The position numbers were made by a program, and so were the translations under genes. This document shows positions 1-32,000 of a stretch of DNA of 32,000 nt, piece after piece. The notes beneath the pieces are model-generated. The model saw only the letters and a program-made list of their open reading frames with translations, was not told where the DNA came from and searched no databases. Source of the DNA: Coprobacillaceae bacterium (GTDB lineage: Bacteria > Bacillota_I > Bacilli_A > Erysipelotrichales > Coprobacillaceae); contig OY776328.1 of NCBI GenBank assembly GCA_963675515.1, positions 2,130,001 to 2,162,000 of the forward strand, read 5' to 3'. Within the stretch, counting starts at the first letter, position 1, and each line of letters starts with the position of its first letter.

Positions 1-266
1 ACATGTCCAGTAGCGACTTTTTCTTGAACGTTCATAATTAGTGCCTCAACATCGTCGTCTTCAACAACAACACTAACCTGGATTTTTGGTAATAAATTTA
101 TTGAAACTTTCAGTCCCCGTAATTCATTAAAATGAGATAAGTCCCCTTTTTGACTACCACATCCCATCACGGTTGTAATTGTCATTCCGCCGTAGTTCAT
201 TTCATCGACGATTTGTTTGACTACCTCTAATTTCTCAGGTCTAATGATCATCACTAATTCTTTCAT
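1..266 (-). CDS. P-II family nitrogen regulatory protein (C-terminus runs off the window)
   Basis: Reverse-strand translation from ATG at 266: MKELVMIIRPEKLEVVKQIVDEMNYGGMTITTVMGCGSQKG...LLPKIQVSVVVEDDDVEALI. This is the typical P-II (GlnB/GlnK/NrgB) fold signature. An AGGAGGA RBS lies at 273-279 (complement). The ORF is not in the supplied track because it is open at the window edge. Confidence 0.8.
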   Translation of the reverse strand, partial: MKELVMIIRPEKLEVVKQIVDEMNYGGMTITTVMGCGSQKGDLSHFNELRGLKVSINLLPKIQVSVVVEDDDVEALIMNVQEKVATGH

Positions 267-315
267 ACGTTTTCCTCCTGTGACAAGAAGTTATCGCGAT
301 AATAACTTCTTATTA

Positions 316-343
316 CATTATAACATGTCATTCTCTACTGTCA
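316..343 (-). promoter_or_regulatory. Putative sigma-A promoter for the P-II gene
   Basis: On the minus strand, TTGACA (343-338), a 16-nt spacer, then TATAAT (321-316), about 50 nt upstream of the ATG at 266. Confidence 0.35.
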
Positions 344-468
344 ATGTCACTTAAGTACAAGTGCAGAATTGTTTTTTAGGCTGACATCACAAATTTTTAC
401 GGAATATATTGTGCAATCAACATCTACCAGACAACAAAGGCGGGTAATTTTCGTACCCTAATTTTGTC

Positions 469-1178
469 TTATCCGATTTTATATGGATCCAATATATGGG
501 CCGAACAGTGCAAACATACGATGCCAATATGAAAATAAACGGTTACCACCTGATATCCGGACAATATTCTCTCAGCCGCCAAATGAAGTGTCATTTGTCT
601 AACCACCATCCATTTTTCGACCCGAAAAAGGTCTGAACACAGGAGTTTGGAGTGCACCTGCCACATTGTACACCAGGCAATACCACATTGTACATCGAAA
701 GGCCTGCCTTCAATTTCAAGACTGCAAGATAGACTCGCCACCAGCACAACTCATACCAGTCATTTTATCCGTATCCGACGATTTCCTGCCAACGTTCAAA
801 CGTGGCTTCAAATCATGCGGTTCCACCTGAAATTAAAAGTAGTGCAGATTCATATCAAAAGCTGTGACTGCATATTCCAATTGGAGGGATTAAATGTAGG
901 CGTCAAATATGCAAAAAAAGTTACCCGGAATTCCAGATAACTTGACAATCATATATCACTTCATTTAACTTGATAGTTCAATTTCAATTATCCGACCATT
1001 TCTCGACTACGTCCTTCATCAAGTAGAGATGGAGCGCTTTAAAGGTGTCCATTTTCCTGTTGGGGATTAGTGCAAAATATCCCAGATACCGTTTGGCTTT
1101 ACGGATTGCTCCTTCTTTGTAGATCACGGTTATGCCACCTTTAGGCGACTTCTTAACTTTGAAGAATTCAGCGTATGA
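469..1178 (-). mobile_element. Degenerate IS4/IS1634-like transposase debris (at least two fragments, no intact ORF)
   Basis: Minus-strand frame 1178->985 reads SYAEFFKVKKSPKGGITVIYKEGAIRKAKRYLGYFALIPNRKMDTFKALHLYLMKDVVEKWSDN*. The GYFAL..N and DVVEK pattern matches C-terminal regions of IS1634/IS4-type transposases as I recall them. Further down, 806->765 reads ATFERWQEIVGYG* (Y-x2-R-W-x-I-E-like DDE motif), and about 633->610 reads DLFRVEKW. Stops and frame changes lie between the pieces. Confidence 0.45.
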
Positions 1179-1186
1179 TTATTCGT

Positions 1187-3871
<2,685 letters not shown>

Positions 3872-4170
3872 CGCTAAATGTATCAAAAAAATTCTGTCTG
3901 ATATCCTTGAAATAATGGAGTCTAGGTGTAACAGGCACTCAACTATACTGTGTAGTCATTGGTCACCAGAGGGTTTGGTATCAACGCTTGGGTGAAGGTA
4001 CCGTTGCAGATGAAATACTTATAGGATTATTAACAGTTCATATAGCATCTTGTTACAAGGTTCGTCGATGAGGAAAGTATATTCAAAAATCAAATGATTA
4101 TCAGAAAGCCTGTCATTGACTGGCTCTCGTTAATGGACACCCCGGCTCTAGAAAGCGGACAAAGGTGGCT

Positions 4171-4377
4171 CTAAACGAATGGACAGAGTGGCTCCGCCAC
4201 ACCGGAATATTCATTCGCCGTTGAAGTGACCCAGGAATACTGCCGGTACACTTCCAGGCGCCAGTCGACATCGGAATAGTTGTTAGCAATCTCCTCCGAA
4301 GCTATCGGCTGTTCGGTTATCACCAGATGGACATACGACCAGGAGTTGATTGTTTGCTGGATAGTAAAACTTGCCAT
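4171..4377 (-). pseudogene. Short N-terminal fragment of a phage structural-type protein
   Basis: 68-aa ORF with an AGGAGGAG RBS overlapping the stop of the upstream fragment (phage-like tight packing). The pattern ITEQPIASEEIANNYSDVDWRLEVY..W.......Y.G resembles N-termini of siphovirus structural proteins (DUF859-like, from memory). It terminates prematurely. Confidence 0.3.
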
Positions 4378-4386
4378 CTTCTCCTC

Positions 4387-4965
4387 CTAACTGATTGTGA
4401 AGCCGAGTACCGGATCATAGTCCAACTTGAAGGCACAGTTTTTCAGGCAATCAGCGACCACACCTTGGTTGAAATTGAACTCCTGATTGAGATACAAGCG
4501 ATTTTATATCCGCCCTCCATAATGCAATTTCAGTCGTTCCTACCACTACTTCAGAGCTGCTCTGTGTGTCCCCGATATGTAAGTATTCTTCATCGAAGCG
4601 GAGATATTTCTCAGGCTGTGATGTCGAAACTTTCCCGGTCAGGGAATCGGTGTTTGTCTCAATCGATGTGAGCGTGGCGGGGAGCTGGCCGCGTTCTGGA
4701 TGATTTGGGAGCTTAGATGTTAGCTTATCGGTTCGATGTTTTGCGAATTTACCCCGCGTTGCTCGAGCAAGGTCGAGCGCATTTTACCTTTCCAGCGGGA
4801 CAAATCATAACTGACATAGTTTAGGCCCATTTTCTTGGCTACCCTACTTGGCGGACATAGAATTCCCGTAAGTTTCCAGTCCGCTGTTGGCCAAACCCAC
4901 TGTCCCAGATTTGAAAAGTAAAATCTTGCCTTTAATCCTTTGCCACGACTTTGCAAGCATCCCAT
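4387..4965 (-). pseudogene. Frameshifted phage tail / minor structural protein debris
   Basis: Three minus-strand frames carry protein-like pieces: GKILLFKSGTVGLANSGLETYGNSMSAK*, ...SSQIIQNAAS..., LTSIETNTDSLTGKVSTSQPEKYLRFDEEYLHIGDTQSSSEVVVGTTEIALWRADIKSLVSQSGVQFQ, then a 1-nt shift near 4465 into ...DCLKNCAFKLDYDPVLGFTIS*. The repeated S-x-I-x-(Q/T)-(N/T)-(A/T)-(D/A)-S...KVS units are typical of phage tail or minor structural proteins. Confidence 0.35.
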
Positions 4966-5003
4966 TTGATAAATTTCTCAATCAATGTCAAAAGTTATTT
5001 ACA

Positions 5004-5050
5004 TTGACTTTTAATGGTGATACACTGATTATGTAAAAAGTATTTTACAT
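5004..5050 (+). promoter_or_regulatory. Putative promoter plus palindromic operator of the XRE module
   Basis: TTGACT (5004-5009), 17 nt, GATTAT (5027-5032). A perfect inverted repeat ATGTAAAA-agta-TTTTACAT (5031-5050) overlaps the -10. One more TTTACAT half-site lies at 4997-5003. Confidence 0.35.
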
Positions 5051-5070
5051 ATTTAGAAAGAGGAAACACT

Positions 5071-5370
5071 ATGAAAAAAATGGATGAAATGGAATTAACA
5101 CACACATTAAAAGCAATTAAAATCGTATATTTGTATTCAATTATTTTTGAATTTATATATTGGACTGTTGAATGCATAATTTCCAATGAGATAAAATCTT
5201 CAGGCATGTTTTTATTACTTATCAGTCAAAACATTGTCTTCCATCTGGCTAGATATTACTATAAAATTAAAGTTGATGATCCCGAAGGCAAGCAAGGCAT
5301 CAAAGTATCCGGCTTTTCATTGCTAATTTGCATAGTAGCTGGATTAATTATTTACTTAATATCGAATTAG
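5071..5370 (+). CDS. Small membrane protein (99 aa, 3 predicted TM segments), unknown function
   Basis: ORF with an AGAGGAAA RBS 7 nt upstream and hydrophobic segments (IKIVYLYSIIFEFIYW, MFLLLISQNIVF, FSLLICIVAGLIIYLI). It is the first gene of a three-gene module with the XRE regulator. Confidence 0.55.
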   Translation: MKKMDEMELTHTLKAIKIVYLYSIIFEFIYWTVECIISNEIKSSGMFLLLISQNIVFHLARYYYKIKVDDPEGKQGIKVSGFSLLICIVAGLIIYLISN

Positions 5371-5429
5371 AGGAGGCCTTATGTCAATTATTTCCATGTA
5401 AGTCCAACATGGTAATTTGGCATTTAATT

Positions 5430-5639
5430 ATGAAAAATAATATTAGAGAATTAAGGAAAGAAAAAGGTATTTCACAAGAGATATTGTCACAAATGTGCAA
5501 CGTATCAAGACAAACAATAAACGCAATCGAAAACAACAAATATGATCCCACATTATCATTAGCGTTTCAATTAGCGAAGGTATTGGAAGTTACTGTAGAT
5601 GTTTTATTCATTCATGATGAGGACCAAAAAGATGAGTAA
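5430..5639 (+). CDS. XRE/Cro-CI family HTH transcriptional regulator (COG1476-like, 69 aa)
   Basis: MKNNIRELRKEKGISQEILSQMCNVSRQTINAIENNKYDPTLSLAFQLAKVLEVTVDVLFIHDED is the canonical short XRE HTH. I start it at the internal ATG 5430 rather than the ORF-track start 5328. Confidence 0.85.
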   Translation: MKNNIRELRKEKGISQEILSQMCNVSRQTINAIENNKYDPTLSLAFQLAKVLEVTVDVLFIHDEDQKDE

Positions 5640-5892
5640 ACGAGATATTATTGAAATATGGAAGAATTCGTACTTAGTAAATAATGATGAAAGAGGCAAA
5701 CAAATCAAGCATACAGCTGCCTGGAAATCATCGAAGAAACTAGATATTATATTATTTATTTCTTTATTTGGCTTTGCGTTTTTTCAACCCCAAGAACTGC
5801 ATGTGATATTGACTATAGCTTTCCTTGCAATTATCAAAACGAGTATAGAAATATACTACCGGGTGATTTACTCTAATGTTGATATTCAATAA
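5632..5892 (+). CDS. Small membrane protein (86 aa, 2 TM), unknown function
   Basis: ATG at 5632 overlaps the XRE stop by 8 nt (translational coupling). Hydrophobic segments: LDIILFISLFGFAFF and VILTIAFLAIIKTSI. Confidence 0.55.
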   Translation: MSKRDIIEIWKNSYLVNNDERGKQIKHTAAWKSSKKLDIILFISLFGFAFFQPQELHVILTIAFLAIIKTSIEIYYRVIYSNVDIQ

Positions 5893-6030
5893 TATCAGAC
5901 GCAAATTCACTGAAAATCAACTCCATCGCTTTCTTATTGCAAAGATGAAACTAGTTTATTATTGCTTATGATAAAAAAAGTGACTCTATTCATGCTCAAA
6001 AATAGAGCTAGATAGAGTCACGGATATTTG

Positions 6031-6057
6031 AAACGGCTTTAAATGGCCGTTTTTTTA
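6031..6057 (+). terminator. Rho-independent terminator between the XRE module and ssrA
   Basis: AAACGGC-tttaaat-GCCGTTT hairpin followed by a T-run (6050-6057). A second 10-bp inverted repeat GTGACTCTAT...ATAGAGTCAC lies at 5979-6020. Confidence 0.5.
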
Positions 6058-6061
6058 CTAT

Positions 6062-6410
6062 TGGTGGAGGTGAGGGGAATCGAACCCCTGTCCAAAGACT
6101 GCTCCTCCAAAGCGTCTACAGCTTAGTCAATTGAGAGGATTTAACCGGGCTAAAACCAACTGACAAGTGTTCACCAGGCGATCTCTGAGGTTTTCGAGAT
6201 CAATGTTCGAGCACCATTGATCCTTATCCTGTTGGTTATTGGACCAGTAAGCCTACGACAGGAACGTAAACTCGTGGTGCTTTCAGTCTATATTGACTAT
6301 GCGAAAGCTAAAGATTGATTTCTGTTTCCAGTTATTTGTTTGTGCACTTAACGTATGCCGACGGCTGCAACTAAGGTCAAACTAGCCCCTGTCGAATCCA
6401 GGACACCCCC
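6062..6410 (-). ncRNA. ssrA: tmRNA (SsrA)
   Basis: Minus strand starts GGGGGTGTCCTGGATTCGACAGGGGC and ends GGGGTTCGATTCCCCTCACCTCCACCA, the tRNA-Ala-like acceptor/T-arm with CCA. The internal tag ORF is GGA AAC AGA AAT CAA TCT TTA GCT TTC GCA TAG (6329->6297). It lies 1 nt downstream of smpB. Confidence 0.93.
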
Positions 6411-6411
6411 G

Positions 6412-6858
6412 TTAGTAATTCTTTAATGCTTTTTCTATTTCTCGTTTAGCATCACGAGCTTTCAAGTCCTCACGCTTGTCGTAAAGTTTCTTACCTTTGG
6501 CTATCCCGATTTCCAGTTTTGCCTTCGAAGAATCACCGAAGTAAAGTTTGGTGGCAACCACAGTCAGTCCGCCTTCTTTAAGCTTGGTTTCGATCTTCTT
6601 GATCTCTTTACGGTGAAGCAAGAGTTTTCTTGTTCTTGTCGGTTCGTGATTGAAAATATTACCCATTTCATAAGGAGAGATATGCATGTTGACGATCTCG
6701 ACTTCATTGTTTTTTATGCGCACGTAGCTGTCTTTCAAGTTGACATTGCCTAGCCGGACCGATTTAATTTCCGTCCCTTTAAGTTCAATGCCAGCCTCAA
6801 AAGTATCAAGAATAAAATAATCATGATAAGCTTTTTTGTTGTTCGAAATAATCTTCAT
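6412..6858 (-). CDS. smpB: SsrA-binding protein SmpB
   Basis: [35 protein letters not shown]...[11 protein letters not shown]...GKKLYDKRE is canonical SmpB. ATG at 6858 with a GGAGG RBS is preferred over the TTG at 6876 in the ORF track. Confidence 0.95.
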
Positions 6859-6912
6859 CCATATCACCTCCTTCAATGCGTATACTATATTGTAGCTTAA
6901 TTAATCAAATTG

Positions 6913-9216
6913 TCAAGTCTTGTCAGGTTTATTTCCTGAACTTTTTCTTTTCCGGTTCGAGCTCTTGGTTGAGCTGCCTTTGGCGGGAGCACCTTTGCCT
7001 TTATGGCGGCTTCTAGTTTTGAAGTTGTCCGGTTTCGGTTTTTTCTTGCCGAACTCTTCCTTGCCTTTATGCTGTTTCTGTGAGCTTGGGTTGACGCGGC
7101 GTTTCTTGTTCGATTTGGTCACCAGTTCGAAGTCGATCCTTTTCTCGGCTTTCGATGCCGATTTGAGTTTGACTTTGACCTTCTGCCCCATGCCATAGAC
7201 ACTACCGGTATGGCGACCCAGGTAGCGGAGCTTCACTTCATCATAGAAGTAGTAGTCGTCAACCATGTCGACCACATGGACCAGCCCTTCGATTGTGTTT
7301 TCCAGTTCGACGAACATTCCGAAGTTCGTGACCGAGGAAATGACACCATCGAACACCTGCCCGACCTTCGCTTCCATGAATTCGGCTTTTTTCATATCCT
7401 CGACTTCACGTTCGATGTCGATTGCCAGCCGTTCATTGTCGCTCGATTTAAGTGCCAGGTCCGGAATGACCGATTCATAGTGGCGGATTGTTTTCATATC
7501 CATCCGTTTTTCAAACAGGTAAGTGCGGATCAGCCGATGCACAAGCAAATCCGGATAACGGCGGATTGGTGAAGTGAAGTGGGTATAGAAATCAGCAGCC
7601 AGACCGAAATGGCCCAGACAGCTCTGGTCATAACGGGCCTTGGCCATGGAACGGAGCATCAATGTCGCGATGACCTGATGTTCATCCTTGCCCCTGCTGT
7701 CCTCGATAATGGCCGCCAGCTGGTTTGGATACATGTCATCCAGCGAACCATGAGGCCGGTAGCCAAAGGCCGAAGCGATCGAGAAGAATTTAACCAGCTT
7801 CTTGACATCAGGATGTTCATGGACCCGGTAAATGAACGGCACTTCCATCCAGTGGAACCGTTGGGCGATTGTCTCGTTGGCCACGAGCATGAATTCTTCA
7901 ATCATCCGCTCGCTGATACCTCTTGTCCGGACCACGATATCGATCGGGAAGCCGGTCTCATTGACAACAACTTTGCTTTCATCAATGTCGAAGTCAATCG
8001 AACCGCGGCGGTCCCGGAACTTCCGGCGGATTGCCGCCAGGTCTTCCATCTGGTAGAACATCTCGAGCACATCATGATATTCGCTCATCAACTGGGTGTC
8101 CCCGGCCAGAATCTTGTTGACATTATTGTAGGTCATCCGATGGGTCGACTTGATGATTGACGGGTGGATCTCGCTGCGAAGCACATCCCCCTTATGGTCG
8201 ATCTCCATAAAGCAGGAAATCGTCAACCGGTCCACCTGAGGATTGAGGGAACAGATCCCGTTGGAAAGCTTGTGGGGGAGCATCGGAATAACCCGGTCAA
8301 CCAGGTAGATCGAAGTACCACGCTCCACCGCTTCAACGTCCAGGGGACTGTCTTCAGTCACGTAATGGGAAACATCGGCGATATGGACACCCAGATAGTA
8401 ATTGCCATTAGGCAGTTTTTCCAGTGATATCGCATCATCCAGGTCCATCGCATCGTCACCGTCGATGGTAACGATAGTCATGTCGGTCAGATCAAGCCGG
8501 CCTTCATGTTCGGATCTGATAACCTGATCAGGGATATTCTCGATCTGGTCGAACACCGCTTTGGGAAATTCAATGTCCACCCCGTGGTCATAGACGATCG
8601 AGAGGATGTCGATCCCTGGATCGGTGGCATGGCCCAGGATCTTGACGATATCGCCTTTTAGCGGCAGCTTGTAGACTTTGATCTCGACGACAACCTTGTG
8701 ACCCGGCATCGCCCCATGGGCATGGGCCGCATCGACATAGATCTTTTCCTTGAACCTACTGTCGTCGCATTCGACATAAAGATGGTTATGGCTGTTTTTC
8801 TTGACCAGACCGACAACTTTCTTGCGGCCCCGTTCGATTACTCCCACAACAACCCCTTCAGGACGGCTTGCCCCATGAGGTGTCGTCAGCTTGATCAGGA
8901 CCACGTCCTTGTCGAAGGCATCCTTGATGTTGGACTTGTCGATAAAGACATCCTTCTCATCTTCGCCGATCTTGACAAAGCCAAAGCCGCGTTCATGGAC
9001 CGACAGGGTTCCTAAACGCATGTCGAGCTGTTCGATCAGGAAATACTGGTTGAACTTGTTGCGGTAGATCTTCCCAGCCAGTTCCAGTTCGTTCAATGCC
9101 TTCAACAATTCGTTGTTGTTGGCGCCCTTGTCGACCTTGAAGCTTGTCGCAATCTGGTCGATGGTGCGGAGCAGATTGTTTTCATCTTTCAAATATTCTA
9201 AAATTTTCTCTTTCAT
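6913..9216 (-). CDS. rnr: Ribonuclease R
   Basis: 767 aa. It has an RNB catalytic region (TIDGDDAMDLDDAIS, HIADVSHYV, FTSPIRRYPDL), a C-terminal S1 domain (GVISSVTNFGMFVEL) and a Lys-rich tail. The secG-rnr-smpB-ssrA order is conserved in Bacillota. Confidence 0.95.
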   Translation of the reverse strand: MKEKILEYLKDENNLLRTIDQIATSFKVDKGANNNELLKALNELELAGKIYRNKFNQYFLIEQLDMRLGTLSVHERGFGFVKIGEDEKDVFIDKSNIKDAFDKDVVLIKLTTPHGASRPEGVVVGVIERGRKKVVGLVKKNSHNHLYVECDDSRFKEKIYVDAAHAHGAMPGHKVVVEIKVYKLPLKGDIVKILGHATDPGIDILSIVYDHGVDIEFPKAVFDQIENIPDQVIRSEHEGRLDLTDMTIVTIDGDDAMDLDDAISLEKLPNGNYYLGVHIADVSHYVTEDSPLDVEAVERGTSIYLVDRVIPMLPHKLSNGICSLNPQVDRLTISCFMEIDHKGDVLRSEIHPSIIKSTHRMTYNNVNKILAGDTQLMSEYHDVLEMFYQMEDLAAIRRKFRDRRGSIDFDIDESKVVVNETGFPIDIVVRTRGISERMIEEFMLVANETIAQRFHWMEVPFIYRVHEHPDVKKLVKFFSIASAFGYRPHGSLDDMYPNQLAAIIEDSRGKDEHQVIATLMLRSMAKARYDQSCLGHFGLAADFYTHFTSPIRRYPDLLVHRLIRTYLFEKRMDMKTIRHYESVIPDLALKSSDNERLAIDIEREVEDMKKAEFMEAKVGQVFDGVISSVTNFGMFVELENTIEGLVHVVDMVDDYYFYDEVKLRYLGRHTGSVYGMGQKVKVKLKSASKAEKRIDFELVTKSNKKRRVNPSSQKQHKGKEEFGKKKPKPDNFKTRSRHKGKGAPAKGSSTKSSNRKRKSSGNKPDKT

Positions 9217-9237
9217 TATTGCCTCCTTGATTTAGGC

Positions 9238-9265
9238 CAAAAAAAATAGGACAGTATCGTCCTAA
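9238..9265 (-). terminator. Rho-independent terminator after secG
   Basis: Minus strand: TAGGAC-gatact-GTCCTA hairpin followed by TTTTTTTT. Confidence 0.55.
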
Positions 9266-9269
9266 TTTA

Positions 9270-9497
9270 CTACATTCTTAACAAGATCGCGATTACGAAA
9301 AACGCAATCCCCAATCCAGTGGTGGCACGAGTCATGATCAGATCGATGCCTCTTTCCTTTTGGTCCTGAAACAACGCCGATGACTGCCCAGTCAAGGCAT
9401 TGATGACACCTTCGGATTTTCCACTTTGTAATAAACATAGTATAGCAAGAACGATTGCGATGATAAATTCAATTATCAATAAGAAATCACCAAACAT
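9270..9497 (-). CDS. secG: Preprotein translocase subunit SecG
   Basis: 75 aa with two TM segments and the loop LLQSGKSEG....LTG typical of SecG. GAAGGAGG RBS. Position upstream of rnr-smpB. Confidence 0.8.
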   Translation of the reverse strand: MFGDFLLIIEFIIAIVLAILCLLQSGKSEGVINALTGQSSALFQDQKERGIDLIMTRATTGLGIAFFVIAILLRM

Positions 9498-9594
9498 ACT
9501 ATACCTCCTTCTTGTGTAACAAATATATCACATTTTTCATATTTTTTCAACTCAATTAATAATACCCCAACCGCAAATCAATTACAAGACATAT

Positions 9595-10020
9595 TTATAT
9601 CCGGTCGATCTTTTTGACCATCAGCACATGGGGCACTTCCTCGTCGAGGTATTCGTCCCCGAGAATTTCAAATCCCAGCTGCTCATAGAATTCCTTCACT
9701 CTCACCTGGGCGGAAAGATAGAGTTCATGGGCGCCAAGCTGTCTGGCATATTCGATCGCGCATTTGAGGATCCGGCTCCCGATCTTCTTTTTGCGCCACG
9801 GCTGGATGACCGCAATCCGGCCGACATGCCATGATTTGTCTTTCATATCGTAATAGACCCGGCAGGTGGCAATCGCGATCTTGTCATGGTACATGACCAG
9901 ATGGTGCGCCGTATCATCGATTTCATCGAATTCATTGACGAAGCTCTGTTCCTCCACAAAAACCTGCAGGCGGATCGCCTTTATATCCGGTGTTAGATTA
10001 TCATACACTTTCACAATCAT
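9595..10020 (-). CDS. GNAT family N-acetyltransferase
   Basis: 141 aa. Acetyl-CoA binding motif A: RIAVIQPWRKKKIGSRILKCAIEYARQLG. AGGAGG RBS. Confidence 0.85.
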   Translation of the reverse strand: MIVKVYDNLTPDIKAIRLQVFVEEQSFVNEFDEIDDTAHHLVMYHDKIAIATCRVYYDMKDKSWHVGRIAVIQPWRKKKIGSRILKCAIEYARQLGAHELYLSAQVRVKEFYEQLGFEILGDEYLDEEVPHVLMVKKIDRI

Positions 10021-10203
10021 CGTTTTTACCTCCTGTTGTCTGCTTATTAAATATTACCAATTATGCCATCAAAGTCAATCGCAACCCGATATAATAATCA
10101 AGTAATTTTAAATTATTAAAATATATTTTCATATATTGAAAACTATAACTGTTTTCACGGAATAGGTATATAATAGGATCATAAAGATAAAGGAGATTCC
10201 ACC

Positions 10204-11301
10204 ATGCACAAATTAGGTATTTCAGTTTACCCCGACAAGAGCGATTTAGATGAAGTCTATGCCTATGTCAAAAGAGCCAGCGAACTTGGCTACACCCGTA
10301 TCTTCACTTGCTTTCTATCAGTAGACAAACAGACCAGATCAGAATATTTCAAGGTTTTCAAGAACTTCAGCCAATACTGCCACGAATTAGGTTTCGAACT
10401 GGCTGTCGATACCAACCCTGAAATCTTCGCCGAGATCGGAGCTACCCCTACCAACCTGCAGCCTTTAATCGACCTTGGTGTCGACATCATCCGGCTCGAT
10501 GGCGATTTTTCCCTGCAGGACAATATCCTTATTTCCCGCAACCAGGACAACATCAAGATCGAATTCAATGCCAGCATGAATGCCGGCCTGGACAACATGA
10601 TTGCCTCAGGTGGCAACCGTGATGCCATCCAGGTATGCCACAACTTCTATCCTGAACGCTACACCGGTTTGGACCTGCAGCTCTATCAGGATCTCAACCA
10701 GAAATGGAAGGACCTCAACCTGGTGACGGCAGCCTTCGTCTCTTCGAACAATGAAAACACCATCGGCCCATGGCAGGTGTTCTGTGGTTTGCCTAGCGTG
10801 GAAATCCACCGCGGCTTGCCAATCGACCTGCAGGCGCGTCATCTTATTGCCCTGGGACAGATTGATGACATCCTGATCGGGAACTATCCCGCAACCGACG
10901 AGGAACTGGTGGCCCTTTCCAAAGTCAACTGGCAATACCTGGAATTCAAGGTTGACCTTGAAGAAGGTGCAAGCGACCTGGAAAAGGAAATCCTGCTTGA
11001 TTTCTTCCCACATATGGACCGGCCTGACTATTCAAGCTTCATGATCCGCTCAAGCTACCCACGGATCAAATACAAAGGAAAGGAAATTCCCCACCGTCCG
11101 GTTGAAAAGGAATACTTCGAACCTGGGGACATCGTCATTGTCAACGACAACCTGGCCCACTATCGGGGCGAACTGCAAATCGTACTCGACTATATCAAGA
11201 ACGATGGGGAACGCAACCTGGTGGCAACCATACCGTCTGAGGAAATGGCCCTGGTCGAAGCCTTCAAACCAGGCATCTACTTCTACTTCACCAAAAAATA
11301 G
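10204..11301 (+). CDS. mupG: DUF871 / MupG-like 6-phospho-N-acetylmuramidase family protein
   Basis: N-terminus MHKLGISVYPDKS...YVKRASELGYTRIFTCFLSV and length (365 aa) match the DUF871 family as I recall it. AAGGAG RBS. Confidence 0.65.
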   Translation: MHKLGISVYPDKSDLDEVYAYVKRASELGYTRIFTCFLSVDKQTRSEYFKVFKNFSQYCHELGFELAVDTNPEIFAEIGATPTNLQPLIDLGVDIIRLDGDFSLQDNILISRNQDNIKIEFNASMNAGLDNMIASGGNRDAIQVCHNFYPERYTGLDLQLYQDLNQKWKDLNLVTAAFVSSNNENTIGPWQVFCGLPSVEIHRGLPIDLQARHLIALGQIDDILIGNYPATDEELVALSKVNWQYLEFKVDLEEGASDLEKEILLDFFPHMDRPDYSSFMIRSSYPRIKYKGKEIPHRPVEKEYFEPGDIVIVNDNLAHYRGELQIVLDYIKNDGERNLVATIPSEEMALVEAFKPGIYFYFTKK

Positions 11302-11305
11302 TTTA

Positions 11306-11330
11306 AAGGAACCCTCCCGGGTTCCTTTTC
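11306..11330. terminator. Bidirectional terminator hairpin (copy A)
   Basis: AAAGGAACCC-tccc-GGGTTCCTTTT directly after the mupG-like stop. An identical hairpin recurs at 12677-12698. Confidence 0.7.
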
Positions 11331-11433
11331 ATATTAGAAAAATTTGTTCAATGCCTTGAGCAAACCGCCATCCATGAAGTCATCGGTCACGTAGTCGGCG
11401 ATATGTTTGAGCTCATCGTCATCATTACCTATT
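11307..11433. repeat. Direct repeat copy A (terminator plus relic 3' end of the HAD gene)
   Basis: Aligns base-for-base with 12677-12802. There is one 1-nt indel and, by eye, roughly 85 percent identity. Confidence 0.85.
11334..11429 (-). pseudogene. Relic 3' end (31 codons plus stop) of a Cof-type HAD hydrolase
   Basis: Minus-strand translation is GNDDDELKHIADYVTDDFMDGGLLKALNKFF*. The live gene's C-terminus is GNGVDELKQIADYVTDDFMDDGLLKALNKFF*. Confidence 0.85.
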
Positions 11434-11436
11434 TCA

Positions 11437-12468
11437 CTAGTTGTGATTTTGCGCGTTAATTTGTTGAATAAGCACACTTCTCAGCAAATCATCCAACAAA
11501 CAACAAATATTTACCAATATCCAGCCTAGTCGACTGTGTTCACTATAATCAAACAAAAAATCTTTCATAAAAATTTGGGCGTATTCTTCTGCCTTTTTAT
11601 TGAAACCTTCGAAATCACCGTGCCCGATTTTATTTCTCATTTGTCTTAATAGTTTAGCTAATTTTACGGTTCTATTACCATATTCACTGTTCAGGTAAGG
11701 AATCAGAAGAGTGTCAATTTCGTTCGTGCCTTGCTTTCTGGTTAGTAATACCAATTCAAGCAAAGTAAATGTTCTCATATAGTGATTGTGGTTGTAACAA
11801 TTATCCTTGTAAATAGCGTTAATAATATAATCTAACCTATTATAATCATTAGGAGAATTTAATATGCAGTCTATACGTGAACCCATTTCTTTTAGTTCTT
11901 TAATATAATAATCCTTTGAAATTTGCTTCTCAAATTCGGAATGGATATTAAAACTTAGTTGAGATAATATTCGAGTATTTGCAAATGGTTCCATATTCGA
12001 AGAATATATACATCGTACAGATATGCCATTTTTTACATTATGGTTAACAAAGTTACCAAAATATATTAATTTTTCGGCGTAATCTTCTTCACAACAGCGG
12101 CCATCAAAACAATTATTTGTCCAGTCGAAGAACGGCATATCATTGTATTCATAGTCAAAAAACATGCAAACGAGATTATCCACGAGATATTGCAGACACG
12201 AATCGATAGAATCCAAGTCAGATGTTGAGAATCCATTCAGTATACTTTGAACAATATCCTTGAGGTATTGGAACGAATATTCCGTTCGATATGTTTTCCC
12301 ATGTCTTATAAGATCATCTTCGATATCCATTTTTTGTTGGCTAATTTCAAGTAACATATCTAGTTTAAGATCATTCTTCCAATCATCAGGAATATTTGAA
12401 ATGTATACCTTTAATTTATCAGAAATTAGCGTTTTATCTATTTTTCCAAAAACGTCTATAACAACCAA
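11437..12468 (-). CDS. Hypothetical 343-aa protein with C-terminal HEPN-like R-x4-H motif (candidate stand-alone Abi/defence RNase)
   Basis: Long uninterrupted ORF in strongly AT-rich DNA. TTG start at 12468, 8 nt after a GGAGG RBS. The C-terminal helical region FTLLELVLL...LAKLLRQMRNKIGHGDFEGF carries R278-x4-H283 (codons 11637-11620). The N-terminal ~230 aa is not recognisable. Confidence 0.7.
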   Translation of the reverse strand: MVVIDVFGKIDKTLISDKLKVYISNIPDDWKNDLKLDMLLEISQQKMDIEDDLIRHGKTYRTEYSFQYLKDIVQSILNGFSTSDLDSIDSCLQYLVDNLVCMFFDYEYNDMPFFDWTNNCFDGRCCEEDYAEKLIYFGNFVNHNVKNGISVRCIYSSNMEPFANTRILSQLSFNIHSEFEKQISKDYYIKELKEMGSRIDCILNSPNDYNRLDYIINAIYKDNCYNHNHYMRTFTLLELVLLTRKQGTNEIDTLLIPYLNSEYGNRTVKLAKLLRQMRNKIGHGDFEGFNKKAEEYAQIFMKDFLFDYSEHSRLGWILVNICCLLDDLLRSVLIQQINAQNHN

Positions 12469-12676
12469 TTCATCATCCTCCAGTTAAGTCATAAATAGAT
12501 ATGTTATTTACAAATATCAATTACAAATCATTTCAGCAAAGTGTTGGAATATAATAACTAAACGAGTGGCAACAAACGGCAACTAGATAAAATCATTATG
12601 TTAAAATCATTATGCTCATCGCATCAAATATAAAAACCAAATTTGTCTTTGAAATATTTCAAAGTTCAGAAACCGA

Positions 12677-12698
12677 AGGAACCCTCCCGGGTTCCTTT
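12677..12698. terminator. Terminator hairpin (copy B) downstream of the HAD gene
   Basis: AAGGAACCC-tccc-GGGTTCCTT, 4 nt from the HAD stop codon. Confidence 0.65.
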
Positions 12699-12802
12699 TA
12701 TGTTAGAAAAATTTGTTCAATGCCTTGAGCAGGCCGTCGTCCATGAAATCATCAGTCACATAGTCGGCGATCTGTTTTAGTTCATCGACACCGTTACCCA
12801 TG
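12677..12802. repeat. Direct repeat copy B (terminator plus functional 3' end of the HAD gene)
   Basis: Partner of 11307-11433. The offset is 1370/1369 bp. Confidence 0.85.
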
Positions 12803-13485
12803 ACCACGCCACAGCCAACCGCCTTGATCATCTCGATATCATTGTGACCGTCGCCAAAGGCGAAGCTGTCGCTGATTTCCAGATCATAGTAAGCCAGGGT
12901 CTTCTCGATTCCCTGGGCCTTGGTGATGTCCTTGGAGTACACCTCGAAAGCATTGATGGTGCCGTTGTAATCATAGTTGAATTTGCCTTCGATCAGCGAA
13001 ATGAACTCATCGGCCAGTTGGGCCGGCAGGGAAATCTCCATCTTGATGATCTTGTGGTAGACCGCCTTGTCGAACTCGCTGACTATATGGTCTTCCTTGA
13101 TATTGCATCGCTGGTAGAATTCCCACAGGTTCGTGAACTCGGCTTTGAGGTAGCCGTACTTGTTGTCCTGGAGGATATATTCGACTTGATGGCTTTCTAG
13201 ATAGTTTACCACTTCCTCGACATTTTCATGTCCCAGGTAGTTCTCGAAAATCGATTTCCCTTCGACCATGACATGCGACCCGTTGGCCATGACAAAGCCG
13301 TCGAAGTCTAGCGACGTGAGATATTCATTCACGAAGGCGTATGGCCGCCCGGTGGCGATGAAGAGGTGGTTACCCTTTTCCTTGATCTCACTTAGCTTCT
13401 CTATAACCGTTGGGGGAATCTTATAGACTCCCTTGTCGTTCTGGACCAGGGTCCCGTCAACATCGAAAAACAATACTTTACTCAT
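12703..13485 (-). CDS. Cof-type HAD-IIB family hydrolase (sugar-phosphate phosphatase-like)
   Basis: [14 protein letters not shown] (motif I DxDGT), ATGRP (motif II) and FGDGHNDIEM (motif IV). 260 aa. Confidence 0.9.
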   Translation of the reverse strand: MSKVLFFDVDGTLVQNDKGVYKIPPTVIEKLSEIKEKGNHLFIATGRPYAFVNEYLTSLDFDGFVMANGSHVMVEGKSIFENYLGHENVEEVVNYLESHQVEYILQDNKYGYLKAEFTNLWEFYQRCNIKEDHIVSEFDKAVYHKIIKMEISLPAQLADEFISLIEGKFNYDYNGTINAFEVYSKDITKAQGIEKTLAYYDLEISDSFAFGDGHNDIEMIKAVGCGVVMGNGVDELKQIADYVTDDFMDDGLLKALNKFF

Positions 13486-14773
13486 GAATCTTCTCCTTTA
13501 TGAGCGCCTTGATGACGCGGTGATGTTTAACTTCAACCACTTTGATGTGGTATTTGCCGATTGAAAATTCCGGTTGGGTGTTGTCCGCTGGGATGTTTTC
13601 GAGATGATGGAAAATGAAGCCGCCCATAGTATCATAGTTTTCACTTGCGAAATTGGTGCCCAGCACATCATCGACATTCTGTGCCAGGGTCGTCCCATAG
13701 ACGAGCCATTGGCCTTCCTTGATCTGCTTGATCTGGTTGTCGAGCGATTCCTCGACAAACTCGCCCACTATCTCTTCCAACAGATCCGACAGGGTGACAA
13801 TCCCGCTGACCCCGCCGTATTCATCCAGGACCACAGCCATCTGTTCCTGCTTGATTTTCATCGAAGCGAACAGGTAGTCGGCTCTCATGTTTTCATAGAC
13901 GAAGTAGGGCTTTTTGGCTTTTTCTTCCAGGATTCGCTGCTTGTCAAGGGTGCGGTAGACATCCCGGGCATTGACCACGCCGATGATCGCATCCATCGAC
14001 CCGTCGACGATCGGATAGAGGTTGTGCTCGTTGGTATCCACAACTTCCTTCCATTTTTCGAAGTCGTCGTTGACATCGAGATAGACGACATCGAAACGGT
14101 GGGTCAGGATTTCCGAGGCGAACTTGTCATCGAACTTGAACAGGTTGGAGATGATTTCGGCCTCCTCCACGTCGATTACGCCTCTTGACGAACTTGCATC
14201 GACCATCATCAGGATCTCCTCTTCGCCCACATCGGTCGATATGGCATCGGGATCGATCCTGAACAGCCGCAAGACCAGATTGGTCGACAGGGTCAAAAAA
14301 GATACCAATGGTGCGAATATCTTGGCCACGACATTGATGATGCTTCCTGCAAACAGAGCGATCTGTTGGGCATATCGCTGGCCGATGCGCTTAGGCACGA
14401 GTTCACCTAAAACCAGGGTAATGTAGGAAAGAATGATGGTGATCACGATTACCGCGATGTTTTCTAGAAGCGCCAGGTTTTCAGTCACATTCAACTTGAC
14501 CAGCAATGAAACCAGACCATTTGAAAACGACTGGGCCGCGAAGGCCGAACCCATGAAGCCCGAAAGGGTGATGGCCACCTGGATGGTGGCCAGGAATTTG
14601 GCGGGATCCTGCAAGAGCTTGGCCAGCTTCAACGCCTTGATGTTTCCGTCCTTAGCCATCCTTTCGAGTTTCGTGTCATTGAAGGAAATGACCGCGATTT
14701 CGCTCATCGCAAAAAAAGCATTCAGTAAAATCAATATAAGTTGCAACAACAGTTGCTGGTAGATGTTATCCAT
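13478..14773 (-). CDS. Hemolysin-family protein (DUF21/CNNM TM domain, CBS pair, CorC_HlyC)
   Basis: 431 aa. N-terminal TM domain with [11 protein letters not shown], a central CBS pair and a C-terminal transporter-associated domain ([22 protein letters not shown]). Its stop overlaps the HAD start by 8 nt. Confidence 0.9.
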
Positions 14774-14884
14774 AACTAACTCATTATCTTTTCAATAATG
14801 AACCTGCCTTTCATTTGATATATTCCATTGTATCATTTTTAGGCTGGAAAATAAATCATGCAATTGGCGCTTTCCCATCCTGAA

Positions 14885-14909
14885 AACAAAAAAGGAGCCA
14901 AGGCTCCCT
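14885..14909 (-). terminator. Rho-independent terminator after mreB
   Basis: Minus strand: GGGAGCC-tt-GGCTCC followed by TTTTTTGTTTT. Confidence 0.6.
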
Positions 14910-14918
14910 TTAAGATCA

Positions 14919-15908
14919 TTATTTTACGTAGTGAAGGTTTTCCAGCATGACGCCACATCCGTTGGCAACACAGTTTAAAGCGTCTTCAGCGACAAATACC
15001 GGTACGCAAAGTTCGTCTTCCAATAATTTGTCCAATCCCATAAGCAAGGCTCCCCCGCCTGTAAGGAAGATTCCGCGTTCCACGATGTCCGCAGCCAATT
15101 CCGGAGGTGTCTGTTCCAGGACGATGCGGGTTTCACGCAGGATCCGTTGGCAAGTTTCACGAAGTGAAAGCTCGATCTCATCGGCAGTAAGAGTGATTGT
15201 ATGAGGCAATCCGGTAACCAGGTCACGTCCGCGGACTTCCATAGTCTTGTTCGACATCCCTTTGATGCAGCATCCGATTTGCATCTTGATCTGTTCCGCA
15301 GTGCGGTCACCGATCAGCAGTTTATATTTTTCCTTGACGAATTTGATGATTTCCTCATCCATACGGTCACCAGCGATCTTCAGTGAAGAGCTCGTAACGA
15401 TTTCCCCTAAAGACAATACGGCGATATCGCAAGTTCCCCCACCGATATCGATAACCATGTTCCCTGTCGGTCTTGAGATATCCAGCCCGGCACCGATGGC
15501 AGCCACTTTAGGTTCTTCCTCGATGAACACTTTTCTAGCTCCGCAACGTTGCGCCGCATCCTTGATTGCCGATTTTTCAATCGAAGTGATGTTTGAAGGG
15601 CAGCAGATCAGGATTGTCGGTCTGGTGAAGATCCCTTTAAGGTTTAACTTGTTGATAAAGTGAGTCAGCAGGATCTCAGTGATCTGGAAATCCGCGATGA
15701 CACCATCTTTCAATGGACGGATGGCTTTGACACGGCCTGGAGTTTTCCCCAACATGTCTTTGGCTTCCTGACCAACCGCCAATGCGCGTTTGGTTTCCTC
15801 ATCTATCGCCACAACCGAAGGTTCGTTGACAACAATCCCCTCACCCTTGACATAGATTAATATATTTGCAGTACCTAAGTCGATACCAATTTCCTTTGAG
15901 AATGGCAC
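14919..15908 (-). CDS. mreB: Rod-shape determining protein MreB/Mbl
   Basis: EIGIDLGTANILIYVKG..., DIGGGTCDIAVLS and LTGGGALL are actin-like ATPase motifs. I prefer the GTG at 15908 (AGGAGGAAT RBS 6-7 nt upstream, product MPFSKEIGIDLGT) over the ORF-track ATG at 15941, which has no RBS. Confidence 0.9.
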   Translation of the reverse strand: MPFSKEIGIDLGTANILIYVKGEGIVVNEPSVVAIDEETKRALAVGQEAKDMLGKTPGRVKAIRPLKDGVIADFQITEILLTHFINKLNLKGIFTRPTILICCPSNITSIEKSAIKDAAQRCGARKVFIEEEPKVAAIGAGLDISRPTGNMVIDIGGGTCDIAVLSLGEIVTSSSLKIAGDRMDEEIIKFVKEKYKLLIGDRTAEQIKMQIGCCIKGMSNKTMEVRGRDLVTGLPHTITLTADEIELSLRETCQRILRETRIVLEQTPPELAADIVERGIFLTGGGALLMGLDKLLEDELCVPVFVAEDALNCVANGCGVMLENLHYVK

Positions 15909-16141
15909 TCGTAATTCCTCCTTGATTAATTTCCACATCATTTTACCATGTTTGAAAACTTATGCAATTATTTTTTAACAATTTCTCCGATATTTTCAAG
16001 CAATTTTAAATTACGGTGCCGTTTCGTCCCGTTTTCAAATTAGATTGAATAATCCATTCATATTCAGTTGCACCCGTCCTTTTGTAAACGGACCCATTCC
16101 TGGCAGCCCGGCTTGGACCCGGATAGATCCGGCCTATTAAA

Positions 16142-16339
16142 TCAGAAATGGATCGTGGTGAAATCAAGGATGAACTGGGCCAGGTTGTAGCCCAGCACCA
16201 GCGATACGATAATAAACAAAACGTAGAACAGGCGCTCTTGACCTTTGCGGATGAAATCGTCAAAGCGAATCGAAGAGAGCGAGTACATCGAAATCATGAT
16301 GCAGATTATATAGGTTGCAAGTTTGATGGCTTGATACAT
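16142..16339 (-). CDS. DUF1146 (YwzB-like) small membrane protein
   Basis: 65 aa, two TM segments, with the pattern IICIMISMYSLSSIRFDDFIRKG typical of DUF1146. Commonly found near mbl/mreB in Bacillota. Confidence 0.65.
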   Translation of the reverse strand: MYQAIKLATYIICIMISMYSLSSIRFDDFIRKGQERLFYVLFIIVSLVLGYNLAQFILDFTTIHF

Positions 16340-16389
16340 TGTGACCTCCTGTAAGTCCGATTGGACAGCTTCAATGACTTAAGTATATA

Positions 16390-16419
16390 TTGAATTTTGG
16401 ATGCAAACAATGCTATAAT
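16390..16419 (+). promoter_or_regulatory. Putative sigma-A promoter of nadE
   Basis: TTGAAT (16390-16395), 18 nt, TGcTATAAT extended -10 (16411-16419), 24 nt before the ATG. Confidence 0.45.
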
Positions 16420-16442
16420 TGAAAAAAATTGGAGGTAAAACA

Positions 16443-18347
16443 ATGATAGATGGATATATCCGCGTCGGCGCAGCCAATATCGAGACGGCAATCGCCAATC
16501 CGGTCAGAAACACCAAAGCCATAATAGAAAGAATCGAAGAGGCATACCAGAACAATTGCCAGGTCCTGGTTTTCAATGAGCTGACTTTAAGCTCATACAC
16601 CCTGGAAGACCTGGTTTTCCAGCATTTGCTTCTTACCAAGTGTGAGCAGGAGCTGGTCAGAATCCTGGAAGCGACCCGGGAAAAAGAAATGGTTGTGGCA
16701 CTCGGCCTGCCTTTGGCTCATGGCAACAAGATCTACAACGTCGCCGCGATCATCTTCAAAGGTGAAGTCCTGGCCTTCGTCCCGAAAACGCATATCCCCA
16801 ATTATCATGAGTTTTACGAGGGACGCCGCTTCGCCAGGGCCCCGGAGACCAACACCACCATCACCTTCAACGGTAAACAGGTGCCTTTTGGCAAGAAGTT
16901 CGTCTTCAAGAACCGCCTGATGGACGAATTCACCTTCGGAGTGGAAATATGCGAGGACCTGTGGGTTCCAAATCCCCCAAGCGTCTCCCTGGCGCTAAAC
17001 GGCGCCAATGTCATTTTAAACCTTTCGGCTTCCAATGAGATCACAACCAAATCATCATACCGCCGCGATTTGGTCAAGATGCAATCGGCCAGCCTGATAT
17101 GTGGCTACGTGTACGCCAGCGCCTCGGCAAGCGAATCGACTACCGACCTCGTCTTTTCCGGCCACAACCTGATCTGCGAAAACGGCAGCCTCATCAAGGA
17201 ATCGGACCTGTTTGAAAGTGGCATCGTCTATGGGGACATCGACCTGCTCAAACTCCAAAGCCAGCGTCTCGAGATGACTACTTATGAAAACAGCTTCGAG
17301 TTTGAAACGATTCAATTCGACCTGCCGCCTTACCAGCTGGAACTCGAAAAAAGCTATGACCAGAATCCGTTTGTCCCGGGCAACCTTGAAGACCGCCACC
17401 TGCGCTGTCAGGAAGTCTTCAACATCCAGATGTACGGACTGATCAAACGGCTCAAGGCTACCAGCATCGACAAGGTCGTCATCGGTATCTCCGGCGGTTT
17501 GGATTCGACCCTGGCTTTGCTTGTCTGTTCGTTCGCCTTCAAGAAGATGGGGCGCGACCCGAAGAACATAACGGCAATCACGATGCCATGTTTCGGGACG
17601 ACCAGCCGGACCAAAAACAACGCCCATATCCTGATGGACGAACTGGGCGTGACCAAGAAGGAAACCGACATCACCGATACCGTAATGGCCCAGTTCAAAG
17701 ATCTAGGCCACGATGTCAACGACCACTCGATCACCTATGAAAACGTCCAGGCACGGACCAGGACCCAGGTGCTGATGAACACCGCCAACAAGATCGGCGG
17801 CCTGGTCATAGGAACGGGCGACCTGTCGGAAGTGGCCCTGGGCTGGTCGACCTACAACGGCGACCATATGTCGATGTACGCCTTGAACATGGCGGTGCCA
17901 AAGACATTGGTGCGCTATCTGGTCGACTATGTGGCCAGCCTGGTGGAATCGACCGAGCTAAGCGAGACACTTCGAGACATCCTGGCGACTCCGGTCTCAC
18001 CAGAACTGCTCCCGGTCAAGGAAGATACGATCCACCAGATCACCGAAGATATCGTCGGACCTTACGAACTCCATGATTTTTTCCTGTACCACTTCATCCG
18101 CTTCAATGACCGGCCCCGCAAGCTGTATCGCAAGACGGTGCTGGCCTACAAGGACAAGTACGACAAGGAAACAATTCTCAAATGGCTCAGGCTGTTCTAC
18201 CGCCGCTTCTTCACCCAGCAGTTCAAGCGTTCCTGCATCCCTGACGGACCTAAGGTCGGGACCGTTTCGCTTTCTCCTCGGGGCGACTGGCGAATGCCTA
18301 GCGATGCGAGCTATTCCATGTTCCTGAGTGACCTGGACGAAATATAA
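16443..18347 (+). CDS. nadE: Glutamine-dependent NAD+ synthetase (nitrilase-like glutaminase plus synthetase domains)
   Basis: N-terminal CN-hydrolase domain (VLVFNELTLSSYT, GVEICEDLW). C-terminal PP-loop ISGGLDST. ATG at 16443 follows GGAGG (16431-16435), so the ORF-track start 16419 is unlikely. Confidence 0.92.
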   Translation: MIDGYIRVGAANIETAIANPVRNTKAIIERIEEAYQNNCQVLVFNELTLSSYTLEDLVFQHLLLTKCEQELVRILEATREKEMVVALGLPLAHGNKIYNVAAIIFKGEVLAFVPKTHIPNYHEFYEGRRFARAPETNTTITFNGKQVPFGKKFVFKNRLMDEFTFGVEICEDLWVPNPPSVSLALNGANVILNLSASNEITTKSSYRRDLVKMQSASLICGYVYASASASESTTDLVFSGHNLICENGSLIKESDLFESGIVYGDIDLLKLQSQRLEMTTYENSFEFETIQFDLPPYQLELEKSYDQNPFVPGNLEDRHLRCQEVFNIQMYGLIKRLKATSIDKVVIGISGGLDSTLALLVCSFAFKKMGRDPKNITAITMPCFGTTSRTKNNAHILMDELGVTKKETDITDTVMAQFKDLGHDVNDHSITYENVQARTRTQVLMNTANKIGGLVIGTGDLSEVALGWSTYNGDHMSMYALNMAVPKTLVRYLVDYVASLVESTELSETLRDILATPVSPELLPVKEDTIHQITEDIVGPYELHDFFLYHFIRFNDRPRKLYRKTVLAYKDKYDKETILKWLRLFYRRFFTQQFKRSCIPDGPKVGTVSLSPRGDWRMPSDASYSMFLSDLDEI

Positions 18348-18625
18348 TATAAATATTGATACTGTAGCGAACCGTTTATCAACCGTGCCCGTTGCAGTTT
18401 TTTTGTGTTTTCACATTTATTGGCAATTTGGGTTTATGCAGGATCATAATCGTGTGCTCCATGGCAACCAACATCCAAATTTCGCGACCAGCACAGAAAC
18501 ACTTGATGCACAAATCCACAATATTGCTTGTTCAATCCATATCCAGAGTCCAAAACAAATTCATTATTATATCAGTCTGCAATGTGACTCATCTATACAT
18601 CTATGGATATTTTCAACAGGCATTG

Positions 18626-18651
18626 AAAAACAAGCCCGTAAGCTTGTTTTT
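18626..18651. terminator. Bidirectional terminator between convergent nadE and usp
   Basis: AAAAACAAGC-ccgta-GCTTGTTTTT: a 10-bp stem with A/T runs on both sides. Confidence 0.6.
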
Positions 18652-18677
18652 CATAAAGCATCAATATTCAGTTGGTT

Positions 18678-19535
18678 CTAATCACGTTTGGCGGGAACCA
18701 GCAATACCGGCGCGTCAGCATGACGAACCATATTGTGGGACAGGCTTCCCAGGCTGACTTCTTTGATGAAGCCGCTGCCTTGAGAACCCATGACCACCAG
18801 GGATATTTCCTTGTCATCAATTAGATGAAGCAATTCCTGAGCCGGATTGCCGTGGAGGACCAGGGTGTCCACTTCAGGAACCCGCAATTCAATCAGTTCA
18901 TCTTTCATGGCATCGAGTTTTTCCATGGCGCTGGTTTTGAATTCACCGATATCCCGGTTAAGATATGGTTCGAGCCAGGTCTTTTTGATTACAGTCACCA
19001 AAGTCACTTTGTCAATTCCAACTACAGCAAGTTCTTTGAGCTTTTCATAAGCCAGAGCGGCATTATCGGAAAAATCAGTCGGGAAGAGCACATGAGAGTT
19101 CATCTTGCGCATCAACGGGGTCGAATCACTGGTTTTGAAGACGATGACCGGCAATTTGGCTTTATGGATCACTTCATAGGCGACCCCTCCGAGCATGAAT
19201 TCACCGATCAGGTTTTGACGTTGTTCTCCGACTACAATCGCTTTGCAGCCGGCTTCCCGGGCCACGATGTCGATCTGCGTCAGGATGTCGGTATCGATGA
19301 TTTTCAGGGACTCGACTTCCAATCCTTCATCTTTGAGGATCTGGACCTGTTTTTCCATATTCTCATTCAGGTATTCGCTGAATTGAACCGACATTGCGCT
19401 AACTTCTTCCATACTGGCGATACATTGAGCCAGGACGCACTCCTTGACTCCGATGTCTTTTAGATGTTTGGCTTTTTTGACCAGTTGGATTTCACTGAAT
19501 GGTACCTGGGCGACAATCAATACTTTTTCAAACAC
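18678..19535 (-). CDS. Tandem universal stress protein (two UspA domains)
   Basis: Two USP repeats, each ending in a G-x2-G-x9-G(S/T)-like stretch (IVVGEQRQNLIGEFMLGGVAYEVI and VVMGSQGSGFIKEVSLGSLSHNMV). GTG at 19535 is 8 nt from GAGGAG. The ORF-track GTG at 19544 abuts the RBS. Confidence 0.85.
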   Translation of the reverse strand: MFEKVLIVAQVPFSEIQLVKKAKHLKDIGVKECVLAQCIASMEEVSAMSVQFSEYLNENMEKQVQILKDEGLEVESLKIIDTDILTQIDIVAREAGCKAIVVGEQRQNLIGEFMLGGVAYEVIHKAKLPVIVFKTSDSTPLMRKMNSHVLFPTDFSDNAALAYEKLKELAVVGIDKVTLVTVIKKTWLEPYLNRDIGEFKTSAMEKLDAMKDELIELRVPEVDTLVLHGNPAQELLHLIDDKEISLVVMGSQGSGFIKEVSLGSLSHNMVRHADAPVLLVPAKRD

Positions 19536-19664
19536 ATTACTCACTCCTCTTTCAAATACGAATCATACAAATTGTCTGACATAGTTGATAATATTTGGAG
19601 GTGCTGGCGAACACTTCATTGCCAAGGTGAAGTGTAATCTAATCAACACTTCCTTCGTAATTTA

Positions 19665-19693
19665 ATTATAGTCTCCATATTTACTTTTGGCAA
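19665..19693 (-). promoter_or_regulatory. Putative sigma-A promoter of the usp gene
   Basis: Minus strand: TTGCCA (19693-19688), 17 nt, TATAAT (19670-19665). This gives an about 120-nt leader. Confidence 0.4.
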
Positions 19694-20178
19694 ATCAATT
19701 TGATATACAGAAAGAATTTCATCAAAAAAGAGAAAAACCTTTGTTATAAGCGGTTTATTTCACTACGGTTGTAACCGAACATGATTGTTTCAAGCTACAA
19801 CGATTATCGTTGCCTTGGTTATTAGAATGAAACGACCATCCGTGTCGCCAAAAGAGAAAAAGGAGTTTGCGTAGGCGGTTTTGCTTCCGGTACCATCATG
19901 TGGCTGACTGTTTAAGTACGAAAATCTTATGGTCCAAAAACCGCATTATAGAGCCATTTTACTTAAATTATCTTAATTTTAGAGGTTATATTCCTGTTTC
20001 TTCATCAACCTATCAATTTCTATCTTGAATGACAACTTAACTCAGGTAGACATCGATAGTTGTTGAACGCCAAAATATCAAACCCAACAGATTCAGTTAA
20101 TTTCAACCTATTTAAAAGAATCTGCGTGATTTACAAAGTATTTAAATCATTACCTGGGCTGTATTGTCATTCAAAACC

Positions 20179-20186
20179 GCTTTACC
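20179..20186. repeat. Target-site duplication, left (GCTTTACC)
   Basis: 8-bp direct repeat, identical to 21331-21338, immediately outside the IS inverted repeats. Confidence 0.75.
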
Positions 20187-21330
20187 GGCTATGTTAGCCC
20201 AAAGCAATGCTTTCATAGATGAAGCCTGTTCCAATATAATTTTCTCGCCTAAAATCACAATGGCATTGATAGATATCTACAAAATAATCATGGACGTCTC
20301 TAGCTCTTGTTTCAATCATGTATGCGATATAAGCCAAGTATTCGTTGAGGTATTTTGAAGATATCCCATTGTGTTTTTTCATATACTTTTCAACTTGTGA
20401 ATGCACGTAATTGACGTGATTTATGTGATAGATTCCTCGTTTTGCTTTACTTTTTGCTGGAAAAGCATAGTGCTCAATTTGTAAGTTTTCGCTTAATCGT
20501 CGATATACGAATAATCCATCCGTACAAAGTGTTGTTGCTTTTTGAAGGTGCTTCAGATATACAGCGGTTGTAGTTTCGTTATCCAGCGTTGTTGATCCGA
20601 TCTTAGCGACCTTGAGCAATATACGGCCATTCCTGTCAACTGCGCTTGCTATTTGTACGGCATCGGTTATATTTTGGTTTTTCTTGTCTCTGCGGTTACC
20701 TTTTCGTCCTCTTTTATAGGGCTTCCTGGGTAATGGTTTTTCCGCCTGTTTACTGTGATTCCCGGAATAGCTGATGTTTACGCTCATTTCATCTAATTCC
20801 ACAATCCCCCTAAGCTCAACGTTTTCCATCCTGTGAGCCAGCGCGTTCAATATTTTATGGCGCATGAAAAAACTGCATTTTAACGACACTCCTGCATATT
20901 TGGCACAGTCCCTTAAATCTTCGTCATGGCTCATTATTATCAGATACTTAAGCCAGGTTATATAAGAAAGTTTGGTGTTCTCCAAAATTGTACCAACGTA
21001 TGGCGTGAAAGTTTTACCGCAATCAATGCATCTAAATCGTTGTGTTCTGTTTTTGTAGTGTCCATCTCGTTTAATATGATGGTGTCCGCAACGAGGGCAC
21101 GAAATTGAGTCGTTGTGTTTGGCTTCTAATGCATCCACAAGGATCTCGGTGTAATGATTTAGAAGTTGACGGTCCTGAATGAAAACAATTAGGGCGTTTA
21201 AATCATCGCTGTTTAAAGTATCCAGTTCATTCTTGATTTTTTCTAATTCCATGGTTATCCCACCTCTTCTTCATTATACACCTAATTTCAGAGGAAAAGT
21301 CGATAAACATCTTTATGGGCTAACATAGCC
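20187..21330 (-). mobile_element. IS1595-family insertion sequence, apparently intact (1144 bp)
   Basis: Terminal 15-bp perfect inverted repeats GGCTATGTTAGCCCA (20187-20201) and TGGGCTAACATAGCC (21316-21330). It has a single transposase ORF and an 8-bp TSD, the duplication size expected for IS1595-family elements. Confidence 0.85.
20194..21252 (-). CDS. IS1595-family transposase (N-terminal zinc ribbon plus DDE domain)
   Basis: 352 aa. CPRCGHHHIKRDGHYKNRTQRFRCIDCGKTF zinc-ribbon, followed by an ISXO2-like DDE region (VELDEMSV..., ...LCTDGLFVYR...). GAGGTGG RBS. Confidence 0.9.
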   Translation of the reverse strand: MELEKIKNELDTLNSDDLNALIVFIQDRQLLNHYTEILVDALEAKHNDSISCPRCGHHHIKRDGHYKNRTQRFRCIDCGKTFTPYVGTILENTKLSYITWLKYLIIMSHDEDLRDCAKYAGVSLKCSFFMRHKILNALAHRMENVELRGIVELDEMSVNISYSGNHSKQAEKPLPRKPYKRGRKGNRRDKKNQNITDAVQIASAVDRNGRILLKVAKIGSTTLDNETTTAVYLKHLQKATTLCTDGLFVYRRLSENLQIEHYAFPAKSKAKRGIYHINHVNYVHSQVEKYMKKHNGISSKYLNEYLAYIAYMIETRARDVHDYFVDIYQCHCDFRRENYIGTGFIYESIALG

Positions 21331-21338
21331 GCTTTACC
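21331..21338. repeat. Target-site duplication, right (GCTTTACC)
   Basis: Partner of 20179-20186. Confidence 0.75.
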
Positions 21339-21381
21339 GGTTTCCATTTTTTTGTTTTACATTCCTTTTAACCAGTGCCTT

Positions 21382-21390
21382 TGATATAAT
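21382..21390 (+). promoter_or_regulatory. Possible extended -10 promoter element for addBA
   Basis: TGaTATAAT lies 19 nt upstream of the addB ATG. No good -35 was found. The IS end is about 50 bp upstream. Confidence 0.35.
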
Positions 21391-21408
21391 GGTAGTCGAG
21401 GTGAAAAT

Positions 21409-24156
21409 ATGACAAACCTGAACAAGACAACAATAAAACAGATAATAGACTCCAGCAAAGAAAGTCCCTTTGCTCCCTTTTACGTGATTGTAAAAGACAA
21501 ACTCCTGGTCGAGGAAGCCTTCTTGAAGGCGACCGACTCCCTTTTCAACGTAGAGATCGTGACATACAATGAGATGATCGCCCGGTTGAAAGACATGTAC
21601 CGGTTAAACTCGCTGAAGCTGCCCGACCAGGACGCCAGCCTGCTTTTTTTGATGGACTACCTGGAAGCGAATGACTTCACAACATTCAAGAAGCCATCGA
21701 TCGCCACCACCAGGCAGTTGCTTGGATTCATCAAAATGGCCCACGACTACAAGTGCACCTTCGAATACGAGAAAACCAGTCCCCTTTCAAAGACCAAGCT
21801 TGACGAATTCAAGGGGATATGCAGTGATTTTGACAGTTTCCTTGATGGTAATACCCGGCTTGGTTTCGAGGACGAAATAGCTATTTGCCTGGACGATAGT
21901 ATCTCTTCATGGCATATGTACTTCGCTTTGGAAGGGTGCACGCTAAGGCAGGACAACCTGATCGAATCACTGGCCCGGTATGCCAAGGTGACCCGGCTCG
22001 AACATTCAAGCCACAGCCAAAGTGACCTGGGGGAACATCTTGAGACCCACTTTTTTTCTAGCGACAGCAAGTCAGATATCCCTACTCCTTATTTCCGGTT
22101 GGATCTGGGTGTCGATTCGATGCAATACACCCAGGTGGCATCCAAGATTTTCGAGGAAGTCAAAAAAGGAACACTTGAATACCGCGATATCGCCATCGTG
22201 ACCAACGATGCCATTTCCAAGGAAAAGATGGCCCGGACCCTGGCAGAGTTCAAGATCCCTTCAAACGGGGCGTTATCCCAGAAAAACAACCCTTATTTGG
22301 CGCTGCTTTCACTTTCAAACTACCTGGTCAACAACGATTCGCTTGCACTGCAGGCCTTCTTGACCAACCCGGCGGTAAAAAGCGGATTCGGGAAGCTTGA
22401 CCAGATCAACTTCAAAAAGACCGGCATCATGCCTGAAACAATTCTTGATGGATTTTTCATGGAACAAAGAGCCAAGGTTAGCGATCATGTGTCGAGGCTT
22501 TCCAGACTGCTCGATGACCACTTCGTCCCCGTGACTTCGACCATGCAGATAAAAAGCCAGCTGGCAAGTCTGGGCCGCTATGATTCAACCTTGCGACTTG
22601 GCGATTTCTTCGACCTGCTTATAGGCAAAATCGAACCCCAGCCAGTCGCAAATGCGCCCCTGGCCAGCCATGTCTACCTGCTTGATCTTTCCAGCCCCTG
22701 GCTGGAGATATTGGACATTAAACAGGTCTTCGTCCTTTCATGCAACGAGGATGTCTATCCCAAGAAAATCAAGAACAACAAGATCCTGCTTGACGACGAA
22801 CTCAGGATACTCAGACTGCCGACAATCAAGGACGCTCTCGACAACCAGAACCGGCTGATCCTAGCCCTCTTTGCCAGCGGGGTTGAAAAGATGGTCTTTT
22901 GTGGCGGGATGTACAACCGCAAAAGCGAACCGCTCCTTCTTTCATCGACGATGAAGAATCTGTTCAAACGCTACAAGTGGCAAAAAGAGCCAGTCTACAA
23001 AGACACCGCCCATCCCCTGATGGCAGCCAATCTCTATCTTGATGGGACTGTGCTTGAAAGCAAGGGTGCCATCAACGACATGATCGACAGATTCCAGGCA
23101 AGTGCCAACCAGCCCGAACCGCTAAGCAGTGTGGTGGCGGTAAGCAAGCTCTCGCCTAGCCAGATCGAAACATACAACAGCTGTCCTTTCAAGTACTTTT
23201 TGAACTACCATGCCTCCCTGCGCCCCTTGCAGGAGGCAAAAATCCAGGCCAACCAGACCGGAACGCTGATCCACCACCTGATCGAACAGAGCCAGGAGTT
23301 CATCGAGAATTACGACTTCGAAAAGCTGCCAGGACACCTCAAATCATTGACCGACCAGTTTGTATCAGACAACCGGATTCCTGCCAGTGGCTACAACTCC
23401 CTGTTGCTGCGCCGCATCCAGGATGACATGGTAGTCACCCTGGCTATCTTGAACAGGCAGCACCAGCTGAGCCACAGTTCGATTATTGCCACTGAGAAAT
23501 ATGCCAGCCTTGACACCGGAGATCTTTTCCTCCATGGCAAGATCGACCGGGTCGATGCCCTCAAAGATTACGTTGGAGTTGTCGACTACAAGGGATCGGC
23601 CAAGAAGCTCGATGAGAATTACCTCGTTCTTGGCGTGAACATCCAGATGATCGTCTACCTTTACATGATGGCCAGACAAAGCAACCTCAAGGCCGGGGGC
23701 GTGTTCTACTTCAACTATGCCCCGGTGACGCTTAATTCCAAGGACCTTGTTTCCAGCGGGTCATTCGACAGCTCGGCCCTGCTCAAGGAAAAGCGGATGG
23801 TCGCTTTGCTTGACGAGGCCTACTCAGATATGCTTGAAGACGTCGAAGACGGAGACGAAGCCCAGGTTTTCAAAGGCAAGAAAACCAAGAAAGGGAGCTG
23901 GACCAGCACTACCCCGGTCAGGTCGCAAAGTGAGCTCGAAACGCTTATGGACGATATAATCCACTATATCGAAAAACTAAACGGCAACCTGGGTGCCGGG
24001 ATGATTCCAATCGCCCCGATTGTCTCGGACATCGAAGACAAGCTGTATCTCAAGCCTTGCACCTATTGCGACTATAAGGCGATATGCAAGTTCGATCCGT
24101 TCTACAACGAATACCGCAATCTCGAAAAGGAGGTAGAGAGAAATGAATCTAAGTAG
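21409..24156 (+). CDS. addB: ATP-dependent helicase/nuclease subunit B (AddB/RexB type, no N-terminal Walker A)
   Basis: 915 aa, immediately upstream of and overlapping addA. It has a C-terminal RecB-type nuclease (GKIDRVD...VVDYKGS) and a Cys cluster (YNSCPFKYF ... C884-x2-C887-x5-C893). No GxxGxGK(T/S) motif is present in the N-terminus. Confidence 0.88.
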   Translation: MTNLNKTTIKQIIDSSKESPFAPFYVIVKDKLLVEEAFLKATDSLFNVEIVTYNEMIARLKDMYRLNSLKLPDQDASLLFLMDYLEANDFTTFKKPSIATTRQLLGFIKMAHDYKCTFEYEKTSPLSKTKLDEFKGICSDFDSFLDGNTRLGFEDEIAICLDDSISSWHMYFALEGCTLRQDNLIESLARYAKVTRLEHSSHSQSDLGEHLETHFFSSDSKSDIPTPYFRLDLGVDSMQYTQVASKIFEEVKKGTLEYRDIAIVTNDAISKEKMARTLAEFKIPSNGALSQKNNPYLALLSLSNYLVNNDSLALQAFLTNPAVKSGFGKLDQINFKKTGIMPETILDGFFMEQRAKVSDHVSRLSRLLDDHFVPVTSTMQIKSQLASLGRYDSTLRLGDFFDLLIGKIEPQPVANAPLASHVYLLDLSSPWLEILDIKQVFVLSCNEDVYPKKIKNNKILLDDELRILRLPTIKDALDNQNRLILALFASGVEKMVFCGGMYNRKSEPLLLSSTMKNLFKRYKWQKEPVYKDTAHPLMAANLYLDGTVLESKGAINDMIDRFQASANQPEPLSSVVAVSKLSPSQIETYNSCPFKYFLNYHASLRPLQEAKIQANQTGTLIHHLIEQSQEFIENYDFEKLPGHLKSLTDQFVSDNRIPASGYNSLLLRRIQDDMVVTLAILNRQHQLSHSSIIATEKYASLDTGDLFLHGKIDRVDALKDYVGVVDYKGSAKKLDENYLVLGVNIQMIVYLYMMARQSNLKAGGVFYFNYAPVTLNSKDLVSSGSFDSSALLKEKRMVALLDEAYSDMLEDVEDGDEAQVFKGKKTKKGSWTSTTPVRSQSELETLMDDIIHYIEKLNGNLGAGMIPIAPIVSDIEDKLYLKPCTYCDYKAICKFDPFYNEYRNLEKEVERNESK

Positions 24157-27100
24157 CTGCAACGACAAACAGATAGAGGCGATCATGTCCCGGGACTGCT
24201 CCATCCTCGTTTCCGCACCGGCGGGATCGGGCAAGACCAAGATTCTGGTATCCCGGATCCTTTCGCTGCTTATCGAGGGCAACAACGTCAACGAACTGGT
24301 CGTTTTGACCTTCACCAAGGCCGCGGCCAGCGAGATGAAACAGCGTCTAAGTGAAGACCTCAAAGAGGAAATCATCGCCACGGCCGATCCCAAGATCAAG
24401 GCCCATCTAGCCCGCCAGATCGACCTGCTGCCCCAGGCCTACATAACCAACTTCCACTCCTTCTGTCTCGAGCTGCTCGAACAGTACGGCTATCTGATCG
24501 ATCTCGACAGTAGCTTCTCGGTGCTCGCCGACAACACCCTGCTTAAAAACAACGCCTTCGAGGCGGTCTTCGAGAAATGGGCGCATGACGAAACGTTCCA
24601 GTCATTTGTCAGGCGGCGCTATCCCAAATACAACTTCAATTCCCTCAAGAAGACAATTTCGATGCTCGAGGGACTGACCAACACGATCTGCGACTTTCAA
24701 GGCTACATGGATAGCGTTCTGCCTGGTTTATACGACCAGTTTAGCACATACAGCCAAGGACCCCTGAGCGACCTGATCATTTCACAGCTAAAAGAGGCCT
24801 GCGACATCGGACTTACCAGGGTCAACCTGCTGGCGACATACTGCCAGGACAAGGGACTCAACCACTTCTTCGACAAGGAAGACAAGAAACCCCATGAGAT
24901 CAGTCCGTATCACAGTCTGGTCAACTACTACCAGTCAATCAAGGAATGTCTTAGAAGCCAGCCTCTCGACCGGATCATCACCTTGCAGTTCGAAATCGAG
25001 AAGCCGTACATGATGCAGTGGAAAAAATGGGGCTATGACGAAGAGGTCCAGAAAGGCTATACGGATCTTTCCAAGGACATCAAAAACGAATACATCAAGG
25101 TGTTTGGCGAGATCGTGACGCCCCTGCAACTAGAACGCGAGGCGATTGCCAGCTTTTCATTGGGCGATCTTCAATACCTCATATCCCTGGCCCTGGAATA
25201 CAAGGACATGTACGCTTCTTTGAAAAGGAAACAGAACTGTCTTGATTTCAACGACCTGGAACAATATGCCATCAGGCTGCTCCAAAAGGATATCGGCGTT
25301 TCCAAGAAACTATATGACAGTCTCAAGGAAATCATGATTGACGAGTTTCAGGACACGAATCCGATCCAGGAGAACCTGATCGACCTGATCGGCAATGTCG
25401 AACAGCCGGTCTTGAACCGCTTCATGGTAGGCGACATGAAACAGTCGATCTACCGTTTCCGCGACGCCGATCCCAAAATATTCAAGGGAAAATACGACAG
25501 CTTCGCTCTTGATCATAATCCCAACAAGCGCATCGAGCTCAACTACAACTACCGCTCCCACAAGATCGTGCTTGATTGCATCAACTTCATCTTCAACCAG
25601 GTCATGGACGAGCGCATCGGCGGGCTGGAATATTACCAGGATCCCAACGCCCAGCTCAACTACGACCTCAAGCCCGACCTCTACAAGGTCAAGGATCCTT
25701 CTTCATTCCAGTCCCAACTCGACCACAAGACCGAGGTACTCCTTGTGGCCAAGGAAAAAGGAAGATACAGCCCCTATGAATACGAGGCCCTGGCAGTCGG
25801 TTCACGGATCAAGGAACTTGTCCAAAGCGGCTACAAATACTCGGATATCCTGGTCCTGTTGCGCTCGACGCCCCAGATAATGATCTTCAAGAACATCTTC
25901 GACAAGTTTGGCATCGCCAACCAGATCGTCCTTTCCAACGGTTTCTATTCGAGTGTCGAAGTGACCAGCCTGGTCAATGTAGTGAAGTTTCTGGCCTGCC
26001 CCCAGGATGACCTGGCCCTGGCATCGATCCTGCTCAACAACTTCTCATTTTGCAACTTTGCACCCGACCTGCTCCTCGAGCTCAAGGGCGAAAAGGACCT
26101 GTTCGAAAACATCAGGGATTATCTGGAGCACAACCCTTCAAACACAAAGCTCCAGGTCTGCTATGATTATCTTATCGAGCTGATCGAATACAGCCAGGAC
26201 CATTATCTGGACCAGACGATGGCCCGGCTGGTGAATGAAAGCGACTACCGCCTTTTCAATGCGGCCCTTAAAAACGGCGAGCAGCGGGTCGCCAATATCG
26301 ACCTGTTTTTGGAACTGCTTGAAGATTACCGCGAGTTGAGCCTGGTCGAGATCACCAGCCAGATCGAGGCCCTGATCAAAAACGAAGGCGACATCGCCCC
26401 GGGCAAGATGGCCCAAAGCGACAACGATGCTGTATCGTTCATGACCATCCACAAATCCAAGGGACTTGAGGCCAAGGTCGTGATCGTGGCTTCAAGCCAC
26501 AAACAGTTCAACTCCGCCGACCAGAAAGAGGAAATCCTCTATGCTTCAAACTATGGTCTGACCACCCGGCCGGTGCTCTACCTCGAAGACGACGACCACC
26601 TGGGCGCATCGGTGCGCTATCCAAACAGCTATCAGTCGCTTTTGAAATCAGGCATCGAAAAGGACATGATCGACGAGGAAATGCGGATTTTCTATGTCGC
26701 ATTGACCCGGGCCAAGGAAAAGCTGATCATCTCCGGCCAGGTAAAGGACCCCAGCAAGATAATGGACTGGGCCGATACCGCCATCAAGAACGACTATTTT
26801 GCCAGCGACCAGGAACATGTGATCATCAATAGGTATCTGGCCAAGTCGAACAACTACCTTGACTGGGCGATGATGGCCATCATCCGCCATCCCAGCATCC
26901 TCGAACAGCTAAAAAGCGGGACAATCGGAAAAAGCGGGCCCCTCGAGTTCGAAGACCAGTTCAAGGCGATGCTCCAGAGAATCCAGATATACAACGTCAA
27001 CAACCAGGCGCTCCTTAACCAGAGCAACACCAGGGATTGCGATTTCTCACTGAAATTCTACCCGGCAACGCTGCTTGAGGCGATGGCACCTTCATCGATC

Positions 27101-27736
27101 AGACATGCCCCGAAAAGACAAGTCGTCAAGACGGACATGTTCGATCTGGATTCCATCAATGCCTCTTTGAAAGAAAAGAGTGTGTCCATCACCAAGCTGA
27201 TAAGCCACCAGGATGAAAATTACGAACGTTACGATTTCACCCAGGGGGATACGCTTTTGGCGGCAACCACCAAAGGAACCATAATCCACCGGGTTCTCGA
27301 ACTGCTTGAAAAGGACATCAACATCGATCTTGAAAGCGAACTCGAACAGATCAAACGCTGTGAATTTGCGGGCGACCAGGAGGCCATTGAGCTTATCGAA
27401 AAGAGCTTCAACCTGTTTGAAGACTTTGTCAACAGCGACCTGTTCGGGATGCTGTGCCGGTTCGATCACCTTTACCAGGAAAAAAAGATCACGGCTGCAA
27501 GTGGCGAGCAGATTGTCCATGGGATTATCGACGCCCTGGGCATTGCGGGCAACACCATCCATATAATCGATTACAAGACCGACCAGGTAAGGCGCGATTC
27601 AAGCGACCAGCAGCTCATCGAAATCCATGAAGCCCAGCTCAACTATTACCGCGATTTCGTAAGCAGGCATTTCCCTGATCATGAGATTGTCAACCACGTC
27701 CACTATTTTACCATCAACAAGACGGTGACATTCTAA
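24143..27736 (+). CDS. addA: ATP-dependent helicase/nuclease subunit A (AddA/RexA)
   Basis: 1197 aa. UvrD-like helicase motifs (VSAPAGSGKT, IMIDEFQDTNPIQ, VGDMKQSIYRFRDA, TIHKSKGLE, RIFYVALTRAKEKL). C-terminal nuclease motif (GIIDALG...IIDYKTD). Overlaps the addB stop by 14 nt. Confidence 0.93.
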   Translation: MNLSSCNDKQIEAIMSRDCSILVSAPAGSGKTKILVSRILSLLIEGNNVNELVVLTFTKAAASEMKQRLSEDLKEEIIATADPKIKAHLARQIDLLPQAYITNFHSFCLELLEQYGYLIDLDSSFSVLADNTLLKNNAFEAVFEKWAHDETFQSFVRRRYPKYNFNSLKKTISMLEGLTNTICDFQGYMDSVLPGLYDQFSTYSQGPLSDLIISQLKEACDIGLTRVNLLATYCQDKGLNHFFDKEDKKPHEISPYHSLVNYYQSIKECLRSQPLDRIITLQFEIEKPYMMQWKKWGYDEEVQKGYTDLSKDIKNEYIKVFGEIVTPLQLEREAIASFSLGDLQYLISLALEYKDMYASLKRKQNCLDFNDLEQYAIRLLQKDIGVSKKLYDSLKEIMIDEFQDTNPIQENLIDLIGNVEQPVLNRFMVGDMKQSIYRFRDADPKIFKGKYDSFALDHNPNKRIELNYNYRSHKIVLDCINFIFNQVMDERIGGLEYYQDPNAQLNYDLKPDLYKVKDPSSFQSQLDHKTEVLLVAKEKGRYSPYEYEALAVGSRIKELVQSGYKYSDILVLLRSTPQIMIFKNIFDKFGIANQIVLSNGFYSSVEVTSLVNVVKFLACPQDDLALASILLNNFSFCNFAPDLLLELKGEKDLFENIRDYLEHNPSNTKLQVCYDYLIELIEYSQDHYLDQTMARLVNESDYRLFNAALKNGEQRVANIDLFLELLEDYRELSLVEITSQIEALIKNEGDIAPGKMAQSDNDAVSFMTIHKSKGLEAKVVIVASSHKQFNSADQKEEILYASNYGLTTRPVLYLEDDDHLGASVRYPNSYQSLLKSGIEKDMIDEEMRIFYVALTRAKEKLIISGQVKDPSKIMDWADTAIKNDYFASDQEHVIINRYLAKSNNYLDWAMMAIIRHPSILEQLKSGTIGKSGPLEFEDQFKAMLQRIQIYNVNNQALLNQSNTRDCDFSLKFYPATLLEAMAPSSIRHAPKRQVVKTDMFDLDSINASLKEKSVSITKLISHQDENYERYDFTQGDTLLAATTKGTIIHRVLELLEKDINIDLESELEQIKRCEFAGDQEAIELIEKSFNLFEDFVNSDLFGMLCRFDHLYQEKKITAASGEQIVHGIIDALGIAGNTIHIIDYKTDQVRRDSSDQQLIEIHEAQLNYYRDFVSRHFPDHEIVNHVHYFTINKTVTF

Positions 27737-27759
27737 GACGGAATTTCCGTCTTTTTTTG
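27736..27759 (+). terminator. Rho-independent terminator after addA
   Basis: AGACGGA-att-TCCGTCT followed by TTTTTT, overlapping the addA stop. Confidence 0.7.
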
Positions 27760-27851
27760 TTATAGCCTCAATCTATAGCCCGTCCCAATAAATCCGCACT
27801 AACACTTTTTTTCGATTGGAGTTATACTGTCTTCATCAGGAGGTAACTCAA

Positions 27852-28853
27852 ATGCTCGAAATCAAAAACATCTCGAAATCATACGGCGGCAAGCCCGCCC
27901 TGGAAAATATCAGCATCAGTTTTGAAAAAGGGAAGATTTATGGCGTGGTTGGCTATTCGGGGGCCGGGAAGTCGACCCTGGTCCGCTGTTTGAACCTGCT
28001 GGAAATTCCCGACACGGGCGAGGTTCTCTACAACGGGGAAAACATCGTTGGCCTGGACCTCAAACAGCTATCATCAATCCGCCGGGACATCGCGATGATC
28101 TTCCAGCACTTCAACCTGTTCAACTCCAAGACCGTATTCCAGAATGTCGCCATGGCCCTGGCAAACGTGACCAAGGACAAGCAGGCCATCAGGTCAAAGG
28201 TGGAGGAACTTCTCGAACAGGTGGACATGTCAGAGTTTGCCAACCAGTACCCCGCTCGCCTTTCGGGCGGACAGAAGCAGCGGGTGGCGATCGCCCGGGC
28301 CCTGGCGACCGGGCCCAAGATCCTGCTTTGCGACGAGGCCACCAGCGCCCTTGATCCCAGAAGCACCCGGGAGATATTGAACCTGCTCAAACGGCTCAAC
28401 GAATCATATGGGCTGACCATAATCGTCATCACCCATGAGATGGCCGTGGTCAAGGAGATCTGCCAGGAAATCATCTTTCTAACAAAGGGCAGACTCGTAA
28501 CCCAGGGCAGCCTGATCGACCTGCTCAACCACCCGGAAACAAAGAAGTTCATCAACAGCGACTCGAATCTCGAGAAGTTCGACCAGATCAAGGACCAGCT
28601 CTCACTTGAAAAGGACGATCTCATCTATGAGATGACCTTCAGTGACTTGGCGGTCAACGCCCCTTACATCAACACCCTGATCAGGGAATACGACCTGGAC
28701 ATCACTATCCTTCTAGGCGACATCAAGGTGTTCAATGGAATTCCTTTTGGTGGATTGATCGTCAAGATCGCCGGCGGCGATGAGAATCTTGAAGCCGGGC
28801 TGGGGTACCTGGAAAGCCAGGGCATCAGGAGCGAAAGGAAGGAGATATCATGA
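27852..28853 (+). CDS. metN: Methionine ABC transporter ATP-binding protein
   Basis: Walker A GYSGAGKST, signature LSGGQKQRV, Walker B ILLCDEATSALD and a C-terminal NIL domain. ATG at 27852 follows AGGAGG, so the ORF-track start 27816 is unlikely. Confidence 0.9.
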   Translation: MLEIKNISKSYGGKPALENISISFEKGKIYGVVGYSGAGKSTLVRCLNLLEIPDTGEVLYNGENIVGLDLKQLSSIRRDIAMIFQHFNLFNSKTVFQNVAMALANVTKDKQAIRSKVEELLEQVDMSEFANQYPARLSGGQKQRVAIARALATGPKILLCDEATSALDPRSTREILNLLKRLNESYGLTIIVITHEMAVVKEICQEIIFLTKGRLVTQGSLIDLLNHPETKKFINSDSNLEKFDQIKDQLSLEKDDLIYEMTFSDLAVNAPYINTLIREYDLDITILLGDIKVFNGIPFGGLIVKIAGGDENLEAGLGYLESQGIRSERKEIS

Positions 28854-29503
28854 ACATAGTCACATTATGGCCCGTTTTTTTAAAAAGCCTAGGTGAGACG
28901 ATCACCATGGTGGCGATTTCGAGTGCCATTGGCCTGGCCATCGGCCTGGTTCTAGGCATCTGTCTGGTTGTCTTCGCGAAGGGAGCAATCATTGAAAACC
29001 TGCCGCTCTACTTTGTGATCGACAAGGTGACCAATTTCTTCCGCTCGATTCCCTTCATCATCCTTTTAGCCCTGCTTATTCCGCTGACAAGGCTGATTGT
29101 GGGCAGCGCGATCGGGGTCAAGGGAGCGATTGTCCCGCTGACGTTTTCGGTGATCCCTTTTTACGCCCGGCAGGTGGAATCGGTGCTCAACTCCCTCAAC
29201 AAGGGCGTGATCGAGGCAGCCATTTCGCTAGGCTTCACGAGATTCCAGATCATACTGGTGTACCTGAGCGAATCGCTGCCCGGGCTCATTTCAACCACGA
29301 CAATCACGATAATCTCGCTGATTGGTCTGTCGACCATGGCCGGAGCCGTGGGAGCCGGCGGGATCGGCGACTTCGCCATCCGCTATGGCTACCAGCGTTC
29401 CCTTGAGGACGTGACGGTCGTCTGCGTGTTGTTTCTTGTAATATTCATCAGTTTAATCCAGAAGACAGGAGATTTGCTGGCAAAAAGGGCCAGCAAGACA
29501 TAG
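28850..29503 (+). CDS. metI: Methionine ABC transporter permease
   Basis: 217 aa with 5 TM segments and a MetI-type EAA-like loop (IEAAISLGFTRFQI). Its start overlaps the metN stop by 4 nt. Confidence 0.9.
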   Translation: MNIVTLWPVFLKSLGETITMVAISSAIGLAIGLVLGICLVVFAKGAIIENLPLYFVIDKVTNFFRSIPFIILLALLIPLTRLIVGSAIGVKGAIVPLTFSVIPFYARQVESVLNSLNKGVIEAAISLGFTRFQIILVYLSESLPGLISTTTITIISLIGLSTMAGAVGAGGIGDFAIRYGYQRSLEDVTVVCVLFLVIFISLIQKTGDLLAKRASKT

Positions 29504-29507
29504 AAAA

Positions 29508-30296
29508 ATGAAAAAATTATTGGCGCTTTTAGCTTTGGGTATCACCCTTACCGGATGTGCTTCTTCAACTTCAAACGATACGGTAAAGATCGGGGTTGTC
29601 GGGGAAAACAACGAAGCCCTCGAGGAAGTGGCGAAGCTTGCAAAGGACGAAGGGATAACCATCGAACTGGTCAACTTCTCCGACTACACTCTGCCAAACC
29701 TGGCTTTAAATGACGGTGAGATCGACCTCAACGCCTTCCAGCATTACGCCTATCTTGACAACGAGGTGGCGACCAAAGGCTACGACCTGACTGCCATCGG
29801 CGACACGGTGTTCGGCCCAATGGCGCTTTACTCATCTAACCTGAGCACACTTGACGGACTGCAACAAGATTCCAAGGTCCTCATTCCCAACGACCTGACC
29901 AACGGCGGGCGGGCCTTGAAACTCCTTGAAGCCGCAGGACTGATCACGGTCGATCCATCTGTTGGCTACAGCCCCGAGTTGAAGGACATCACTGCCAACC
30001 CTTACAACCTGGAAATAAGCGAAGTCGACGCATCGCTGATCCCTTCCCTGCTCGCTGACGTGGCAATCGGGGTGATCAACAACAACTATGCCTACGACAA
30101 CAACCTTTCACTTGATGGCGCCCTTTATGTCGAGCAGGCGACTGCAGGAAATCCATACATCAACATCATCGCCGCAAGAAGCGAAGACAAGGACAACGAA
30201 ACCTATCTCAAGATTGTCGAACTTTACCAGAGCGACGCGGTGAAACAGGTCATCCTGGACACGTACGAAGGTTACCAGATACCGGCCTGGAATTAA
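29508..30296 (+). CDS. metQ: MetQ/NlpA family lipoprotein (methionine-binding)
   Basis: Signal peptide with lipobox LTGC. Also GEIDLNAFQH, typical of NlpA/MetQ substrate-binding proteins. Confidence 0.88.
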   Translation: MKKLLALLALGITLTGCASSTSNDTVKIGVVGENNEALEEVAKLAKDEGITIELVNFSDYTLPNLALNDGEIDLNAFQHYAYLDNEVATKGYDLTAIGDTVFGPMALYSSNLSTLDGLQQDSKVLIPNDLTNGGRALKLLEAAGLITVDPSVGYSPELKDITANPYNLEISEVDASLIPSLLADVAIGVINNNYAYDNNLSLDGALYVEQATAGNPYINIIAARSEDKDNETYLKIVELYQSDAVKQVILDTYEGYQIPAWN

Positions 30297-30347
30297 CCCT
30301 TGCTTATTGGCCGGATTCATTTTAAGATAAGAATAGAGGTGGCAAAC

Positions 30348-31244
30348 ATGACAATTATCCAATTAGAATACCTGATTACCGTAGCTTCTTCCAATTCGAT
30401 CAATGAAGCGGCCAACAAGCTTTTCATTTCCCAGCCGACCCTTTCGGCGGCGATCAAGGAAATCGAAAACACCGTGGGCTTTTCAATCTTCAACCGCTCC
30501 AACCGCGGAGTCAAGCTGACCTTAAAAGGCGAGGAGTTTGTGACCTACGCCAAGCAGGTGCTCGACCAGTACAATCTCCTTGAAGAGAAGTTTGTGCGCA
30601 AGAACGACAAGCAGTACTTCTCGGTTTCCCTGCAGCATTACACCTTCGCGGTCAAGGCCTTTGTCGAGACGCTCCAGTCGCATTCATTCGACCAGTACGA
30701 GTTCTCCATTTTCGAGACCCGGACCCGGGATGTGATCGACAATGTCAAGAACTTCAAGTCGGACCTGGGGGTCATCTACACCACCGCCAACAACCAGCGG
30801 ATCATAAACAAGATCCTGAGTGAAGCCAATCTCGAGTTCGTCCCCCTGGTGGAGTGCGCCCTTCATGTCTATCTCCATGAGAACCATCCCCTGGCTAGCC
30901 TTGAGAAGATTTCCCTGGACATGCTTGACGAATATCCCTGCTGTGTCTTCGACCAGGGCGACAACTCCCTCTTTCTTTCCGAAGAGGTCATCTCCATCGA
31001 CGACATCAAGCGGGTCATCAAGGTTTCCGACCGGGCCACGATCTTGAACCTGATGGTCGGCCTCAACGGCTACACGATCTGCTCGGGGATAATCTCCCAG
31101 GAGCTCAACGGCAGCGAGTATCTTTCGATTCCCCTCGTGGTCGACGAAACGATGACCATCGGCTACATCAAGCACAGGAATCTCTATCTCAACGACATTT
31201 CCCAGGAATATATCGAACATCTCAAAGCTTACCTGAACCAGTGA
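30348..31244 (+). CDS. LysR-family transcriptional regulator
   Basis: MTIIQLEYLITVASSNSINEAANKLFISQPTLSAAIKEIE is a LysR wHTH, followed by a substrate-binding domain. ATG at 30348 follows AGAGGTGG. The ORF-track start 30300 has no RBS. Confidence 0.88.
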   Translation: MTIIQLEYLITVASSNSINEAANKLFISQPTLSAAIKEIENTVGFSIFNRSNRGVKLTLKGEEFVTYAKQVLDQYNLLEEKFVRKNDKQYFSVSLQHYTFAVKAFVETLQSHSFDQYEFSIFETRTRDVIDNVKNFKSDLGVIYTTANNQRIINKILSEANLEFVPLVECALHVYLHENHPLASLEKISLDMLDEYPCCVFDQGDNSLFLSEEVISIDDIKRVIKVSDRATILNLMVGLNGYTICSGIISQELNGSEYLSIPLVVDETMTIGYIKHRNLYLNDISQEYIEHLKAYLNQ

Positions 31245-31268
31245 GTCAGCCCCCGGCTGACTTTTTTC
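31245..31268 (+). terminator. Rho-independent terminator after the LysR gene
   Basis: GTCAGCC-ccc-GGCTGAC followed by TTTTTT. Confidence 0.7.
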
Positions 31269-31331
31269 TTTGCATTAGTCACTGAGCTGGATTAAAATGA
31301 AAGTAGAAAAGGAACAATCAAAATAACAGGG

Positions 31332-32000
31332 ATGGGAGGGAAGAAATTGGAAAACATTACCGCGCTGCTGGCATCGGTGATCTATGTTTTTGCTTCATTG
31401 GTCATCGTTGTCGTCTTCGACCACTTTTCGACGCGCTCCAAAGAAGTGTCGCGCAAGATGCTCCATATCCTCACGGGCAACTGGATTTTGATCTCCCTGC
31501 TTTTCACGAACCTGTTTGCCCTGTTGCTTTTGCCGGCCGGACTGCTGGTCTTGAATCTGTTGTCGCTTCGATTCAATCTGGTCAAGGCGATGGAACGCGA
31601 CGATGACAGCTGGGGCACCGTCTTCTATCCCTTGAGCATCATGATTTTAAGCGCCATCGGCTTCGTGATTGAGATGCCGGTCATTCCCGTCACGGGAATT
31701 ATGATCCTTGGCTACGGTGACGGGCTGGCGGCGATAACCGGAGGCAAATGGGGCCATTGGCGCCCGTTCAAGATCGCACCGAAGAAAAGTTTTGTCGGCA
31801 GTCTCACCGTTGTCCTGATTGGCTTTGCGATAACCTTCGGGGCGCTTTTACTGTTCGAACCGGACACATCGATGATCATGACCATTGGAATTGCCATCAA
31901 CACCGCCCTTCTTGCTTCCCTGCTTGAGCTGGTCGGCAAAAAAGGCAGCGACAACCTGACCCTGCCCATTGGCACCGGCATGTTCGTCGCGGCCAGTCTC
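31332..32000 (+). CDS. Polyprenol/phytol/dolichol-kinase-like (CTP-transferase family) membrane protein, 3' end beyond the window
   Basis: Open frame to the window edge, hence absent from the ORF track. It reads ...MLHILTGNW...GIMILGYGDGLAAITGGKWG...KKSFVGSL...ELVGKKGSDNLTLPIG. The YGDGLAA and SDN motifs are typical of this kinase family. The start is ATG 31332 or TTG 31347 (GGGAGGG RBS at 31334-31340 favours the TTG). Confidence 0.65.
   Translation, partial: MGGKKLENITALLASVIYVFASLVIVVVFDHFSTRSKEVSRKMLHILTGNWILISLLFTNLFALLLLPAGLLVLNLLSLRFNLVKAMERDDDSWGTVFYPLSIMILSAIGFVIEMPVIPVTGIMILGYGDGLAAITGGKWGHWRPFKIAPKKSFVGSLTVVLIGFAITFGALLLFEPDTSMIMTIGIAINTALLASLLELVGKKGSDNLTLPIGTGMFVAASL

Follow-up and report, generated by a model that had tools for sequence, protein, structure and literature searches.

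That HEPN defence can be encoded by one gene, with an N-terminal domain that varies, is well established. In ApeA, which consists of a single protein, a C-terminal HEPN domain is joined to an unrelated N-terminal region, and a ligand held in the pocket between the domains leads to cleavage of tRNA anticodon loops and to abortive infection (10.64898/2026.01.26.701840). The HEPN Abi proteins of lactococci are built in a comparable manner, with a variable alpha+beta N-terminal domain and then a C-terminal HEPN domain (PMC3710099). Core defence hotspots have been described in which conserved flanks enclose variable, AT-rich and partly defensive cargo with no identifiable mobilization genes, and it has been proposed that this cargo is exchanged through homologous recombination of the flanking regions (PMC10250203; PMC10121019).

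The locus described here, found in a gut Firmicute, consists of a foreign, AT-rich single gene inserted between two housekeeping genes and lies within a stretch of 32,000 nt (the window). Its product probably represents a new family of HEPN effectors for single-gene defence, encoded here in a small variable hotspot. More precisely, we put at roughly 0.55 the probability that the ORF product is an effector acting on its own, from a family not described before, in which an N-terminal domain of ~185 aa is joined to a HEPN-type C-terminal half, with a role in defence. Such a family is not a conceptual surprise, since single-gene HEPN defence of this general architecture is already established.

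A single-gene cassette between mupG and a HAD gene

The left core flank of the junction is mupG (10204–11301, plus strand), which was assigned from Pfam as a 6-phospho-N-acetylmuramidase gene (PF19200 and PF05913; MupG_N E 1e-76, MupG_C E 5e-30), and the right core flank is a convergent gene for a Cof-type HAD phosphatase (12703–13485, minus strand; PF08282, Hydrolase_3, E 3e-54). Orthologues of MupG are 95% identical in the closest relative (L001) and 86% identical in the next (L002), and the HAD protein of L001 is 93% identical. Between these genes is a cassette of 1.24 kb with a GC content of 0.31 (0.309) versus 0.47 (0.467) in the rest of the window; GC stays at 0.27–0.35 along positions 11450–12650 and is ~0.47–0.53 in the flanks, while the two neighbouring genes have a GC3 of 0.63 and 0.69 and the cassette ORF one of 0.30. 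The ORF itself (11437–12468, minus strand; stop codon 11437–11439) encodes the 343-aa HEPN-like protein and starts with TTG, nearby ATGs being out of frame, and a GGAGG ribosome-binding site can be read from the sequence 8 nt 5′ of the start (12477–12481, minus strand). These features, including the AT-richness of the cassette and the presence of only one ORF, are all as the original prediction had them. No recombinase is encoded in the cassette, and none is evident among ORFs of at least 150 aa in the neighbouring genes.

Upstream of the ORF is an AT-rich region of 207 nt (12469–12675, minus strand), which contains 1.9 copies of a 14-nt tandem repeat, TAAAATCATTATGT, at 12588–12614. A consensus promoter was not found on the minus strand of this region, and an Rfam search of the cassette gave no match and hence no RNA antitoxin or riboswitch. 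DNA homology to copies of the gene carried by integrative and conjugative elements (ICEs) extends to position 12494, thereby including the ribosome-binding site, and ends 26 nt before the start codon.

The mupG and HAD genes converge on a terminator that is present at both ends of the cassette. The window contains exactly two copies of the 24-nt hairpin, AAGGAACCCTCCCGGGTTCCTTTT, whereas shuffled sequences give an expectation of 0. Copy A (11305–11328), in which a stem of 10 pairs precedes a T-run, acts for both mupG and the HEPN-like gene, and copy B (12676–12699) for the HAD gene. That the hairpin is a dispersed REP-like element was considered and rejected, since it is present at the two cassette boundaries only. 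Each hairpin is part of a longer direct repeat. Copy A of this repeat (11306–11432) joins the hairpin to a relic of the 31 terminal codons of the HAD gene (coding part 11334–11429, minus strand), translated as GNDDDELKHIADYVTDDFMDGGLLKALNKFF followed by a stop, and copy B (12676–12801) joins it to the functional 3′ end of the HAD gene; the two are 87% identical across ~125–127 nt with one indel, so that the proposed bracketing of the cassette by a duplicated terminator and HAD end is confirmed.

The manner in which this duplication was explained has to be reversed. It had been envisaged that a site-specific element brought a replacement HAD end (copy B) and left the original end as a relic (copy A), and the flanking of foreign DNA by att-like direct repeats of a gene 3′ end is indeed the usual topology of elements that target gene 3′ ends. 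The peptide encoded by copy B, however, is identical to the C-terminus of the L001 HAD protein, and its nucleotide identity to L001 (86%) equals that of the whole HAD gene (85.6%) with no discontinuity at position 12802. As the peptide agrees exactly with the 95% relative and the divergence is at the gene-wide level, sequence comparison identifies copy B, not copy A, as the resident HAD end. The excess of changes is in copy A, which has 10 private changes (4 non-synonymous, 6 synonymous) against 3 in copy B; furthermore, the single ORF of the cassette is not an integrase, and in L001 only 31 nt are duplicated, suggesting that recombination took place at the hairpin and not at the coding end of the HAD gene. 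Replacement of the 3′ end by a site-specific element is therefore an unlikely account of the locus.

The divergence of copy A from copy B is mosaic, with only two differences within the 57 proximal nucleotides and 13 in the distal 67 nt, and 9 of 13 differences fall at third codon positions. This bias was dropped as proof that copy A is foreign since, when the sites were polarized with L002, the signal was mixed: six sites join copy A with copy B and four join it with the outgroup. A foreign allele is consequently favoured only weakly by the sequence.

Differences in cargo at the same junction can be detected in the relatives. L001 carries an SLFN-g3/DUF2075 helicase (AbiO/Nhi-like according to PADLOC, E 5e-17) together with a MazG-like protein, and its junction likewise contains a duplicated 31-nt hairpin, extending from the hairpin through the stop codon only; the hairpin is the only sequence common to the cassette ends of L001 and the window. 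L002 contains unrelated cargo, a glyoxalase-like gene and a gene of no assigned family, indicating that the junction is not reserved for defence genes. In three distant relatives (L012, L013 and L008) only 53–84 nt separate mupG from a convergent HAD-family (Cof-type) gene, i.e., the site is empty, the HAD protein being just ~36–42% identical to that of the window. The gaps of the more distant L009, L010 and L016 are uninformative on this point because they hold conserved housekeeping-type genes, such as a secreted nuclease or a ribokinase-like gene. An empty site between mupG and the HAD gene, which the original prediction suggested looking for, was found among distant relatives and not among close ones. 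A genome scan yielded L001 and L002 as the only further close relatives, giving three close genomes sampled; a metagenome scan gave none closer than 65%, exact look-ups of the window MupG, HAD and HEPN-like proteins gave no match, and neither a true empty site nor additional cargoes were found in close relatives.

Since composition differs from the surroundings, junction content varies between close relatives and the junction is empty in distant ones, the proposed horizontal acquisition of the gene is supported by the sequence data. With the same conserved flanks enclosing differing cargo or none, the mupG/HAD junction probably constitutes a small variable hotspot, and it is a clean and very small example of one located at a convergent terminator. 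It differs from cDHS1/2 of P. aeruginosa and hotspot #37 of E. coli in being tiny (0–2.5 kb, one or two genes), in occupying a shared convergent terminator and not a tRNA or tmRNA gene, and in carrying as scars a second copy of the terminator, accompanied or not by the HAD end, unlike a pure replacement between flanks. A further parallel is offered by CIMEs, which are cis-mobilizable elements with flanking att sites that originate from ICEs or IMEs targeting gene 3′ ends (Streptococcus thermophilus ICESt1/ICESt3). The window cassette resembles these in being a short, recombinase-less Firmicute element with direct repeats that include a gene 3′ end and cargo related to ICE cargo, but neither a cognate integrase nor a parent element was found, and the repeat is 125 nt in the window versus 31 nt in L001.

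The HEPN-like protein family

The protein is a member of a closed family comprising ~140 clusters (300–413 aa) from Firmicutes. AlphaFold2 (AF2) modelling gave a pLDDT of 87.4 and a pTM of 0.85 for the full-length protein, and a pLDDT of 93.5 for the C-terminal domain modelled separately. Residues 1–185 (11914–12468, minus strand) form a family-specific alpha/beta domain according to predicted secondary structure, which includes the conserved block D105..D110-M-P-F-F-D-W116..N119-C-F-D-G-R124-x-C126-E127-E-D129-Y130. The N-terminal region had been put at ~230 aa and described as a possible Cys-rich sensor; the all-alpha half starts near residue 185, and the emphasis on cysteine was overstated, since only C126 is conserved (120 of 132 members) and its neighbour in the CC pair, C125, is not. 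No match to the N-terminal domain was obtained in Pfam, PHROGs or the PDB, and a profile search with a 67-sequence alignment, which could have revealed the domain elsewhere or a bridge to annotated HEPN proteins, recovered family members only. The all-alpha C-terminal half (aa 186–343; 11440–11913, minus strand) contains, in the AF2 models, helices 206–219, 227–241, 248–282 and 286–300, which would constitute a putative HEPN core, as well as a loop with the conserved sequence FDYSEYSR and a final helix at 313–342.

HEPN domains are defined by an Rx4-6H motif with a polar residue (N/D/H) immediately after the arginine, placed where a long helix ends and enters a loop (PMC3710099). The family motif, R278-N279-K280-I281-G282-H283 (11620–11637, minus strand), has this form and, among 132 members, R278 is conserved in 130, N279 in 122, H283 in 131 and the following G284 in 130; the motif is retained in members down to ~20% identity. 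In both AF2 models R278-N279 lie at the end of the 35-residue helix 248–282, and H283-G284 are in the loop that precedes helix 286–300, so the position, as judged from predicted structure, is also that of HEPN proteins. When 34 members were compared with Pfam (24,736 models, E<0.1), 23 families were matched, of which seven are HEPN-named: Ribonuc_2-5A (nine members), pEK499_p136 (five), RiboL-PSP and Apea (two each), and Swt1, AbiU2 and DUF4145 (one each). Every HEPN-model match for which a position was available overlies the Rx4H motif. Distant members matched Apea and an eighth HEPN model, MAE_28990, both below threshold.

None of the curated HEPN models was matched above threshold (best scores 16–21 bits versus cut-offs of 23–27). 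Alignment by hhalign to the PF18736 family profile gave a probability of 58% for the C-terminal domain (E 9.7e-5) and 24% for the full-length protein, and spans only 26–31 columns around the motif. Foldseek comparison of the full-length and C-terminal models with the PDB gave nothing significant and no HEPN structure, sequence-profile searches of the PDB, run with two alignments, gave only noise, NCBIfam and PHROGs gave no match, and no Pfam model covers the family. The proposed HEPN identity of the protein is accordingly supported as far as the almost invariant and correctly placed Rx4H motif is concerned, whereas the fold was not confirmed by the profile and Foldseek searches. The family is a new candidate because no known defence model matches it: zero of the 5027 models in PADLOC-DB v2.0.0 were matched at E up to 10.

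At the profile level the best relative is pEK499_p136 (PF18736), with which the family shares the motif hh-x-x-M/L-R-N-x-h-x-H (LLRQMRNKIGHG versus LIHKMRNSVAHF). The pEK499_p136 proteins are, however, stand-alone HEPN proteins of ~160 aa from Proteobacteria; similarity is limited to ~30 columns, and a score of 16.4 bits was reached where the cut-off is 26.6. A likeness to ApeA is suggested by UniRef, which names two members ‘Apea-like HEPN domain-containing protein’. In contrast, Ec2ApeA is ~580 aa long with three domains, including a Mid domain, and the HEPN-like protein has 343 aa and two, HEPN_Apea (PF18739) reached at best 17.8 bits versus a cut-off of 24.4 (2/34 members matched at E ~0.02), neither the ApeA N-terminal domain (ApeA_NTD1) nor the PADLOC ApeA models were matched, and the host range of the family comprises Firmicutes and ICEs. 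With AbiJ (Abi_C), AbiD/AbiF (Abi_2) and AbiU2 the family shares Firmicute hosts, the proposed single-gene abortive infection and domain architecture, and some members lie directly beside AbiJ-like and AbiD genes. No match to Abi_C (PF14355), Abi_2 (PF07751), AbiJ-NTD or PADLOC AbiJ/AbiD was obtained, apart from a single AbiU2 match at E 0.044, and it is the neighbouring genes, not the family members, that match AbiJ/AbiD; these are different families that are merely co-located.

Genomic context of homologues and alternative roles

Homologues were always found as solo genes, with no partner ORF conserved in eight contexts, in agreement with the claim of a stand-alone gene. They occur in defence and mobile-element contexts, not in housekeeping ones, as had been expected. 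In Tn916-like ICEs they occupy a cargo slot of fixed order (AbiJ-like gene, ArdA, the gene, TcpE), the closest subfamilies, P0002 (64% identity; 491 member sequences) and P0015 (53%), lying immediately downstream of ardA and co-oriented with the conjugation genes. One homologue has a DRT gene (RT_UG30, E 4e-202) directly upstream and a type II restriction endonuclease nearby, another (L023) has AbiD upstream, and others adjoin an integrase and an Mrr-type nuclease, adjoin a serine recombinase or lie amid transposases. The ORF exceeds its surroundings in AT content at all eight homologue loci examined. No match was obtained by tblastn among 50,697 phage and 72,556 plasmid records, and the one IMG/VR match was rejected as a phage, the sequence being a Tn916-like ICE. 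These surroundings make defence activity credible.

Three other roles can be weighed against the same data. The position beside the anti-restriction gene ardA in ICEs makes a role in anti-defence or inter-element competition possible there, and the protein might more generally serve the mobile element as an early ICE factor directed against recipient defences or competing elements, the window copy being a stranded remnant. The position of the P0002 and P0015 subfamilies and the size of P0002 are in keeping with such a role, yet the upstream neighbour in the same slot is AbiJ-like and of defence type, members outside ICEs are found in defence islands beside DRT-UG30, AbiD and restriction enzymes, and the window copy is intact, with all invariant residues kept although no ICE is present; service to the element seems improbable as the general explanation. 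Still less probable is that the protein acts as toxin in an addiction or stabilization module, whose antitoxin would be a small RNA or peptide from the 207-nt upstream region or an intramolecular domain. HEPN toxins are frequent in toxin-antitoxin systems (PMC3710099), a tandem repeat precedes the ORF and the gene is found at the edges of integrated elements, but, besides the lack of a conserved partner ORF (0/8) and of any Rfam match in the cassette, no MNT nucleotidyltransferase antitoxin, as in HEPN-MNT type II/VII systems, is adjacent to the gene in the cassette or in the eight homologue contexts, and the upstream region is not conserved, ICE homology stopping 26 nt from the start. The Rx4H motif might also be convergent or non-catalytic, in a helical nucleic-acid- or nucleotide-binding protein of another fold whose context reflects accessory-DNA clutter. 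The absence of a fold match to HEPN structures and the motif-confined, sub-threshold sequence matches would agree with this, as would E127, D200, D307 and E310, which are conserved as strongly as the motif residues and could place the active site elsewhere. Against it, an invariant R-N-x3-H-G closing a long helix is an exact fit to the HEPN definition, and the sub-threshold matches concentrate on HEPN models (7 of 23 families from a library of 24,736), such that convergence is rather unlikely. A defence effector of HEPN type is the reading that we prefer.

Proposed mode of action and significance

For such an effector the ApeA mechanism provides the best working model, and the scheme proposed here is drawn by analogy with ApeA, AbiJ, AbiD/F and PrrC. 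The helical domain would dimerize to form a composite RNase site. Since no antitoxin gene accompanies it, the protein is proposed to be off by default in healthy cells and to be switched on when the N-terminal domain, or a pocket between the domains, senses an infection-derived cue. Once active, it would cleave cellular RNA in a metal-independent reaction, with tRNA anticodon loops as one example of a target, and the resulting growth arrest would abort propagation of the phage or mobile element. The gene travels as cargo, its nearest relatives being in the accessory slot of Tn916-like ICEs, and in the window it forms a minimal one-gene cassette at the shared bidirectional terminator of mupG and the HAD gene; its insertion would have duplicated the terminator and left all three genes terminated.

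A bolder version of this scheme, which we regard as tentative, would combine a new anti-phage or anti-element protein, whose N-terminal domain would be a new type of infection sensor and whose conserved pocket residues E127, D200, D307 and E310 lie outside the Rx4H motif, with a hairpin that acts as a docking site for recombinase-free or trans-acting recombinase exchange; one- or two-gene defence cassettes would be swapped there and the terminator duplicated at each swap. As a small hotspot at a convergent terminator, the locus could help to explain the movement of defence cassettes that lack a recombinase, a question left open by the hotspot literature.

If confirmed, the family would add to Firmicute and gut-microbiome immunity a compact HEPN effector of ~340 aa with an unexplored sensor domain. 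Tn916-like conjugative elements also move antibiotic resistance and, as the family is widespread on them, it could affect the outcome of phage therapy and the competition between elements in gut bacteria.

The AT-rich cassette and other features of the window

The cassette between mupG (plus strand) and the Cof-type HAD gene (minus strand) carries a sole ORF of 343 aa at 11437-12468 on the minus strand, which starts at a TTG codon with a GGAGG ribosome-binding site, read from the sequence, 8 nt upstream; neighbouring ATG codons are out of frame. The flanking genes were identified as MupG (Pfam PF19200, E 1e-76, and PF05913, E 5e-30) and a Cof-type HAD hydrolase (PF08282, E 3e-54). GC content is 0.27-0.35 over the insert vs about 0.47-0.53 in the flanks (0.309 for the whole cassette, 0.467 for the remainder of the window), and GC3 is 0.30 for the ORF, 0.63 for mupG and 0.69 for the HAD gene. 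The insert is bracketed by a direct repeat (copy A on the mupG side, 11306-11432; copy B joined to the HAD gene, 12676-12801) that is 87% identical over 127 nt with one indel and consists of the hairpin AAGGAACCCTCCCGGGTTCCTTTT together with the 31 codons that end the HAD gene. Exactly two instances of the 24-nt hairpin are present in the window, where chance predicts none, and copy A translates as GNDDDELKHIADYVTDDFMDGGLLKALNKFF followed by a stop codon. No recombinase is encoded in the single-ORF cassette, as originally predicted. The cassette is thus confirmed as described, including its ORF, TTG start, ribosome-binding site, AT-richness and bracketing repeat.

The 207-nt region upstream of the ORF contains a perfect 14-nt tandem repeat, TAAAATCATTATGT (1.9 copies, 12588-12614), that could be an operator or promoter element; a consensus sigma-70 promoter was not found on the coding strand of this region. 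Two 35-nt stretches, 12331-12365 in the 5′ part of the ORF and 12493-12527 in the upstream region, form an imperfect inverted repeat with 71% complementarity, which is probably due to chance, given the AT-rich DNA.

Elsewhere in the window, a tmRNA gene (6062-6410, minus strand; tag peptide GNRNQSLAFA) is located downstream of an unannotated 154-aa ORF (6412-6876) and of a 767-aa ORF (6913-9216) with a sequence suggestive of RNase R. Past the 3′ end of the tmRNA gene, about 2.9 kb (within window region 3178-6410) contain no ORF of at least 150 aa, GC content falls to 0.30 at 5001-6000, and a group II intron D1-D4 fragment is present on the minus strand at 3632-3809. This region may be what is left of an island that decayed at ssrA, a classic integration site.

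A variable junction and a possible route of insertion

The junction could be compared among three close genomes only, namely that of the window and two relatives detected by a MupG genome scan (loci L001 and L002, MupG 95% and 86% identical); neither a metagenome scan nor exact-protein look-ups returned further close genomes. In L001 (HAD 93% identical), the corresponding junction holds 2.5 kb (5257-7738) with two genes. One encodes a 624-aa Schlafen-group-3/DUF2075 helicase, matched by Pfam at E 3e-104 and by the PADLOC AbiO and Nhi models at E about 1e-16; the other encodes a 105-aa MazG-like protein, and the pair may constitute a two-gene defence cassette. This cargo has a GC content of 0.37, vs 0.47 for the rest of the locus, and is bracketed by a duplicated, 97% identical 31-nt version of the locus's own hairpin that extends through the HAD stop codon. 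The L002 junction (7336-8255) carries on the plus strand a glyoxalase/bleomycin-resistance-like gene and a 127-aa ORF lacking a Pfam match, which shows that cargo at the hotspot is not confined to defence; no repeat was found there. An empty site, which the original prediction suggested looking for in close relatives, was seen in distant ones, both close relatives being occupied: in L012, L013 and L008, mupG and a convergent HAD-family gene, the latter only about 36-42% identical to that of the window, are 53-84 nt apart and share one common hairpin. Since cargo varies among close relatives and the distant ones have a short gap and a single hairpin, the junction most likely began as two convergent genes sharing a bidirectional terminator, where different insertions were later made. 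The junction resembles, in miniature, the core-gene-flanked hotspots of Pseudomonas and Escherichia coli, a group that includes cases with "no identifiable modes of mobilization" (PMC10250203; PMC10121019).

It was originally proposed that the incoming element supplied a replacement HAD 3′ end and that copy A is the displaced original. This model is not supported. The sequences argue for the opposite assignment, with copy B as the resident HAD end, because the copy B peptide is identical to that of L001, its nucleotide identity to L001 (86%) equals the gene-wide level (85.6%) and continues without interruption past the repeat boundary, and changes polarised against L001 number 3 private to copy B and 10 private to copy A, which has four amino-acid changes. 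Nine of the 13 differences between the copies fall at third codon positions, and the private changes of copy A (6 synonymous, 4 non-synonymous) weakly suggest that it evolved for some time within a functional HAD allele of another genome. With L002 as outgroup, however, 6 informative sites join copy A with copy B and 4 join it with the outgroup. The clearest signal is a mosaic, with 2 differences in the 57 nt comprising the hairpin and the last 29 coding nt vs 13 sites in the distal 67 nt (Fisher p = 0.011), a pattern that gene conversion, or selection acting on the terminator, could have produced following an older event.

At 125 nt and 31 nt, the duplications are too long for target-site duplications made by a transposase. 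The topology would fit integration of a circular intermediate by one crossover at the hairpin, mediated either by a recombinase acting in trans, in a CIME-like manner, or by homologous recombination. The window and L001 cassettes have no end sequences in common beyond the hairpin, and homology of the window DNA to copies borne by ICEs is limited to the ORF and 26 nt of the ribosome-binding-site region. The terminator-duplicating hotspot is a neat puzzle.

An uncharacterised family with a putative HEPN site

Homologues of the 343-aa protein formed 93 clusters in a word-indexed search, 136 when 1.84 billion representatives were scanned exhaustively with HMMER, and 139, all of 300-413 aa, in a search with a profile from 67 diverse members. 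The last returned no other domain architectures; the family is thus small and closed, with an N-terminal domain that occurs in no other proteins. Named members are from Erysipelothrix, Enterococcus, Paraliobacillus, Heyndrickxia, Clostridium, Allobacillus and Listeria, and all are "hypothetical" save two that UniRef annotates as "Apea-like HEPN domain-containing protein". No Pfam, NCBIfam, PADLOC or PHROG model was significant and PDB sequence searches gave no match; the family is uncharacterised and outside all libraries tested here, in keeping with the original suggestion of a possible new defence system.

The HEPN catalytic signature is an Rx4-6H motif with a polar residue, usually N, D or H, directly after the arginine, located where helix 3 of a four-helix bundle ends and runs into the loop before helix 4, the bundle having an insert between helices 2 and 3 (PMC3710099). 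Confident AlphaFold2 models (full length, pLDDT 87.4, pTM 0.85; C-terminal half alone, pLDDT 93.5) predict that the N-terminal half (residues 1-185) is alpha/beta and the C-terminal half all-alpha. In the latter, R278-N279 are at the end of a helix of 35 residues (248-282), after which H283-G284 begin the loop leading to helix 286-300. Both the motif sequence and its predicted position therefore fit the HEPN definition. Among 132 full-length members with identities down to about 20%, R278 is conserved in 130, N279 in 122, K280 in 125, H283 in 131 and G284 in 130; outside the motif, N25 (129/132), C126 (120/132), E127 (129/132) and G196 (126/132) are also conserved, as are D200 (130/132), D307 (129/132), E310 (130/132) and W316 (126/132). 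C126 belongs to the cysteine pair highlighted in the original prediction, the partner of which is not conserved.

Profile comparisons point weakly in the same direction. The window protein scored 16.4 bits against Pfam pEK499_p136 (cut-off 26.6) and 13.9 bits against Ribonuc_2-5A/KEN, in each case over the motif; 7 of the 23 Pfam families matched by 34 members at E<0.1 (library of 24,736 models) are HEPN-named, and distant members add Apea and MAE_28990 matches. Against a PF18736 reference profile built from the "HEPN family nuclease" of plasmid pEK499, hhalign gave the full-length family a probability of 24% and the C-terminal domain one of 58% (E 9.7e-5), with only 26-31 columns around the motif aligned. 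Membership in the ApeA, AbiJ, Abi_2 or pEK499_p136 families was rejected. The HEPN reading is thus favoured by a near-invariant motif at a predicted helix end, while its profile matches remain sub-threshold and confined to columns around the motif. A rival reading is a non-catalytic helical protein with a convergent motif; a putative HEPN-type active site is considered probable (roughly 0.8).

Genomic settings and possible function

The family gene is solo in every locus, with no conserved partner; an alternative reading, that of an addiction toxin, would call for an unrecognised antitoxin. The two subfamilies nearest the window protein (64% and 53% identity), one of which counts 491 member sequences, occupy a fixed slot in Tn916-like ICEs with the gene order FtsK, Rep_trans, AbiJ-like Abi_C protein, ArdA, family gene, TcpE, VirB4-like ATPase and NlpC/P60. 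In five such ICEs (L027-L029, L031 and L053), the accessory block (AbiJ-like, ArdA, family gene, then TcpE) lies between the relaxase and conjugation genes. The position beside ArdA suggests another alternative reading, in which the protein serves the ICE as an anti-defence or competition factor. Other settings are defence or mobile-element contexts. In Erysipelothrix anatis (L018, 6292-9026), a full-length UG30 DRT reverse transcriptase (PADLOC E 3.8e-202), of a predicted defensive group (PMC9226505), is encoded 86 nt upstream on the same strand, near a type II restriction enzyme (E 6.5e-99), a methylase, a RelA/SpoT-DndB-like pair and recombinases; this adjacency, which may reflect either a functional link or shared residence in an island, recalls the RT-HEPN pairing of AbiA. 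Further members are flanked by an AbiD gene and a 1087-aa NTPase-like protein, adjoin a tyrosine integrase and an Mrr-type nuclease, border a serine recombinase where an integrated element ends, or are found among four transposases. Searches of 50,697 phage and 72,556 plasmid records detected none, and the sole IMG/VR match is again the Tn916-like ICE described above, filed as a viral contig. The family ORF was more AT-rich than its surroundings in 8 of 8 loci examined. This distribution is as expected for an accessory defence or conflict gene and not a housekeeping gene, in agreement with the original prediction.

ApeA works as a single protein: a ligand bound in the pocket that lies between its N-terminal and HEPN domains activates the HEPN site, and the protein cleaves tRNA anticodon loops, causing abortive infection (10.64898/2026.01.26.701840); lactococcal HEPN Abi proteins have also been described (PMC3710099). 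By analogy, it is proposed that the family protein may be an auto-inhibited, infection-triggered HEPN RNase that would dimerise to build its active site and be switched on by an infection cue sensed via the N-terminal domain, with the strongly conserved E127, D200, D307 and E310 as candidate residues of the sensing pocket.

The original interpretation is therefore partly supported. Single-gene HEPN effectors with variable N-terminal domains are a well-known kind and the concept is familiar; that this gene represents a new family of such defence or abortive-infection effectors, putative in both fold and function, is credible. Elsewhere the family gene is ICE cargo, and in the window genome it is a one-gene cassette in a small variable hotspot.
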